From positions 1 through 64,000 of the IMG/VR virus record IMGVR_UViG_3300017971_000001: a stretch of 64,000 nucleotides of DNA. The stretch is one strand, 5' to 3'. Numbering within the stretch: position 1 is the stretch's first letter; each line of letters opens with the position of its first letter. The position numbers and the translations under genes are program-made. Shown in pieces: positions 1 through 64,000 of the stretch. The notes under the pieces are model-generated. The model saw nothing but the letters and a program-made list of their open reading frames with translations. It was not told the origin of the DNA and made no database searches.

Positions 1-25
1 GCCCCTTCGTTATGAGGTTTGAATC

Positions 26-736
26 ATGAGCGGTCCTCCTGCAAATCCCTGGGACGCGATCGCGCGCATGGAGCGCGAGGAGCGCGCCCGCCGTCGCTCC
101 AAGAAGAAGACGACGCGCAAGAAAGCCGCGAAGAAGAAGACAGCGAAGAAAAAGACCAAGAAAAAGACCAAGAAGAAGGTGACCCGGAAGAAGGTGACCC
201 GGAAGAAGGTCGCCAAGAAGCGTCGGACCAAGAAGGTTGCCAAGAAGAAGGCTGCCAAGAAGACCGCTCGCAAGAAGGTCGCCAAGAAGAAGACTTCCAA
301 GAAGAAGGTTTCGAAGAAGCGCGTTGCCAAGAAGGCTCGCAGGAAGAAGACCTCCTCCCGAGCGGGCACCCGCTTCCAAATGGGGCTCGAACGAAAGCGG
401 ATCAAGGTGATCGACGCTCAGGCCCGCAGGCTCGTCAGCCATGAGGTCGAAGTGATCACGCCCGACAGACTGCTCGGCTACATGCGCAAGGGCCGTAAGA
501 CCTTCTTGGTTCATGTCCCCTCGGGCGGCGCCTTAGGCTCTTCGCCCTCGAGGGCCAAGGTCGAACGCGCGGCTCACCGTGCGCTCCAGAGCGATTCGGT
601 CAAGGCGTTCCTCAAGAACCGCGCGACCAAGAACGCGATCCGGGGCGCTGGCCTGCGCGGAACTCCTATCCCCTCTTCTGTTGGCAGGAGTTCGAGCGAA
701 TTCGTGCAGATCCTGGCCGAAGAGGGCATTTCTTGA
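26..736 (+). CDS. Lys/Arg-rich histone H1-like basic protein
   Basis: ~100-aa run of KKxAKK/KKVxKK repeats followed by a small globular C-terminus. Confidence 0.7.
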   Translation: MSGPPANPWDAIARMEREERARRRSKKKTTRKKAAKKKTAKKKTKKKTKKKVTRKKVTRKKVAKKRRTKKVAKKKAAKKTARKKVAKKKTSKKKVSKKRVAKKARRKKTSSRAGTRFQMGLERKRIKVIDAQARRLVSHEVEVITPDRLLGYMRKGRKTFLVHVPSGGALGSSPSRAKVERAAHRALQSDSVKAFLKNRATKNAIRGAGLRGTPIPSSVGRSSSEFVQILAEEGIS

Positions 737-797
737 AAGTCGCGATCGGAGCAGGGGGCGCAATCTCCAGTAACCTGGAAAGTAGGAGTTAGCGTCC

Positions 798-3478
<2,681 letters not shown>

Positions 3479-3483
3479 GGTAG

Positions 3484-6225
<2,742 letters not shown>

Positions 6226-6227
6226 GC

Positions 6228-7472
6228 ATGCCTGAGACAAATTACGAATACAACGTCTCTCAGACGCAAAACAATGCGGTTGACCCGCCTAGCCTTCGCG
6301 CGGAAATCGAGGCGCCAGACAGCTTGATTCCTGTTCAGCTGTCGCAGGACCCACGCGTAACGGTCTTCAACAACATTCCGAAGCTGAACTTGTACTTCAA
6401 AGACGCGTTGGACCTTAGCGGCAAGGCGGCTCTAGACGCGATCGTCTCTGCTCATGACGGAGAGCCTTCTTTCACGATTGATCGGGTCGAGGTCTCCAAC
6501 CAGCCCAACACCCGCGAAGACGGCACGCTCTACGCCACACCGAAGCCGGCCTCGTTTGGGTTCGAAATGTGCGACCGGGACTTTCGGGTGATTTGCTCGA
6601 AGGTCGACAGCAAGGCCATGCACACCGTGGTGAACGGCGCGAACGGAAGTGTGACCTACGCTTCAGCCCGCGCTGGCTCCCAGGGCAACAACCTGACGAT
6701 CACGGTCCAGGTTGGCGACACTGGCCTGTCCGCGCTGAGCCGGCCGCTCTCGGTCGCGCGAGCGGGAGCGGACGTCGTCGTCACCTTCGGTACGGACGAA
6801 AACGGAGACTCGGTCGTTCCGACGGCGCTCGAGGTCGCCAATCTGATTAACAACGATCTTTCAATCGCGCTGTACCACATGAATGCCGTTCCTTCGGGCG
6901 ACGGCTCGGGAGAGGTGGCGGCGACGGCTCAGGCGAGCCTTTCCGGTGGGACGAACCCTTCCTGCGAAGACCTTTACGTCCGCCTCAGCACCCTCGAGGA
7001 GGTCTCTTGGGGTGAGTTGTATCAGCTGGGGGTCTGGAAGGACGGCGGGGGATCCATGGTTCCCTGCGCCGACCAGGCGGACGCGGACGCCAACGCGATC
7101 TGCACGGCCTGGGAATACGTCGCGCTCGATCCGCAGACTCAGAGCCCCTTGAAGTACGAGCTCCGCGACGGGTTCCTGGTCGTCGATCCCAGCTTTCCTG
7201 CCAACGAAATGTGGGACCACCGCTGCTACTCGGTCGCAGCCCCTTTGATCGCTGGATCCCTCGGTGGGTCGATTCGGGTGTTCGACGGATACCTCGGCCC
7301 GGCGCCGGACGGCGTCGTGGCCGCCCTGAGTCCGCAGACCGTGGTCATGGACCCGGAACTCGGCCCGGGTGCCTCCTCGATTCGGGTCTACGTTTTCTAT
7401 CCCGCAGGCAGCGCGCTGAACCACTTGATTCGTTTGGTCACTTACCGTGCCCCCGGCACCTTTCCTGACTAG
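6228..7472 (+). CDS. Hypothetical protein, probably structural
   Basis: 414-aa ORF starting 2 nt after the fibre 2 stop; beta-rich; no catalytic motif seen. Confidence 0.55.
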   Translation: MPETNYEYNVSQTQNNAVDPPSLRAEIEAPDSLIPVQLSQDPRVTVFNNIPKLNLYFKDALDLSGKAALDAIVSAHDGEPSFTIDRVEVSNQPNTREDGTLYATPKPASFGFEMCDRDFRVICSKVDSKAMHTVVNGANGSVTYASARAGSQGNNLTITVQVGDTGLSALSRPLSVARAGADVVVTFGTDENGDSVVPTALEVANLINNDLSIALYHMNAVPSGDGSGEVAATAQASLSGGTNPSCEDLYVRLSTLEEVSWGELYQLGVWKDGGGSMVPCADQADADANAICTAWEYVALDPQTQSPLKYELRDGFLVVDPSFPANEMWDHRCYSVAAPLIAGSLGGSIRVFDGYLGPAPDGVVAALSPQTVVMDPELGPGASSIRVYVFYPAGSALNHLIRLVTYRAPGTFPD

Positions 7473-7481
7473 GAGATCAGC

Positions 7482-7754
7482 ATGCCTCGAGCAGGATCCG
7501 CTGATTACGAATTCGTCGCGCTGCAGGCGGCGAACCGCGGGTTGAACGCCGCGGACAATCGCTGGTACAACCGAAAGACCAGCCTTCCCGAGGACGGTCG
7601 GCAGAGCAACTGGCGCTACGTCCGCAGTCGCCGCGTGGCGATCATGGTTCGCGGGGTCGCTGGCGGGCTCGGAGCCGGCTATCGGGAGCCGACGCGGGAC
7701 GAAATGAAGGCGGCCCTGGCGCACGCTCAGGGCATTCTCGAAGCAAGCGAATAG
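7482..7754 (+). CDS. Hypothetical protein (paralog of 7763-8065)
   Basis: AGGAG RBS; shared YVRxRxVAI motif. Confidence 0.65.
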   Translation: MPRAGSADYEFVALQAANRGLNAADNRWYNRKTSLPEDGRQSNWRYVRSRRVAIMVRGVAGGLGAGYREPTRDEMKAALAHAQGILEASE

Positions 7755-7762
7755 GAGTCGTC

Positions 7763-8065
7763 ATGTCTCGCGAGTATCCCGATCCCGAACCTAAGCGCGT
7801 CCGTCACGCGGAGTGGGACTATGTCGCCGCCCAGGCGCGCAAGGGCGCCGTCTGCAAGTGGTGCAAGGGCTGGCACCTTGCCAGCGACGGGAGGGCTGAG
7901 AGCGGCGACTGTCCTGGCGTTTACGTGCGCCACCGGAACGTCGCGATCATTGTGCTGGGAATCCCCAACACGCGGGCGGGTCAGTTGGGTCAGGCTCGCC
8001 AGGCTCCCGGAAAGCGCGACGTGCAGCGCTGCCTGGCCGCGGCGATCCAGGATAAGAACGGTTGA
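7763..8065 (+). CDS. Hypothetical protein (paralog of 7482-7754) with CxxC
   Basis: AGGAG RBS; shared YVRxRxVAI motif. Confidence 0.65.
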   Translation: MSREYPDPEPKRVRHAEWDYVAAQARKGAVCKWCKGWHLASDGRAESGDCPGVYVRHRNVAIIVLGIPNTRAGQLGQARQAPGKRDVQRCLAAAIQDKNG

Positions 8066-8631
8066 GCGAGCTCGACTACTGGCGCGAAGGCCGCGGCCTC
8101 GGCCACATTACCCCTCCCGGTTGCGACTGGCCCGAGGGGTTCAACGTGATCGAGTGGCTCAGGAAGTCGCTCGGAGGATACTCCAGCGTCCTCGAGTTCG
8201 GCTGCGGCCGCGGGCGCCTCGCGCCGGCGTTTCGTGACGACCAGTACCTCGGCGTGGACGTCAGCGAAGACGCGCTCGCTCTGGCGCATGAAGCAGAGCC
8301 CCGCAAGGCCTTCTTGCATTTGAGCCCCAAGGCGCCGACGCTGCCGCGCGCTGAGGCCGCTTTCGCCTACACGGTCCTGCTGCACGTTTCAGACGAAAGG
8401 ATCGAGCAGACGGTCTGCCGGCTGGTCGCTGCCGCTCCCGTGGTCTACGTGGTCGAGATCATGGGGAGGGAGTGGCGCCGATCCGGGGATCCGCCTGTGT
8501 TCAATCGGGAGTGGCGCGAATACGTGAACATGTTCCGTCGGGCGGGGTGCCACAAGGCCGAGGTCGTTGAAGAGTTGCCCTGCAGGCGCTACGGCGGGAC
8601 GAAGTTCACGGTGCTGCGCGCGGAGCGCTGA
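8062..8631 (+). CDS. Class I SAM-dependent methyltransferase
   Basis: Motif I VLEFGCGRG, motif II YLGVDVS, later YTVLLH. Confidence 0.85.
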   Translation: MSELDYWREGRGLGHITPPGCDWPEGFNVIEWLRKSLGGYSSVLEFGCGRGRLAPAFRDDQYLGVDVSEDALALAHEAEPRKAFLHLSPKAPTLPRAEAAFAYTVLLHVSDERIEQTVCRLVAAAPVVYVVEIMGREWRRSGDPPVFNREWREYVNMFRRAGCHKAEVVEELPCRRYGGTKFTVLRAER

Positions 8632-8687
8632 CCCACCCGTTGCTCGTTTTGCCTCGGAAGCGAGAATCCTGATCAAAGGATTCTTCC

Positions 8688-10313
8688 ATGCCCAGCAGCG
8701 CCCCGGACCACATTAGCCTCCTCTGCAAGAAGCTCCTCGAGCTCAAGCCGCAGACGATTCTCGACGTCGGCGTTGGTTATGGGAAGCTCGGCTTCCTTGC
8801 GCGCGAATACCTCGAGTCGTGGAACGACCGAGTTCACCCCCGGGACTGGAGGGTCCAGGTCTACGGAATTGAGGCCTGGGAGCCTTACACGACGCTGCCT
8901 TGGTATGAAAATTTCTACAACGGCGTCTACCAGGGAACGCTTCAGTCCTGGTGCGACGAGCGAGAACAGGGCGTCGACCCGGACGACCCAGAGGCCTTCG
9001 ACGTGGTCGTCGCGGGAGACGTGATCGAGCACCTGGAGAAAGAAGAGGCGCTTCACTGCCTCAAATTCTTGCTCAAGCAGTGCAAGGGCGAGCTCCTGCT
9101 CTCGCTGCCGATCGGACCTGACTGGCTGGACAACCAAGTCGTCGACGGGAACCCCTTTGAGAAACACCGCTCGTCCTGGAGCGTTTCTGAGATCGAGAAG
9201 ATCGTTCCTCCGGGTCACGTCACGATCCGCCAGCGCTATGGGACGGAGCGGCGCCCGGTCTATTTCTTCGCACTGAAGGGCCAGTACGAGCGCCCGCTTC
9301 CCAAGGTCCCGACGCGCACGGTCGAACAGGCTCCGTTCCGCCGCTCCCCTGAGCGCGACAAGATCCTGCATGTTCACAACGTTCGCCGCTGCGGCGGCAC
9401 GGGGAATTTCGTCTACGACTTCGCGACGGCGTTCCCCGAGTTCCGGCACGTCGCGCTCTGCGTCAACGATCCCGTCGGCGACGCGAGTTGGATCAACGCG
9501 ACGAGTCAGCGCATGCGCGGCATGTATGCCCCCATGCTCACGCCGGAGATCGTCGACGAGATCAACCCTGCCGTGATCGTTCTTCATTGCACGTCGGGCA
9601 AGCGGATCGGAACCGGCGACCCGAAGGCTGACTGGCCTTACCCCTGGCTGAGCGACGGTGGGCGCCGCTACGTGATCTCGTGGCACCACATTCCCACCTA
9701 CCCGCTCATGCCGGCTGACCTCGACGTCTTCGTTTCGGAGCATGTCCGAGCGCGCTACAGCGAATTCCTGAAGCGAATGAACCGGCACGTCACGATCCCG
9801 CCCTGCATGGACTTGAAGCTGATCGCGAACAGGTCGAATATGGCCAGGACGTTCCACCGGACCTTCACCAGCGGCGGCAAGGCGGGGCCTGATTTGAGGA
9901 ACTTCTTGCGCCCGGCGTGGACGGGGGATCACAATCCGCCCGGGACGCTTGGGGCAGCAGTTGACTATCTCGCCAACTTTCCGTTCGCCGTGATCTGGAG
10001 TGGCGAGCAGGAGACGTGGTGCAGGACGGTCACGGAGGCCATGGCGGCGGGCTGCGTCGTCGCTGCTCACCGGGCCGGGGCGATCCCCGAGCAGATCACG
10101 CACAACGAAAACGGGTTCCTGTTCGACGACGCGGCCGGCCTTCACGAAATCATGGAGAAGTGGGAGCAGTGCATGGCCACCGGCGCAGGACAGGACGAAC
10201 TTCGCCAGATTCGCGAGAAAGGTCAGCGCTGGGCGCTGGCGAACGCCGACCTCGACACCTTGCGCCACAAGCTCTACCCCTTTCTGGTGCGCGGCGTGAT
10301 CGGAGGCGTCTAG
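8688..10313 (+). CDS. SAM methyltransferase fused to a GT-B (GT4-like) glycosyltransferase
   Basis: ILDVGVGYG and GDVIEHL in the N-terminal half; ETWCRTVTEAMAAG (Ex7E) and GAIPEQITHNENGFLF in the C-terminal half. Confidence 0.85.
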   Translation: MPSSAPDHISLLCKKLLELKPQTILDVGVGYGKLGFLAREYLESWNDRVHPRDWRVQVYGIEAWEPYTTLPWYENFYNGVYQGTLQSWCDEREQGVDPDDPEAFDVVVAGDVIEHLEKEEALHCLKFLLKQCKGELLLSLPIGPDWLDNQVVDGNPFEKHRSSWSVSEIEKIVPPGHVTIRQRYGTERRPVYFFALKGQYERPLPKVPTRTVEQAPFRRSPERDKILHVHNVRRCGGTGNFVYDFATAFPEFRHVALCVNDPVGDASWINATSQRMRGMYAPMLTPEIVDEINPAVIVLHCTSGKRIGTGDPKADWPYPWLSDGGRRYVISWHHIPTYPLMPADLDVFVSEHVRARYSEFLKRMNRHVTIPPCMDLKLIANRSNMARTFHRTFTSGGKAGPDLRNFLRPAWTGDHNPPGTLGAAVDYLANFPFAVIWSGEQETWCRTVTEAMAAGCVVAAHRAGAIPEQITHNENGFLFDDAAGLHEIMEKWEQCMATGAGQDELRQIREKGQRWALANADLDTLRHKLYPFLVRGVIGGV

Positions 10314-11113
10314 TGTTCTACCGCTACACACAGGCCGGAGCCCGGATCGCCGTCGATCTCCAGGACCTCTACGCCGGGCAGACTCTGTTCCTGATCGGAG
10401 GGAGTCCGATCCTGTCCTCGCTGCCGATGTACTTGCTCCGGCGCGAGGGTGTGATTTCCCTAGGCCTCAATAATGTGCCGCTGGCGCACAGCAGTCCGCA
10501 CCTCTGGGTCGGGGCGGACAAGCCCGAGTGCTTCTCGCCGCACATTTTGCTCTCGCCCGAGATCATGAAGTTCGCCATGATCTCGCGCCGCGATCTTCTT
10601 GTCCCGGGTACAGAGACGAAGTTGCGCCAGGCGCCGAATATGTTCTTCTTCAGCAGCAAGGAGAAGGTGTTCACCTACGAAAACTACTTCAAGGTCGATC
10701 GGGACTTTGCTTGGTGGCGCTCAACCTTCATGATCGCGATCCAGCTGGCCTACAAGCTCGGCTTCCGCCGCGTCTGCCTCGTCGGCTGCTCCATGCGCAT
10801 GGACACCAGGGGCTACCAAGACCTCGAGGGCGGCCAGTACGCCTGGGAGACGAGGCTCAGCGCCGACGAGGCGCAATACAGCCAGAACAGCTATACGCGA
10901 GACGTCGGACGTATGAAGGAGTTGATTCCTTCTATGAAGAAAGCGGGTCTTAAGATCGTGTCTTGCACACCGGACAGCGCGCTCCATGAGGTCGGGTTCG
11001 AGTTCGAGCCGCTGAGCGAGGCGGTCGCCAAGGTGAGAGAGGCGCTGCCGCGCCGCGCCAGACCGGAGGAGCTCAAGCACAGCAGCGCCTTCAAGAAGGT
11101 GAACAAGGGGTAG
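10313..11113 (+). CDS. Maf/DUF115-like glycosylation-associated protein
   Basis: GTG overlaps the upstream TAG; FLIGGSPIL, SLGLNN and AYKLGFRRVCLVGCSM resemble the DUF115/Maf core. Confidence 0.6.
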   Translation: MFYRYTQAGARIAVDLQDLYAGQTLFLIGGSPILSSLPMYLLRREGVISLGLNNVPLAHSSPHLWVGADKPECFSPHILLSPEIMKFAMISRRDLLVPGTETKLRQAPNMFFFSSKEKVFTYENYFKVDRDFAWWRSTFMIAIQLAYKLGFRRVCLVGCSMRMDTRGYQDLEGGQYAWETRLSADEAQYSQNSYTRDVGRMKELIPSMKKAGLKIVSCTPDSALHEVGFEFEPLSEAVAKVREALPRRARPEELKHSSAFKKVNKG

Positions 11114-11147
11114 TGGCAGGGCCCCGATCTCGATTCAGAATCGAGGC

Positions 11148-12038
11148 ATGAAGCTCCTCAGTCAATACGGCGGCGGGATCCGCGGTGTCCTTGAAGTTCG
11201 GCTCATGCGGCGGATTGCTGCGGAGGTCCCCAGATTCGTTGACCTCCCTGACAAATTGGGCGGTGCCTCGATCGGCGGGATCAATGCGCTCTGGCTGGCG
11301 GCGGGCAAGGGGCTCGACGAACTCGAGGACTTCTATCACCGAAACGCCGAGACGATCTTCAAGTCTCGCGGCGTGCTGGACGATCTGACGCCCGACGAGC
11401 TCTTCCGAGCCAACTTCGCGCACGAGGACATTTACGGCGTCCTGACCGAAGCGTTCGGCGACCTCAAAATGGGCGAGCTCGGGAAGCCCGTCCTGATCCC
11501 TTCGTTCGACATGGTCAGCTGGGACTGCAAGTTCTGGACGCGTGGCGACAAGGACGTCTTGGTCCGCGACGTGGCCCGCATGACCAGTGCGGCGCCGACC
11601 TACTGGCCGACGCACCTGTGGAACCTCGACGGCGGCGTGTTCAACAACAACCCCAGCGACTCACTCGTCGCCGAAGCTCACTTCGAACTCCGCTCGGCCG
11701 GCGTCGCCGATCCTTGCAAGGAGATCAGCTGCCTCTCGGTCAGCACGGGTCGCGTACCGCATACTCCGCCAAGCGAGGACCCCGACTGGGACGCCGGGGT
11801 GACCGACATGCTCCCGTTGCTGCTGGACGTGATCTTCGACGGCGGGGTCCGCGCGAGCCATGGGCGCACCAAGCGAATGCTGGGCGAGCGCTACCACCTG
11901 GTCGAGCCGGCGCTCCCTGGTGTGATCAGCCTCAGCGACGCTGGTGAAATCCCGCTCCTGCTGCGGATCGCGGACCTGTTCGACATTGACGAGGCGGTCG
12001 AATGGGTTCGGCGTAACTGGCTGGCAGGGACGGCCTAA
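11148..12038 (+). CDS. Patatin-like phospholipase
   Basis: GGGIRG loop, GASIG (GxSxG) nucleophile elbow, SAAPTY, DGG catalytic Asp. Confidence 0.92.
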   Translation: MKLLSQYGGGIRGVLEVRLMRRIAAEVPRFVDLPDKLGGASIGGINALWLAAGKGLDELEDFYHRNAETIFKSRGVLDDLTPDELFRANFAHEDIYGVLTEAFGDLKMGELGKPVLIPSFDMVSWDCKFWTRGDKDVLVRDVARMTSAAPTYWPTHLWNLDGGVFNNNPSDSLVAEAHFELRSAGVADPCKEISCLSVSTGRVPHTPPSEDPDWDAGVTDMLPLLLDVIFDGGVRASHGRTKRMLGERYHLVEPALPGVISLSDAGEIPLLLRIADLFDIDEAVEWVRRNWLAGTA

Positions 12039-12068
12039 TACGCGAGGATAGAGTCAGGGAGGCTCTGC

Positions 12069-13073
12069 ATGAGCTACTTGACCATGAGCGACCTCAGCAA
12101 CTTTGAGGACGCCTACGCGCGAGAGCGCGCCCGAACCGGTATGCGCCAAGGCGCGTCCCGTCACCACAGGACTCGCCGAGAAATGGTCGGCGGGCGAATG
12201 GCCCCGCCTGGATTCTCGACGATCGCGCGTCGCGCCGGTTCAGAGGCGACGCTCCGGCCAGGCGATCCCGGTTATTACGGAGGCGCCCGCGCCGTTCGCG
12301 AGACACGGGGCGGGTTCGTTGACACGCTGAAGCGAGCGTTCGGCGGCGGGAAGCCGGGCAAGCGGTCCGATCCGGGGCGGAAGCAATACAGCTGGCACGA
12401 CACCCCGAACTACTCACGTTATGACGGGGAGAGCGTGTCGGTCGTGGGTAGAGCGCGCGTTCTGGACCCGAAGACGGGTCGCTACCGCTGGAAGTATCGG
12501 ATCGAGGAGCCTGCCGCGATCGACGCTGGGCCGAACCGCTACGACGCGCCTTCGGCCTCCCCGGCGACTCCGACCCGAGCCCGACGCACGATCACACGCG
12601 CAAGAGCGACTCGCCGATCGACCCAAACCCTGGACCGCGAGCTCGCTGAATCCAGGCGCCGCGAGCAGCGCGCCCGCTACGAGAACCGTATGTACGCCCG
12701 CGCCATGGAGCAGGGTTGGAGCGATAGCTTCCGCGACCGCATGATCGCCCGCGGCGTCCCTGCAGACCGAGCCAAGGCGCTGTGGGAGATCGAGAAAAAG
12801 CGGAAGCCTCCCAGGGTCCCTGCATTCGCCCCCCGCGAGACCTCCCTGCCCTCCGGAACGTCACTTCCGGGCATGGAGCCTTACCGCCCCTCGACGTCGA
12901 TCGCGGCGCGCCAGGCGACTCAGGCGCGCTCGGGCGTTCCGATCGGCCTCCCGGCGCGAAGTTTCCCGCTTCGTTCGACGACGGGCCCTGTTGGGACCCA
13001 GTACACTGTCAGCACGGGATACATGAGCCGCCCGTTCACGCAGACCGGCGGTTCGACCGTGTATCGTCGATAG
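12069..13073 (+). CDS. Arg-rich low-complexity hypothetical protein (putative core protein)
   Basis: GGAGG RBS; basic, probably disordered composition. Confidence 0.6.
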   Translation: MSYLTMSDLSNFEDAYARERARTGMRQGASRHHRTRREMVGGRMAPPGFSTIARRAGSEATLRPGDPGYYGGARAVRETRGGFVDTLKRAFGGGKPGKRSDPGRKQYSWHDTPNYSRYDGESVSVVGRARVLDPKTGRYRWKYRIEEPAAIDAGPNRYDAPSASPATPTRARRTITRARATRRSTQTLDRELAESRRREQRARYENRMYARAMEQGWSDSFRDRMIARGVPADRAKALWEIEKKRKPPRVPAFAPRETSLPSGTSLPGMEPYRPSTSIAARQATQARSGVPIGLPARSFPLRSTTGPVGTQYTVSTGYMSRPFTQTGGSTVYRR

Positions 13074-13082
13074 GAGGCGGTC

Positions 13083-13265
13083 GTGAGGCGGCGCAGCCAG
13101 AGTCTGAAGAGAAAGCTGATCAACGCTCGCCGAGTCGTCATGACTCCAGAGCAGCGTGAGCGGCAGCGCCGCGCCTTCGCCTACGGGAACGCCAAGCTAT
13201 CGGACCCAGGCCTGACTCGCGCAGACGTCGAGCGCATTGCCGATCAACTCAAGGAGGGCCTGTGA
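13083..13265 (+). CDS. Small basic hypothetical protein
   Basis: AGGAGG RBS; coupled to the next gene. Confidence 0.55.
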   Translation: MRRRSQSLKRKLINARRVVMTPEQRERQRRAFAYGNAKLSDPGLTRADVERIADQLKEGL

Positions 13266-14113
13266 GCCACTTCGAGTTCAACAAGATCCGGATCGCCCCC
13301 TCGCCCCACTACGAGGGAATGACGCCGGTTGAGCGCAAGCTCCTGCACGAGCGATTGGTCAAGGCCATGGGGACCGCCAGAGCTCGAGCCTATCTGGACG
13401 GGGCGGCCAAGCGCTACCAGGCGATCATGCGCAACTACCACGGCGTCGACACCGGAATGTCTGGCATGGGCCAGTTCCAGCGTCGGCAGCTGTATCGCGA
13501 TCGCTACGGCAGGCTCCGCCAGCGTTCGGCGGGCTTGGACTACGGCCGCCTGACCCGCTCGCCTGTTCAATACGGCGACAACCGCCTCCTCCGCCAGCAG
13601 TGGTCCTACCAGCGAGGCACGAGTTCGGAGGACCGCTCCTCCTACGAGCGACTCCGCCGCGCCCAGGAAGCGGAGCGCCAGGCGGGCGTGTTCGGCCCCG
13701 CGCGCCAGGCGGGCACAAACCTGAACAAGTGGAAGAGCTACGAGCAGGCCCGCCAGCGCTACGAGCAGCGCCGCAAGCAGCAGGCGCAGCAGAAGGCTCA
13801 ACAGCAGAAGGTTCAGCAGCAACGGAAGCAGCAGCAACAGAAGCAGCAAAAGAAGGCTGCTGAGGAGGCCAAGAAGCAGCAAGGCTTTAAGGCTCCTTCC
13901 TGGGGCGCTTCGGATCGTCCTAAGGTCTACACGCCGCCGGCTGGGTCGAACCTAATCGCTCAGATTCAGGCCAGGGGCCGCGGCGGTTACAGGGGCCCGA
14001 CGCGAGGCGTGCTGCGCTCGAGCGGGCCTCCTTCGAGCGGGGGTGGGACCTACTACGCGCTCAGCGGGCTGGGCGACCTCGGGTGCTGCGGCGGCTGCAC
14101 GGGCCTTGGCTGA
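13262..14113 (+). CDS. Gln/Arg-rich protein with GMG/GLG motifs and a Cys/Gly C-terminus
   Basis: QQKAQQQK tract; MSGMG; ends LSGLGDLGCCGGCTGLG. Confidence 0.65.
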   Translation: MSHFEFNKIRIAPSPHYEGMTPVERKLLHERLVKAMGTARARAYLDGAAKRYQAIMRNYHGVDTGMSGMGQFQRRQLYRDRYGRLRQRSAGLDYGRLTRSPVQYGDNRLLRQQWSYQRGTSSEDRSSYERLRRAQEAERQAGVFGPARQAGTNLNKWKSYEQARQRYEQRRKQQAQQKAQQQKVQQQRKQQQQKQQKKAAEEAKKQQGFKAPSWGASDRPKVYTPPAGSNLIAQIQARGRGGYRGPTRGVLRSSGPPSSGGGTYYALSGLGDLGCCGGCTGLG

Positions 14114-14155
14114 GGCGGCGGATACTACTAGCCGCCCGTGAGGCGGTTCTTACCT

Positions 14156-14311
14156 ATGAAGAATTTCCACCTGCCTTCTTTCCTGCTCGGTCTCGGCGCG
14201 TTCGTCGCTGTGAGTTACGTTGCTCATTGCTATTTCGACCTAGGCCCTTGGCCTTGTCAGAGTGCTGATCCGCGCCACCTCGGAAACCTCAAGAAGATTC
14301 GCGCTGCGTGA
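14156..14311 (+). CDS. Small membrane protein (51 aa, not in the ORF track)
   Basis: MKNFHLPSFLLGLGAFVAVSYV...; its TGA overlaps the GTG at 14308. Confidence 0.55.
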   Translation: MKNFHLPSFLLGLGAFVAVSYVAHCYFDLGPWPCQSADPRHLGNLKKIRAA

Positions 14312-15024
14312 AGGTCTATCAAACTCACCCGACGATCGACGCCGCCGAGGTCTTGCCGAACCTGTGGATCGGCAGCCAGGCGCCTACTGGATCCGCGCTT
14401 CGCGACGGAGGGTTCGACGTCCTCGTCTTGTGCGCGGAAGAGTGGCAGCCCGCGGCCAGCAAGTTCAAGGGGATCCGCGTCCACCACGCCCCCTTTGACG
14501 ACGATTCGGAGGGCATGACCCAAGGAGAGCTCGACACGGCCGCTACGGCGGCGTTCGAGACGCTGCGGCACCTCAGGAAGGGCCGCCGGGTCCTGGTGAC
14601 CTGTTGGGCCGGACGGAATCGATCGGGACTCGTGACGGCCTGGGCGCTGTCCATGTACACCGGACTCGATCCCGCGCTCGCCGGCGAGGCGGTGCGCGAG
14701 GCGCGTGGGAGCGCCGCGTTGACGAACCCGCACTTCGTGGACGTGCTCAACCAGCTGCGCGAGGACGACTGCCAGCTTTGCGAGGCCGAAGAGATCACGC
14801 GTCGCTATCACGAGGACTCTCTCTGCTGGGTCGCAGACTGCGCGACCTGCGGGGTTCCTATGGTCGTGCTGCGCCGTCATTCGACGCAGCCAACTCGGCG
14901 CGAGGTCGCGCACATGCTCGACATGCTGCAGCTGTGCTGCCCACCGCACAAGAAGGGATATTCGATCGACCTCGAGCGTCGCTCGATCCCGGATCACTGG
15001 CACTGCCACGCGAGGCCCAAGTGA
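14308..15024 (+). CDS. Dual-specificity (CX5R) phosphatase fused to a HIT-like domain
   Basis: LWIGS, PFDD, VLVTCWAGRNRSG; C-terminal CxxC..CxxC and HWHCH. Confidence 0.85.
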   Translation: MKVYQTHPTIDAAEVLPNLWIGSQAPTGSALRDGGFDVLVLCAEEWQPAASKFKGIRVHHAPFDDDSEGMTQGELDTAATAAFETLRHLRKGRRVLVTCWAGRNRSGLVTAWALSMYTGLDPALAGEAVREARGSAALTNPHFVDVLNQLREDDCQLCEAEEITRRYHEDSLCWVADCATCGVPMVVLRRHSTQPTRREVAHMLDMLQLCCPPHKKGYSIDLERRSIPDHWHCHARPK

Positions 15025-15314
15025 GCCTGACCCCCGAGCAAGCCCAGGCGCTTATGCACGCCGAGGACACCGAGCGCACCGTTGTGCCGAAGTGTGACAT
15101 GACGCGCCTGGATCTCGTCCGCGCTCAAATGGACTACTACTTCCCGGCCAACGAGTTCCCGGACGCGACGCTTCACAAGCTCGTCGCGCATTGGAAGTCC
15201 GGCGGCGCGATCGTGGCAGCGAAGAACGAGCGGGCCGGCGTGACCGATCCGTTCCTGCTCATGATCTCTTCCAGCGAAGAGCGCGAAATCGGACCGCGGG
15301 GGCAATTCAACTAA
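15021..15314 (+). CDS. Hypothetical protein
   Basis: GTGA-coupled to the phosphatase gene; TAATG-coupled to the next gene. Confidence 0.6.
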   Translation: MSLTPEQAQALMHAEDTERTVVPKCDMTRLDLVRAQMDYYFPANEFPDATLHKLVAHWKSGGAIVAAKNERAGVTDPFLLMISSSEEREIGPRGQFN

Positions 15315-15445
15315 TGGATCGTCGATTCAGAGCGGCGCAGCGCCGCGCGACCGAAGAGGGCGGAGTCGAGGCGCTGCGCGCGCTCATGGCAGAGCACCGG
15401 CGCATTCGGCGCAGGGATTCGAGATTGATTAGGAGAGTGAAATGA
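15314..15445 (+). CDS. Tiny protein consisting almost entirely of a divergent SD-R tag
   Basis: MDRRFRAAQRRATEEGGVEALRALMAEHRR; coupled at both ends. Confidence 0.45.
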   Translation: MDRRFRAAQRRATEEGGVEALRALMAEHRRIRRRDSRLIRRVK

Positions 15446-15672
15446 TTCGCAAGGGATTGATCGCTGAGACCGCGGTGATCGGACTGTCGTCCATGGCGGT
15501 CGCCATGCTTCTGCAGAAGGCCTACAAGGTGACGGGCTACTACCCACCTAACCCGGTGTTCTACTTCGCGATCGGCGCGGGCACGCACCTGGCCTACGAG
15601 GCGCTCGGCGGGAACCGCTGGTACGTCGAGACCCGCAAGGCCGCGGACATGCCCAAGGGGCTGCTAGGGTGA
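15442..15672 (+). CDS. Small membrane protein
   Basis: AGGAG RBS; two hydrophobic segments. Confidence 0.65.
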   Translation: MIRKGLIAETAVIGLSSMAVAMLLQKAYKVTGYYPPNPVFYFAIGAGTHLAYEALGGNRWYVETRKAADMPKGLLG

Positions 15673-16172
15673 GCGACGAGCGCTTTCGCGAGCTCGAGCG
15701 CGCCGCCGCGGCGGGCGACCCGGACGCCCTGGGGGAATATGTCTCTCAGGCGGTGTCTCGAGGCCTGCCGGTAGACCCGGCGGCGATTCTGCCGCTGATC
15801 CGTGGGGCGACGGTCTACGCGCTAGTAGAGCACGAGCTCGAAGAAGAATTCGATCCGGCCAGGGTCACGGTATACGCCACAAGAGAAGAGGCGCGTGCCG
15901 AGGCCGATAGATTGCTCATTAACAGCGCAGTGGAAATTCTTGAAAGAGAGGGGTTCCCCGGTGGAGAGAATTGGGACAAATACCTTGAAGTGGCCTTTGA
16001 GGGGGATTTCGAGGTAGTTGACAGGGTCTGCGAAGTGATCCCTCGTTTCGGCTGGGACGAAGACGGAAACTTTCTTTATTCAAAGAGCGACGTTTTGCGA
16101 CTTGAGCTTATAGAGCTTGTCGAGTTTGAGCTCGGCCGTTTCTACGAGATCCAGGAAACGAGATTCCAATGA
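15669..16172 (+). CDS. SD-R-tag protein with acidic domain
   Basis: MSDERFRELERAAAAGDPDA N-terminus. Confidence 0.75.
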   Translation: MSDERFRELERAAAAGDPDALGEYVSQAVSRGLPVDPAAILPLIRGATVYALVEHELEEEFDPARVTVYATREEARAEADRLLINSAVEILEREGFPGGENWDKYLEVAFEGDFEVVDRVCEVIPRFGWDEDGNFLYSKSDVLRLELIELVEFELGRFYEIQETRFQ

Positions 16173-16453
16173 TCGTCCGGCGTCGAGTCGTTACCTGCGG
16201 ACCCGAGGCCCTGCTCGAGTCTCTGGACCGTGGGAACCGGGTGGTCGAGCGCCAGGTGATCTCGGATCACGAGGCGCGCCAGCTGGTCGAAGAGGGCATG
16301 GTGAGCGACCTGGGCATGATCCACCCTCTGCACCCCATGCACCCGCACCGTAATGGCGTTCCGGCCATGCACGGCCTGGGCGAGTCCGAGGACTACACGC
16401 CCGTCTGGATCATGGGCGCGCTGGGCTTGGCGGTTCTTTACCTGCTCAGCTAG
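16169..16453 (+). CDS. Small C-terminally anchored membrane protein
   Basis: MHGLG followed by the hydrophobic tail VWIMGALGLAVLYLLS. Confidence 0.6.
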   Translation: MIVRRRVVTCGPEALLESLDRGNRVVERQVISDHEARQLVEEGMVSDLGMIHPLHPMHPHRNGVPAMHGLGESEDYTPVWIMGALGLAVLYLLS

Positions 16454-16481
16454 GCCTCGTTGCGGGGCCGGGCGGATCGCG

Positions 16482-16496
16482 TACGCTGGAAGTATG
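16482..16496 (+). promoter_or_regulatory. Leaderless-type -10 element TACGCT-ggaagt-ATG
   Basis: TAnnnT exactly 6 nt before ATG; geometry recurs at eight gene starts. Confidence 0.55.
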
Positions 16497-17075
16497 TCCC
16501 TGCGAGCGCTCGATCCCTACGTTTACAAGGCTCACGTCCAGCGGGTCGTAGACGGCGACACCGTTAAGCTGAACCTGGACATGGGGTTCGGTGATTGGAA
16601 GCTCGCGACCAAGGGGCCACTGACCCGTAAGGAGGGGCCATACCCTCAAGGCGTCTATCGCCTGAACGGGATCAACACGCCAGAAATGCGTGAGAAGGGT
16701 GGCGCGGAGGCCAAGTCCCGCGTCGAGCAGCTGCTCGCCCTGGGAGAGGACCCTGAGTCCTGCTTGATCCGAACGACCAAGCACGGCAAGTTCCGCTTTC
16801 TGGCTGACCTCTACGTCACCCTGGCGGACAACGAAGACGACTACGACAAGGACGACGAGCGCCCTCACTGGCTGACGGAGAGCGAGCTCCGTGAGCTACT
16901 CGCTCAGACAAAGGATAGCTTCAGCGACGACGCGCCGCGCTCCACGATCCGGTCCCTGGTGACCGAGGTCCTCGAGCTCCGCAAGCAACTCGCCGGAGGT
17001 AACGTCCTGCACGTCAATCAGCAACTGATCGACGAGGGATACGCCAAGCCCTACTTCGGCGGCAAGAAGGCCTAG
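16494..17075 (+). CDS. Thermonuclease (SNase-like) with an internal insertion
   Basis: VQRVVDGDTV, YRLNGINTPE, KHGKFRFLADLY, VNQQLIDEGYAKPY. Confidence 0.88.
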   Translation: MSLRALDPYVYKAHVQRVVDGDTVKLNLDMGFGDWKLATKGPLTRKEGPYPQGVYRLNGINTPEMREKGGAEAKSRVEQLLALGEDPESCLIRTTKHGKFRFLADLYVTLADNEDDYDKDDERPHWLTESELRELLAQTKDSFSDDAPRSTIRSLVTEVLELRKQLAGGNVLHVNQQLIDEGYAKPYFGGKKA

Positions 17076-17076
17076 C

Positions 17077-17328
17077 ATGATCACGGACCGCGCTGCTTTC
17101 TTCCTGGGTGCTGGAATCATGGGAGTTGGATCCGGCCTGGGAATTGGTGGGACCGCCCCCAACAAGTGGGCGCTGCTGCTCGGGGTAGGATCGCTGCTGT
17201 ATGCGAACGAACTCTACCCCCTGGTGGACTGGAAGACTCGCCCCGAGCTCAGCGAGAACCTTCCTTCTCTACCTGATCTCCCTTCGGTGCCGAATTTCAG
17301 GAGCGCGACTTCGACGTTCCTGCGTTGA
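17077..17328 (+). CDS. Small membrane protein
   Basis: Two Gly-rich hydrophobic segments. Confidence 0.55.
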   Translation: MITDRAAFFLGAGIMGVGSGLGIGGTAPNKWALLLGVGSLLYANELYPLVDWKTRPELSENLPSLPDLPSVPNFRSATSTFLR

Positions 17329-17368
17329 TCGGTGCCATGTCTCGCGTCCTCTCGACAAGGAGGAAGTC

Positions 17369-17563
17369 ATGCCCGCGGCGAAGCCCCAGGAAGATCGCTA
17401 CTTCGAGCAACGGAGTCAGCAGTTGGACCTCGTCCTGCGCAAGATCAACAAGATCGGCCTCCACTGCCTACCACGTGCTGACTTGGCCTTCCTCGAGCGC
17501 GTCTCAGGAGAACTCCGACATGAACTCGGCCTCTCTCGCTTCGAGGACCTGGACGTCGCGTAG
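17369..17563 (+). CDS. Small protein resembling DUF6576 (rhomboid C-terminal helical domain)
   Basis: AAGGAGG RBS; LDLVLRKINKIGLHCLPRADLAFL. Confidence 0.5.
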   Translation: MPAAKPQEDRYFEQRSQQLDLVLRKINKIGLHCLPRADLAFLERVSGELRHELGLSRFEDLDVA

Positions 17564-17969
17564 ATTCACGCTGATCGAGCTCATGGTCGTGATCGCGATC
17601 GTCGCCCTGCTGCTGGCGATCGCGGTGCCAGGCATGCTTCACTTCCGCCAGACAGCGAACGAGTCCGCGGCCATGGAGTACATGCGCCAGTGGCACCAGG
17701 CGCAAGAGCGCTACCGCATGAAGCACAGCGTCTACGCCACGAGCGACGAAGCTCTGATCAGCGAGGGTCTGATCAGCAAGAAGAGCGCGGCCGGCAACGG
17801 CTACACGTTCGCGATCGACAACGCGGACAACAAGTACGTCTGGTCGGGCCGGGCGACTCCGCAGGTAGAAGGTCAGCGGCACTTCTATATCGACATGACC
17901 GGAGTGGTCCGTCACTCGACCGGCAGCCCGGCGGACGCGAGCAGCCCGCCAGTCCAGAGCAACAACTAG
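17520..17969 (+). CDS. Type IV pilin-like protein
   Basis: AGGAG RBS 9 nt upstream; FTLIELMVVIAIVALLLAIAVP N-methylation helix with E5; residue -1 is Arg rather than Gly. Confidence 0.85.
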   Translation: MNSASLASRTWTSRRFTLIELMVVIAIVALLLAIAVPGMLHFRQTANESAAMEYMRQWHQAQERYRMKHSVYATSDEALISEGLISKKSAAGNGYTFAIDNADNKYVWSGRATPQVEGQRHFYIDMTGVVRHSTGSPADASSPPVQSNN

Positions 17970-18994
17970 TAGCGGTCCCAGCCCTCGAGGTATCCGCCGC
18001 GGGCCCCGTGCCTCCCAGGGTCATTGAGGGGCACAGGCAAGTCCTCGAGCTCCGCCCAGTAACCTTCTGCTTCGTAGAGCCAGGCCTGCGCCGCGTCCTG
18101 GCCAGCGAAGTCCGCTCGCCACTTGCTGGGGTAAGGTCCGTCCGGCGGCAGTTGGTGCATGTAGCCGGTGTTGTCGATCAGAATGTTCAGATACCAGCCG
18201 TTGAAGTGCGGCGAGCTTTGCCAGTAGACGATCGCCTCTTCTCCGTCGCCGAGCGCGTAGGCCTCGTCGAGGTCAATGCGATCAGGGATCGGCTCGTTGA
18301 TCGGCTTGCCGACTCGCTCGCAAACCCGCGAGCAGAATCCGCGCCATGCTGGCGAGTCATGTTCGGGATTCTCAGGAAGTTCGACGCCGCACGCATAGCA
18401 GACCGAGTCGTCGTAGGGCTGCTCTTGGTCCGAGGAAGGGTTGAGCTCGATCCGGCGCGTTGTGTCACCGAACAGCAGCCAGTCGGCCATGGTGCTGTTG
18501 ACTTCCTGCTCCATTCGTCTGGCTCTGCGCTTGCTTTCTTCCTCTCGTGCCTTCGGAGTTCTCGGCCGTTCTGAGGTCGAGTTCGCGGCGGCGTCGATTG
18601 CCGTTTCGACGATTTGGGCGAGAACGTAACGAGGATCGGGGCCCCATTCTTCCTGCATGACCAAATCAAGTCGACTGTGGGCCATGTTCCCATAGAACGC
18701 AGCTGAGAGCTCTGGCAGGTTCCGGCGAGCGTAATCGATCAGCAGGTCGGTGTATTGGATTGCGTAGTCCGGCGACCTAGAGATCTGCAGGAAGTCGTCC
18801 GCCCATTGCCGCTTCTCGGAGTACTTGGCTCCGTAGAACTTCCCTGCCGACTGTTCGAGGAACTCGGCCAGCGCCAGGTCGCGCCGGTCGAGCTCGCCGG
18901 TGCGGAGTCGCTCTCGGATCAAGCGCTCGCGTTCTTCGGGGTCGCCGCTGCGCCGGACCCGGCGACGAGAGGCGTCTGGGTTCCGACGAATCAT
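17966..18994 (-). CDS. Tag-family protein (RRNP variant) with CxxC...CxxxC
   Basis: MIRRNPDASRRRVRRSGDPEERERLIRERLRTGEL. Confidence 0.7.
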   Translation of the reverse strand: MIRRNPDASRRRVRRSGDPEERERLIRERLRTGELDRRDLALAEFLEQSAGKFYGAKYSEKRQWADDFLQISRSPDYAIQYTDLLIDYARRNLPELSAAFYGNMAHSRLDLVMQEEWGPDPRYVLAQIVETAIDAAANSTSERPRTPKAREEESKRRARRMEQEVNSTMADWLLFGDTTRRIELNPSSDQEQPYDDSVCYACGVELPENPEHDSPAWRGFCSRVCERVGKPINEPIPDRIDLDEAYALGDGEEAIVYWQSSPHFNGWYLNILIDNTGYMHQLPPDGPYPSKWRADFAGQDAAQAWLYEAEGYWAELEDLPVPLNDPGRHGARGGYLEGWDRY

Positions 18995-19506
18995 GAGATT
19001 AGCCCGTGCTCCTCAATGTCCACTGAGAGGCTGGAGAGCTCGTAGCTCCCGTTGAAGATTTCGATCGCGTCTTCGTAGCGTTCTTGTTCGATCGCGAGCT
19101 CCACCTGAAGGCGCTGAGGGTCGTCCTCAGGAATCAAGTTCTCGTCGAGCTCGTTGTCGATCCATTCGACCGCTTCCCGGAGCGCGGCCCAGCGGTTCGT
19201 GAAGACGCCATGAAGCGTGTGGTTGGCAACGGTCCCGTCTCCGTCGTCTTCAATGTGGAGCACGTAGACCACGGGGAATGTACCGGTCCCCACCTGGCGC
19301 GCGATATGCCTTAGGTCGTACCTGAAGAGTTCGTGCAGGAGGCGGTTGACGGTCCCGGGCTCAAGGGTTCCCTCGCTGGCCAGCACGAGCTCCGCTGCGT
19401 CTTCGTAGACGCCTCGCCGCGCGCGCTCCTGGTGCAGCGCTTCGCGCTCGTTCAGCCCGCCTTCGATCGCGGCTCGCTCGAGCTCTCGCAGTCGTTCGTC
19501 GCTCAT
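18991..19506 (-). CDS. SD-R-tag protein, acidic
   Basis: MSDERLRELERAAIEGG. Confidence 0.75.
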   Translation of the reverse strand: MSDERLRELERAAIEGGLNEREALHQERARRGVYEDAAELVLASEGTLEPGTVNRLLHELFRYDLRHIARQVGTGTFPVVYVLHIEDDGDGTVANHTLHGVFTNRWAALREAVEWIDNELDENLIPEDDPQRLQVELAIEQERYEDAIEIFNGSYELSSLSVDIEEHGLIS

Positions 19507-19509
19507 GAC

Positions 19510-19710
19510 TCAAGTCTCCCACGGATTCGGCCTGCGGTCCGGCTGGCGCCGCTGGCGGTCTTGATCCGCTCGGTCCCTTCGCTCGACGTAGCAATGACAG
19601 CACTCACCGAAGCGTCCGTTCTTGGTGACCTGATACCAGATCACATGACTTCCACGTCTTCCGCAGCCGTTCGCACAGATTGGAAAAAACGTATCGGCAG
19701 GAAGGGTCAC
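19510..19710 (-). CDS. Small Cys-rich protein
   Basis: CANGC and CCHC; coupled to the upstream gene. Confidence 0.55.
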   Translation of the reverse strand: MTLPADTFFPICANGCGRRGSHVIWYQVTKNGRFGECCHCYVERRDRADQDRQRRQPDRRPNPWET

Positions 19711-20600
19711 ACGGGCGGCACAATCCCGCCGGAGGCGAAGGGGGCGAGTTCGTTAAGCATGGCCCGGCGGACGCGGCGGCGAGCCTGGCGGATAACCTTG
19801 TCGCTTCGGTAGTAGCCCTTCGTTTCGGTGTACGAGCGCGCTTCGATCGCTTCGTTGATCACCATGAGCAACTTCGACTGCAGGTCGCTCCTGTCGTTCA
19901 GCGTCAGCGCCAATCGAATGAATACGGCCATACAAACGGGCACGAGCGGGCTCGTCTGCCCTGCGGGCAGCGCTATGCGGGTCCTCCACCAATCGCCGTC
20001 CCCCCAGGCTGGCACGAGGCCAAGCGAGGGCGCGAGGCTCGTCGCTTCACGCAGTAGGACTCGGACGTCCCGGCGGAGGTCTTCCCCGCCGCTGAAATTC
20101 CACATTGCCGTGCAGCGGGCGTGAACTGCTCCGCCGAATTCAGCCCAGCGCTCTTCCCCTTGAGTCATGTAGCGACTCAGAAGTCGGTCGGCGGCGTGGA
20201 CGATCCGACGCGGAAGTCCGAGCTCTTGCTCGGTGTCGATTCGAATGTAATCAACGCCCCAGATCTCGTCCTGCGACTCCCAGATCTCGAGCGTATCCCG
20301 CGCCGCTGCTTTCGCCATGCAGAACGCCAGCGGACCGCAGAAGCCAAAGGCTCCCTTGGTGACCGTAAGACGCGTAGCCCACTTGAGGCCTTCTTGCTTC
20401 AGGATCGAGCGGGCCGCAGGGTCCTCGAGGTGGCCGAGTAGCTTGATCACTTGCCACGCCATGCCCAGGTCGCCGCGCTTCCCTTCAACACGTCCGAGTT
20501 CCCCGCGACGCAGCGCTTCCAGCATGAGCGCCTCTCGGATCGCCGGGTCGCGCCCTTCTTCGTATTCGCGCTGTAGCTCTCTGATCTGTTCGTCGCGCAC
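19707..20600 (-). CDS. SD-R-tag protein
   Basis: MRDEQIRELQREYEEGRDPAIREALMLEALRRGEL. Confidence 0.7.
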   Translation of the reverse strand: MRDEQIRELQREYEEGRDPAIREALMLEALRRGELGRVEGKRGDLGMAWQVIKLLGHLEDPAARSILKQEGLKWATRLTVTKGAFGFCGPLAFCMAKAAARDTLEIWESQDEIWGVDYIRIDTEQELGLPRRIVHAADRLLSRYMTQGEERWAEFGGAVHARCTAMWNFSGGEDLRRDVRVLLREATSLAPSLGLVPAWGDGDWWRTRIALPAGQTSPLVPVCMAVFIRLALTLNDRSDLQSKLLMVINEAIEARSYTETKGYYRSDKVIRQARRRVRRAMLNELAPFASGGIVPPV

Positions 20601-20602
20601 GG

Positions 20603-21301
20603 CTAACCTCTGCTCCGCCAGGTTAGATAGTGAATGGGGTCCTCCTCGAATCCAGAGCTCAAGAGTCCTGCGAAGTCGCCGGCGCTTTCCGCAAGTTCCT
20701 GCACGGTTTTCACGTGCTGCTCCGCTGCCTCCCTTTGCGCGGATACGAACGCGTCCGCCACGATCTCGAAGGTGTCTTCGTCACGCTCTCCGTCTTCGCC
20801 GATTGCCCAGATCGCGGTCTCCATTCGCTCGAAGCTGTAAGGGGGTCGATAGACGCTTCCGTGAAGGGCTTTGACCGCAATGGTGTTGACGACCCACGAT
20901 TCAGCGTCGTGGAAGTTGACCGTTGTCCGGACAGCCGGAAAGGTCATGAAGCCCTCCTCCATGAGGGCGTATTGCACGCTGAACATGAGCACGATCAAGT
21001 CGACGTTCAGCGGGTCCAGCCTTAGTGCCTGCCGCATGGTTCGGTGGGCCTGAACGAACAGGCGATCGGCTTGATCTCTATCTCCACCCCATTCCAGGTT
21101 CCGCGGCCCGCTGCCGCTACCCCATTCCAGATTCCGCTCAATCGAGCGCGCGAGCTCGAGTTCAAGCCATGAGAGCCTGCCGAGCTCCTCTGCTGTTGCG
21201 TCCTGGGTCCGATCGCGCCGGTCACGCAGATAGGCCAACTCGGCGTCCGGGTCACCTGCTTGCGCGGCTCGGTGAAGCTCTCGTTGCCGACGATCGCTCA
21301 T
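20603..21301 (-). CDS. SD-R-tag protein
   Basis: ATGA-coupled start; MSDRRQRELHRAAQAGDPDA. Confidence 0.75.
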   Translation of the reverse strand: MSDRRQRELHRAAQAGDPDAELAYLRDRRDRTQDATAEELGRLSWLELELARSIERNLEWGSGSGPRNLEWGGDRDQADRLFVQAHRTMRQALRLDPLNVDLIVLMFSVQYALMEEGFMTFPAVRTTVNFHDAESWVVNTIAVKALHGSVYRPPYSFERMETAIWAIGEDGERDEDTFEIVADAFVSAQREAAEQHVKTVQELAESAGDFAGLLSSGFEEDPIHYLTWRSRG

Positions 21302-22080
21302 GCCAACTCCAGCAGCCAGGGAATGAGGGTCTGGCGCATGGGCCGAAGAGTGAGTTCGAGCGAGTCCTCCTCGCTGTAACCGCCCTCCATGTTGTATGAC
21401 TCGTAGGTGTTCACCAGGAATCGATTGAACCCGTCGAAGCGCACGTCGCGGCCTCGTGAAACCTCGTAGGTGTCCCGAGCGCACGCGATCAGCCAGATCA
21501 ACGGACGCTGGATCGCAAAGAAGCTCTCGGCGTAGTCGACCCGCCGAGCTTCGGCTGAAGGGTCGTGAATGACCATGTCGCCAATGTCCTGGCCGAGGAG
21601 TCGAACGCGATCGCGGTGATACCTCTGTTCGATCGCGGTGACCTCCCATGGGCTTGAGACAGGCTGACCCGGACGTGCTGCACGCCGCGCCGCCACGACG
21701 ACGCTATCTGGAACGTCGTCGCCGAATCTGAGCCACGGCTCTTTAGCCTCAGCGACCGGAGCCCAAAAGTAGTCGACCAGGGCGGCGCAGGAGTTTGCGC
21801 ACGCCTCCAGCATGCGCTTCATGAACTGAACGTCGCTGGTCCCCAGGCCCTGCATTTCGAAGTAGAGGGCGGCAGTGATCCCCGAGAGCATGTCTCTTGG
21901 CTCGAGGTTCGGCAGGCCGCGAATCTCGACGAGGGCTGGTTCGAGCAGATTCCAGAGCACGGCGATCCGGGTGTTGGAGTAGATCCCCTGCCGCAGCGCT
22001 TCGGCCATGTAGGCGCGCTGGACGTCCGGGTCGCCCTCCAGATACAGGCGGCCGAGCTCTCGGAGTCTGCGGTCGCTCAC
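21298..22080 (-). CDS. SD-R-tag protein
   Basis: GTGA-coupled start; MSDRRLRELGRLYLEGDPDV. Confidence 0.75.
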   Translation of the reverse strand: MSDRRLRELGRLYLEGDPDVQRAYMAEALRQGIYSNTRIAVLWNLLEPALVEIRGLPNLEPRDMLSGITAALYFEMQGLGTSDVQFMKRMLEACANSCAALVDYFWAPVAEAKEPWLRFGDDVPDSVVVAARRAARPGQPVSSPWEVTAIEQRYHRDRVRLLGQDIGDMVIHDPSAEARRVDYAESFFAIQRPLIWLIACARDTYEVSRGRDVRFDGFNRFLVNTYESYNMEGGYSEEDSLELTLRPMRQTLIPWLLELA

Positions 22081-23243
22081 TGTCTGGGCCCCCTCTCGCG
22101 AAGATTGAACGGATCCTCGCTCTTGTGGCGGGCGACCCAGTAACGACCCGCGGACCATTTGAGCGCCTTGTGCCACGGGTCGTTCATGTAGTCGGCGTGA
22201 CCGTCAGCGTCCTTGCGGTCGAAGTCGACGAGGTTTTGAGCCAGGTCCATGACCCGCAAGACCTCTCCGTCCTCTCCAGCGCGCGTCCAGTAGTTCACGA
22301 GCTCGTAGTAGGCCTCAATGTCCCCCTCGGCCGCAGCGCGCTCGAGCTCCAGGGCGCGCTCGTCGCTTGGGTTCAGCCTGGGGTTGATTCCCAGGTCAAA
22401 CTTGAAGTCCGACGCTCGATCCAGAAGCTTTCGCGGGTCTTCTTCTGAAGCGAGCATGTTAGCCTTGCTCGCTGCGTTGGGAGAGACGTCTACAGCAATG
22501 GGTTGGAGCATGGCCGCGGCGACGCTGATCAGTTCGTTGGCCTGCTTCAGGTTGTTTGCGCGGGCTGCACTCAGAGCAGTGTCGAGTACGGCCAGGGGTT
22601 TCTTGCTGATCCGAGGGGGCGGAGCCCATGGGGGGTCGCCGGGCCCGGGTGGAGGGGCCTCGGGAGGCTCGACCTCGAACTCTTGCCGCTCCCAGCGCGC
22701 AAGTATGCCATTGGACCAGTCAAGTAGCCTGACGGCGTTGAGTAGCCGTGAAGACGCCTCTTCGTAGTCTCCGCGAAGAATGGCGCCTCGGGCCCAGACC
22801 ATGTCAATAAGCGCGTCTTCGATCGCGTCTCGCGGCCAGCCGGCGTAGTCGTCAAGATCTGACAGCGGATTCCCTTTCCATTTCGGATCGTCGTGCCAGG
22901 GGCCGTAATGCCCTGACTGCATTGCCTTGCGCCGCGCCTCGCGTTCGGTGTATTCGACGGCGTTGCTGACCTGGCCCATGCGGCGGTAGAGCTCTGCCGG
23001 CATGCGAATGTCTCGACCGACGGCCCGATCGACCGCGAAGCGGACGGGATACTGCCTGCCGCCAGGTCCGGGCACGAACATGTCGAATTCGATCCAGGCG
23101 TGCGCGTAAGGGATTCCTTCGATCTCTCCTTGCCCGATCACGGTTCCGTGAACGAGTCGGGCTGTGTCGTTGCCGGCGAACTCGCCCATAGGGAAGGCGA
23201 TCTCGTTCAGCGAGACCTCGAAGCAGTCGCCGAGGTCGCTCAT
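22077..23243 (-). CDS. Modular protein: Cys-His-Asp (papain/transglutaminase-like) domain, NP, helical domain, NP, SD-R tag
   Basis: GDCFE...LVHG...HAWIE...AVD...GHYGPW; WKGNP; LNPSDERALELERAAAEGD. Confidence 0.7.
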   Translation of the reverse strand: MSDLGDCFEVSLNEIAFPMGEFAGNDTARLVHGTVIGQGEIEGIPYAHAWIEFDMFVPGPGGRQYPVRFAVDRAVGRDIRMPAELYRRMGQVSNAVEYTEREARRKAMQSGHYGPWHDDPKWKGNPLSDLDDYAGWPRDAIEDALIDMVWARGAILRGDYEEASSRLLNAVRLLDWSNGILARWERQEFEVEPPEAPPPGPGDPPWAPPPRISKKPLAVLDTALSAARANNLKQANELISVAAAMLQPIAVDVSPNAASKANMLASEEDPRKLLDRASDFKFDLGINPRLNPSDERALELERAAAEGDIEAYYELVNYWTRAGEDGEVLRVMDLAQNLVDFDRKDADGHADYMNDPWHKALKWSAGRYWVARHKSEDPFNLRERGPRQ

Positions 23244-23725
23244 GGGAATCGCTCTCGTCCAAAGCCGCCCAGGTCGCGCCGGACCTGGTCGGGAAGCACT
23301 TCGCCCACGCTGCCGCGGAGCGTTCGCTGCAAGCCCTCTGCGTCTTCGTAGAGCACCATGGCAGTCGTCGGGGTCTCGTTGTGGTCCATGCCTGAGTCCC
23401 AGAACCGGAACAGCGCGTATTGCAGGACCGGCGCCCCGGCGGCGCGCGAGAACATAGCGAGCTCGCTGTGCGGGACGACTCCGTATTCTCCCAGCGAGGA
23501 CAGGTGGATCCGAATGAAGTCTCCGGATCCCGCGGAAGCCGAGATCAGCTGAACGTCTCGCTCCAGGCGGTTCAGCGGCCGCGGCGGGAGGAGTCCGCGG
23601 ACGCGCGCGATCTCGAGTTCTCGTTCGGCCTCAGCGTCTCCCGAAGCCGCGGCGCGCTGAAGGCGCTGCAGGCGCTCGTCAGCGTTTCTTCGAACGCTTC
23701 TTCGTTGCCTTCTTCTTGGTCGCAC
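23240..23725 (-). CDS. Tag-family protein; start uncertain and overlapping the upstream gene tail
   Basis: GTG-RPRRRQRRSVRRNADERLQRLQRAAASGDAEA. Confidence 0.55.
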   Translation of the reverse strand: MRPRRRQRRSVRRNADERLQRLQRAAASGDAEAERELEIARVRGLLPPRPLNRLERDVQLISASAGSGDFIRIHLSSLGEYGVVPHSELAMFSRAAGAPVLQYALFRFWDSGMDHNETPTTAMVLYEDAEGLQRTLRGSVGEVLPDQVRRDLGGFGRERFP

Positions 23726-25685
23726 GCTTCTTCTTCGCCTTCTTCTTGACGGCCTTCTTCTTGGCGGGGCGCTTCTTCTTTGGAGGGCCGGTTTTCTTCT
23801 TCGGGCGCTTCGAATACTCTTCCTTCCATTCTCGCACTTCGTCGGCGTCGAACAGAAGAATCTCGCGCTCGCTTCCAGCGTGCTCGGGGACGCGATCGTG
23901 AGGAGCGCCCTTGCGAACCCAGGCATAGACCGTGACCGGAGAGACCCCCAGGGCTTCGGCGACCTCCTGTCGCGTCATGCGTCGGTGCCCACGCTGGGGC
24001 TCGATCTGGATCTTGTTCGAGCGAATGTATTCGCTGATCCACTTGGCCGAGGGGCCGAACCTCTCGGACGCCTCGTTGTAGGAGTGCCCAGCGCGGAGGT
24101 AGTCCACGATCTGCTCGTAGAGCTCAGGCCCGTAGCGAATATTCCCCTCCGAGCGCGCCTTGCGGCTCCGCTCCTTGTAGTCCTCGTACCACTCTCGAAC
24201 TTCGTCAGCGTTGAACAGTCGGATCACTCGGCCTGCGCTGTCCTCGCCAACAAGATCATGAGGGACGTCCGTTTTGCGGAGCCAGTGGTCAACCGTGCTG
24301 AGTCCGACGCCGAGCGCTTCGGCGAGCTCGCGCCGGATTAGGCCTCGGTGACCCTTCTGCCGAGCTCGGACCTTTTCCTCCCAGATTTCCTTGCGCCGCT
24401 GACTGGACTTCTCTCGCTGCCGCTGCAGGTATCCCTCGTGCCAGGTCAGGAACTCGTCCTTGTTCCAGACGAGGTCGTTCTTCCAGCGACCGTGGGGTGC
24501 TCCCTCCTCTCGCGCCAGGCCGCGCAGGTGAGACGGGCTCATGCCAAGCTCGTCAGAGAGATCTTCGGTGCTGTAGAGGCCGCGCTCTTCGAGATACCTT
24601 CGCCGGCGCTCGAATTCGCGCTCTGCCGTCGAGCGAGCCTGCTTGGCCTGATCGGCGCGGACGCGTTCGAGGTATTCGTCGTGCCAGGCAATGAGCTCGT
24701 CGGGATTCCAAAGGATCGCGTGCTTGAGTTTCTTGTGGGGAGCGCCGTGTTCTTTGGCGAGGATTCTCAGGTGTTCTTCGCTGATCCCTGCCAGGTCGGC
24801 CATTTCCCTGGTCCCGACGTAGCGCAGCGCGTAGTCAATCGTGACCTTTTTCAGGTTCTTTCGCCCCTGGAAAGTCCAGAACGCCTGTCCGTCAGCAATC
24901 GCTCGCTTGACGTATTCTTCGATCACCTTCTCCCCGAGCGCAGGGAAGTCTACGGCCAGCTGATTGATCGTGGCCGTCCCGTTGCGCGCCTCCAGCGCGT
25001 CAAGGATCTCCGCCATGACGTCGCTGTCCTCGGCAATGGCAGACTTTCCCTTCCGGCGAACCTCGGTCACCTCGCGCTCCTGGGCCTCCATTCGCTCCAT
25101 GAGGCCCGCGGCGTAAGAACTCTGTTCGAGGTGCTCCGTGCAGTACTTCTTGCCGTGACGGGTCGGCTCGCCGCAAATCGCACAGGGCGTAGGCTTCTTT
25201 CGCCCCGGCCCTCGATCGGCTCCGTAGCTCCGATCGACCGTGCGAGGGTTGACTCCAATCGGCGGCCCGCCAGCGTCCATGTCCGGTCCTTCGTAGGGTC
25301 GGCGCGCGTGCGGCAGCGAGAAGTAGAGGCGCTTGAGGAAGGGGCGCTTCTTGAGTCGGGCGCTGATCGCCTGCGCGGTTACGTCGTATCGGCGCGCAGC
25401 CTCGCTGATCGTCAGGCCGTTGTCAATGAGGTCTCGGAAGATCTGATCCCAGACGTGATCCGGCTGCGGCGGGTTGTCTTGCGGCAGGATCCGTACGACG
25501 TCGGGCGGAACAGAGAGCATGAGACTCCGGCCGTTGTCCCAGTCCACGTCGACCTGAGCGAAACCGCCGCGCCGCACGTCACCGACGATCCGCACGCCAC
25601 GAACGACGCCCCTTGTCCCAGGACGGATCGGGCAGGGATCGTCCATGAACACGAGCTCGATCCGGTCTCCAGCTTCAGGGGTCAT
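23679..25685 (-). CDS. DUF4314-like domain plus multiple winged-HTH repeats and a Lys-rich tail
   Basis: GDRIELVFMDDP...VDWDNGRSLML; CxxC..CxxH; four MerR/Nu1-like repeats (..LA..LG.S......W...G.PH.....F.....W); KKK tail. Confidence 0.75.
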   Translation of the reverse strand: MTPEAGDRIELVFMDDPCPIRPGTRGVVRGVRIVGDVRRGGFAQVDVDWDNGRSLMLSVPPDVVRILPQDNPPQPDHVWDQIFRDLIDNGLTISEAARRYDVTAQAISARLKKRPFLKRLYFSLPHARRPYEGPDMDAGGPPIGVNPRTVDRSYGADRGPGRKKPTPCAICGEPTRHGKKYCTEHLEQSSYAAGLMERMEAQEREVTEVRRKGKSAIAEDSDVMAEILDALEARNGTATINQLAVDFPALGEKVIEEYVKRAIADGQAFWTFQGRKNLKKVTIDYALRYVGTREMADLAGISEEHLRILAKEHGAPHKKLKHAILWNPDELIAWHDEYLERVRADQAKQARSTAEREFERRRRYLEERGLYSTEDLSDELGMSPSHLRGLAREEGAPHGRWKNDLVWNKDEFLTWHEGYLQRQREKSSQRRKEIWEEKVRARQKGHRGLIRRELAEALGVGLSTVDHWLRKTDVPHDLVGEDSAGRVIRLFNADEVREWYEDYKERSRKARSEGNIRYGPELYEQIVDYLRAGHSYNEASERFGPSAKWISEYIRSNKIQIEPQRGHRRMTRQEVAEALGVSPVTVYAWVRKGAPHDRVPEHAGSEREILLFDADEVREWKEEYSKRPKKKTGPPKKKRPAKKKAVKKKAKKKRATKKKATKKRSKKR

Positions 25686-26386
25686 TGCCAGAACTCCTCG
25701 GTCCTTGCGCGCCAACGTCGTGAGGATTCGACCAGGAGGCCGTGCGCGTTCTGTTCCCAGTCGCCCTCGAGGTCCTGCGAGTAGTAAGGCGCGTCCACGA
25801 AGGCGCTGATCTTTTGCAGGCCGATCGCGAAGAGGCCCTTGTATTCCGAAGCGAAGACTTGGACCCCGATTGGGACTGGCGAGCGCGCTTCGCCCACGTA
25901 GCGGTGCAGGTTTTGATCGATTCCGCGCCAGGGTTTATAGAGCGCATAGACGCTCCAGATCGGAATGAAGTCCTCTTCGTTGGCTCCGGTGTGCATGCGC
26001 CGATCGATCAGGCTGGAATCAAGGGCGATCCTCAGCACATAAGGCCCGTCACTGAAGGTCAGGAATTCCTCGCTGTCGATCAGGACTTGTTCGGCAGCGA
26101 TCTTGCGCTCGGGTCCGTCTGCCATGAACCCTTCCGGGTCGACGTATTGACCGCTCGCTCTTTCGTAGTCTGCGGACACGGCGTCCTCAGCGCCTTCCTC
26201 GGTCCACACGTTTCGCCGCGGCCACTCGCTGAACTCTCCGCTTGCCAGCATGTCGCTGCGAACGAAATCGCGGGCCTGGTCCGGGTCGTATCGCTTGTAG
26301 GCGGAATAGAGCGCCCGGAAGATCTCGTCGTTGGACGGGTCTTCCGCGTAGGCGCGCTCGAGTTCTCGGGTTCTCCGGTCGCTCAT
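25682..26386 (-). CDS. SD-R-tag protein
   Basis: MSDRRTRELERAYAEDP. Confidence 0.75.
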   Translation of the reverse strand: MSDRRTRELERAYAEDPSNDEIFRALYSAYKRYDPDQARDFVRSDMLASGEFSEWPRRNVWTEEGAEDAVSADYERASGQYVDPEGFMADGPERKIAAEQVLIDSEEFLTFSDGPYVLRIALDSSLIDRRMHTGANEEDFIPIWSVYALYKPWRGIDQNLHRYVGEARSPVPIGVQVFASEYKGLFAIGLQKISAFVDAPYYSQDLEGDWEQNAHGLLVESSRRWRARTEEFWQ

Positions 26387-26676
26387 TTCTTGGTCTTCTG
26401 GATTTTCCAGGCGTTCAGCGGGTCAGGCACGAAGAACAGCGAGCCCCTGTCGGGAGCGACTTCCGGCGCCATGACGATCCAGCCGCCGAACACGGGTGCT
26501 CGATAGAGTTTCGCTGCGCCCATGGGGCCGCAGCCGATTTGCTCCCAGTCGTCTTCGCAAATCTCGAATCCCAAGTACTCGTCGATCTCTCCGCAGTCGT
26601 TTCGGGTCCACTTGTCCTTGCGGTCCCATTTCTCCCGTGCTTTCTCCAGCGCTTTCTCGTACCGACTGTTGGTCAT
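26383..26676 (-). CDS. Hypothetical protein
   Basis: ATGA-coupled at both ends. Confidence 0.6.
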   Translation of the reverse strand: MTNSRYEKALEKAREKWDRKDKWTRNDCGEIDEYLGFEICEDDWEQIGCGPMGAAKLYRAPVFGGWIVMAPEVAPDRGSLFFVPDPLNAWKIQKTKK

Positions 26677-27407
26677 TCTGGCTCTCCTGGAAGTCCCCAC
26701 CACTCGCGGCAGATCTCTCGCACGCCTCGACGCAGCCAGGCATGCAAGCGGCGACCGCGAAGGCCAGGCGAGCGACTCACGCTCAGCGGTCCGTAAGCTT
26801 TCCGAAGAATCGAGTTCAGCTTTAGCGCTCCCGCTCTGGCGGTCACGTCGTTGGCAGGGTCCGCTTCGCTGATCAGAAGACGAGCGAGTTCGTGCCAGAC
26901 GGTCAGCGCGTTCACCCTGCTTTCGCTGACGCGGCGCACCTTCCGCCTGAATAGGGTCAGAAGCTGGGGGATTCGAACAACGCGCCTCCCCAAGTCCCCG
27001 GCGATCCGCTCGTAGTCATTGATCGCGAGGGCATTCTCTGGAGTGTCTGGAAGGTTCAGGTAGTCCACGGAATTCTCGAGGTCGTCGAGCACGGCGAGGC
27101 GGGTGACAGCGATCGCCAGGTCGATCCACCAGGGCTCGCTACCCTCCAGCTGGATCTGACGCAGCCAGGAACGCAGATCCTCCCCTTGGGCATGCGGACT
27201 ATGAAAGTTCAGCCTATGAAAGTTCAGCGGTCGTTCGATCGGGCGCTCGATCAATGTCAGCGCGACCGGGTCGTTGAGGGCGGCCAGGATCTCCAGCTGG
27301 ACGGGCTCGAGCTCTCCGCTGCGCAGCATGGCGTTGAACAGCTGGACCTGGGCCTCGAAGTCGTCGACCCCGCCACGCGACAGTCCGCGAATGTATCGAT
27401 CGGCCAC
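26673..27407 (-). CDS. Divergent SD-R-tag protein
   Basis: GTG 2 nt after the upstream TAG; MADRYIRGLSRGGVDDFEAQVQLFNAMLRSGEL. Confidence 0.6.
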   Translation of the reverse strand: MADRYIRGLSRGGVDDFEAQVQLFNAMLRSGELEPVQLEILAALNDPVALTLIERPIERPLNFHRLNFHSPHAQGEDLRSWLRQIQLEGSEPWWIDLAIAVTRLAVLDDLENSVDYLNLPDTPENALAINDYERIAGDLGRRVVRIPQLLTLFRRKVRRVSESRVNALTVWHELARLLISEADPANDVTARAGALKLNSILRKAYGPLSVSRSPGLRGRRLHAWLRRGVREICREWWGLPGEPE

Positions 27408-27409
27408 AG

Positions 27410-27817
27410 CTACCTCGATCGCCACCAGGTCAGCACGACGCCTGCGATCACGCCCAGTACGAACCCGGCGACGAAGCCGGGGCCGCGCGTCTTGGTGATC
27501 ACGACGGGCTCAGGCGGTGGCGCGGAGGGGAGGGCGAGACTGTCCGCGAGGGACGCAATCTTCCGCTGCCGCCGCTCTTCGGCGAGCAGCGCCGTCTGCT
27601 GACGCGCTCGATCGAGCTCTGCCTGACGGGCTCGGTCCTGCTGACTCGCCGTCCGCTGACTCGTTACCTGCTGACCCGCCGCCTCGGCCACGCGGCGCTG
27701 AACGACACGGCGCGCACTGGGCCTGGGTTTCTGCTGCGTGGACTGCTGAGACGGACCGTCGGAGCTCATGGCGTAGAGCCGCTCGAGTTCCTCGGCGGAG
27801 GGGATATCGCTGCTCAT
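27410..27817 (-). CDS. C-terminally anchored membrane protein with a coiled coil
   Basis: GFVAGFVLGVIAGVVLTWWRSR tail; preceded by TAGAAT-N6-ATG. Confidence 0.7.
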   Translation of the reverse strand: MSSDIPSAEELERLYAMSSDGPSQQSTQQKPRPSARRVVQRRVAEAAGQQVTSQRTASQQDRARQAELDRARQQTALLAEERRQRKIASLADSLALPSAPPPEPVVITKTRGPGFVAGFVLGVIAGVVLTWWRSR

Positions 27818-27849
27818 ACCTCGATTCTACGAGGTCCGCTGCCCCCTGC

Positions 27850-28371
27850 TCACCCTCCGTAGACCCAGTCCGGCACCGCGATCTCGTAGAACTCGCACGC
27901 CGACTCGGTCTGGGCGACGTAGGCCTCGCGGCTCGGGCAGAGCACGATATGGAGGTCGCCCTCGGTTACGCCCACTTCGGCCAGCAGAAGGGGCGAGCTT
28001 AGGACTTCCTGGAATGGGGTGACGTAGAGCACGCGCCAGGGGAAATCCACGAATCCGGCCCGGGTGGTTGCGGCGATTTCGTCGAGGTCGTTGGGATCAT
28101 GGCCGCCGCCGTAGTTTGCCGCGATCAGGCAGCCGTGTTCGTTCGTGCGCTGCTCCATGTTCCTGGCGAGGCCTTCCAGGGCCCGGCGCCCGTAGTGGAA
28201 CTGCCTCTGCACGAGCTCGGTCGGGCTGAGGATCTCGTTCGGAAGTCGCAGAAGCACCTCGACCGCACGCTCGTCCTCCCCGAGTCGCTCGAGTTCGTGA
28301 AAGAGGGCGTATCCGGCGGACTCGTCTCCGTCGGCGAAGGCGCGCTCAAGTTGGCGGAGCCTGCGATCCAT
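27850..28371 (-). CDS. SD-R-tag protein
   Basis: MDRRLRQLERAFADGDESA. Confidence 0.75.
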   Translation of the reverse strand: MDRRLRQLERAFADGDESAGYALFHELERLGEDERAVEVLLRLPNEILSPTELVQRQFHYGRRALEGLARNMEQRTNEHGCLIAANYGGGHDPNDLDEIAATTRAGFVDFPWRVLYVTPFQEVLSSPLLLAEVGVTEGDLHIVLCPSREAYVAQTESACEFYEIAVPDWVYGG

Positions 28372-28985
28372 TAGCCGCCGCCGGGTGAGATCAAGAAGGG
28401 CGCATAGGTGTTTGCGAACCCGGGCTTGGTCACGACCGGCTGGTAGTTGCCGGGGCTCTGCGTGGCGGGCACCTGAACGATCATGATATCGGGATAGTCG
28501 CCAGCAGCTGGCTGGAGGGCGAAGTCCACCGGGCTGTCGTCCCAGGGGTCGGGCGGGAGTGTGACCCGGTTGTCCGCTCGGGGCAGCACGAGGACCGAGG
28601 CTCCGTCGAAGTTCTCGCCCCAGATCTCGAAGTTGGTCCCGACCGACACGATCCCATTGCTCGTGTTCGGGCTCATGTAGATCACGGGCTGGCCAGCGGC
28701 CTGAAATGACGAGGGGGCCTCAAGCGGAAGATCGAGTCCGCGCGGGTTCGTAGCTCGTTCGATCGAGTGAAGGCGCCTGACCACGAAGTTAGCCGACTCG
28801 GTTCCACTTCCGTCGTTGCGGAAGGTGACGCTTTCTTCGTCGGCCGAGACGATTACGATCGGCGTTGATCCTTCCGGGCGAACTGAGTCTGGCTTGACCC
28901 CATTTCCTGCTTCTTGCAGTCCATGCGGAACGTCCACCGTAGCGCCGGCGGCGAGAGAGTCGACGTTTATCACTGAGATAAGCAT
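28371..28985 (-). CDS. Putative structural protein with an IPT/TIG (Ig-like) C-terminal domain
   Basis: AAGGAG RBS; P.I...VGTNFEIWGENF...IVQVP....GNY.PVVT. Confidence 0.55.
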   Translation of the reverse strand: MLISVINVDSLAAGATVDVPHGLQEAGNGVKPDSVRPEGSTPIVIVSADEESVTFRNDGSGTESANFVVRRLHSIERATNPRGLDLPLEAPSSFQAAGQPVIYMSPNTSNGIVSVGTNFEIWGENFDGASVLVLPRADNRVTLPPDPWDDSPVDFALQPAAGDYPDIMIVQVPATQSPGNYQPVVTKPGFANTYAPFLISPGGG

Positions 28986-29066
28986 GGCTGACTCCTTTTC
29001 AAGGTTCGCTCCGGACCGGGCCCACCCTGCCCCGTGGAGGCTCTACTTTTATGGTCTCACGGAGAT

Positions 29067-30236
29067 TCAGATCTGCCCGTCCAGCCAGCGCATTCGGTCC
29101 CCGATCCCCAGCCCTTCGAGCGGCTCCTCGTAGGTCACCGTCTCGGGCAAGTAGTCCACGACGCGCGCGTAGTCCTTGCTGGTCAGGAAGATCAGGTGGA
29201 CGCGGTCCCCGTAGACCTTGAGGATCTCCTTCGCGACCCGCTTCGCCCATGCGCGCTTCGTGTCGATCTTGGCGCCGACGAGCGTTTCGTTGTAGGTCGG
29301 GATCTTCTTACGCCGCGGCGTGAGCCCGAACTTGGCCGACAGGATCGCCCAGTCGTCCGCCTCACCCTCGTCGATCAGGGCCTCGGCGTAACGGCGACTC
29401 TTGGTGAACAGCGGGCTGACGCTGTAGAGCTCCTGCGCCGCCACCTTCTTCCCGCGCTTGAGCGGGGCCTTGTTCTTCGTGCAGCCGATCAGCACGACGG
29501 ACTCGGCGCGACGGGGGTTGCTCTTCGGCCAAGTTCGGACTCTTTGAGCCAGCCATGCACGATACGCCTCTCGGATAAAGTCCAGTCGACTCGACCGACT
29601 CAGTGACCCCCACGACTTCCCGTCGAGTTCCGCGATCGCGTCGCCAGCGTGAGGCGCAGGGCCAATCGGCTCCGGTCCCACTCCGGACCGAAGATCCGGC
29701 TTCCGCTCCATTCCTTCGTAGGTCTCAACATAGGCCCGGCGCTCAGCGACGCTCATTCCTTCCCAGCGCTGCGAGAAGAGGCTCTCGTAGACCGGTTGGC
29801 GATCGTAGAGCCATAGGCGAGCGAAATGCATGGCTTGAGCGAGCTCGACCGGATCCGAGTAAATGATCTCCGCGCGGATCTCTTCCTGAATCTCCATTTC
29901 GTAGCGCTGGTCTCGCTCTTCGTAGCTGAGCACTCCTCCGTATCTCTTCAGAAGTCGATTGGCTTCGGCCTGAGTTGCCTCAAGGCTGCCGTCGTCCAGC
30001 GCGCCGGTGACCCGGTCACTCACGACGTCGTAGATCGCGTAATGATCTCCTTTGAGGACTCGCATGATTACCATGGGCCCGATCGCGTCCACGAACTCGA
30101 CGTTCTTGGCAGACTCGGCGCGCTTCCCTTCCGGGCTGAAGTGGTGCTGAGCCAAGATCCAGGCGTCTTCAGCCGTGATCTCCTCGCGCGGCTTCCGCAT
30201 GGCCGCGCGCAGCCGTCGGTCGAAACTCACGCCCAA
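29067..30236 (-). CDS. Unknown N-terminal domain, NP, DUF6884-like domain
   Basis: After KSNP: VVLIGCTKNK, AQELYS.SPLF, WAILSAKFGL, YNETL. Confidence 0.65.
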   Translation of the reverse strand: MGVSFDRRLRAAMRKPREEITAEDAWILAQHHFSPEGKRAESAKNVEFVDAIGPMVIMRVLKGDHYAIYDVVSDRVTGALDDGSLEATQAEANRLLKRYGGVLSYEERDQRYEMEIQEEIRAEIIYSDPVELAQAMHFARLWLYDRQPVYESLFSQRWEGMSVAERRAYVETYEGMERKPDLRSGVGPEPIGPAPHAGDAIAELDGKSWGSLSRSSRLDFIREAYRAWLAQRVRTWPKSNPRRAESVVLIGCTKNKAPLKRGKKVAAQELYSVSPLFTKSRRYAEALIDEGEADDWAILSAKFGLTPRRKKIPTYNETLVGAKIDTKRAWAKRVAKEILKVYGDRVHLIFLTSKDYARVVDYLPETVTYEEPLEGLGIGDRMRWLDGQI

Positions 30237-31042
30237 CCTCCGTGTTCGGCGCAGGCGAGGCTACCGTCTTCGTCCCAGCCGATCGCGACGTTCTCGCAGA
30301 AGTCGCACTCTTCGTCTTCCGGTTCAGGGAGTGGCCAGGGGTATTCGGCGTTGATTTCCAGTCCGCGCTCGCGGAGCTCGCGCGCGAAGGTCTCGTCCTC
30401 GTCGCGCCATTCTTCCAGGGTCCACTGTCGGCGTTGGTCGTCGGCGGTATCTGGGTCGAACCCCCACCACCGGATTTCGTCTGCGGGGGCAGGCAGGACT
30501 TGCGGGCTCCACCCGGATCGACTGCTCCCTTGGCAAACGGCGGTGTCCCCTACTTCCCGCGACGCTTCGTAGAGTAGCGCCGCCCTCGTTAGCAGGCCTC
30601 CCTCCATGAACGTCTCGGAGAAATCTTCCTGACAAGAGTTCGAGAAGTGCTCGATTGCTTGCCTCGTCTGCTCGTCCGCGAGGGTCAGCGCCGAAAGGTC
30701 GACCGACCAGTCGTCGATCCAGAAGGGGTAGCCCGGGTCTTGATACCCGTTGTCTCCGATAAGGTCAACGACGTTCTCAATCCTCAGGATCTCTGCGTAC
30801 GAAGATCCGGGTTCCACGCGAGCGAGCACGGCGCCGTGGCTCGTGGCCGACATGTCTCCGCCGATCTGGGTCCAGCGCTCCTCTTCCGGGTCATAGCCAA
30901 CCGGCGGGAGCCCGGCTTCGATCCGCTGGATCTCAATGCCGAGCGGGTCTGTCCGGCGGAGGAGCCGGCGTAGTGCCTCCATGGCGTCCGGGTCACCCAA
31001 GGCGGCCAGTCGTTGAAGTTCTCGAATCTCCTCGTCGCTCAC
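30227..31042 (-). CDS. SD-R-tag protein with a C-terminal CxxC..CxxH
   Basis: MSDEEIRELQRLAALGDPDA. Confidence 0.75.
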   Translation of the reverse strand: MSDEEIRELQRLAALGDPDAMEALRRLLRRTDPLGIEIQRIEAGLPPVGYDPEEERWTQIGGDMSATSHGAVLARVEPGSSYAEILRIENVVDLIGDNGYQDPGYPFWIDDWSVDLSALTLADEQTRQAIEHFSNSCQEDFSETFMEGGLLTRAALLYEASREVGDTAVCQGSSRSGWSPQVLPAPADEIRWWGFDPDTADDQRRQWTLEEWRDEDETFARELRERGLEINAEYPWPLPEPEDEECDFCENVAIGWDEDGSLACAEHGGWA

Positions 31043-32862
31043 TTCAGATCCTCAACAAAGGAACTCGGCACGTCGTAAGCCCAGAAGAGGTGCTGGAGCC
31101 CCAAGGGCGCGCTGAATTTGATCACAAGGTCAGACGGCTCGCCACTTTCTTCTTCGCCCTCGACCTCGAAGTCCGTCTCGAAATACTCTGCCTCGAATTC
31201 AGCTGAAATCGACGCCGAGGCGAGATCAGCGAGCTCTTCGTTCGACAGGTTCACCTGCGCGTCGAGTTCGCCCGCAATGAGTTCGATATCGTTGTCGGAA
31301 AGATCCAGCCCGCTGATATCGAGGTAGGCCTCAATGTGGATCTCTAAGCTCGCTCCAGGACGAGGCGGGTATCGATCCGGTCTGACGGAAATGTTCATGC
31401 CGTTGAGGCGGTGGGGACCGACCTCGGGGGGAATGTAGGGGCTCTCGAGGATTGAGAGCACGGCGGATTCAAAGTATCTGTAGATCTCTGGGTCCAGCGT
31501 GCTGCTGTAGGCGGCCGTGAGCTCAGGGCGCCAATGAAGGAAGTCTTCTTCCAGCCCTCGGCGAGTCCTTGCCCTCGTTCCCGTACCCAGGGCCTCGCGA
31601 ACAGCCTCTGCGTCTCCGTCGAGAATGTTGCTCCAGGCGTTCTGGTAGGCCGCGATCGCGCCGGTCGATCGGCGCCGGCGTAGTTCCCGCTCGAGCGCCT
31701 CTTCGGCGTCGACGTCGCCCGCGGCGGCGCGCCGGCGGAGTTCGAGCTCGCGATCCTCGGGGGAGGGGTTCCTTCGATACTTCCTCTTCACGTAGACAGG
31801 CTCCTCGGTGAGGAGTTCAAGGTTTTTGTTGTGGTGTCTCGCTAGTTCGCGCTCGAACTCGCAGTCCGGGTCGTCGAAGTCTGGATCGGCGCAGTCGGAA
31901 TCGATCCAGTCGTATTCCTTCCAGCCCTTCCAGTAGCGACGCGCCGCTTCACGCACGCCAGGTTCGTAGAGCGCGACGTCGCGGGGGTCGTCGATCCTCA
32001 CCGAGCGCATATAAGGCGCAGACGAAGCGAGACCGCTGATATGCCCGCCTGCGTCGTTGAAGTGGTCCATGTCGAACTTGTGAACCGGGCCCTTGGTGCG
32101 GACTTCGTAGATCCCAGCTTCTCCGGCGGGGCAGCGTGGCATGTATTGCCCTGGGCTCGGGCTCACGAACACGCTGCGGATCCGGCTCGGCATTCCGGCA
32201 GGGCGCTCCTCCTCGAACACGCGCTCGACGAACTGCTTGTGGGGCGTCAGGTCGTCCCAGGGCTTGGGGCGGAGTCGCTGGTTCGGTTTGAGCTCGGCGC
32301 ACGAGGAGTGGTAGTAGGGCGGGTTCCGCAAGTAGCCTGCCCAGCGCGCCTCTTGCCGCAGGTCGAGCTCTTCGACCAGCCCGAGAAACCGATTCACGTT
32401 CTCGCGTCGCTGGGGGTTGGGGGCCAGGTCCTCAAGAGCAGCGCGGAATTGGCATGCGCTAGGCTCTCCCGCGGCCAGGATCTCGTAACGAGTGCTCAGT
32501 GGCTCAATGTCCGAGAACCATTCCCAGTCCTCAAGGATCCATTCGTAGGCTTCTGGATCGTGAGACTGATCGATCAAGCTCTGCGCGATCACGGAGTACA
32601 TGATCTGGAAGGGGAGGTCTGCGAGCGACCCTTCGAGGTTTTCGATCCGGGCCCAGATCACCGACTCTGCAAACGCGAAGTGCCAGGTGCTATACGAGAT
32701 CCGCGCGGGCAGCATGTAGCGCTGCCCGATCTCCTGGGCGCGATAGAGCTCCCCTCTCAAGCGATCAGCCGCGTCCGGGTCGAACGCGGCTTCACGGGCG
32801 AGTCGTCGCAGGTCTCGGTCTGAAGGGTTCCGCCGGGGCCGGCGGGCGCGCCGGCTCGCCAT
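31039..32862 (-). CDS. Modular protein with two tags and a central ADP-ribosyltransferase-like (DUF2441-like) domain
   Basis: RRNPSDRDLRRLA...; YYH, ERVFEEERP, PSRIRSVF, IYEV, YWKG, ELL; RRNPSPEDRELELRRRAAAGD. Confidence 0.7.
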   Translation of the reverse strand: MASRRARRPRRNPSDRDLRRLAREAAFDPDAADRLRGELYRAQEIGQRYMLPARISYSTWHFAFAESVIWARIENLEGSLADLPFQIMYSVIAQSLIDQSHDPEAYEWILEDWEWFSDIEPLSTRYEILAAGEPSACQFRAALEDLAPNPQRRENVNRFLGLVEELDLRQEARWAGYLRNPPYYHSSCAELKPNQRLRPKPWDDLTPHKQFVERVFEEERPAGMPSRIRSVFVSPSPGQYMPRCPAGEAGIYEVRTKGPVHKFDMDHFNDAGGHISGLASSAPYMRSVRIDDPRDVALYEPGVREAARRYWKGWKEYDWIDSDCADPDFDDPDCEFERELARHHNKNLELLTEEPVYVKRKYRRNPSPEDRELELRRRAAAGDVDAEEALERELRRRRSTGAIAAYQNAWSNILDGDAEAVREALGTGTRARTRRGLEEDFLHWRPELTAAYSSTLDPEIYRYFESAVLSILESPYIPPEVGPHRLNGMNISVRPDRYPPRPGASLEIHIEAYLDISGLDLSDNDIELIAGELDAQVNLSNEELADLASASISAEFEAEYFETDFEVEGEEESGEPSDLVIKFSAPLGLQHLFWAYDVPSSFVEDLK

Positions 32863-32864
32863 GA

Positions 32865-34184
32865 CTAGAAGGTCTCGACGGACGTTCCGGGCAGCGGGAA
32901 CGAGCCCGAGTAGGGGTTGTAGGCCGGCGGCTGTGCGACCGAGACTCCTTGACCGGGCTGGGAGACGAAGCCGGGCGAACCGAAGATCGCCATGGGAACC
33001 TGGTAGGGCTGAGCCTGAATCGCAGTCTGCTGCGCCAGCCAGTACTGGTAGGCCTGGTTAGGATCGACGCCGTAGGGGCCGAGGGTCGGGTGGCTGTAGA
33101 AGGCCGGCAGGCTGGTGCGGCCCTGGACGAAGCTCGACTCGACCAGCGCCTTGTCAGGGGCCTTGTACTGGATACAGGTTCCCGTGTCGGCGTCGCAGAT
33201 CTTCGGGAGCGTGATCCGACGCTCAATGAAGCTGGTCGCCAGCTGGCTGTCGGGGCTGTTGTAGGTCAGGCGTCCCATGCCGAGGTCGAAGCGCTCGTTC
33301 TTGCCGGCGATCTTGCTGGCGCTCTCGCGGTACTTGGCGGGGACCTGGTCCGGGGCGAGGAACGTCCCCTGCGCGTAGTCGGGCGAGGCCTTGGGCAGCG
33401 CGCCCATGCCGAACAGCTGACGGTGACGCATGAGCGCCTTGCTGCTCATGAGCTCGCGCTTGGGCACCTGACGGGGCGAGAGGTAGGTGCCCTGGCCGTA
33501 GTCTGGACTCGCCTTGGGCAGCGCACCCATGCCGAACATTTGCCGGTGCTTGATCAGCTGGCGCGCGCTCATGCGAGTCGCGGCCGCGGCCTGCCGAGGC
33601 GAGAGGTAGGTCCCCTGCGCGTAGTCAGGACTCGCCGGCATGGCGCCCATGAACCGCTCGGGCGCGTTGTAGAGCTTCTTGTCGCTCATGCGGTACTTTT
33701 TGGGCACCTGGCGCGGCGAGAGATAGGTCCCCTGCGCGTAGTCGGGCGAGGCCTTGGGCAGCGCGCCCATGCCGAACATTTGGTGAGCGCGCATGAGCTC
33801 GCGATCGCTCATTCGCTCCCAGCCCGGCACCTGACCCGGCGAGAGGTAGGTCCCCTGTGCGTAGTCAGGCGCGCCCTTGAGCGAGAACGACTCACGCGAC
33901 TGCGCGACCTTGTTCGTCGGCACGATATCGCGAACGATCCCCGCCTCCGGGGAGAGCCAGTTGCCCTGGCCAGCCGTTCCGCCCATAGCGAGGCGCCGGC
34001 GAGACGCTCGAGCGGCAGCCCACTGGCGGCGCTCGGCGGCTCCGGGGGCAGAAGGACTCGTGTTAGGAACGCGCAGGTACATGACAACCTCCAGCTGGAG
34101 CTTTCTTTCAGTGTCGCCGGGATCTCGACCCCTGCCACCTCGAATCCTGACAACCGAAACCGACTCCTGCGTCTCGAATGGCAC
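32865..34184 (-). CDS. Repeat protein with five ~40-aa units
   Basis: PDYAQGTYLSP.QV......MS...L......FGMGALPK repeats; start codon uncertain. Confidence 0.7.
   Translation of the reverse strand: MPFETQESVSVVRIRGGRGRDPGDTERKLQLEVVMYLRVPNTSPSAPGAAERRQWAAARASRRRLAMGGTAGQGNWLSPEAGIVRDIVPTNKVAQSRESFSLKGAPDYAQGTYLSPGQVPGWERMSDRELMRAHQMFGMGALPKASPDYAQGTYLSPRQVPKKYRMSDKKLYNAPERFMGAMPASPDYAQGTYLSPRQAAAATRMSARQLIKHRQMFGMGALPKASPDYGQGTYLSPRQVPKRELMSSKALMRHRQLFGMGALPKASPDYAQGTFLAPDQVPAKYRESASKIAGKNERFDLGMGRLTYNSPDSQLATSFIERRITLPKICDADTGTCIQYKAPDKALVESSFVQGRTSLPAFYSHPTLGPYGVDPNQAYQYWLAQQTAIQAQPYQVPMAIFGSPGFVSQPGQGVSVAQPPAYNPYSGSFPLPGTSVETF
33270..33875 (-). repeat. Five imperfect ~120-bp tandem coding repeats
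   Basis: Recurring plus-strand cccatgccgaaca and gtcccctgcgcgtagtc segments; boundaries approximate. Confidence 0.85.
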
Positions 34185-34186
34185 AG

Positions 34187-34273
34187 CGCGGGGTCAACTA
34201 GTCAGGTCCATGTTCTCGGGCTCATAACCCGAGGGGGCGAAAGCCCCACGCAGGTTCGAATCCTGCCCCGCTA
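34187..34273 (+). tRNA. Initiator-type tRNA-Met(CAT) with an atypical long variable arm
   Basis: CGCGGGG/CCCCGCT+A acceptor with C1:U72 mismatch; anticodon arm TCGGG-CTCATAA-CCCGA; GGTTCGAATCC T-arm; extra GGGGC-GAAA-GCCCC arm; no encoded CCA. Confidence 0.8.
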
Positions 34274-35140
34274 TCAGACCGAGCGGAAGTAGACCGTGGC
34301 GGTCATGCCCTGACTCGCGGCGCCAGCGGTGTAGTTCACGCGCAGGCTCTGGGCCGCCGTGAACGCGACGTTATCCACGAAACCGACGTCGCCGCTCGCG
34401 AACACCCCTGAGTTGCTGAGCGTCATTTGCGTGACGCCGTTTCGCTGGATCTGAACGGTACCCGCGCCCGAGGCGAAGTTGAGCGCGATCGCAAGGATCT
34501 CGGCGTCGCGGGGGACGATATAGTCCGTCTCGACGCCCGGCGTGTTCGTTCCGATCACTGAGGCGTCGCCGTTGACGAACGCCAGCGGCTGCGTCGTGAT
34601 CGTCAATTCTCCGCCGAGGTTGGCGCAGAAGCTGTCGAGCGAGGACAGCGAAGCAATGTCCGCTGTGTTCTGGGTAATGTCTGCGCGGTTCTCGTTCAGC
34701 GCCGCGATTAGCGAGGCCGCGCCGGCGAACCCCGACAAGTTCAGATTGCTTCCGTCATTGAAGGGGAGTTGCTGACCTCGAGCTCCGAGAACCAGGTCCT
34801 GCGCGGCGCCGGCGAGAACCTGCAGAACGGCGTTCCCGCCGCCGTTCCCGATCTGGATCAGGGTCGCGGCGACGTCTGCCCACAGCTGGCGCGACGTCAG
34901 CGATCCTTCGATCCGACTGAGGAGTGCCTCGTCGAGCGTTTCGTTGAACTTGCGGGCGTCGGCGCCGTCGCCCGCGGCGAGCATGATTCGTTGCACGGTT
35001 ACCACCTGGAGAATGGTCATGACGACCGGGCCAACAAACCGATCGGGAAGAACGTTCAGCGCGCTCTGCGTCGCCGGGCCGACGTAGCGGTCGGGGAGGA
35101 CTGAGAGTCCGCGTTGGGCTGCTGGTCCGACGAAGGTCAT
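34274..35140 (-). CDS. Putative structural protein (N-terminal short repeat, coiled coil, beta-sandwich C-terminus)
   Basis: FVGPA.Q..L.VLPD repeated two to three times; beta-rich C-terminus. Confidence 0.6.
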   Translation of the reverse strand: MTFVGPAAQRGLSVLPDRYVGPATQSALNVLPDRFVGPVVMTILQVVTVQRIMLAAGDGADARKFNETLDEALLSRIEGSLTSRQLWADVAATLIQIGNGGGNAVLQVLAGAAQDLVLGARGQQLPFNDGSNLNLSGFAGAASLIAALNENRADITQNTADIASLSSLDSFCANLGGELTITTQPLAFVNGDASVIGTNTPGVETDYIVPRDAEILAIALNFASGAGTVQIQRNGVTQMTLSNSGVFASGDVGFVDNVAFTAAQSLRVNYTAGAASQGMTATVYFRSV

Positions 35141-35142
35141 GG

Positions 35143-36783
35143 TTAGGGCAGGACCCTGGGCATGAGGTTATGTTGCTCGCCCTTGAAGAGGCCGTCGTTG
35201 ATCGCCTCCCAGTTAGCGAAGACGGTCGTTGCGCCGTTGTCGAAGTCCATGGCCGTCACGTTGCCGCCGGATAGGGTGGGAGTGGCTCCCGGCCCGCTGA
35301 CTTTCCCGACCGCGCTGAGAGTGCATTTGTTTCGCGCGGGGCTGGTAGGCGACCCCCCAAAGGTTCGCGAGTAGAGCAACTCAACGTCGCGCGAAGGGGT
35401 TGAGGGAGTGCCACCCGTCTCGTCAAAGGCGAAGCCCTGGAGTTGGATTTGGGACTCACCCTCCAATGCGACGCGCCCAACCTCGTGAACGTAGAGCGCG
35501 GGAACTGCTGTAGAGCTCCCCTCGTAGATATTCTCGCCGCCGCCGTTGCTGTCAACGTGCGTGATATTGGTCAGGACTGTCTGGCCGCCGCCGACGTTGG
35601 TCATGGCCGATCCGACGCCGTTCCATTGATACCAAGTGTAGCTCCCGCCAGCGAGCAGGATCCCAATTGTTGCGACGGGGTTGGCGGGGTCGGTGTTCGT
35701 GTCGTAGTTGATCACCATGTCCACAACAATGTCCGTTGTGAACATGTCGGGGCCGGTCGGGAACGCGATTCCAGCCGGCGCGACTGTCGGGGTGATCTCG
35801 GTCGGGACGAAGGTGTTCAGGTCGACGCTGAACGCGCGCAGTCCGCGGGTGGTGTCCGACACGCCAGCAGCAAACTGCTCATAAAAGAGTATGACCATGA
35901 CCCGGGTCGCCGGGTCCTCGAAGATCACAGCCCTGCGGGAGTTGAGGCGCTCGGTCTTGGTGGCGCCTCCGGCGCTCGTTCTCCCAAACGCAGCGTCAGC
36001 CGACTGGTTGTTCACGATCCCGGGAGACAGGCCGTTCCAGCGTTCAAGCCAGCTTCCGGTGAACTCAAGCAATGAGTCGGCGGCAATGGCCGACGAGTTG
36101 TAGTCGGTGGCCACCAGGGCGAACAGGCGGCCTTGGACGACGCCGAAGATCATTCGCCCGTAGCTGGACGACGGCGTTCCATAAGCTTGGACCGAGAAAG
36201 ACAGGGCGATCGGGTCCGTTGCCAGCAGCCGGCCTCCCAGGCCGCCGTGCAGAATGTTCCGATAGAGGATCCCGGTGCTCTGGTTGGTGTTCATGAGGTT
36301 CACGCCTGGCGCGATCAGCACGGGGGTGCTTTGAATCCAGCCAGCCGGTCCGTCAAGGTCGCGGTAGATCACCCCTCCAGTGGAGGCACTGCTGCTTCTC
36401 GTCTGGGTCGCGAAGACACGAGGGACGCCGGAGGCGTTGAGGCCGACCTTCAGGTTGCAGATCGCGCGGTCCCCGACGTTGGGAGTGAATCCATTTCCGG
36501 TCGTGACCCAGTTCCCGGTGGAGGGGTCGTAGACGTAGATCGAGCCTACGCGGTTGAGCGCGGACCCCGTTCCGTCCTGGTGAACGAGGATATAGAAGTC
36601 GTTGCCGAGTCGAGCGCCGACGCCTGCGTGAGCCCCAGTCGGGAAGTTGAGGGCGTCGTTCGTCGGATCGTCCGGCGCGACGGGGATCACGTTGCCGAAG
36701 GTGGTGGGCGTTCCGTTGAGCACCCGTACCGGTTGCTGGTTCACGCCCGGGGTGTAGAGCATTCCGAGGACTTCTGCGGCCAT
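35143..36783 (-). CDS. Beta-rich putative virion protein
   Basis: 546-aa Gly/Thr/Asn-rich ORF with no catalytic motif seen. Confidence 0.6.
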   Translation of the reverse strand: MAAEVLGMLYTPGVNQQPVRVLNGTPTTFGNVIPVAPDDPTNDALNFPTGAHAGVGARLGNDFYILVHQDGTGSALNRVGSIYVYDPSTGNWVTTGNGFTPNVGDRAICNLKVGLNASGVPRVFATQTRSSSASTGGVIYRDLDGPAGWIQSTPVLIAPGVNLMNTNQSTGILYRNILHGGLGGRLLATDPIALSFSVQAYGTPSSSYGRMIFGVVQGRLFALVATDYNSSAIAADSLLEFTGSWLERWNGLSPGIVNNQSADAAFGRTSAGGATKTERLNSRRAVIFEDPATRVMVILFYEQFAAGVSDTTRGLRAFSVDLNTFVPTEITPTVAPAGIAFPTGPDMFTTDIVVDMVINYDTNTDPANPVATIGILLAGGSYTWYQWNGVGSAMTNVGGGQTVLTNITHVDSNGGGENIYEGSSTAVPALYVHEVGRVALEGESQIQLQGFAFDETGGTPSTPSRDVELLYSRTFGGSPTSPARNKCTLSAVGKVSGPGATPTLSGGNVTAMDFDNGATTVFANWEAINDGLFKGEQHNLMPRVLP

Positions 36784-36786
36784 GGA

Positions 36787-37023
36787 CTACTCCTCGTCGG
36801 GGTGCGTGGCCCCGATATAGGTGATCTCAAACCCATTGGTCTGGTATGGGCTGCCTGGCGAGTAGGTGCAGAGGTAATCGCCGACCTCGAGCTCGGAAGC
36901 TGGCTTCACGCTGTGGAGCTTGTTGACTGGGTTCTGCACGCAGACGTCGACCGAGTCGTCGCTGTAGGCGTGGACTCGGGTGGCGCCCTCGCCAAGATCG
37001 ACCTGTACGTAAACTGCCGGCAT
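36787..37023 (-). CDS. Small hypothetical protein
   Basis: GGAGAG RBS before ATG 37023; its TAG lies just before the next ATG. Confidence 0.5.
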   Translation of the reverse strand: MPAVYVQVDLGEGATRVHAYSDDSVDVCVQNPVNKLHSVKPASELEVGDYLCTYSPGSPYQTNGFEITYIGATHPDEE

Positions 37024-37128
37024 GACTCTCTCCGCTTCTTTCAGGTTAGCAGGAATAGTGGTCCCGTCCCGCTCACTTGAAAGCGTAACAGCGCAGTGCA
37101 AACTGCGATCTCAGAAGAGGAGTTCTCC

Positions 37129-37413
37129 ATGACCACTACGACCAAGACTACGATCGTTCCTCTCGAGGACCACGTCCTTGTCCGCCCGATCGCTGACGAC
37201 GACCGCAGCAAGGGCGGCGTGATCATTCCTCAGTCCGCCAAGGACAAGCCGACTCGCGGTGAGGTGATCGCGACCGGTCCCGAGGTCGCCTCGGTCGGCG
37301 AGGGAGACGTCGTGATCTACAGCCGCTACGCCGGCACGGACGTTCGGATCGACGACGAAGACCTGCTGATCCTGCGCAAGAAGGACCTGGTCTGCCGAAT
37401 TCTGCAGTCCTAG
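37129..37413 (+). CDS. groES: Co-chaperonin GroES
   Basis: IVPLEDHVLV, GGVIIP.SAKDKP..GEVIA.GP, GDVVIYSRYAGT; GAGGAG RBS. Confidence 0.95.
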   Translation: MTTTTKTTIVPLEDHVLVRPIADDDRSKGGVIIPQSAKDKPTRGEVIATGPEVASVGEGDVVIYSRYAGTDVRIDDEDLLILRKKDLVCRILQS

Positions 37414-37543
37414 TCCAACTGACGCAGCAGTCCGATCAGATAGTCCGGCGGAACCGGCCCCGTCTGGAGGCGGCAGTGTTGTAGGCGCTGGATCAGCAGC
37501 AGAAGCACGTGAGCGGAGCAGGGGCACATACTGACTCCCAGTG

Positions 37544-37558
37544 TACAGTGGAACCATG
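37544..37558 (+). promoter_or_regulatory. Leaderless-type -10 element TACAGT-ggaacc-ATG
   Basis: Same geometry as at seven other starts. Confidence 0.55.
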
Positions 37559-37741
37559 ATCCGGATCGTAGGTTTCACGCACGGCCGCGGGCTGGGCGAT
37601 CAGTTCCCCAGTGAGCCCGAGCGGCTCTTCGCCCCGCCGACCGCGGGCCAGAAGCAGTTCGGCGAGCTCTTGATTGCTGCGACCGGGCTTATGCTGCTCT
37701 GGATCGTGGCCGGCGCGCCTGGCGTGCCCGCCAAGGGGTGA
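37556..37741 (+). CDS. Small protein with GLG and a C-terminal TM segment
   Basis: GRGLGD; LLIAATGLMLLWIVAG. Confidence 0.55.
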   Translation: MIRIVGFTHGRGLGDQFPSEPERLFAPPTAGQKQFGELLIAATGLMLLWIVAGAPGVPAKG

Positions 37742-37745
37742 TCGC

Positions 37746-39026
37746 ATGAGCCTGCGGAAGTTGAGGTACGAGCCTAACCCTCCCGCGCCCTTCTTGGTCA
37801 AGAAGGCGACGCGCGACAAGATCCTTGGCCTCTACGACAGCTGGCTGACCGAGGTTTGGCTCGAGCTCCCGCGCACGCGCGCCGGCAAGGCAAGCCCACC
37901 CATGCTGCTCTTCGCCCCTGAGCTCTACAGCGAGGATTTCGCTGAAGCCGGAATCGAGGGAATGTATAGCTCGGTGCTGGCGGAGCACCTCAAGCCTCAC
38001 CACCGCGTTGTGGGCGAGCCGCGGGTGAACCGTGAGACGGGGGCCGTCTACTACCGGATCGGCGGCATGTACAAGGGCGCCTCGTTCTTCAGCAACACGA
38101 GCAAAATGAGTTGCCCGTCCTGGTCGGTTCCGGCGGGCCCGCCGATCATTGGCGGGTCGTGCCCTGGCGCAGGGCCTATGCTCGAGACGCCAGATCAGCA
38201 ACGCCGGGCCTCGATTCAACAAATCGAACGTCAGATCGCGCTGGGGATCGAGTCCGGGCGGCTCGATATGAGCGAGCCTCTGAAGGTCCGCGGGCGCCGC
38301 CTTCCGTCCGCCGACGCCGGCCCTGGCGAGCTAAAGCAGTTCGTCTGCGATATCTGCTACGCCGGCAAGGCGAACTACGGCAACGCCTCCACCCAGGCTT
38401 GGCAGATTCTCCGCTTCGAGTGGTTCAAGCGCTGGGAGCGGAAGGATCCGGCCGAGCTCGTGCGCCAGCTGGTGCTCGCGATCAACCACATGCGCGAATA
38501 CCTGCTGACCTATCACTCCAAGTCGAAGAAGAATCCGATCGATCGCGCCGGCCGCAAGATCGGCGTGAAGCACGAAGTCTGGAGCCAGGTAGACCCCAAC
38601 TTCTTTCGGATCTACGACTCGGGCGACTACCACAGTGTCACAGCCGTTCGCGTCTGGAACGAGGTCGCCAAGCGGGTTCCCGAGGTGCTGTTCTGGGCGC
38701 CGACTCGCATGTGGTGGAGCGAGAAGTTTCGGCGCGAAATGGCAAAGGCGCCCAAGAACCTCGCGATCCGCCCGAGCGCACTTCATACAGAAGACCCTCC
38801 CCCGAGGGTCAAGGGTCTCGCCGGCGGCTCCGGCGTCAGCAGCGACGATTCGTCCTGGTTGTGCCCGGTCTATACCGGTCAGGCTCGCACATGTTGGAAG
38901 GCAAGGCGGCCTAAGGGGAAGACGCTCAAGCCGGGCGGCAAGGAGCACTGCCGCGTCTGCTGGGGCGGGTTCAAACCCGGCAAGCTCCCCTACAAGCAGA
39001 CTACGGTCAGCTATCACGCCCACTAG
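37746..39026 (+). CDS. GP88-like (gene product 88) Cys-rich protein
   Basis: SKMSCPSWSVPA, SCPG, CDICYA, FRIYDSGD, FWAPTR, CxxC C-terminus. Confidence 0.7.
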   Translation: MSLRKLRYEPNPPAPFLVKKATRDKILGLYDSWLTEVWLELPRTRAGKASPPMLLFAPELYSEDFAEAGIEGMYSSVLAEHLKPHHRVVGEPRVNRETGAVYYRIGGMYKGASFFSNTSKMSCPSWSVPAGPPIIGGSCPGAGPMLETPDQQRRASIQQIERQIALGIESGRLDMSEPLKVRGRRLPSADAGPGELKQFVCDICYAGKANYGNASTQAWQILRFEWFKRWERKDPAELVRQLVLAINHMREYLLTYHSKSKKNPIDRAGRKIGVKHEVWSQVDPNFFRIYDSGDYHSVTAVRVWNEVAKRVPEVLFWAPTRMWWSEKFRREMAKAPKNLAIRPSALHTEDPPPRVKGLAGGSGVSSDDSSWLCPVYTGQARTCWKARRPKGKTLKPGGKEHCRVCWGGFKPGKLPYKQTTVSYHAH

Positions 39027-39034
39027 GAGTCCTC

Positions 39035-39595
39035 ATGAGCATGTTGACGCTGGAGGGCCTCGGTAACCCGCCGCGCGAACCGAAGTCCGAAGAACTTTTC
39101 TGGCGAGACGTGCGCTCGGCCTGGCACCGGCGCGGACTTCCGCTCGCGCCTTGGAGTCGGACAACTCGGGAGACGGAGGCCGCGGCTCGCTATCGAGCTC
39201 GATACGCCGACGAGCTCCGCGCGCGTCGCATGCGGCAGGCGGCTGAGAATCAGCGGCGCCGGCAGATCCTCGCTCAGCAGCGCGCTCGGGCTCAGAGCCA
39301 GAACTCAGCGGCGAAGCGAGTTCAGCGGCGCGAGCCGGTGATCGCCAATTGGCGCGAGGAGCAGGATCGGCGCCGGGCGCAAGACGAGTTACTGGCGCGC
39401 CAGCGAGCTCGCTCCGTCGCAAGGACTGGCCTCGTTTCAGCCCAGGCCAGAGAGAGGGCTGCGGCCAAGCGGACGCCGCCCCCCTTGATCGCCCGCCCGA
39501 CCCGTCAGGCGAGCATGCCCCGCTCAGGTGGTTATCTGAGCTTCAGCACGCCGACCGTCTCCTACCAACCCCAGACCCATATCCTGCTGCGCTAA
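39035..39595 (+). CDS. Arg/Gln-rich basic coiled-coil protein
   Basis: AGGAG RBS; LEGLGNP near the N-terminus. Confidence 0.65.
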   Translation: MSMLTLEGLGNPPREPKSEELFWRDVRSAWHRRGLPLAPWSRTTRETEAAARYRARYADELRARRMRQAAENQRRRQILAQQRARAQSQNSAAKRVQRREPVIANWREEQDRRRAQDELLARQRARSVARTGLVSAQARERAAAKRTPPPLIARPTRQASMPRSGGYLSFSTPTVSYQPQTHILLR

Positions 39596-40989
39596 TGCAC
39601 ACTGCCGACACACTCAACGAACTGGTCGACGACTTCCTGGCGCTGCCTCAGCGCCCCAGTGAGCACTTCGTTGACTTCGTCCTCGCCAACGGATTCACGC
39701 TCGAGCTCTGGGCCGAGGAGGACCTGCGCGGGGCTGCTATGCGCCTGCTGAACACCGACGACATGCTGGTGATCGAAGCCTGGCTGGAGAACTTCCAGAA
39801 CTTCACTGGGCAGCCGGTCTGCCACGAGGAGCCGGTGTGGCGCGTCGCTGCGAATCCAGACGAACGCCGACGGCGGGCTCAGCGCGGGGAAGTTGAAGAG
39901 CAAGCAAACTACCTACGCAGCATGGAGCGATCCGGCGAACTCGACCCGTGGATCGTTCCTGCTATGGCGGCGCTCGGCGACCCGGCCGCGGGGAGGATTT
40001 ACCAACCCGGCGGGAGCTTTTCTTCTGTGTTCAGAGAGCTCTCGCGCCACATGCCCCTTGAGGCCGCCTACCTTCTTTATTTGATCCCGGCGACCCGTGC
40101 TCTCGAGATCGCTCTTCCTTTCGCGCCTGCCAAGGCGGCTACTCCTGGCGGGCTGACCAACGAAATGATCACCGACGCTGTGGTGCGATCTGCTGATCGG
40201 TACATGCGCCAGCGGGGAGACTGGGCGCCCCCGAGTATGGATTCAATCCGTAGTTCCTTCGGAGAGCGGGCGCCAGAGCCTGTCGACAGTCTATCTGTCG
40301 CGGTCGTCGGGGCGGCCCAGCTGCTGAGACTTTCTCCCTTGAGCCCCGAAGGGACTTTGAGCGATTTCATGCGGGGGCACCTGCGAGATCAATACCTGTC
40401 CGCCGTGCTCTCAATGGCCGAGAGTTTCGTCAGGCGCAGTTCGGCCCAAACGCCCCCTTCGATCCGAAGCGAAGCGTCCGAGGCCCTGTTCGAGTGGCTC
40501 ATGCAGAACGCGCCCTTCCCCTACGAAGTTCCGGCGCGGCGCGTTGTTGCGAATCCAGACGGGCGCCGTCCGGATCTCTGGCGTTACGCTGACGAATGTT
40601 ACGACTTCGCTCGAGAGCGGATTCTTGAACTCCAGCGCCGCGGGTCGCCGTCCTGGCTACAGCCGTTCAATCGCGACCTGCCCCTCAAGCACTTCTGCGT
40701 CGAAGTGAGCGGGCTCATGCTGGCCTGCGCGCTGCTGAGGCAATTGCCCGTCAGCGCCCAGGTCGCGAGCGTCTGGATCGCCGACGAGTTCGACGAAGGT
40801 CACTACCACGACGTGCTCGTGCTCTACCAGCCAGGACAGGAACTCTGGGTCGACCCCTCGACTCACGCTGAACTGAGGGAATGCTCCGAGCTTGCGGACT
40901 ACGAGATCGACTGGGTCGATCAGCGCCTTGCGTTGCAGAAGATCGACGTATTGCTGACGCCTGCCGAGCGCAGAAAGCTGGGTCTATGA
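39595..40989 (+). CDS. Three-module NP-linked protein ending in a Cys-His-Asp (transglutaminase/papain-like) domain
   Basis: TAATG coupling; AANPDERRRR tag variant; VANPDGR; FCVEVS...HYHDVLVL...WVDP. Confidence 0.7.
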   Translation: MHTADTLNELVDDFLALPQRPSEHFVDFVLANGFTLELWAEEDLRGAAMRLLNTDDMLVIEAWLENFQNFTGQPVCHEEPVWRVAANPDERRRRAQRGEVEEQANYLRSMERSGELDPWIVPAMAALGDPAAGRIYQPGGSFSSVFRELSRHMPLEAAYLLYLIPATRALEIALPFAPAKAATPGGLTNEMITDAVVRSADRYMRQRGDWAPPSMDSIRSSFGERAPEPVDSLSVAVVGAAQLLRLSPLSPEGTLSDFMRGHLRDQYLSAVLSMAESFVRRSSAQTPPSIRSEASEALFEWLMQNAPFPYEVPARRVVANPDGRRPDLWRYADECYDFARERILELQRRGSPSWLQPFNRDLPLKHFCVEVSGLMLACALLRQLPVSAQVASVWIADEFDEGHYHDVLVLYQPGQELWVDPSTHAELRECSELADYEIDWVDQRLALQKIDVLLTPAERRKLGL

Positions 40990-41237
40990 ATCGCCTCGCC
41001 CTCCTGTTTCTCCTCCCTCTCCTGGCCGTCATTTGGGGTTGCTCGACCCCCTCCGCCTACGAAAAGAAGACTCGGGAGGCTGAGCAGAAGCTGAAGCGCC
41101 TCGAGCTCGAGGCGGAGATCCAGCGGGTTGAGATCCAGATCTGCAAGGACCTCACGGCGCATTCGATCCGCTGCCATGTCTGCGAGCGATCCAAGGGCTG
41201 GCACGCAAAGAAGTGGGGACGCAAGGCCAAGCCCTAA
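40986..41237 (+). CDS. Small lipoprotein
   Basis: MNRLALLFLLPLLAVIWG-C lipobox-like signal followed by a coiled coil. Confidence 0.65.
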   Translation: MNRLALLFLLPLLAVIWGCSTPSAYEKKTREAEQKLKRLELEAEIQRVEIQICKDLTAHSIRCHVCERSKGWHAKKWGRKAKP

Positions 41238-41403
41238 TCCCGCCCCCCGCGTGCGGATCCGCGCGCTTTCCACGTCGCGGCCGCGCGCAAGTTTGCGTTT
41301 TTCTGCCAGAATAGCGAGAACAGCGCGATCGCGGCTTCGCCTCCCGCGGTTGGCCACACACTTTCAACAGCAATTTGACGGCGCAGCCAGAAAAGGAAGT
41401 GAA

Positions 41404-41670
41404 GTGGACGAAGCTAAGTTGGACCTCGACGGAATGATCGACGAGGCGGTCAAGGTCGAGCCAAAGGGCGTGCTAGACGAAGCACGCCGGGACGCGCTGA
41501 AGCGGGTCGTCGATCGCCTCATGGAGCGAAAGGTCAAGCTTCCCCTGGTCAAGGTCAAGAAGATCGCTGAGGACATGCTCGGGGAGGGAGAGTGGTGCAA
41601 GCGGCGCACGTTCTACGACGTCTTCGCGAGGTTGCACCCTGAGTACCGCAAGTTCATTGGTCGCGCATGA
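41404..41670 (+). CDS. Hypothetical protein
   Basis: AAGGAAG RBS-like sequence; coupled to the next gene. Confidence 0.55.
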   Translation: MDEAKLDLDGMIDEAVKVEPKGVLDEARRDALKRVVDRLMERKVKLPLVKVKKIAEDMLGEGEWCKRRTFYDVFARLHPEYRKFIGRA

Positions 41671-42938
41671 GCGGCGACAAGGACGAACAGAGCGATCTGG
41701 ACGACCTGATCGACTCGCACAAGCCGCCCAGTCACCCCAAACGCGACAACGAGCCCCCGGGCGGCTTTCAGCCCGGCGTGACCATGAAGGGCAACACAGG
41801 GCACGCTGAGCTCGTCCTGCCGGCCGGGCAAGATCCTCGCTGGGGGGAGTTCCTGGAGGAGTTCGGCTACGGTAACGTTCTCGAGCTCGTCGAGGTCGTC
41901 GAGGTGCGCGCCTGGCAGACCTTCTCCAAAGACCACGGCAAGCAGAACCTACGCTATATCAAGGCGCGGGTCGTCAAGCGACGAGACGCGGCCGACGTCG
42001 AGGACCTGGAGCGCCTCAAGGACTGGATCATGAAGGACGAGCCGCCGCAGGAGCCGCTCGCCCCTTTCATTTCCGGCAACGAGAAGACGCTGCTCGTGTT
42101 CTTGTCCGACTGGCAGTTGGGTAAGCGTGAGGGCGGCGGCAGCCGGGCAACCGTCGAGCGGATCAATCAGGCGATCGAGCACCTGATCGAATACGTCTCT
42201 GTGCTGCGCAACAACGGGCACGTGATCAACGAAGTCGTCCTGTGCGGCATGGGCGACATGGTGGAATCGTGCAGCGGTTTCTATCCCATGCAGGAATTCC
42301 AAGTCGATCTCCACATGCGCCAGCAGCGCATGGTGGTCCGCCGCCTCCTGATCCGGATCGCCAAAAAGCTCCGTCCTCACTTCGCCAAGATCACCTTCCG
42401 GGCTGTTCCCGGAAACCATGGTGAAGTGCGCAAGGGAGGGGCTGGATCCAAGGCATTTACGTCGTTCAGTGATAACAACGACGTTTGCATTTTCGATCAG
42501 TTGCGCGACGTAGTCGCCGAGGCGCGCTGGGGCGAGGGGATCGACGTCCATACGACTCAGGTCGGCAAGCCCGAGCTCACCATGAGCTTCAAGATCGAGA
42601 ACGGCGAAGGGGCCAGCGTTGCTGTCGGGCTTGCCCACGGCCACCAGGCCGGCAGTCACAGCCGGGGCGACCCGGCGGACAAGATCAAGAAGTGGTGGAC
42701 CGACTGCTCCGGATCCCGCCACCCGATTGGCTACGTGGACATGCTCTGCACTGGGCACTACCACCACCTTCGCGTTGAGGACCGTGGCGAGCGGCGGACC
42801 TGGTTCCAATGTCCGACTCTCGACGGCGGATCCTTCTGGTACTGGGCTCGCGGCGGTCGCGGCTCTGTTCCCGGCATGCTTGTTGTTCTGGCAGACCCTG
42901 CGCACCCGCGGGGCTGGTGTGAGGTCAAGGTCCTATGA
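41667..42938 (+). CDS. Calcineurin-like metallophosphoesterase (phage type)
   Basis: SDWQLG, GD, GNH, HGH and GHYH motifs. Confidence 0.88.
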   Translation: MSGDKDEQSDLDDLIDSHKPPSHPKRDNEPPGGFQPGVTMKGNTGHAELVLPAGQDPRWGEFLEEFGYGNVLELVEVVEVRAWQTFSKDHGKQNLRYIKARVVKRRDAADVEDLERLKDWIMKDEPPQEPLAPFISGNEKTLLVFLSDWQLGKREGGGSRATVERINQAIEHLIEYVSVLRNNGHVINEVVLCGMGDMVESCSGFYPMQEFQVDLHMRQQRMVVRRLLIRIAKKLRPHFAKITFRAVPGNHGEVRKGGAGSKAFTSFSDNNDVCIFDQLRDVVAEARWGEGIDVHTTQVGKPELTMSFKIENGEGASVAVGLAHGHQAGSHSRGDPADKIKKWWTDCSGSRHPIGYVDMLCTGHYHHLRVEDRGERRTWFQCPTLDGGSFWYWARGGRGSVPGMLVVLADPAHPRGWCEVKVL

Positions 42939-43291
42939 GCTTGGGAGAGATCAAGCCCTTCGCGAAGTTCCTCGCCCGTCGCGGCGAGGAGGAGAAGGAA
43001 TACAAGCTGTTCCGAGTCCCCTGGCAGCTAAGCACCGAGGAGGACGAAGAGTCTGCCGAAGAGACCAAGGGGGACTGCGATCCCCCTTGGCGCGAGGACC
43101 CGGTAATTCGGTTCGACGCCAAGACCGATATCAAGAGCCGGAAGTTCCTGCAGGACGTGATCCACGAATGCACGCACGCGCGCTTCTGGGACATTGCAGA
43201 GAAGTCGGTGGACGAGTTCGCGGTCGAGCTCGCCAAGACGCTGGAGGAGATCGGCTACACGCTCGTTCTCATGAAGAAGCGCGAGTCTTGA
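42935..43291 (+). CDS. Small HExxH (zincin-like) protein
   Basis: VIHECTHA followed by a downstream Glu. Confidence 0.55.
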   Translation: MSLGEIKPFAKFLARRGEEEKEYKLFRVPWQLSTEEDEESAEETKGDCDPPWREDPVIRFDAKTDIKSRKFLQDVIHECTHARFWDIAEKSVDEFAVELAKTLEEIGYTLVLMKKRES

Positions 43292-43292
43292 T

Positions 43293-43583
43293 CTAGACCC
43301 ACTCGAACCCAAGCGTCTCGAGCAGCGAGTTGGCGAGCTCGCCAGCGGCGTCTCCGACGTAGACGTTCCCTGACTCCCAGAGTTCGGTCAGGTGCTCGAT
43401 CGCTTCATAGGCCTCGTCGACGGTCCACGGTCCTGCCGGGTTGAGCTCGGCCCTGCTCCATTCCAGGACCTCGGCGTCCCGATCGTTCAGGCTGAGCGGC
43501 ATGAATCCGTCCGGGCAGGCCTGCTCAAAGACCTCTTCGAACTCCTCATAGCTCGGAAGTTCACCGAAGCTAAGACTGCTCAC
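43293..43583 (-). CDS. Acidic hypothetical protein
   Basis: Last gene of a short leftward three-gene unit. Confidence 0.6.
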   Translation of the reverse strand: MSSLSFGELPSYEEFEEVFEQACPDGFMPLSLNDRDAEVLEWSRAELNPAGPWTVDEAYEAIEHLTELWESGNVYVGDAAGELANSLLETLGFEWV

Positions 43584-43776
43584 ATGTCCCCTCAGGCGAA
43601 ACCGGATCGGGAAAGTCGGGCCCCTCCTCGAGCACCTCGTCCTCCTCTCCGTGAACGATCACTATGAACTCTTCGGACGAAACCTTGTAGCCGTAGTTCA
43701 GCAGCGCGGCCAGCACGATCAGCGCAGCGGCTATCGCGCATAACAGCAAGATCGCAAGAGATTCCCAGCCCGTCAT
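43570..43776 (-). CDS. Small membrane protein
   Basis: ATGA-coupled; LAILLLCAIAAALIVLAALL. Confidence 0.6.
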   Translation of the reverse strand: MTGWESLAILLLCAIAAALIVLAALLNYGYKVSSEEFIVIVHGEEDEVLEEGPDFPDPVSPEGTCEQS

Positions 43777-43979
43777 AGCCGCCCGCTTCGCTTTCGCAGT
43801 TCTTCTTTGATTAACTCGATCCGTTTCGTAGCCATGACCGCTCGCTTCGCTCGCTTCGTTTCTGCGGTCGCGCACGGAAAGATCAAGTAGTCGGTGAGCG
43901 CTTTTTGTTCTTTCCGCAGCCATTCTTTCAGCTGGTCGTTCGCGAGCTCACTGAGCACTTGTCCGGCGAGTGGGTCCAT
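43773..43979 (-). CDS. Hypothetical protein
   Basis: Preceded by TAATCT-ggaaat-ATG. Confidence 0.6.
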   Translation of the reverse strand: MDPLAGQVLSELANDQLKEWLRKEQKALTDYLIFPCATAETKRAKRAVMATKRIELIKEELRKRSGRL

Positions 43980-44088
43980 ATTTCCAGATTAGCTTTCGGG
44001 TCTGACCCTGCACGCCAAAGTTGACAGTTCGGCAATCTATTGGTGTCTTGTTGATTCCTCTTGAACTCGAGCCACTGGAGAAGAGAAC

Positions 44089-44475
44089 ATGGCGACCAAG
44101 AAGAAGACGAAGCCGCGGATCGGCTCGAACAAGCCCTCCGCGAAGGCGCGCAAGCGGTCCAAGACCGCGGCCAAGAAGTCGGTCAGCGCGGCTGAGATCG
44201 TGGGCAAGAAGGTCAAGTCCCACGGAAGCAGCGCGCGCAAGGGCGCGACGGGGATCAAGCGCCCTCGCGTGACCGACAAGGAGATCACCAAGGCGCGCAA
44301 GCTCGCGCAACGCAAGAAGGGCACGACCCGCAAGGAGGTCGCCGAGCGCCTGAAGGTCAGTCCCGTGCGGGCCAAGTCGATCATTGACAAGGCCATGCAG
44401 GAAGGGAAGTGGAACTCGGCTCCCAAGGGGTCGGGTAAGGACGGTCGCACCCTGATCTACACGTGCGCGAAGTAG
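44089..44475 (+). CDS. Lys-rich DNA-binding protein with a winged HTH
   Basis: GGAG RBS; KK-rich N-terminus; TTRKEVAERLKVSPVRAKSIIDK. Confidence 0.7.
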   Translation: MATKKKTKPRIGSNKPSAKARKRSKTAAKKSVSAAEIVGKKVKSHGSSARKGATGIKRPRVTDKEITKARKLAQRKKGTTRKEVAERLKVSPVRAKSIIDKAMQEGKWNSAPKGSGKDGRTLIYTCAK

Positions 44476-44558
44476 CGCAGTAGCTCTCAGAGAGATCGAG
44501 GCCAGGTTGAGCGAGGCGCGCTGGGGAAGGCGCGCCTCGCTCCCTGTACAGTGGATCT

Positions 44559-44645
44559 ATGGACGCCTCTGAAGTCCTGATCCTCTGCGCTGCTTGCTTC
44601 GTGCTTGGCTACTGGTTTCGCCTCGCGAACGAACGCACGCAGTAA
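44559..44645 (+). CDS. 28-aa membrane peptide (not in the ORF track)
   Basis: TACAGT-ggatct-ATG; MDASEVLILCAACFVLGYWFRLANERTQ. Confidence 0.45.
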   Translation: MDASEVLILCAACFVLGYWFRLANERTQ

Positions 44646-44670
44646 GCCGTATGCTAGAGGAGGCAGATCC

Positions 44671-44847
44671 ATGCGCTTCCTCAAGGCCTTTGTCCTCGGA
44701 CCTTTCTTGGTCGTCCTGTCGATCACGCACATGGTCTGGATTCAACTGCCGCTGGTCTACGTCAATTCTGCGTTCGTGCTAATCGGACTAATTGGGGTAA
44801 CGGTGCTGCTGGACAACATGCGCAGGATCTTTCGAGAGGGTCGGTAA
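44671..44847 (+). CDS. Small two-TM membrane protein
   Basis: GAGGAGG RBS; two hydrophobic helices. Confidence 0.65.
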   Translation: MRFLKAFVLGPFLVVLSITHMVWIQLPLVYVNSAFVLIGLIGVTVLLDNMRRIFREGR

Positions 44848-44963
44848 GGGCTGCGTAGAGAAAACCCGGATAGGCGCTAACCTAGAAGTAACGCGGGCCC
44901 CCGGGAGGGCGCGGCCCCACGAGCTCACTGGTCACGACATTCGGCGGCAGCCGCAAAGGTGAA

Positions 44964-45287
44964 GTGAGCGTGCGCCTCAGCGACAAGCAACTCGAGTCCT
45001 TGCAGAAGAAGGCTAAGAACGCCCTTGATCTCCATGGCTCCCGGATCATGCTCACGCCCCACCGAGTCCTGGCCCTAGTTGAAGAATTGATCGATCTCCG
45101 CGAACGCGATTTCCGTTCGAGCGTAAGCGAGGAGGCCGATCGAATGGACAGCCAGGAACTCGAGTATGAGGAAGACGATCCAGACGTTGACGAGGCTGCT
45201 GAGCAGCTTGCTGCTGAGCGCCGCCGTGCTCACCTTCGCGAGCTCGCGCCCAGTCCTCGGCGAAGGTTCACACGCCGCGGCCTTTGA
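44964..45287 (+). CDS. Hypothetical helical protein
   Basis: Protein-like composition; its 3' end overlaps the vWA gene. Confidence 0.55.
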   Translation: MSVRLSDKQLESLQKKAKNALDLHGSRIMLTPHRVLALVEELIDLRERDFRSSVSEEADRMDSQELEYEEDDPDVDEAAEQLAAERRRAHLRELAPSPRRRFTRRGL

Positions 45288-46056
45288 GCGGCTCACGAGC
45301 TTTCGGCCCGTTCAGGTTCATTGGCGTCGAGACCTCGCGCTCGCCGGCCTGAACTTCCTCTGCTCGAACGAGCTCGATTTGCCCGTGGTTCCACCGCGCT
45401 CCCCTTTCGCCCCTCCTCTTCCGCCGCCTCCCGTTGAGCCGGAGCAGGACCCCGCCGTCGAGGAAGAAGATCCGCGCGACACGCCGCCGGCGATCTTCTT
45501 TGGCGAAGAGATCGAGAGCGAGAACGAGACGATCTACTACGTGCTCGACCAATCGGGCTCTATGCAGAGTTACAAGACCAACGCGTCGTTCGTCGATCCG
45601 GACGGCAATCAAACGGTCGGGAATCGTTGGGAGCGCGCGAAGGCCGAGGCGATCAAGTCGATCCGCGGGCTCAGCGACAACTTTCGCTTCGGGGTCTTGT
45701 CCTACAACTGCGGCCAGATCTACTGGAGCGCGGATCTGCGCGAAGCGACTGCCGCCAACAAGGCAGACGCCGAGGCCTGGATCAAGAAGCAATACTGGGC
45801 GACCGGAATGACGGGGACCGGGCCAGCGGCGAGCATTCCGCTCGCGATCAAGGATCTGCGGGCTATGGTCCTGCTGACCGACGGGGAGCCGAACTGCGGC
45901 GCCAATGGGACAGCAGGGCACCGCGCCATGATCTCGCAAAACAACGTCAGCGGTGCGGTGATCAACGTGTTCGGAATCCAGGCCTCTGGGCCCTGGCGCG
46001 CGTTCTGCCAGGGCGTGGCCGCGGACTCTGGCGGAAGCTACTACGACCTGCCCTAA
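45166..46056 (+). CDS. Secreted vWA-domain protein
   Basis: Signal peptide; YYVLDQSGSM (MIDAS DxSxS), TGT, LLTDGEPN. Confidence 0.85.
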   Translation: MRKTIQTLTRLLSSLLLSAAVLTFASSRPVLGEGSHAAAFERLTSFRPVQVHWRRDLALAGLNFLCSNELDLPVVPPRSPFAPPLPPPPVEPEQDPAVEEEDPRDTPPAIFFGEEIESENETIYYVLDQSGSMQSYKTNASFVDPDGNQTVGNRWERAKAEAIKSIRGLSDNFRFGVLSYNCGQIYWSADLREATAANKADAEAWIKKQYWATGMTGTGPAASIPLAIKDLRAMVLLTDGEPNCGANGTAGHRAMISQNNVSGAVINVFGIQASGPWRAFCQGVAADSGGSYYDLP

Positions 46057-46297
46057 GCGATCAGCGAGAGGAGCTCATGGGCGACGTCAAGGATTCTTGA
46101 CCTGCACCCTGCGCACAGAGGCTTCACTTCACGTGGGTTGATCGCTGGCAGTAGCGCGTCAATCTTGGCGAGCGCGGCGTCGATATCGTTCATACAACCT
46201 CTCCCGCCTCCAGTCTTCAGCGTAAAGTCCCTGCTGAGGCCCGCCATGTCTCATTTGTGGAACAAGCGGGCGCCGCTGAAGAACTTAGACTGGAGCT

Positions 46298-47179
46298 ATG
46301 AGCCGCGATCGCCGAATCCAGCAGCTGATCAGCCGGGCCTCTGAGGGCGATTACGACGCCGCAGAGTCTTTGATCTTCGAGGCGCTCAGGTCCGGGCGCC
46401 CTTACTGGGATCCGGACCACAGGATCGTCAACGAATACAGGGCTTCCCTCGCTCGCTTCCTGGGCTACCTGCGCTGGCCGCGTTGGGAGGAATTCCTTCA
46501 GGTGATCGCCCCGATCCCCTGTTCGCTGCCGCGCTTTTCCAAGATTGGCCCAGAGACCGTCAAGAGGATCCCGCCCGACGTGCTCTCGGCGGCCGTCGGA
46601 GGCGCCGCCGAGTTCGTCGCCCCTCTGATCGGAATCGAGCGGGACGTGATCCTTGAGGCGGCGTCGCTGGGCGGACAGCACCGTCTCCTTGTGGGCAAGC
46701 TGCGCTCAGCGGACGAGCCGATCACCAGTAACCCCGAGGTGCGGGCGATCCGAGGGAGGCTCCACGACCTGCGTCACTTCGTGCGCGACGAGGCGCTCGG
46801 CGCTGACTTCAGAAACGACGAATACATTTCGTCGATCGGGGAGGCATTAACGAAGGCGGGCGCCAAGGGGATTCGTGAGTGGATCTCTTCTCAGGACATG
46901 AGCCGCTACAACCGTCTAGGCTATCTCTACGAGGCGACCTTCTACCTCGAGCTCGCGCTGGCGATTCAATGCGAGGCGGACGAGTTCGGCAATGACTTCC
47001 CAATCGTGCGTCAGGACGGCACGCCTTACGGCCCTTACCTCCCTTACCCCGGCCGGCCTGACCGCGGCTGGCGCCCGAGTCGCTCCTGCTCGACCAAGGG
47101 CAAGCGCGCGGCCCGCAAGGCCATGCTCGGCCCGGCGATCTTCGCGACTTCTTCCTACCTGCTGGAGCGCTTGCTGTGA
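46298..47179 (+). CDS. SD-R-tag protein
   Basis: TAGACT-ggagct-ATG; MSRDRRIQQLISRASEGDYDA. Confidence 0.75.
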   Translation: MSRDRRIQQLISRASEGDYDAAESLIFEALRSGRPYWDPDHRIVNEYRASLARFLGYLRWPRWEEFLQVIAPIPCSLPRFSKIGPETVKRIPPDVLSAAVGGAAEFVAPLIGIERDVILEAASLGGQHRLLVGKLRSADEPITSNPEVRAIRGRLHDLRHFVRDEALGADFRNDEYISSIGEALTKAGAKGIREWISSQDMSRYNRLGYLYEATFYLELALAIQCEADEFGNDFPIVRQDGTPYGPYLPYPGRPDRGWRPSRSCSTKGKRAARKAMLGPAIFATSSYLLERLL

Positions 47180-47664
47180 GCGACGCACGAATCCGCGCCG
47201 CCTTGCGCGACCTCTCGAGCACTGAGGAGGTCCAGGAGTTCGTGTTGCGACACATGATTCGGACGGGGGACTGGGTTCCTGCCCCTGAGAACAGGGGGGT
47301 CGACGACCCCGAGATTCCGCCAGAGGAGCTCTGGAGATCGGACCTCGAAAAGTACACGGGGTCGATCATTCTCACGAACGACTTCAGAGTCTTGGGTGAG
47401 GGTCCTGCGGATATCTTTTACTACGAAGGGCCCCGAGGCACACCCCCGTTGCCCTTCTTGCTCGAAGGGGGCAGCGAAGAGGTGGAGCAGTTCGACGGCT
47501 GGGCCGACGGTTGGTGGGATCTGAGTCCAGTCGTTCCGCTTTACTTCCCAGGCGTCGAAGGACCTTATTCCTTCGACGCCTACGGACCCTCCTACAGTGT
47601 CGACGGAAAGAGTCAGGGCCTGGGCTCTATCTGGGTCGAGCGGGAACTGGCGGATTTATTATGA
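47176..47664 (+). CDS. SD-R-tag protein (divergent)
   Basis: MSDARIRAAL...MIRTGD. Confidence 0.7.
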   Translation: MSDARIRAALRDLSSTEEVQEFVLRHMIRTGDWVPAPENRGVDDPEIPPEELWRSDLEKYTGSIILTNDFRVLGEGPADIFYYEGPRGTPPLPFLLEGGSEEVEQFDGWADGWWDLSPVVPLYFPGVEGPYSFDAYGPSYSVDGKSQGLGSIWVERELADLL

Positions 47665-49367
47665 GCGACGCACGTCAACGGCGACTCGAGCGCGCGGCCG
47701 CGGCTGGTGACCGGGAGGCGGTCAACGCTCTGGTCGTACAGGAATACCTCGAGAATGGTCGCTACGACTTCCTGGTCAATGACCGAGGGACCGAGTGGCA
47801 GGTCAGCGTGATCGCGCCGGAACCGGGCGACTGGGCGGACGACCCCCTCGTTCACTTTGCTCGCATTCCTAAGAACAGGCCTGACCTTGGGTTCGTTGTT
47901 GGGCTAAGGCGCTATTACGCCAGCACGATCCTAAAGACAGCGGAAAAGGGCGACGGGATCGGATTTGGTAGAGACTGGGGCTCCATTTCTGGAAAGGCGG
48001 TCAAAGAGGCCGCCCGCACGATCCGCTTGCTGGTCGAGGAGTCTGGGCGGCGCTTGGATCACCGGTACGTCAGTTTCGGCGAGGGCTTCAGGATCGACGC
48101 GCCGGGCTTCGAGTTCGGCAAGGATCGCGTCTGGGACCTCTGCCTTCACCGAGATTTTCCCAAGTGGGAGCGCTGGTATCCGTCCGGGTCATGCCCCGAA
48201 GGGAGGAGCTTGGGTGACCTGGTTTTTCGAAGGATCTCAAAGCGCCGGTCTCGCTTCGGAGGATTCCCGGGGCTCAAGGGCCTCCGGAACCTGCGTGGCC
48301 TCTCGCGCAGGCGCTTCGACGAGCTCGCCCGCGAGCAGAAGATCCACCCGCTCCCCCGCGGTTGGTGGGAGAGAAAAAAGAACCCGATCAGCACGGTCCG
48401 AAAGGGGCGTCGACTGTTCCGCAGTGTCTCGCCCTTTGAAATGAACGCGATCCTGACGACGGGCCGGGTTCTCGGTCGTCGGGCGTCGTTCTCGGAGGAC
48501 GTGACCCAGCACAAGACCAAGCGCTCGGACTGCGTGACCTTCTGGGGCACCAAGCTCAAGGACGTCCTCCACCACGGCGAGGACTACCTGCGCTACTTCC
48601 AGTCCCTGCCGATCGTGCGCGACGCCTTCGCTGCGCTGTGGCCGGTCTCGAGCCTGGCGGACAACCTCTACATGAAGACCAGGGATCAGCCGCACCGCTT
48701 CCGCTACACGAAGCTCGCCGTGCGACTCGCGCTCGACCTGACCCGCGAGCTCCAGGAGGGCCTCCGGCGGGCCCTGTTCGTCGCTGCGCAGGAGTCCGAG
48801 TCCCAGAAGCCAGAGCTCGAATCGACCAGCTACGTGATCGAGACGAAGCCGTTGAGCGGCGGGACGCTGTTCACCGGCAAAGACTCGCTCTCCGGGGGGC
48901 GGCGAGGACAGAGGCACAGCCCGCCCGAAGTCTGCACGAAGGACGCTGTCGGCATTGAGGACGTGCGGGTGTTCTACCTGGTCAAGGACGGAGAGGTCTG
49001 GGCAGAGATCTTTGACGAGTTCGACCTCCCCTTCGTGCCCGTGCCGACCTTCGACGACCTCGCGATCGAGCGCGCCGTCGCCGCGGTCTACGAGGCTGGC
49101 CCTCGCCTGGCCGAGCTCGAGCTCGCGCTGAAGGAGGCGGCGGAGAAGTTGAAACGCGGCGAGGACCTCCGCAAACCTCGCCCCTTGGAACGCTTGCTGT
49201 CTCACGCCTCCCTCGGGATCGACCGTCGCGAGCTCGGTGAATACGACAGCCAGCTGACCAGCAAGGCCAAGCGCCAGGGCTGGATCGAATTCGACCGCGC
49301 CGAGCGCCTCTGGGTTTTGACGGAGGCCGGTGAGGAGCGCGAGGAAGCGCTGAGGAACGAGTTATGA
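47661..49367 (+). CDS. SD-R-tag, NP-linked two-module protein
   Basis: MSDARQRRLERAAAAGDREA; KKNP linker; second module begins RLFRSVS (weakly ART-like). Confidence 0.72.
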   Translation: MSDARQRRLERAAAAGDREAVNALVVQEYLENGRYDFLVNDRGTEWQVSVIAPEPGDWADDPLVHFARIPKNRPDLGFVVGLRRYYASTILKTAEKGDGIGFGRDWGSISGKAVKEAARTIRLLVEESGRRLDHRYVSFGEGFRIDAPGFEFGKDRVWDLCLHRDFPKWERWYPSGSCPEGRSLGDLVFRRISKRRSRFGGFPGLKGLRNLRGLSRRRFDELAREQKIHPLPRGWWERKKNPISTVRKGRRLFRSVSPFEMNAILTTGRVLGRRASFSEDVTQHKTKRSDCVTFWGTKLKDVLHHGEDYLRYFQSLPIVRDAFAALWPVSSLADNLYMKTRDQPHRFRYTKLAVRLALDLTRELQEGLRRALFVAAQESESQKPELESTSYVIETKPLSGGTLFTGKDSLSGGRRGQRHSPPEVCTKDAVGIEDVRVFYLVKDGEVWAEIFDEFDLPFVPVPTFDDLAIERAVAAVYEAGPRLAELELALKEAAEKLKRGEDLRKPRPLERLLSHASLGIDRRELGEYDSQLTSKAKRQGWIEFDRAERLWVLTEAGEEREEALRNEL

Positions 49368-49810
49368 GCGACGTGCGCCTGAGGAAGCTCGAGGCAGAGG
49401 CCCGGCAGGGCGGGCAGCCCGAAGTCTGGGCTTACCTTTCCCTGAAGGTCCGGGTTGCGCCGGACGCTCTCACCCTAGCCGACCTCAACATGGCCCAGGA
49501 CTTCGGCTTCGTGTTGCCGCCCGAGATTATCCAGCCGCTCGCGACCTTCGTGGGCCGGCAGTGCTCGGCGGCCGACGTCGTCATGCACACGGAGTATCGC
49601 GGGGCCGATATTTCGATCTTCGAGTCCGAGGGTTACGGACTTGAGGGCATGGGCCCTTACCTGGTCGTCTCGGTCGAGACGGCCGAGATCGAGCCGATCT
49701 TCCGCTTCGACGAGGAAATTGCGGCTCAGTGGGAGATCCCTCGCCTGCGCTTTTACGCCAACGAGAGCATGATCGAGACGGGTGCTGACGGCGGCTGGGT
49801 GAGCGAATGA
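49364..49810 (+). CDS. SD-R-tag protein
   Basis: MSDVRLRKLEAEARQGG. Confidence 0.72.
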   Translation: MSDVRLRKLEAEARQGGQPEVWAYLSLKVRVAPDALTLADLNMAQDFGFVLPPEIIQPLATFVGRQCSAADVVMHTEYRGADISIFESEGYGLEGMGPYLVVSVETAEIEPIFRFDEEIAAQWEIPRLRFYANESMIETGADGGWVSE

Positions 49811-50706
49811 GCGACGAGCGAATCCAGCGCCTCGAGCGCGAGCTCACGATCGACTCTAGCAACGTCGACCTTCAGCACGCCCTGGTCCGCGAGCGGGTTC
49901 GGGTCGGTGACTACCTCCCGATCGCGCTCGAGTATCTGCTCGAGGGCAAGCCGGTGCTGCCCTGGCAGTTCAACGCGATCAGCTACGTGTTTCTGGAGGC
50001 CGAGCGCCTCGGTCGGGAAACGGGCTATCAGGAGGGGCGTGTCGAGGCGATCTACCGGCCGGGCGTGGTCAACGCGAACGGCATGGTCCCTATGTGGGGA
50101 CTGGATCAGGCTCCCGACTTCGACGGCTGGGGGAACCCGACTTTCGCGCCCGCCTTGCGGCGCTTCTACGTCAAGACGGCAAGCCTCTGGCTGCAAGGAA
50201 TGGGAGCCCTGGGCGGATTCAGCGAAGAGGAACTCCATGAACTCCCAAGTCGTTTGCGTTATTTGCCCGGCGACCGCCCTGCCTATTCGCTTGAGGTCAC
50301 CCGGCGCTTCGTTCCCCCGCGTCACGTTCCGGCGCTGCACCTGATCGAGGGCTGTCGATACGAATACATGCACAAGGGCAAGCTGAGTCCGGAAGACTCG
50401 GCTTCGATCCCTCGCTTTTTCCTCGAAGAGTTCGAGGGACGCACGTATTACGCAGGCAGGGATCGCTACGACTGCCGGCACGCACGCATGCCCTACAACC
50501 CTCTTCTGCGTCGTGAGTTCGCAGGCAGGTTCCCCGAGCTCCACATGCCTCAGAGGGTCCTGGCGGCCGTCAGGCGCCCCGGCGGATACGTCGACAACTC
50601 CTCGATCTTCCTCGACGTTCGTATGTTCGAGGCGGCGCGGATCATGAAGCGCGTGGGCAAAGGCCGGCGCTGGAAGAACAACCCGTGGCGTCGCTCTCAC
50701 CGCTGA
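49807..50706 (+). CDS. SD-R-tag protein ending in KNNPWRRSHR
   Basis: MSDERIQRLERELTID. Confidence 0.72.
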   Translation: MSDERIQRLERELTIDSSNVDLQHALVRERVRVGDYLPIALEYLLEGKPVLPWQFNAISYVFLEAERLGRETGYQEGRVEAIYRPGVVNANGMVPMWGLDQAPDFDGWGNPTFAPALRRFYVKTASLWLQGMGALGGFSEEELHELPSRLRYLPGDRPAYSLEVTRRFVPPRHVPALHLIEGCRYEYMHKGKLSPEDSASIPRFFLEEFEGRTYYAGRDRYDCRHARMPYNPLLRREFAGRFPELHMPQRVLAAVRRPGGYVDNSSIFLDVRMFEAARIMKRVGKGRRWKNNPWRRSHR

Positions 50707-50955
50707 CGGCGTTCCTGCTGCTGGCGCTCGCTTTCCTGATCGACTACCTGCGCGATCGTCGCGAGCGCGGCCGCAGGAAGTAGTGTTCGACGCGGAGGCG
50801 TTGCCTCGAGTTGCCTCGAGTTCCCGGCACTGAAAAACTGGTTGTAATAGCTCTAAGAGCAGTTTTGCGGGTTCCCGGCGCCGCCCCTGGGTTTTCCGGC
50901 GCCGCTGATTTGCTGGGCAGATCGCCAGCAAGTCTCGAGTCGGAAGCTGAGGGAA

Positions 50956-51060
50956 GCTGAGGGAAGCAGGCGGAAAAAGTCGCCATAACTTCTTTCAGAG
51001 CAATCGCTGAGGGAAGCAGGCGGAAAAAGTCGCCATAACTTCTTTCAGAGCAATCGCTGA
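50956..51060. repeat. Exact 50-bp tandem duplication plus a partial third copy
   Basis: gctgagggaagcaggcggaaaaagtcgccataacttctttcagagcaatc at 50956-51005 and 51006-51055; nearby 10-bp tandems at 50801-50820 and 50946-50965. Confidence 0.95.
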
Positions 51061-51299
51061 CGCCGGCCGTCAGTAAATGACGCGGCCTGTCTCCGCCTTC
51101 ATGTACGATCTATCCGCCACGAAGGGACGGTGCTTCGCCGTCCTGGCCACAACGACCCTCGTCGGCTGTCGCGTCAGCCGAGCTCCAGGCCTTGGCGGCT
51201 GGGCAAGGACGACCCCGCCACGGTACATGGATCTGCCCGGTGCGGGCTGCCACCCATTGCACCGGGCAGTTCTATGCACGGCGAGGCCGTAAGGGCAGC

Positions 51300-53401
51300 C
51301 TAGCTGAAGATCATGTCTCGGCCAAGCCCGTGACCGATCGATCGGTGATTTCTGGGCCGAACCTCTCCCCGGCCGCCCTTCCCCTGGAAATGGCCCGCAC
51401 CCTCTCCCTCGACTGCTCGAGCGTAGCCGGCGTCGCTGCCGAGGCCGCGGCCGACCATGCAGACGGTGTTCACGTAGAGGCACATGAAGACGTGCGGCCG
51501 CCGACGCCTCACTAGAAGAGTCCGTATCCGCGGCTGCAGCCAAGCGCCCGGCCCATTCGGTCTCGCGTGCGCGTGCCCCTGAAGACCCCCAAGCCTCCCT
51601 CTAAACTTCCCTTTACCTTAGAGGCCCAGCGCCTGCAGCCAGCACCTTTCATGGCGCGACCCAAAGGCGATCCGATCATTCTTCTCCTTCGCTTCAATTC
51701 TGCACGAACCCGTTCTGGCTCCAGCCGCAGCTAGCACCCGTGCCGCGGGCGACGCCTCTTCTGCGTCGGATCGACCCTCCTTCGCCCTTGTAATACGTGA
51801 TCCCTCTCCCGTCCCGAGATCTCAAGCCCAGGGGCGACTCGGTTCTGGAATCCGTAGAGGCTCAGCGGGATCGAGATATGCGAGCGCCTCACTCGGTTCA
51901 TGGAAACATTCCCGTTCCCAGTGGAGGTCGCTCCTCGGTCCCCTTGCCCGTGAAGCGCGCGAAGGGCACCGCGATCGAGAAGCCCTGCCCTCGACAGGCC
52001 ATGCAGTCAAAGCGCAGGAGGTAACGGCGGCGACGGCGCTTCATTCGACGTCCCGCCGCCCGCAGCGACGAAGCAAACCGGACCCAACGGCGTTTCCGAG
52101 GCTGCGGCCTGCTTGCGCGCAGCCCCAGCCGAAATGGAAGGTGGCGGAGTCATGACTTCCTCCGCCCGTCGATTCGTTCTTCTCGATCCCCCAGCCGCAC
52201 TGCATAGAGCGGACATAGTGACTGACCACGCTATACCCCTTCCTGCGCCTGCGTCTCACAGGATCCTCGCGGATCCGTGACCGCGGCCGACCGTAGAGCA
52301 GATCCCGTAGCTGAAATGAGAGCCGATTCCGTCATTGTCCTTGAGGCCCCACGCGAGGTCGAGCCATTGACCTCGACCGCTGAAGTCAAAAAGGCCTATG
52401 TCGCGATTGCTCCAGCTGGAGGTATGGCAGCCGCCCGTCCTGCGTCGACGCCTCATGAAGACCTCCGACGGAACCACTTCGCAGAGCGGCTTAAGCCTCG
52501 GCCGAACGAACGAAAGAGCCCGTAGCCCAGAACCCCCCTTAATCTTGAAGACGGGCAGCATTTTCCCAGCCCGATCGATCGCTCGAGCCCGAAGCCTCGC
52601 CCCTCCCACAGCGACCACGGCATTCTCTGCCGTCGCTTCACACGCGCCTCCAAAGTACGCCGCTGCCCCTCGACCTGCGCAAGCCGATTCCCGTGGAAAA
52701 CCCGACCCCTATTCCTGAGAAGTCCATAGGAATCCCTCTCCAGCGCCTTCCGCAGCCAACGACCGAGCGCAGTCCTCGTCCGTGCATGGTCCAAAATGGA
52801 GCCGAGCGGAAGCAGCGCCTTCTCCTTCTCAACGACGGCATGAGGAAATGTACCAAGAGGCCCCCAGCGCCCTCCTTAGCCCAGCAGAATAAGCCTTACG
52901 CCCGCCAACTCCAAAGAAGTTCCCGAGTCCATGAGAGACGCCGGCGTTCGCCTTCGACCTTCCGTCGTTTATCTCCAGGCGGACCCAGCGGGCCTTGAAA
53001 AGTCCGGCGCCTGATCGCCTCCTGATTCTCACCACCCAGTGAACTCCCCTCGGTCCCGATCGAGACCCATGCCAATTCGGTTGGTCTTCCTGCGACCCGT
53101 CTGCGAGAGGTAGATCGAGAACCCGCCCGACCTCGGCGTCCTGCGAGCGCCTCCGAAGATCACTCGAGGGAACGCGAGGAAGCTGACCTTGAATTCGTGA
53201 AGGCTGTTACGCCGTCGCCGCACGACCCGCTCCCACGAATCCGATCGAGCTTTTGAGGCTCAAGCGAGGGTCTCCGAACGAAGCGCCTGCGCCCCAGCCA
53301 ACAGTTATCGCCAAACTTCCTCCCCAGCTGCGCCGCAGCCCATAGGAGCGGTTTGAGAACCTCAGCGATACGCCCCTTGAGTTTCTGCGGCGTCTTCTCA
53401 T
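51300..53401 (-). other. Array of translationally coupled M-(R/K)-RRRR Gly-rich microprotein genes
   Basis: ORFs 53207-53401, 53029-53223, 52829-53032, 52638-52832, 52453-52641, 52256-52456, 52041-52259, 51898-52044, 51512-51697 and 51300-51512, mostly joined by NTGA or TAG/GTG overlaps. Confidence 0.75.
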
Positions 53402-53673
53402 GCCAGGTCTCCGTATTTCCGCTGCTCCTCCTGAATCGCCCTCTTCTCCTTTTTGCTTAGCGCGATCCGCTTGGCGAAGTGAGCTCGCTTGTACTGGGAT
53501 TCCCATGTTCCCTTGCGGGGTTGGTGCGGAGCCTTTGCACCCGACGTCGGCCAAGCCTGGATCCGATCGCCGCAGGTCACGCAGGGCTGAGCGACTCTTT
53601 CTTTGGCGCGGCCCTCCGGTGCAATTCCGAAGGTTCCGCAGAAGTCGCAGGAGAAATACCAGATACCGCTCAT
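53398..53673 (-). CDS. Small Zn-finger-like protein embedded in the microprotein array
   Basis: CDFC...CVTC; ATGA-coupled at both ends. Confidence 0.6.
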   Translation of the reverse strand: MSGIWYFSCDFCGTFGIAPEGRAKERVAQPCVTCGDRIQAWPTSGAKAPHQPRKGTWESQYKRAHFAKRIALSKKEKRAIQEEQRKYGDLA

Positions 53674-53876
53674 GACGTCCGTGGGATCTTGTAGGGCCTT
53701 GACCACCCGAAGGATCTTGTGAGTCCATAGGCAGCACTCGAAAACAGGCCTCGGCCGCAGGTTGTCCCCCAAGCCCCGCCGAAGCGAACGGAGACAATGA
53801 ACACGCTGTGGTGCAAGCCAAGCCCTTTCGACCGAGGGGCCCGCGTGTAGACCCTGACGCGCCGACCTCGGGTCAC
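53670..53876 (-). CDS. RRRR-family microprotein (divergent)
   Basis: MTRGRRVRV...GLGL...GRGL...YGL; coupled at both ends. Confidence 0.55.
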   Translation of the reverse strand: MTRGRRVRVYTRAPRSKGLGLHHSVFIVSVRFGGAWGTTCGRGLFSSAAYGLTRSFGWSRPYKIPRTS

Positions 53877-54064
53877 GAATAGACCTCTTCGTCCGCTTCC
53901 TCCTCAAGCGCCTCTTTGCAGATCCTGCTTATCTTGAGCCGGATCGTGCGCAGTCGCTTGAGCTTACGCCGCCGGTCGATCGTTTTGGAAACGACCGCAG
54001 CGAGAAAGACCGTCGCGAACAGGACGATCAGGACAATCGCGAGGAGGTAGTGCCAGCGAATCAT
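53873..54064 (-). CDS. Small membrane protein
   Basis: N-terminal TM followed by RRRKLKR. Confidence 0.65.
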   Translation of the reverse strand: MIRWHYLLAIVLIVLFATVFLAAVVSKTIDRRRKLKRLRTIRLKISRICKEALEEEADEEVYS

Positions 54065-54267
54065 TGGCCCTCCAAGACCTCGACCGTGCGCGCCAGGAGC
54101 TCTTTGCAGGCTTCAAGGTCCCCGTCGGCCAGCCGGCGCAAGAGAGGGTCACCGGACCTCCGCAGGATCCTCCGGTCTTCGTCGTCCAGGCCCGCGAAGT
54201 CCTCCAGCGTCAAGGCGTCGAGCTCCGAGCGCTTGATCGTCACGCAGTAGACCGGCCAATCGCTCAC
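54061..54267 (-). CDS. Hypothetical protein
   Basis: Coupled at both ends. Confidence 0.6.
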   Translation of the reverse strand: MSDWPVYCVTIKRSELDALTLEDFAGLDDEDRRILRRSGDPLLRRLADGDLEACKELLARTVEVLEGQ

Positions 54268-54533
54268 TGCAACAGCCCCTTGATCTTGTTCGCCGCCTGC
54301 CGACGCAGGAACGATATCACGCGGGGCCTCATGATCGCGTGAGGCAGATTGTTCCCCGCGCGCCAGCGCGCCACCGTCGGCCGAGAGACGTGCAGCTTGT
54401 TGGCGGCCTCCTGGTTGGTCATGCCGATCTGCTCAAACGCCTCCTCGAGCGCGGACACGAACTCGCCGTCGTCATGCGGATTGGACCGGCCTAAATGCTC
54501 AATGAGAGCCTTCAGTCGATCGATTTCCGTCAC
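54264..54533 (-). CDS. XRE/Cro-like HTH protein
   Basis: GMTNQEAANKLHVSRPTVARWRAG. Confidence 0.8.
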   Translation of the reverse strand: MTEIDRLKALIEHLGRSNPHDDGEFVSALEEAFEQIGMTNQEAANKLHVSRPTVARWRAGNNLPHAIMRPRVISFLRRQAANKIKGLLQ

Positions 54534-54817
54534 TCCGGCTTCCAGTTCGCCGCTTCACGGAGACTCTCGAGCGAAGTCGTGCGGGCCAGGTAGTCGTAGG
54601 GACCGTCCCCGTCCTTGTCGAACAGGCTCTCGTCCGCAAGGTCTTCGTAGGGGATCGTGTCCACGTCGCCCGCTCCGTAGTTGGAGGATCCGTCGCTGAA
54701 GCCCTCGGCATAGGCCGTTCGTTCCGCCTCGGTCTTGAAGTGAACGACGCCTTCGAGGTAGCCCTCGCAGCAGCAGAGCAAGGTAAACGGCTTGTCTTCG
54801 TGATTCCCGGTTTTCAC
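54530..54817 (-). CDS. Acidic hypothetical protein
   Basis: Coupled at both ends. Confidence 0.6.
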   Translation of the reverse strand: MKTGNHEDKPFTLLCCCEGYLEGVVHFKTEAERTAYAEGFSDGSSNYGAGDVDTIPYEDLADESLFDKDGDGPYDYLARTTSLESLREAANWKPE

Positions 54818-55227
54818 TAGTAGTCCTCCCGCTTGCGGGCTCCCTCTTTGAGGCTCTTGAACAACTCGACCGCCTGATCCCGCGTCGGCGGCACGCCCTC
54901 CGATTTCAGGAGGTCCGTTCCGCGCCTCCAGATCTCGTAGTATTCGTCGTCGGTCGCGCAGATCAAGTTCAATTTGCCGAACATGAGCTTCTCCTTCTCG
55001 TCGCTGAACTGCTTCAGCCAGTCAGCCAGGCGCGGGTCGATCCGAATGACGAGATCGACGTCGCTGTCCGGCCGCGCGTTTCCGTAAGCATGACTCCCCG
55101 TCAAGAAAGCGTGCTGCTTCCCCCTGCGCGTGACCCTGGCCAGCGCTATGAGCAGCAGAAAGACCGCCGTGCTCGAGATCAACGACATGAAGCAGGCAAG
55201 CATGCCCAGCGCTCCCAACTCTTCCAC
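54817..55227 (-). CDS. Minimal nucleotidyltransferase (MNT/Pol-beta fold) with an N-terminal hydrophobic segment
   Basis: FLTGSHAYG...DSDVDL (GS, DxD); start inferred from a TAG/GTG overlap. Confidence 0.75.
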   Translation of the reverse strand: MEELGALGMLACFMSLISSTAVFLLLIALARVTRRGKQHAFLTGSHAYGNARPDSDVDLVIRIDPRLADWLKQFSDEKEKLMFGKLNLICATDDEYYEIWRRGTDLLKSEGVPPTRDQAVELFKSLKEGARKREDY

Positions 55228-55818
55228 TACCAACTCCCGTGCAGCTTGTTTAAACCTTCGCCGCAGCAATGTTGAACTCCTGAGCCAACGACCCCCTCGG
55301 GGTAGATCAGGTGAAAAGAGAACCTCTTCAGGAATGTGTCCATAGGTCCCGTGCCTACCCTTCTCCTCAACCCAACTCCGTCCTGGACGACGTAGCAGCG
55401 ATACCTTCTGCGGCGGTTCACTACCAATCACCATGGCAGAGGGTCAATCCTGATCCGGTCTGTGCATACAGACCCTTGCCGACGACCCCTTCGCCATACA
55501 CAAGGTGCTTGCCAATGAACTTCGAGAAGTCGTCCATGGCCCCAATGCCCGAGGCGCAACTCTGACCGACGCCGCCCTGAATCGAGAACATGCGATACCT
55601 TCTGCGACGCCTCAAAGGTGGATCGTGTAGTTGCCGGACATGCGTGACGTGCCGCGACCAATCCAGACGCCCGATCGAAGCAGGCGAGAGGACCGCCACT
55701 TCCTAGCCCCGGTTCCGAGTGCTCGGTTCAAACCGATTCCGGTCCCCGTTTGATTGCCGACGCCCGTTGCCGGAGCCGCTGAATAGCGATAGAGCCGCCT
55801 TCTTCCCGCACGATTCAT
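55227..55818 (-). other. Second cluster of three RRRR-family microprotein genes
   Basis: 55612-55818, 55421-55615 and 55227-55421; the last two are clear paralogs. Confidence 0.75.
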
Positions 55819-55847
55819 GTTCGCGCTCCAGGGCTTATCCTTGCCCT

Positions 55848-56327
55848 ATGGACGATCCGCCTGTGATCCAGTTCAAGCCGAAGCCAGACCCTCCTCCCAA
55901 GAAGGAGGAGGAGGTCAAGGACGACGGTTACCTCGCGCCCGAGCTCGGGAAGCTCGTCAACCGCCGCGTGTCCCTCCCCAACGAACTGTGGGAAGAAGTG
56001 ATCGACATGGCGAAGGCGGGCGGGAGTAACTACCAGGACCTGCTGGCTTGCTTGATCGACCTCGGCATGAGGGCTCAGGCGCTGGGAGAAGACCGGCCTC
56101 GTCGGGTCCTGGTCGAGACAGGGATTCACACGCGGATCGAGCTCCTGCGCGAGGGGCAGACTCCAGAGTTCCTCGGCGAGGTCCGGATCCCCCAGGTGCC
56201 CGCGGTCGGTGAGGCGATCTCGTTCCAGCGGGCCGGTTACGTCGTCGAGCAGCGCGCCTGGCGCCTGAAGGAGGACGGGGCGACAGCGTTCCTGCGGGTC
56301 AAGCGGTTCGGCAAGAAGAAGCATTAG
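55848..56327 (+). CDS. Ribbon-helix-helix-like regulator fused to a small domain
   Basis: TATCCT-N6-ATG; RRVSLPNELWEEVIDMAKAGG. Confidence 0.6.
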   Translation: MDDPPVIQFKPKPDPPPKKEEEVKDDGYLAPELGKLVNRRVSLPNELWEEVIDMAKAGGSNYQDLLACLIDLGMRAQALGEDRPRRVLVETGIHTRIELLREGQTPEFLGEVRIPQVPAVGEAISFQRAGYVVEQRAWRLKEDGATAFLRVKRFGKKKH

Positions 56328-56956
56328 CGACAGGCCAGGCTTCCTTCGACGTGGCGGATCCCCTCGTCACCGACAACGAACTCCATACCGCGCTGGATCT
56401 CCTTGCCGCACTCGAAGCACGTTCCGTGTCCCTCTGCCCTAAGTACTCGGGCGACCTCGTCCGGATCCTCTCCGATCGTGCTCGTCGGATCGAACTTCCC
56501 CATGACCGCAGGCTCGATCGGGCTGAGCTCAGGGGCCGTGCGCTGCTGCTTGATCTGCTGGGCCATTCCCTTGATCCGCTGGCCGAGGCGGTTGATCTCT
56601 TCAATGAACACGTCCCGGTCGCCCGCTCGTTTCTCGAGTCGTTCGAGCCGGAGGCTGATCTCGGTCAACTGCTGCTTCAGGTTGGGGCTCAGCGCTTCGT
56701 CCGTGCGCAGGCGATCCGTTTGCGGCTTGGCCTGGCGGAGCAGGTAGTCGCTATCGGGGCGGCGTCGCTTCTCCTCCTTCGCCTGAACGCGCTGAATCTC
56801 GAAGACCAGGCTTTCGTGTACCTCTTGGACGAGCAGGGTCGCTTCTTCGAGCTCGGGGGCCGCGGAGCCCCTCGACGCGGCAATGATCACGTCGCCGCCG
56901 ATCGCAATGTTGTGTAGGGCGCGGGCGACCTCAAGGATCGATCTCAGGTTCTTCAT
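56324..56956 (-). CDS. Coiled-coil protein with a C-terminal CxxC
   Basis: ATGA-coupled; CFECG...H...C. Confidence 0.6.
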   Translation of the reverse strand: MKNLRSILEVARALHNIAIGGDVIIAASRGSAAPELEEATLLVQEVHESLVFEIQRVQAKEEKRRRPDSDYLLRQAKPQTDRLRTDEALSPNLKQQLTEISLRLERLEKRAGDRDVFIEEINRLGQRIKGMAQQIKQQRTAPELSPIEPAVMGKFDPTSTIGEDPDEVARVLRAEGHGTCFECGKEIQRGMEFVVGDEGIRHVEGSLACR

Positions 56957-57381
56957 GACTCGTCGTCCCCTTCCGTTCCCTCCGTCGTCCATTCGTAGCC
57001 AGGAGGCGGGGGATACAGTTGATTGCTGGGGCCCGTGAACGTCCCGCCGGGCGGGACAGGGACATAGCCGGGAGGAAGTTGGTGGTGGCGGTGAGCCATG
57101 AGCCGGTCTTCGATATCCTCCCGAATCTCCTGGTTCGTCAGGCCCGAGAAGCTGAGGTCGACGATCCTGCGAGCCTCGAGAACGGCCTGTCCGGCGTCCG
57201 GAGCCATTTGAAACGGGCGCTGGAACTGAGCGGAGTGAATCCGCGTCGCGAGCTCGGCGACCAGGCGAGGGAAGGCAAGGCTCGGCCGTTCGCGCCGAGA
57301 CTTCTCCCGGTCCAGGCGCTGCTGGTCCTCAGGGTCCGCGTCTGCGTTTCGTTCCAACTTGCGTACGTCTTCGTCGCTCAT
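56953..57381 (-). CDS. SD-R-tag protein
   Basis: ATGA-coupled; MSDEDVRKLERNADADPED. Confidence 0.65.
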   Translation of the reverse strand: MSDEDVRKLERNADADPEDQQRLDREKSRRERPSLAFPRLVAELATRIHSAQFQRPFQMAPDAGQAVLEARRIVDLSFSGLTNQEIREDIEDRLMAHRHHQLPPGYVPVPPGGTFTGPSNQLYPPPPGYEWTTEGTEGDDES

Positions 57382-58488
57382 GAACTCTTCTTTCGGGCTC
57401 GCTTGCGCTCGAACCTCAGGGCTCGTTTTGCCGTCCATTCGATCACGTCGGCAATCGAGCGCTCGCTGGCGTATCGGTCGTAACTTCTCCCGCACGGCTT
57501 GCAGAGGACAAAGCCGACGGCTTCTCGCTCACGACAGACGGAGCAAATCCAGACCTTGCCCTCGCTGGGATCACCCACCCTCTTCCTCCTTGTTGGGAAA
57601 GGGGAATTCGTTGCCGTAGACCCGCGGGAACATGATCGTCTTGTGATCTCGGTCGATCTTTCCACCGACCTTTTGGGCCTTCTCGATCCCCTCCCAGAGA
57701 CCGCTGCAGGCCGGAGTCAGGAACGCCTGGTTGGCAGGTAGCCCGCGCCTCATGTTCTCCTGACCCTTGTTGCGCCAGATCTCCTCGAAGATCTCCAGGC
57801 ACTCGTAAAAACCGCGCGAGCGCTCCTCGAGCCGGATCTCCTTCATGGTCTTCCGGCCGACCTTACGGCTCACTTCGCCCACCCTTGCCTCCTCATGATC
57901 TTCTGGGTCCTGCCGCCCGGCTCATACCAGCCCCCTCGAACGAAGTCCGCCAGCTGGACGGTGCCGCAGCGCGAGCAGCAGCGCTGAAAGCCGAGGCCGC
58001 GCTCGGTCCATTCGTGGCCGCGCCCTCTGCAGATCAGCCTCCGTGCTCCCCTGGGCAAGAACCGATCCCAGCGACTCACCGGGCCGTGCTGACCTTGACC
58101 TTCGTCCAGCTGAGGCTGGCGAGGTAGTTCTGCTGCACGTTCGTCAGCGAGCTCCAGTTGTCCCGGTAGCCGAAGATCGGCTCTCCCTCTGCGAACTTCC
58201 AGACGCGCCCCTGCTCGATCAGGTAGGTCTGGTCTTCGTCCCGGGCGCACTTGGGCTCGGTCACGTCGAACTCGTGGAACACGTTCATTCTTCTTCTCCT
58301 CCTTGGTTCAGGATCTTGGTGAGTTGGTGTGCGGCGGCCAGGTGCGGTTCGGCTTCGACGTGCCCTTTGCGCCAGAGTTGCTTGCCCTCGGCTGAGGTGT
58401 GGGTGCAGGGCGACCAGCCGGTCGCGTCCAGGAACTCGACGACCGCGTCCATGAACTTCAGAGCGGCTTGCTCGCTAGATTGGCTCAT
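57378..58488 (-). other. Run of about five small coupled hypothetical genes, several Cys-rich
   Basis: 57378-57665, 57571-57882, about 57870-58079, 58076-58288 and 58285-58488; exact starts uncertain. Confidence 0.5.
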
Positions 58489-58700
58489 GGGTACCAGCGC
58501 CCGGGAACGTAGAACTCAGATCTCTCAGAACGAACGCCTCGCCCAAAGCACCAAGCGATCCCGCCGCCAACAGACCTCTTGGCAAGTATGCCGACAGGGG
58601 CGCCCCAGCCCGCTGCCCGCCTTTCGGAGAATCCGAGGTGGAGGTTGAGCCCTTTTCCGCACTCCTTGCCTAAGGGGCTCCTTCGATTCGATCGATTCAC
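58485..58700 (-). CDS. RRRR-family microprotein (MNR variant)
   Basis: GTGA-coupled; MNRSNRRS...GKGL...FGRGV; 71 aa. Confidence 0.55.
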   Translation of the reverse strand: MNRSNRRSPLGKECGKGLNLHLGFSERRAAGWGAPVGILAKRSVGGGIAWCFGRGVRSERSEFYVPGRWYP

Positions 58701-59074
58701 CGCTTCTGCCTGGACCGCTTCCGCATGAGCTTGAGGCACTCCTCGCAATCCGGGATCCGCTTCTCTCCGCCCCAGCGAGCAATGACCTGACTGCCGCAGC
58801 GAGTCGCGTCGCTCAAGGCTTTCGGGTCAGGTCTGCGGCCGCCCTTGGTCGCGCACCAGCCTTCTCGGTGTTTCACGCACCACACGGGCTTCAGGCCACT
58901 GGGGACGTAATAGAAGGTCGCGGTGCCGTTCTTGACGCGTACCTCGGACAGGTAGTAGCCGGACTCGAGGAGTTCCGGTTCGTCCGCGGGCTTGACGCCG
59001 CAGGCGCCTACGACATGGAGCAAGCTGGACGTCGGCGAGATTCCGACCTGCCGGACCTGGACCGAGCCGCTCAC
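58697..59074 (-). CDS. Cys-rich hypothetical protein
   Basis: Coupled at both ends. Confidence 0.6.
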   Translation of the reverse strand: MSGSVQVRQVGISPTSSLLHVVGACGVKPADEPELLESGYYLSEVRVKNGTATFYYVPSGLKPVWCVKHREGWCATKGGRRPDPKALSDATRCGSQVIARWGGEKRIPDCEECLKLMRKRSRQKR

Positions 59075-59679
59075 AGCGGCTCACCGTCCCGGCGGTCCCG
59101 GGCCCGGATCAGCGCTTCGCGCACCTCTTCCTTGTTCGAGCCGTCCCAGCGCACGACGCGATCGTGCTCGAACTCACGGTTCCAGGGTCGGCAAGGCATG
59201 ACGACGAGCCCGCGGGGTCGAGCGAGGAGCCACTCGCTCGTGTAGGCGACCGAGTCGTCGAAGAGAACGCGACCGTAGACCATTTCCTTCCTGGAGGCGA
59301 TCGTGACCAAGGTCTCTTCGGTGAGGTTGTTGGCGCACCACTCGACCTTCTCGCTCCAGGCAGGGATCGTCGTCCTGGGGCCCTTGGTCAGAACGTGTGC
59401 CTCGAAGCCAAGCCTCTGCAGCATGGAGAGAATGACGAATCCGTCCGCGAGGGGCTCGAGGTCGCGCCACCAGCCGGGCTGGTGACGGATCATGCGCGTC
59501 AGGCTCTCGAACCACTCCGGCCAGTTCTTCGACCGATACGTCGAGATCAACTGGCCCATGAACTCCGGCGGGCAGACCTTCTTCAGGTCGCGGACCATGG
59601 CGGCGTCGTAGCCCGCCAGGGTCCCGTCAAGGTCTACCAGCGCGATCGGCTTATTCAACGTCGTCCTCCTCGTCCTCAT
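59071..59679 (-). CDS. 5'(3')-deoxyribonucleotidase, NT5C/HAD family
   Basis: ALVDLDGTL (DxD), EKVEW, VLFDD, PWN. Confidence 0.88.
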   Translation of the reverse strand: MRTRRTTLNKPIALVDLDGTLAGYDAAMVRDLKKVCPPEFMGQLISTYRSKNWPEWFESLTRMIRHQPGWWRDLEPLADGFVILSMLQRLGFEAHVLTKGPRTTIPAWSEKVEWCANNLTEETLVTIASRKEMVYGRVLFDDSVAYTSEWLLARPRGLVVMPCRPWNREFEHDRVVRWDGSNKEEVREALIRARDRRDGEPL

Positions 59680-61020
59680 GGTCGTCCCCTCGGGCGAGGT
59701 CGTCCTCGAAGAGCTCGGGGTAGGTGTCCATGTTCTCCTGCATGCAGCCGTAGCAGAGCTTGTCGTCGCCGCTCTCGCCGAACAGGGGCTCGTGCTCTCC
59801 GCAGACGTCGCAGGAGACGAAGTAGCTCTCAGGAAGGTCGTCCGGCGTCGGCTTGCTCATGCAGTCCTCCTTATCCAGGCCCCGCGGTGATCGCTGAAAA
59901 GCAGCTGTCCGACGCGCTCGCGGACCCTTGTCCAGCCGCAGCAAGAGAGGTCGTAGTAGTCGCCGACCTCTTTGGCAACGACCCAGAATCGCCCGCAGTT
60001 CATGCAGGTGCAGTGCTGCTCCATGATCGCCTCTTGATTGATCTCAGGCGCGCCTTCGGCGCTTGACGGCACAGTCTCGCCCGGCAGGTCAATCACCGAT
60101 TACCTCTCGAATCTGATCTGCGCGGCGAGGCCACGACTCGTCCAACCAGTCGCGCGCCTTGCCGAGCCATTCGACCAGGGTGTCAGCTGCGGCCCGGGAC
60201 GTTTCGAGGTCCGCGCGCAGTCGTTCGACCTGGCCGCCGGCGTCCTCGAGTCTCCTGCGTAGCTCGACGATCCAGCGCTGAAGCCTGCGGCGGTCGTCTT
60301 CGGTCATGTCCCGCGCGCGAGGGAAGCAGCGGCAGCCGCCGTTGGTGTGCTGACCGCCGTAGCGAGTTCCTTCGCCTCTGCCGAAAATGCAGGAAGAGTC
60401 TCCGCAGCCGATCGTTTCGATCCGGCTCACGGGAACTCCGTCCTCATGACCAGCGGCGTGAACTCACCAGCCCAGGCCCCCGTAACGTTGAATGATATGT
60501 GCTCCTCGGCCTCCTCGTACGAGCACCCGTCCTGCATGAGGATCTCGAGGATCTTCTCGTAGCTGAACACGGCGAGGTCAGGCTTGCTGCAACGGCTAGC
60601 GATTCCGATCAAGGCGTCTTCGAACCCGTCCAGCAAGAGCGCCTCTTCGTTGAACTCGGCCAGCCATTCCCGGATATCCTCCGGCTTGCTGACCTGGATC
60701 GAGGTCGCAAGCAAGCAGCGCGCTCTCCAAACCCTGTATTGCTGCCCGTATCCGTTGTCTTCGAGGTGACCCTCCCCTTTGCACTCACACGGAACGGCCG
60801 AGGACTGCTGGGCCATGCGCCTGGCCTCCGCGTTGAGCTCAACGATCCGATCGCCCATGAACTGGATCTGCTCTTCGAGTTTCTTCGCCCGGCGCGCAGC
60901 GACGACGAGCTTACCGAGCTCTTCGGGGCTCGGGAAGATCTCGCCTGGCCAGCAGACGTCTTCACTTCGCTTGACGGTGTCCTCGAAGACCTCGAGGCGC
61001 TCAGGATCAACAACGCTCAC
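59651..61020 (-). other. Four small coupled phage-type hypothetical genes
   Basis: 59651-59860, 59857-60096, 60089-60430 and 60427-61020; the last ends in a phage-type motif ALIG...EEA.E...FN..GAW.GE.TP. Confidence 0.55.
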
Positions 61021-61290
61021 GGGAGATCTCGTCGAGGCTCATGATCATTTCCGGGAGTTCGGGCGGCGGGATCTGGTGCCCAGAAAGGCAGTAGAGAATT
61101 TGGTAGACCAGGCACACCTTTGAGGGTCGAAATCCGCTCGCTCTCAGCTGATCGTAAGCGGCGATCGTCTTCGGCGTAACTGGTTGGGCGAGATCGTATC
61201 GATCGATCTCTTCCATGTCGAGAAGATCTTGGAGGGCGCCGCAAATGTAGAGGGCGTAGCGCCGCACCTCTTCCTCGTCCAGGCCATTTC

Positions 61291-61914
61291 TCACGATCCG
61301 AGCGCTTTCAGCAAAGACGCCGCGGACCAGCGGGCGTCGAAGAGCGGGTGGTGCCAGAGCGCCTGTTCGTCCGGAGGGAACGCTCGCTGCGTTCCCGTGA
61401 CCTCCAAAGCCGTGCGAACGTCCAGCAAGGGGAACGGGCCTTTGAACTCGCGGTCTGAGGGGGGGAGGACGAGAGAGTCCACTTCTCCGTTGACGAACTT
61501 TTCGATATTCTCCCGGCTGGTCTCGTTTCGCCAACTCCTTCTGCTCTCGACGCATGAGTTCAGGAAGCGCGCCTCGACCGGCCATGGCACGTCAGCCCAG
61601 ATCTCGCCGCCTTTCTTTGAGTGGTCGATCCAACGAGACCAGAACCAATCCGAGACGTCGCTCCCACGCATGAGCCGAGTCCCGGGCGGAAGCTTGAGCG
61701 CCTGACGGACGCCCTCGCTCAGCCCCTTCTCGCCCCAGGGGCAGTTCGTCTTGATCCAGTCGTATCCGTCCGGGCTCCCTGAGCAAAGAGTGGGCGGGCA
61801 GTAGGCCCACGCCTCCTCGACGATCGAGTCCTCGTCCAGGACAACGTATCCCACCGCCCAGGTCTGGCCGTGCAGCCCGATCGACTCGCAGTCGAAAACC
61901 ATGCGCAGCGTCAC
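61291..61914 (-). CDS. DEDDh (DnaQ-like) 3'-5' exonuclease
   Basis: GTGA-coupled; VFDCES (ExoI), LLDVRT, HHPLFDA (ExoIII). Confidence 0.8.
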   Translation of the reverse strand: MTLRMVFDCESIGLHGQTWAVGYVVLDEDSIVEEAWAYCPPTLCSGSPDGYDWIKTNCPWGEKGLSEGVRQALKLPPGTRLMRGSDVSDWFWSRWIDHSKKGGEIWADVPWPVEARFLNSCVESRRSWRNETSRENIEKFVNGEVDSLVLPPSDREFKGPFPLLDVRTALEVTGTQRAFPPDEQALWHHPLFDARWSAASLLKALGS

Positions 61915-62564
61915 CGCTCCTCCGCAGGCGTCGCGTTGAGCCGCCCTTGATACTTGACGACCCGGCCTTCCCAGAAGAGAGGTGCTTCGGGCGGAAGGTC
62001 CCTGGACGACTCGACCACGGCGATCAGATCCGTGTTGTTGCACGTCTCCTGCACACACTCGACCGCGACCCCCAGCGACTTGAGGTAGATCTCCAGGCTC
62101 GCCCTGTCGTTCGACTTGGGAGCAGCCGAGACGATCTCTCCGGTCGCGACCGGATCCGGCAGGATCGCGGGGAGCACGAAGCGCAAATGGACCCACTGCA
62201 ACTTCCCGCTCAGTTCGCTGGCCTCCATGAAGAGGTCGTCTAGCTGAATCCCTTCCTTCCAGGCCTTCTCGTCCTCCCCCTTGTTCCAACCGAGGATCAG
62301 GTATCGGCCGCTCTCGTCCATGAGCGCCATGGCCTCCGCCATGGTCCCCGGCCCCTCGACGACCGCGCCTTCGGCCCTCAGTTCCCCAGCGACCCGGATT
62401 GCCTCGACGATCGTTGGAGCCTTCTCGCAACGAGGGATCAGATCGACCGGCGCGCGATCAACGGTCGCCTTCGCGTCCTTCAGGTTCATTCCCGTCAGCC
62501 TGCGCACGGCCTTGATCACAGCGATCTTACGCAAGCCGGGATTCTTGAGCACCAGAGAGATCAT
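61911..62564 (-). CDS. Ribosomal protein bL12 (L7/L12) C-terminal domain fused to an unknown domain
   Basis: KIAVIKAVRRLTGMNLKDAKATVDRAP...LRAEGAVVE. Confidence 0.85.
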   Translation of the reverse strand: MISLVLKNPGLRKIAVIKAVRRLTGMNLKDAKATVDRAPVDLIPRCEKAPTIVEAIRVAGELRAEGAVVEGPGTMAEAMALMDESGRYLILGWNKGEDEKAWKEGIQLDDLFMEASELSGKLQWVHLRFVLPAILPDPVATGEIVSAAPKSNDRASLEIYLKSLGVAVECVQETCNNTDLIAVVESSRDLPPEAPLFWEGRVVKYQGRLNATPAEER

Positions 62565-62767
62565 GGCTTCACCTCTTGTTGCTGTTCTACGCTCGGGGTC
62601 GGACATTCCGGGGACGCCGTCTCCATACCTTTGCAGAGCTTGCAGAAGTGCCAGCGCGAGCCGTCGCCTCGAGGTTCCGACCAGACACTCCATTCGTGCG
62701 CGCAGCGTTCGTCGAGTGCCCCAGCGGGCCCACAGCGCTTCTTGCGGCGCTTATTCCTCTTCGGCAT
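62561..62767 (-). CDS. Small basic Cys/His protein
   Basis: CAHEW...FCKLC; coupled to the bL12 gene. Confidence 0.55.
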   Translation of the reverse strand: MPKRNKRRKKRCGPAGALDERCAHEWSVWSEPRGDGSRWHFCKLCKGMETASPECPTPSVEQQQEVKP

Positions 62768-63389
62768 TTCGCTCCAATTCCTCTACCCTTTTCTTCATGG
62801 ACGCGAACTCTCGGTAGAGATCGGCCGTCTCGTTGCTGATCAGGCCCCGGATCGCCTGCTGAAATGGATTGCCGTAAACCCAGTTGTGAGGACTGGACAT
62901 GACCTCCGGGACCAGGGCGGCGAACGCCAGCCAGTTCAGCTGCTTCTGGGTGAAATCCCTGCCGGCCTCGAAGGCGTCACGGCGCTCGTGTCGATACAGA
63001 CCCTGATCCCGTTCAGCCCGAACGGGCTGAATGATCCCAGGGTTTACAAGAGGGGGGTTCACGTCGAACGAATCCAGGTTGTAGGTGACGTAGACCTCCT
63101 TCCCGTTTGCCTGCGCCGCCTGGCCGTCGTGCTCCGTGTACATTCCTTCGAAGGTCTCGTGCGTCCCTCCCCCGAGTTCCGGCTCGGGCAGCACCGATTC
63201 GATCGAATCTCCCTTCGGGCCGCAGACGATCCGCGCTAGGTTCGTCCAGCCAATCGCCTGGCCGACGATCGAGATTGCGTCGGCGCCGTTCGATCGCGAC
63301 CAGGAGCGGACGACGCGCTCGGCGAGCTCAGGGTCCGATCGATCCGCGAGCCACTCGTTAACCGCGTTCAAGAGATCGTCGTCGCTCAA
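62751..63389 (-). CDS. Hypothetical protein
   Basis: GGAGG RBS; TTGA-coupled start MSDDDLL. Confidence 0.6.
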   Translation of the reverse strand: MSDDDLLNAVNEWLADRSDPELAERVVRSWSRSNGADAISIVGQAIGWTNLARIVCGPKGDSIESVLPEPELGGGTHETFEGMYTEHDGQAAQANGKEVYVTYNLDSFDVNPPLVNPGIIQPVRAERDQGLYRHERRDAFEAGRDFTQKQLNWLAFAALVPEVMSSPHNWVYGNPFQQAIRGLISNETADLYREFASMKKRVEELERNAEEE

Positions 63390-64000
63390 AACCCCTCCAT
63401 GAGTTCTTCCGTGCGCGTATCCCAAAACAACTGGACCCAGTCGCCCATGTTTCCTTGATTCTTTCGTTGGTAGTCGGCCCAGAGCGTCGCGCTCCCCATG
63501 GTGAAGCTAATGCCAGAGGCGAACGTATAGGACGAAAAGGAGAAGTCGCTGAGCGAAAGGGAGAACCCTTTCCCAAGCCCTGCTGAATATGCAGAAGACA
63601 GCCCCCTGCCGTAGGCCAGAAAGCTGAGCAGGGGCCGGGGGCGAAGCCGGCGCCGTCGCCTCTTCATAGGAAGGCTGATCCCATGCGGTAGTTCAGGCCG
63701 GCACCCACGGGCGCTGATCGCTTCCAACTTTCAGAGCAGTCATAGGGAAAGCGGCCGGGTCTAAGCCTCCAGAACGACATGGAGCGGTTGCCCCCCTTCC
63801 CCCTGACCCGATCCTGACCCCAGCCAAGCGCGAACTGACTCGAGGGCGGGTGGTCACGAAGGTAGGTTCGACGGCGTCGTTTCAAGTCGCCAATCCGAAG
63901 AGTCGAGGCCGGCGAACCTGACTGGAACCCAACGCTTGCTCCAGCCCCCGGCCGAACGATAGCCCCCTGCCGCCTGCACTGCCTCGGGCAAAGTATCCGC
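63386..64000 (-). other. Third cluster of RRRR-family microprotein genes, running off the window edge
   Basis: 63386-63667 (MKRRRRRL), 63664-63885 (MKRRRRTY) and a partial upstream ORF with FGRGL ending in TGA at 63882. Confidence 0.7.

Follow-up and report, generated by a model that had tools for sequence, protein, structure and literature searches.

A stretch of a 245-kb phage genome that gene finders leave empty holds a chain of genes for strongly positively charged, glycine-rich proteins of about 64 residues, and these belong to a family of at least 52 copies for which we found no relatives beyond one related phage lineage. The window analysed here is a 64,000-nucleotide stretch of this genome (contig positions 1 to 64,000), and it contains 17 members; at least 52 are present between 51 and 83 kb of the contig, in six chained arrays, and about 36 of them lie beyond the window. 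Automated gene calling recorded about 3 of the 52, and none in the array at 51,300 to 53,876. Members begin M-[K/R]-R-R-R-R and continue into a body with Gly at alternate positions. Any function for these proteins is inferred from sequence alone.

The original prediction described ten minus-strand open reading frames, with starts at 53401, 53223, 53032, 52832, 52641, 52456, 52259, 52044, 51697 and 51512, together with a divergent one at 53876. This observation held, and was if anything understated, as every frame exists with the predicted start, length and N-terminus. Two corrections are needed. The frame at 53673–53398, inside the interval, is a conventional gene and not a member, and the family extends well outside the interval, with further members in the window starting at 55818, 55615, 55421, 63885 and 63667. 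The features of the region, with orthologs in a related phage contig (referred to here as L108), are as follows.

53670..53876, minus strand: divergent family member, 68 aa (MTRGRR...), its stop overlapping the start of the Zn-ribbon-like gene by 4 nt; ortholog in L108 at 14780.
53398..53673, minus strand: conventional 91-aa gene, Zn-ribbon-like as judged from four Cys in two CxxC pairs, not a family member, its stop overlapping the first array member (ATGA); 81% identical to the L108 ortholog, dN/dS 0.15.
53207..53401, minus strand: member, 64 aa, MRRRRRN; ortholog at L108 14314, 60% identity, dN/dS 0.35.
53029..53223, minus strand: member, 64 aa, MRRRRNS, with a GTG start and a 17-nt overlap with the previous member; ortholog at L108 14139, 76% identity, dN/dS 0.20.
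52829..53032, minus strand: member, 67 aa, MRIRRRS; ortholog at L108 13951, 79% identity, dN/dS 0.11.
52638..52832, minus strand: member, 64 aa, MRRRRRC, for which in-frame starts upstream at 52841 and 52856 are also possible; ortholog at L108 13560, 81% identity, dN/dS 0.25.
52453..52641, minus strand: member, 62 aa, MKRRQRM, with a GGAGG Shine-Dalgarno-like site upstream; ortholog at L108 13366, 59% identity.
52256..52456, minus strand: member, 66 aa, MRRRRRT, with a GGAGG site upstream; ortholog at L108 13181, 46% identity, dN/dS 0.46.
52041..52259, minus strand: member, 72 aa, MRRRRRK; ortholog at L108 12990, 66% identity, dN/dS 0.20.
51898..52044, minus strand: short member, 48 aa, MKRRRRRY; ortholog at L108 12569, 80% identity, dN/dS 0.12.
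51694..51901, minus strand: member with a 1-nt insertion relative to its L108 ortholog; the N-half reads MNRVRRS... (frame 51901–51731), and the C-half stays open in the next frame (51825–51694) and ends in the TTGA overlap with the next member; the same sequence is found in three other assemblies.
51512..51697, minus strand: member, 61 aa, MKRRRRM; ortholog at L108 11874, 46% identity, dN/dS 0.29.
51300..51512, minus strand: last member of this array (array A), 70 aa, MRRRRPH; ortholog at L108 11686, 80% identity, dN/dS 0.15.
51223..51279, no strand assigned: inverted repeat (21-nt arms, 86% complementary, 15-nt loop) about 20 nt past the last stop, inferred to be a possible end of the leftward transcript; it has no T-run and was not listed by a terminator scan.
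55612..55818, minus strand: member, 68 aa, MNRAGRRR, one of the few called by gene finders (P0001); ortholog at L108 16729.
55421..55615, minus strand: member, 64 aa, MRRRRRY, with a TTG start, which gene callers started at Met9 (P0002); ortholog at L108 16317, 77% identity, dN/dS 0.17.
55227..55421, minus strand: member, 64 aa, MNRRRRY, a paralog of the preceding gene (48% aa but 54% nt identity, dN/dS about 0.4), its stop abutting the start of the nucleotidyltransferase gene.
63664..63885, minus strand: member, 73 aa, MKRRRRT, the tenth gene of an 11-gene array that starts outside the window at contig position 65508.
63386..63667, minus strand: member, 93 aa, MKRRRRR, the last gene of that array, with a longer C-terminal tail.

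Within array A the junctions are 4-nt overlaps of the form ATGA, GTGA or TTGA. The exceptions are the 17-nt overlap at 53223, a 1-nt overlap at 51512, and an apparent 33-nt gap that is explained by the previously unlisted member at 51901. The chain is not attributable to chance: the observed run of overlaps is 8 (strict overlap) or 9 (loose), compared with a maximum of 5 (strict) or 6 (loose) in 2000 dinucleotide shuffles, and 2.1-kb windows of the plus strand reached at most 4. Scans for direct and tandem repeats, tRNAs and Rfam families found none in the region, the only such hit being one tRNA-Met at 34 kb. A scan for sigma-70 promoters and terminators found nothing informative inside the array. 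Gene callers also left the stretch empty in independent assemblies of the same phage.

Comparison with L108, whose flanking proteins are 64–81% identical, demonstrates that these are genuine genes. This relative keeps 15 chained members with the same starts, frames and overlaps, and pooled dN/dS over 11 ortholog pairs is 0.23, similar to the flanking genes (0.15–0.25), with 178, 138 and 313 substitutions at codon positions 1, 2 and 3. The Arg runs use all six Arg codons and, of 41 aligned Arg-Arg positions in the N-terminal runs, 27 use different codons in the two phages, 11 of them being switches between CGN and AGR. The antisense frame that shares wobble positions is closed in 61 of 69 members, and antisense coding was rejected. 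Shine-Dalgarno-like sites are enriched about 2-fold at the starts, about half of the genes having one, and GC3 is highest in the proposed frames. An array of RNA or DNA elements, in which a purine-rich junction motif merely happens to read as Arg, might be suggested by the failure of gene callers and by the unusual composition of the region (GC2 of 0.61), but the conserved frames, the excess of third-position changes and the switching of codons while Arg is kept lead us to reject it. Retention of a nucleotide motif without the reading frames had been set in advance as the outcome that would overturn a coding interpretation, and the relative was found to keep the frames.

The interpretation offered in the original prediction is partly supported. 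Selection at the level of the peptide, rather than on a DNA or RNA repeat, is supported by these observations, as is the statement that no equivalent had been described, since none was found in any library searched. The suggestion of a conserved basic leader followed by a hypervariable core is not supported. Paralogs are very divergent, but each is as conserved between the two phages as ordinary genes (46–81% identity by global alignment), and conservation runs over the whole length, with 87% of Gly and 80% of Arg retained; Gly, Arg, Phe and Trp are the best-conserved residues between orthologs. The functions that it listed (nucleic-acid condensing, membrane-active, RiPP-like or anti-defence) remain hypotheses, of which the RiPP idea is weakened.

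The proteins contain 17% R, 17% G and only 4% D + E, with a median net charge of +10. The body follows a phi-G-x-G-L-x-R-S pattern with a period of about 8 residues, in which aromatic residues and Arg are kept and acidic residues are avoided. GxG occurs 4.3 times per protein against 0.5 expected, and Gly-Gly spacing is enriched at lags 2, 6, 8 and 10 and depleted at odd lags. Depletion at lag 3 (0.39) is inconsistent with collagen-like repeats, which have Gly at every third position. The classical RGG box of RNA-binding regions is also absent: the GG dipeptide is strongly depleted (57 observed against 144 expected), the enriched units being GRG, RGL and GxGL. No transmembrane segment is present, and the residues after the Arg run are mixed polar, aromatic and Gly, with no hydrophobic core, whereas in Tat or Sec signal peptides the basic n-region is followed by a hydrophobic region of 10–20 residues and a cleavage site. 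AlphaFold predicted no fold: a 16-sequence alignment gave pLDDT 54 with one low-confidence helix, and a 69-sequence alignment gave pLDDT 48 with no secondary structure, although a low score can reflect the shallow, paralog-only alignment rather than true disorder.

Searches for related sequences returned little. No significant match was found in Pfam, PHROGs, NCBIfam, PADLOC or PDB sequences, the best being a non-significant KRTAP (Gly/Tyr-rich keratin-associated) hit at E = 0.07. An exhaustive profile search of 1.84 billion protein representatives with a 16-member alignment gave only two self hits, but it also missed members that gene callers had called in L108 and so has little power for such short, divergent proteins. 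A word-based search with the 69-member profile recovered one L108 member at E = 2. Two-motif and three-motif DNA patterns in IMG/VR gave, apart from this contig, only chance off-frame frames. The same three-motif pattern matched at least 120 times in genome contigs and the 120 hits examined were all chance; cellular genomes are not excluded. Searches anchored on the flanking 299-aa, 568-aa and Zn-ribbon-like proteins found only this phage and one relative lineage, and a further contig with a weak tblastn hit (L117) has no members. Literature searches found nothing comparable.

The genes sit in long leftward operons, among nucleotide-metabolism and regulator-type genes, and are joined to each other and to conventional genes by 4-nt overlaps. 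A Pfam scan of 10 neighbours at 54–61.6 kb, together with precomputed Pfam hits for the called genes at 40–84 kb, identified only DHFR, cpYpsA, NT5C, a nucleotidyltransferase (NTP_transf_2), HTH and Zn_ribbon_8. Most neighbours match no family, and no lysis or virion genes were recognised beside the arrays within this part of the contig.

We consider it established with high confidence that the region is protein-coding and is one of at least six arrays of a paralogous family, which occupies about 10 kb or roughly 4% of the genome. What follows is inference. From the layout, each array is probably read by ribosomes handed from gene to gene, giving a roughly equimolar mixture of 10–16 different products, each with fMet followed by a run of 4–6 Arg/Lys. 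Our preferred but tentative explanation, which falls short of being more likely than not, is that the proteins act in the infected cell as disordered polycations that bind nucleic acid. They may coat or condense DNA or RNA, and may form a gel or coacervate around phage or host nucleic acid; in this view, the Arg run would be the anchor and the Gly/aromatic/Arg body would give multivalent contacts. The many divergent but individually conserved paralogs could provide a high total dose without identical, recombination-prone or self-aggregating copies, or alternatively each could have its own target. No experiment or homology links the family to nucleic acid, however, the classical RGG box is absent, and 52 different genes are not needed for simple charge neutralisation. 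Furthermore, each paralog is conserved in specific sequence and not only in composition, which fits defined partners or a fold formed on binding better than a generic polycation. A more far-reaching possibility, which is not excluded but appears unlikely, is that a jumbo phage devotes about 4% of its genome to more than 50 diversified, translationally coupled, poly-Arg-tagged Gly/aromatic low-complexity microproteins that together form a polycationic condensate or gel with nucleic acid, such as a membrane-less replication or packaging compartment or a protamine-like genome coat. This would be a class of phage protein with no described counterpart, and one that is invisible to standard gene calling.

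Several other roles can be proposed, all of them less likely. A cocktail of membrane-active cationic peptides, attacking anionic membranes from inside to help lysis (like the cationic ‘disruptin’ of some phages) or after release against competing bacteria, would be consistent with the high charge, the enriched aromatic residues (F 5.0%, W 2.8%) and the poly-Arg tag, a classic membrane-binding and cell-penetrating feature, and the many diversified paralogs made together resemble antimicrobial-peptide cocktails. Disruptin-type peptides, however, are amphipathic, helical and encoded in the lysis cassette, whereas here no amphipathic helix or other structure is predicted, no signal peptide is present, the arrays sit among nucleotide-metabolism and regulator genes with no endolysin or holin recognised nearby, and 52 genes is far beyond any known lysis accessory. 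Equally unlikely on present evidence is that the Arg run is a targeting tag that takes diverse small basic proteins into the capsid with the DNA, to be injected and to protect the genome or disarm host defences, in the manner of the T4 internal proteins. The short conserved tag ahead of diverse bodies, and arrays that gain and lose whole cassettes between relatives (L108 has 4 extra members in array A), are compatible with this, but there is no homology to any PHROG or virion protein, no protease-type cleavage motif follows the tag, acidic residues being rare, and the arrays are not in the structural module.

Anti-defence factors, each neutralising a different host immune component, for example by binding guide or signal nucleic acids or by acting as a protease or sensor decoy, are somewhat less likely again. 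A large, deeply diverged paralog set with gene gain and loss between two close relatives could reflect an arms race, and the genes sit in early-type operons next to a cpYpsA (SLOG) gene and a nucleotidyltransferase gene. Against this, the best PADLOC match was E = 0.038 for a single member, no other library gave a match, dN/dS of 0.11–0.46 shows purifying rather than diversifying selection on each ortholog pair, and anti-defence proteins described so far are mostly acidic or folded. RiPP-type precursors appear very unlikely. Cys is enriched (2.5% against 1.1% in control genes), but the M-[KR]-R4 shared across the family is only 6 residues, compared with the 15 aa or more typical of a leader recognised by an enzyme, there is no export signal, and no YcaO, radical-SAM, lanthionine-synthetase or protease families were found among the neighbours covered by the Pfam scans above, most of which match no family.

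The findings provide a clear case of a large gene family under purifying selection that annotation pipelines miss almost completely, and apparently non-coding kilobases in large phages can therefore hide dozens of real genes. The products combine three features that we did not find described together: a homopolymeric Arg N-terminus, an alternating-Gly low-complexity body, and strict stop/start chaining. If they condense nucleic acid or build a compartment, they would be a new way for a bacterial virus to organise its infection; if they are membrane-active or anti-defence, they would be a new reservoir of cationic peptides or inhibitors. The cassette-like gain and loss of whole genes at the conserved junction is also a tidy model for how microprotein families expand.

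Several described systems share individual features with this family. Multi-precursor RiPP loci, such as prochlorosin-type arrays, are likewise tandem arrays of many short paralogous genes with a shared N-terminus, but the shared segment here is too short for a leader, no modifying enzyme was found nearby, and conservation is not confined to it. The N protein of lambdoid phages has an N-terminal Arg-rich stretch on a small, intrinsically disordered protein, but is a single-copy gene with an RNA hairpin target, where this family has 52 copies, a homopolymeric Arg run and no identified target. Protamine-like core proteins of some animal and insect DNA viruses are small, very basic, acid-poor DNA condensers, and the present proteins could plausibly neutralise DNA charge in a similar way; Arg is 17% here, however, not 40% or more, the bodies are Gly/aromatic-rich with a defined G-x-G periodicity, there are many distinct paralogs, and no such protein is known in tailed phages. 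Gly at alternate positions flanked by aromatic or aliphatic residues recalls silk-like GX repeats, kinked LARKS-type segments and GLFG-type repeats, a kind of sequence that can form reversible cross-beta contacts. The phage proteins, also predicted to be disordered, are short and stand-alone with a strong positive charge, and there is no evidence of fibre or gel formation. The T4-type internal proteins (IPI, IPII and IPIII) are also diverse, small, basic phage proteins with a short conserved N-terminal tag, in their case a capsid-targeting sequence that is removed by the prohead protease, and are encoded in a plastic multi-gene locus. They share no sequence similarity with the present family, in which the tag is a bare Arg run without a protease site and is carried by 52 copies rather than a handful.

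The genome examined, IMGVR_UViG_3300017971_000001, is a viral contig of 245,276 bp, of which the window is the first 64 kb. It is a large tailed phage with a G + C content of about 63%, with collagen-like tail-fibre proteins and many genes without known families. Two large collagen-repeat proteins (737 and 911 aa, window 1265-6225) match phage tail-fibre families and have an unusually high GC2 (0.61-0.71), and a 678-aa protein (window 23679-25715), unusually large for a phage regulator, has several helix-turn-helix domains and an N-terminal DUF4314. A single tRNA-Met (CAT) at window 34186-34275 is unusually long, at about 90 nt, and scores just above the Rfam threshold (29.7 against 29 bits). 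Nearly identical copies of this phage occur in independent JGI, ENA and Logan assemblies, with 1-2 differences in 20.9 kb and none in the array of short open reading frames (ORFs) analyzed here.

All of the ORFs listed in the original prediction are present with the starts, lengths and N-termini that it gave, and the observation is real and highly non-random. Eleven consecutive ORFs of 48-72 codons lie on the minus strand, each starting M-[R/K]-R-R-R-R or a close variant, and nearly all are joined by ATGA, GTGA or TTGA overlaps. The features in and around this array are as follows.

50956-51055: perfect 2 x 50-nt tandem duplication in the convergent intergenic region between the rightward gene ending at 50706 and the end of the leftward array.
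51223-51279: inverted repeat with 21-nt arms about 20 nt after the last array gene, a possible transcript end without a T-run; the 230 nt between it and the tandem duplication hold no family member.
53401 to 51300, minus strand: the eleven consecutive ORFs.
51694-51901: member starting at 51901, missing from the original list, with a 1-nt insertion relative to its ortholog.
53673-53398: conventional 91-aa Zn-ribbon-like gene, not a member of the family.
54817-55434: 205-aa ORF from the mechanical ORF list that is a chimera; the real nucleotidyltransferase gene (136 aa, NTP_transf_2) starts at 55227, and the upstream part overlaps family member 55421-55227 in another frame.
55848-56327, plus strand: single 159-aa rightward gene called inside the otherwise leftward operon, overlapping an equally long leftward ORF, so that either strand may be the coding one.

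The one apparent break in the chain as first described (51731 to 51697) is explained by the member starting at 51901, whose C-terminal half remains open in the next frame and ends exactly in the TTGA overlap with the next gene. The insertion is present in all four assemblies of this phage, yet the downstream half is still conserved in the shifted frame, and this could represent a recent pseudogene, a split gene restarting at TTG 51825, or a frameshift site. A chain of 8 (strict overlap) or 9 (loose) ORFs of at least 45 codons was never reached in 2000 dinucleotide-preserving shuffles, where the maximum was 5 or 6, and the plus strand of the window reached at most 4. Searches of the region identified no direct or tandem DNA repeats, no tRNAs, and no Rfam matches, and gene callers left the whole stretch empty.

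Evidence that these ORFs are genes came from a relative identified through the flanking 299-aa protein (64% identity), Logan contig SRR17165170_9806 (22.8 kb, referred to here as L108), of which there is also a shorter copy, L109. L108 has the same apparently empty stretch and, on the same strand, it holds 15 chained members with the same kind of starts and 4-nt overlaps. Eleven members in the window have positional orthologs at 46-81% amino-acid identity; their pooled dN/dS is 0.23, with 178/138/313 differences at codon positions 1/2/3, and six flanking conventional genes give dN/dS values of 0.15-0.25. The antisense frame that would share wobble positions is closed by stops in 61 of 69 members. 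Within the Arg runs, 27 of 41 orthologous Arg-Arg positions use different codons, including 11 CGN<->AGR switches, and Arg is therefore selected as an amino acid, as had been argued in the original prediction. Furthermore, an adjacent pair of paralogs (55615/55421) is 48% identical in protein but only 54% in DNA, with a dN/dS of about 0.4. Shine-Dalgarno-like cores are about twice as frequent at the proposed starts as inside the genes (45% against 21%), and the remaining members presumably rely on termination-reinitiation. It had been set out beforehand that relatives keeping the motif but not the frames would count against coding; the relative keeps the frames, and the non-coding reading is rejected.

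The family is about five times larger than was first described. Further members occur in the window at 55818, 55615, 55421, 63885, and 63667, and additional stretches of the contig (L116, L119, L128, and L131) showed more arrays. One of these has 11 genes (contig 65508 to 63386), all with 4-nt overlaps, another has 15-16 genes (72439 to 69385), and smaller arrays and solo genes reach about 83 kb. In total, 52 members were catalogued in this phage, of which about 3 were recorded in the gene calls retrieved with these loci. L108 contributed 17 to the catalogue, and two more orthologs were found later, giving 19 in its 22.8 kb. Arrays begin at the stop codon of a conventional gene (the Zn-ribbon-like gene, cpYpsA) and can hand on to one (the nucleotidyltransferase). 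For example, in L116 (7896-8381 and 6291-6800, contig about 65.5-67.6 kb), the stop of the cpYpsA (SLOG-type) gene overlaps the first gene of the 11-member array, and a DHFR gene lies just upstream. Neighbours with a recognizable family are DHFR, cpYpsA, a 5'-nucleotidase, a nucleotidyltransferase, HTH proteins, and a Zn_ribbon_8 protein, which has the look of an early or middle region and not of a virion or lysis module.

The 69 members have a median length of 64 aa; their start codons are GTG (31), ATG (29), and TTG (9), and the stop codon is TGA in 55 of 69. Position 2 is K, R, S, T, N, or I, all from A-initial codons as the ATGA overlap demands, and positions 3-6 are Arg in 50-64 of the 69. 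The composition is R 17%, G 17%, S 9%, and D+E 4%, compared with R 9%, G 8%, and D+E 14% in ordinary genes of the window, and the median net charge is +10. The motif GxG occurs 4.3 times per protein against 0.5 expected, and GxG followed by an aliphatic or aromatic residue occurs 2.1 times against 0.09. Between orthologs, the residues that are best kept are Gly (87%), Arg (80%), Phe (72%), and Trp (71%). Structure prediction with AlphaFold gave no confident model with either 16 or 69 aligned sequences (pLDDT 54 and 48, respectively), and no secondary structure in the deeper run.

Paralogs are deeply diverged, with the best paralog typically at 30-45% identity over part of the length, while positional orthologs are far closer; the expansion therefore predates the split of the two phages, and each copy is individually maintained. 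L108 has four extra members in array A (the array from 53401 to 51300), inserted as whole cassettes that preserve the overlaps. Members at L108 12772, 12432, 12050, 13745, and 16529 are absent from the window phage, whereas the window has 55421, which L108 lacks. Whole genes are gained or lost with the stop/start overlaps kept intact, which suggests recombination at the conserved junction.

Searches for relatives or known families were all negative. Pfam, PHROGs, NCBIfam, PADLOC, and PDB sequences gave nothing significant, and a profile search of 1.84 billion protein representatives returned only two proteins of this contig. A word-indexed search with the 69-member profile returned one L108 member at E = 2. 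Spaced-motif DNA scans of IMG/VR found real arrays only in this contig, and a partial scan of cellular genomes with the same motifs gave chance matches only. Scans of JGI metagenomes and IMG/VR with anchor genes found only the phage itself. These searches have limited power for divergent proteins of 60 residues that gene callers skip, and absence elsewhere is not proven by them. Literature searches found no description of anything similar.

The analysis demonstrates a conserved, translationally chained family of polycationic, low-complexity microproteins with no export signal and no recognizable fold. The interpretation first offered was supported in part: its coding reading is correct, whereas any function is a matter of inference. 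It is inferred that co-translation of each array should give a roughly equimolar cocktail of products. The charge, the Arg anchor, the retention of Arg, Gly, and aromatic residues, and the cytoplasmic, early-type context make binding to nucleic acid the most economical reading, which could mean coating, condensation, or a coacervate-like compartment. This suggestion is tentative. Against it stand the lack of any direct evidence, the absence of RGG motifs, and the specific conservation of each paralog, which hints at defined partners or folding on binding.

Other possibilities are that the products are membrane-active cationic peptides, packaged or ejected internal proteins for which the Arg run would be a targeting tag, anti-defence factors, or RiPP precursors. 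Compared with RiPP precursors, the ‘leader’ here has 6 residues, conservation extends over the whole length, and no enzymes were found nearby, each of which weakens that idea. In the spacing of the glycines of the family members, Gly-Gly pairs are enriched at lags 2, 6, 8, and 10 and depleted at all odd lags, GG itself is depleted (57 against 144), and the common unit is phi-G-x-G-L-x-R-S. This excludes both a collagen-type period and a classical RGG box, and points to alternating-Gly, strand-like or kinked segments.

What the first reader, a model, noticed from the sequence alone, without database searches (positions are those of the whole stretch)
55227..55818. Second RRRR cluster contains a recent tandem duplication
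Seen: 55421-55615 (MRRRRRYRMFSIQGGVGQSCASGIGAMDDFSKFIGKHLVYGEGVVGKGLYAQTGSGLTLCHGDW) and 55227-55421 (MNRRRRYRCYVVQDGVGLRRRVGTGPMDTFLKRFSFHLIYPEGVVGSGVQHCCGEGLNKLHGSW) are both 64 aa and align without gaps; many differences are conservative (LVY/LIY, HGDW/HGSW). A third member lies at 55612-55818. Inference: this supports the family being protein-coding and expanding by duplication followed by rapid divergence.
Basis: seen in the sequence. Interest (0 to 1): 0.62.

Follow-up and report, generated by a model that had tools for sequence, protein, structure and literature searches.

The report
Hidden poly-arginine mini-protein family in jumbo phage
The two 64-codon reading frames are real, old duplicate genes, part of a family of about 96 tiny, strongly positively charged proteins that fills about 8% of a 245-kb phage genome, is mostly missed by gene finders and resembles no known protein family.

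Summary
On the minus strand, 55421..55227 (A) and 55615..55421 (B) are 64-codon ORFs that align without gaps (50% aa identity, BLASTP E 9e-15). A third member, C, lies at 55818..55612.

The ORFs are protein-coding. A related phage contig (L001) carries orthologues. Ten family ORFs give a pooled dN/dS of 0.20, with substitutions at codon positions 1/2/3 of 128/99/256. Neighbouring ordinary genes give 0.23.

The duplication is not recent. A and B share only 54% of nucleotides, synonymous sites are saturated, and blastn and TRF do not detect the pair. A is equally distant from B and from B's orthologue, so the duplication is at least as old as the split of the two phages. L001 lacks A.

The window is the start of a complete 245,276-bp phage genome. 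That genome holds about 96 such ORFs (median 64 aa, net charge +10), with an M-[KR]-R-R-R-R start and G-x-G-L-x-R motifs. They sit in arrays with overlapping stop/start codons, mostly between 50 and 110 kb.

No Pfam, PHROG, NCBIfam or PDB match was found, and the 50,697 GenBank phages hold no relative. AlphaFold2 gives no confident fold. Function is unknown. My best guess is disordered polyanion-binding proteins involved in host takeover.

The parts
55227..55421 (-). Copy A: 64-codon family gene (GTG start, TAG stop). Absent from the related phage contig L001.
   Evidence: Both ends carry the junction TTGGTAGTG.
55421..55615 (-). Copy B: 64-codon family gene. Its TTG start overlaps C's TGA stop, and its TAG stop overlaps A's GTG start by 1 nt.
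   Evidence: Its orthologue P0002 (L001 1733-1924) is 77% identical, with dN/dS 0.17.
55612..55818 (-). Member C: 68-aa family gene with a looser N-terminus (MNRAGRRR). It is the first gene of the leftward operon.
   Evidence: Orthologue L001 1321-1524: 86% aa identity, dN/dS 0.10, codon-position differences 6/5/21.
54817..55227 (-). Downstream nucleotidyltransferase gene (136 aa). Its GTG start overlaps A's stop by 1 nt.
   Evidence: PF01909 E 2.4e-6; public gene calls; junction sequence.
55848..56327 (+). Divergently transcribed 159-aa gene. It bounds the operon: only 29 nt separate its start from C's start.
   Evidence: Codon-position differences against L001 are 14/4/50 in the + frame and 50/4/14 in the antisense ORF.
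51300..53401 (-). First array: ten intact family genes plus one frameshifted member. Intact genes: 51300-51512, 51512-51697, 51898-52044, 52041-52259, 52256-52456, 52453-52641, 52638-52832, 52829-53032, 53029-53223, 53207-53401. Frameshifted member: about 51694-51901.
   Evidence: JGI and ENA gene calls leave the stretch empty.
53670..53876 (-). Isolated family-like member (VTRGRRVRVY..., with GRGL motifs).
   Evidence: orthologue at L001 3270-3467.
52438..52546 (-). Patch of 111 nt that is 98% identical to genome 88736-88846. This is a truly recent transfer between two arrays and spans a gene junction.
   Evidence: The L001 orthologue has a different C-terminus.
63386..63885 (-). Start of the next array within the window (63386-63667 and 63664-63885). 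It continues beyond 64 kb.

Best explanation
What A and B are. A and B are neighbouring members of a lineage-specific family of about 96 genuine small-protein genes in a 245-kb phage with direct terminal repeats.

The proteins. Each gene encodes about 64 residues. The protein begins with a start codon followed by [K/R]-R-R-R-R. The body is 20% Gly, 12% Arg and rich in aromatic residues, carries two or three G-x-G-L-x-R motifs, and gives a net charge of about +10.

Gene arrangement and translation. The genes lie head to tail in one direction, and the stop of one overlaps the start of the next (NTGA or TAGTG). They are most likely translated one after another from long transcripts by termination-reinitiation. 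This step is inferred.

History of the pair. A and B descend from one tandem duplication of a B-like unit, and the same TTGGTAGTG junction flanks A. That duplication is old, at least as old as the split from the related phage, which has since lost A or never fixed it. The family evolves by birth and death: whole-unit gain and loss, frameshift decay and occasional patch transfer between arrays. Each surviving gene is kept under purifying selection.

Function (inferred; my confidence in this part alone is about 0.3). The proteins are disordered polycations whose Arg run and Arg/Gly/aromatic body bind polyanions such as RNA, DNA or the ribosome. They are made early, together with neighbouring nucleotide-metabolism and translation-related genes, as a diversified host-takeover set.

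The stated confidence covers the genetic and evolutionary description, not the function.
For: Coding frame. Ten window/L001 orthologue pairs give a pooled dN/dS of 0.20, with differences at codon positions 1/2/3 of 128/99/256. Seven ordinary neighbour genes give 0.23 and 118/98/263. GC3 is the highest of the three codon positions in this frame. The Arg run uses all six Arg codons: AGG 90, CGC 66, AGA 49, CGA 44, CGG 34, CGT 28. Gly is 90% conserved between orthologues, Arg 79% and Trp/Tyr/Phe 72-76%.

Family size. 96 ORFs fit the definition, against 2-10 in ten Markov-shuffled genomes. Of these, 88 lie between 50 and 110 kb, and together they cover 7.7% of the genome.

Coupling. 65 of 72 starts read NTGA. 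About 59 of the 72 follow an upstream open frame of 50 or more codons that ends in that TGA. A G-rich stretch lies at -11 to -6.

Age of the duplication. A-B share 54% of nucleotides and dS is 1.56. A is equally far from B'. Three-taxon site counts are 14/14/56.

Turnover. Whole-unit indels relative to L001, a frameshifted member and the 111-nt 98% identical patch.

Disorder and charge. AlphaFold2 mean pLDDT is 47.7 and 43.6. The charge-hydropathy plot of 96 disordered. There are no signal peptides or transmembrane segments.

Neighbourhood. NTase, HTH, NT5C, DHFR, an L7/L12 C-terminal-domain protein and cpYpsA.
Against: Only one related contig exists, so selection was measured on about a dozen members, and the alignments were picked in the protein frame. 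Public gene callers skip nearly all members. B's TTG start is unusual, and Prodigal-type calls start B at an internal ATG. A low pLDDT may reflect a shallow and very divergent alignment rather than true disorder. Nothing shows binding to nucleic acids. RGG boxes are depleted (9 against 34 expected). A need for about 96 different sequences is not explained by non-specific polyanion binding.
Confidence: 0.78

Rival explanations
1. One reading: A and B are a recent tandem duplication that then diverged very fast.
For: A/B is the best-scoring paralogue pair in the genome (score 125; all other pairs but one score 62 or less). Both units end in HG[SD]W-stop-GTG. A is absent from the related contig. 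A-B dN/dS is 0.37, higher than B-B' at 0.17.
Against: Nucleotide identity is 54% and synonymous sites are saturated. The pair is not detected by blastn self-search or by TRF. A shares no more sites with B than with B' (14 against 14). B has therefore changed as much since parting from A as B' has.
Confidence: 0.1
2. The ORFs are artefacts of high G+C content, or a non-coding repeat (RNA or protein-binding sites) whose conserved motif happens to read as Arg codons.
For: The Arg/Gly/Ser/Cys/Trp-rich composition looks like out-of-frame translation of GC-rich DNA. Gene callers skip these ORFs. There is no fold and no homologue.
Against: Substitutions concentrate twofold at the third codon position, and dN/dS is 0.2 in this frame. 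All six Arg codons are interchanged. Conserved Gly residues carry synonymous changes. 96 ORFs fit the definition against 2-10 expected. There are no Rfam matches.
Confidence: 0.03
3. The arrays encode precursor peptides of ribosomally made, post-translationally modified natural products (RiPPs), with the Arg run serving as a minimal leader or recognition tag.
For: There are many small paralogous ORFs with a conserved N-terminus and a variable remainder. Two Cys per protein is the commonest count (37 of 96).
Against: The conserved N-terminal part is only 5-6 residues. Conservation runs along the whole protein, including the C-terminal tenth. The phage genome has no radical-SAM or YcaO gene. The LanC test was uninformative because the controls did not ring. 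Cys positions are not conserved between A and B.
Confidence: 0.06
4. They are virion-packaged, protamine-like proteins that neutralise or condense the 245-kb DNA, or are injected with it.
For: They are small and carry a net charge of about +10 with an N-terminal Arg run. From my own knowledge, baculovirus P6.9 and adenovirus Mu/VII have similar features.
Against: Arg is 17% overall and 12% in the body, far below protamines. The arrays lie among nucleotide-metabolism and regulatory genes, not structural ones. A counter-ion role does not need about 96 individually conserved sequences. Tailed phages normally package DNA without such proteins (own knowledge).
Confidence: 0.08
5. They are membrane-active, cell-penetrating or antimicrobial-peptide-like cationic Gly/aromatic-rich peptides that act on host or competitor envelopes.
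For: The composition is cationic and rich in Gly and Trp/Phe/Tyr. Clusters of Gly-rich antimicrobial peptide genes also evolve by tandem duplication (PMC2453101, listed).
Against: There is no signal peptide or hydrophobic segment (7 of 96 and 2 of 96). No amphipathic helix is predicted. No export route is evident.
Confidence: 0.05

Closest known systems
Arginine-rich-motif peptides of phage and viral regulators (lambda N, HK022 Nun, HIV Tat/Rev); comparison from my own knowledge
   Same: A short Arg cluster near the N-terminus of a small protein that is disordered on its own, in a phage, plausibly contacting nucleic acid.
   Different: There is no sequence relationship. The motif here is a homopolymeric R4-R5 directly after the start codon, present in about 96 paralogues. 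No boxB/nut-like RNA partner was sought or seen, and the Gly-motif body has no counterpart.
Large precursor-peptide families of RiPPs, such as prochlorosin ProcA genes; comparison from my own knowledge
   Same: Dozens of small paralogous ORFs with a shared N-terminus and diversified remainder.
   Different: The leader would be only 5-6 residues. Conserved Gly motifs span the body. The phage has no radical-SAM or YcaO maturase.
Protamine-like DNA-condensing proteins of large DNA viruses (baculovirus P6.9, adenovirus Mu/VII); comparison from my own knowledge
   Same: Small proteins of about 20-200 aa with an Arg run at the N-terminus, strongly cationic.
   Different: Arg content is much lower here (17%). 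The genes are multi-copy and diversified, and they lie in a non-structural region of a tailed phage.
Tandemly duplicated clusters of glycine-rich cationic antimicrobial peptide genes (C. elegans nlp/cnc, PMC2453101)
   Same: Gly/aromatic-rich small cationic products, with tandem arrays shaped by duplication and divergence.
   Different: Those are eukaryotic genes with signal peptides. Here there is no secretion signal, and the genes are translationally coupled in operons.
Multigene families and gene 'accordions' of large DNA viruses (ASFV MGF, poxvirus K3L arrays); comparison from my own knowledge
   Same: Arrays of paralogues with frequent whole-gene gain and loss between related viruses.
   Different: Those encode larger folded proteins. 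Nothing comparable in number (about 96) or size (64 aa) is known to me for a phage.

Membership tests
Recent tandem duplication (DNA-level repeat) | High nucleotide identity between adjacent copies, detectable as a DNA repeat | tested here: not met
   Nucleotide identity is 54% and pS is 0.66. There is no hit in the blastn self-search or in TRF.
Recent tandem duplication (DNA-level repeat) | The copies are closer to each other than either is to the orthologue in a sister genome | tested here: not met
   A-B and A-B' both share 54% of nucleotides, while B-B' share 76%. Site counts are 14/14/56.
Protein-coding gene under selection | Excess of third-position and synonymous change between orthologues | tested here: met
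   Pooled dN/dS is 0.20 with position counts 128/99/256, equal to control genes.
Translationally coupled operon genes | Stop codon of the upstream gene overlaps the start codon of the next gene | tested here: met
   C/B junction TTGA; B/A and A/NTase junctions TAGTG. 65 of 72 family starts read NTGA. Reinitiation itself was not tested.
RiPP precursor peptides | Dedicated maturase genes in the locus or genome | tested here: not met
   Radical_SAM and YcaO are absent from the complete phage genome. The LanC test was inconclusive because no control genome rang. Host enzymes were not tested.
RiPP precursor peptides | Conserved leader of about 20 or more residues and a hypervariable core | tested here: not met
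   Only M-x-R-R-R-R is shared. Gly motifs are conserved along the whole length.
RGG/RG-box RNA-binding proteins | Clustered RGG repeats | tested here: not met
   RGG occurs 9 times against 34 expected from composition. GRG is enriched (65 against 34) as part of the G-x-G motif.
Arginine-rich-motif RNA binders (lambda N type) | Arg-rich segment near the N-terminus | tested here: met
   R at positions 3-5 in 90% or more of 71 members.
Arginine-rich-motif RNA binders (lambda N type) | Specific RNA hairpin partner and binding to it | not testable with these tools
   Needs binding assays. No known RNA family lies at 50-57 kb.
Secreted cationic antimicrobial peptides | Signal peptide or membrane-inserting hydrophobic segment | tested here: not met
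   7 of 96 have a hydrophobic 9-residue window, and 2 of 96 a transmembrane-like window.
Protamine-like viral DNA-condensing proteins | Very high Arg content and presence in the virion | tested here: inconclusive
   Arg is 17% overall and 12% in the body, which is low for protamines. Virion content is not testable here.
Any curated protein family (Pfam, PHROGs, NCBIfam, PDB sequences) | Significant profile match | tested here: not met
   No hits. One search gave one chance hit among 71 members (EpsC, E 0.004). The profile search of 1.84 billion representatives found only two true members, one from this genome and one from a relative.

The most novel reading that the evidence does not exclude
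A jumbo phage devotes about 8% of its genome to roughly a hundred translationally coupled, individually conserved polycationic mini-proteins. These would form a previously unseen class of phage effectors: a diversified set of disordered binders aimed at host RNA, ribosomes, DNA or defence systems. Standard gene finders systematically miss them, so similar hidden families may exist in other high-GC phages.
Probability: 0.35. Interest if true: 0.85.

Novelty: categorically new. Interest (0 to 1): 0.7.

Why it matters
A phage gene family of about 96 paralogues would be extraordinary in size. It shows that a large share of a jumbo-phage genome can be real coding sequence that automatic annotation leaves blank: JGI and ENA calls found 1 of about 14 members at 51.3-55.8 kb of the window. 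It also offers a compact natural example of birth-and-death evolution, with unit-precise gain and loss, pseudogenes and patch conversion, under purifying selection in a virus.

If the proteins prove to be a diversified set of polyanion binders or anti-host effectors, this would open a new class of phage-host interaction factors. It would also justify re-scanning high-GC phage genomes for coupled mini-ORF arrays.

Tried and rejected
- Structure: AlphaFold2 on B and on A with 71- and 79-sequence family alignments gave no confident fold (pLDDT 47.7 and 43.6), so no fold search was run. The ESM Atlas gave no usable hit.
- Family libraries: Pfam, PHROGs, NCBIfam and PDB sequence searches gave nothing.
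- Large profile search: apart from two true members, the hits were low-complexity repeat proteins, two of them with GAGLSKSIGxG-type repeats and no Pfam domain.
- More relatives:
  - The IMG/VR scans with the NTase and with a 546-aa protein found no relative.
  - The family alignment was too variable for the pattern scan.
  - The metagenome scan returned only this same genome.
  - tblastn against 50,697 GenBank phages found nothing meaningful.
  - blastn of 51-56 kb against those phages found nothing.
No read evidence was obtained, read laying was not used, and I did not try another route.
- Ideas rejected:
  - GW/WG 'Argonaute hook' motifs: Trp next to Gly in 36% of cases against 32% expected.
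  - RGG boxes: depleted.
  - Signal peptide or membrane segment: absent.
  - Phage tRNA-Arg to serve the AGR-rich Arg runs: none. The tRNAs are Met, Thr, Glu, Gly and Leu, plus a tmRNA.
  - Known RNA families at 50-57 kb: none.
  - Sigma-70 promoters and intrinsic terminators: uninformative.
- Literature: two full-text searches found no description of such a family.
- An HMM built from a loose seed set gave only weak scores, because the family is very divergent. I therefore defined the family operationally: start codon, basic run, 40-100 aa, Gly at 12% or more.

Full report
**1. The observation**

On the minus strand, ORF A (55421..55227, GTG start) and ORF B (55615..55421, TTG start) are 64 codons each. 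A third ORF, C (55818..55612, ATG start, 68 aa), lies directly upstream.

A and B align without gaps, with 32/64 identical residues and BLASTP E 9e-15. At the nucleotide level they share only 54%. Of the 32 identical residues, 16 use the same codon and 16 a synonymous one.

Shuffling the alignment columns gives 16.5 identical residues on average (maximum 28 in 20,000 shuffles) against 31 observed. The other five reading frames of the same alignment give 16-25.

**2. Where it lies**

The window is the first 64 kb of a complete virus record of 245,276 bp (63% G+C) with 123-bp direct terminal repeats. Collagen-like tail-fibre genes lie at 1.3-6.2 kb.

C, B and A head a leftward operon.
- Only 29 nt separate C's start from the start of a divergent 159-aa gene (55848-56327, +). 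That gene's reality is shown by codon-position differences of 14/4/50 against a relative, whereas the antisense ORF gives 50/4/14.
- Downstream of A comes a nucleotidyltransferase gene (54817-55227, PF01909).
- The junctions are TTGA (C/B) and TAGTG (B/A and A/NTase). The same TTGGTAGTG flanks A on both sides.

**3. A very large family**

Scanning the genome for a start codon followed by a basic run ([RK]RRR type), a length of 40-100 codons and at least 12% Gly gives 96 ORFs. Ten second-order Markov genomes give 2-10.
- 88 of the 96 lie between 50 and 110 kb, in co-directional arrays. These run on the minus strand up to about 95 kb and on the plus strand from 96.8 to 103 kb.
- Together they cover 7.7% of the genome.
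- Median length is 64 aa and median net charge is +10.
- The 71-sequence alignment has the consensus M-x-R-R-R-R ... G-x-G-L-x-x-x-x-G-x-G ... G-x-G-x-x-x-x-x-G-x-G.
- After G-x-G, the commonest residues are L at +1 and R at +3.
- 65 of 72 strict members start with NTGA. About 59 of these follow an upstream open frame of 50 or more codons that ends in that TGA, usually another family member. A G-rich stretch lies at -11 to -6.

**4. They are genes**

A word search found one relative of B (P0002, 77% identical) on a 22.8-kb Logan contig, L001, which is syntenic with 51-57 kb of the window.
- Ten orthologous family pairs give a pooled dN/dS of 0.20, with 128/99/256 differences at codon positions 1/2/3.
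- Seven ordinary neighbour genes give 0.23 and 118/98/263.
- For B the ratio is 0.17, and for C it is 0.10.
- The Arg run uses all six Arg codons in quantity, so the amino acid is what is conserved, not a DNA word.
- GC3 is the highest of the three positions in this frame.
- Between orthologues, Gly (90%), Arg (79%) and Trp/Tyr/Phe (72-76%) are the best-kept residues, and conservation is even along the protein.
- B's orthologue starts with ATG at the Arg run, overlapping the upstream stop as ATGA. The internal ATG that gene callers chose for B is GTG in the relative.
- No Rfam family matches the region.

**5. Not recent**

A/B is the most similar paralogue pair in the genome: it scores 125 without the N-terminus, the next pair scores 118, and all others score 62 or less. 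Nevertheless:
- pS is 0.66, so dS is about 1.6 and saturated.
- blastn self-search and TRF do not see the pair.
- A is as far from B' (54% nt) as from B (54%), whereas B and B' share 76%.
- Informative sites split as A=B 14, A=B' 14 and B=B' 56.

The duplication is therefore at least as old as the divergence of the two phages (dS about 0.9). L001 has B' immediately followed by the NTase gene and lacks A. The shared junction repeat suggests that A arose as an in-place tandem copy and was later lost from the L001 lineage by recombination between the junctions. That last step is an inference.

**6. Birth and death**

Against L001, four whole units differ in presence. A is found only in the window. 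L001 1521-1733, about 4291-4497 and about 5293-5495 are found only in L001.

One window member (about 51901-51694) is frameshifted, while its L001 orthologue is intact.

A 111-nt patch (52438-52546) is 98% identical to 88736-88846 and spans a gene junction. The L001 orthologue has a different C-terminus, so the window copy is probably the recipient. This patch, not A/B, is the recent event.

**7. What the proteins might do**

No similarity to any known family was found:
- Pfam, PHROGs, NCBIfam and PDB sequences gave nothing.
- A profile search of 1.84 billion representatives gave only two true members, one from this genome and one from the relative.
- Six-frame searches of 50,697 GenBank phages found nothing.

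Structure and sequence features:
- AlphaFold2 gives no confident fold and no beta structure for B or A.
- A charge-hydropathy plot of 96 disordered.
- There are no signal peptides or membrane segments. RGG boxes are depleted, and GW motifs are not enriched.
- The phage has no radical-SAM or YcaO gene.

Genes interspersed with the arrays are non-structural: an HTH regulator, the NTase, NT5C, DHFR, an L7/L12 C-terminal-domain protein and cpYpsA.

My best guess is that they are disordered polycations that bind RNA, DNA or ribosomes, are made from long coupled transcripts, and form a diversified host-takeover set. I give the function about 0.3. Nothing here tests it.

**8. Annotation gap**

In the JGI and ENA assemblies of this same phage, only B is called, and it is called as 56 aa from an internal ATG. 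A, C and the whole 51.3-53.4-kb array are left without genes.

**9. Limits**

Only one relative is available. Selection was measured on about a dozen members. The family definition is operational.

Noticed in passing
G000 128149-128557 (-), outside the window: ARAGORN calls a phage-encoded tmRNA (tag ADQKAHLPTATSRA). It also calls tRNAs Thr, Glu, Gly(UCC) and Leu elsewhere in the genome, and no tRNA-Arg.
   Followed up: no
window 61911-62693 (-): A 260-aa ORF carries a ribosomal protein L7/L12 C-terminal domain (PF00542, E 2.6e-12). Together with the tmRNA, it hints that the phage interferes with translation.
   Followed up: no
window 52438-52546 and G000 88736-88846: A 111-nt patch, 98% identical, is shared by family members in two arrays 36 kb apart and spans a stop/start junction. 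It is a recent conversion or transfer.
   Followed up: partly
window about 51694-51901 (-): This family member is frameshifted in the window: its N-terminal half is in one frame and its C-terminal half in another. The L001 orthologue (5797-6003) is intact. The sequence is identical in independent assemblies.
   Followed up: partly
window 50956-51060: A perfect 50-nt tandem repeat (2.1 copies) lies just downstream of the first array.
   Followed up: no
window 34186-34275 (+): The tRNA-Met call is 90 nt long, unusually long for a tRNA. It lies between two minus-strand ORFs.
   Followed up: no
window 1265-6225 (+): Two large collagen-like tail-fibre genes (737 and 911 aa) with extensive internal and mutual repeats.
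   Followed up: no
G000 113245-113941, outside the window: A long, degenerate tandem repeat region of about 70-75 nt period-like self-matches at 70-72% identity.
   Followed up: no
G000 97075-97293 and 98191-98382 (+), outside the window: The second most similar paralogue pair of the family (score 118), 1.1 kb apart. It is another old duplicate.
   Followed up: no
P0004 and P0009 (unrelated metagenomic proteins): Long proteins with about 20-residue repeats of the form GAGLSKSIGxGxPQA echo the family's G-x-G-L-x-x-S-x-G-x-G motif. They have no Pfam domain, and the resemblance is probably low-complexity.
   Followed up: partly
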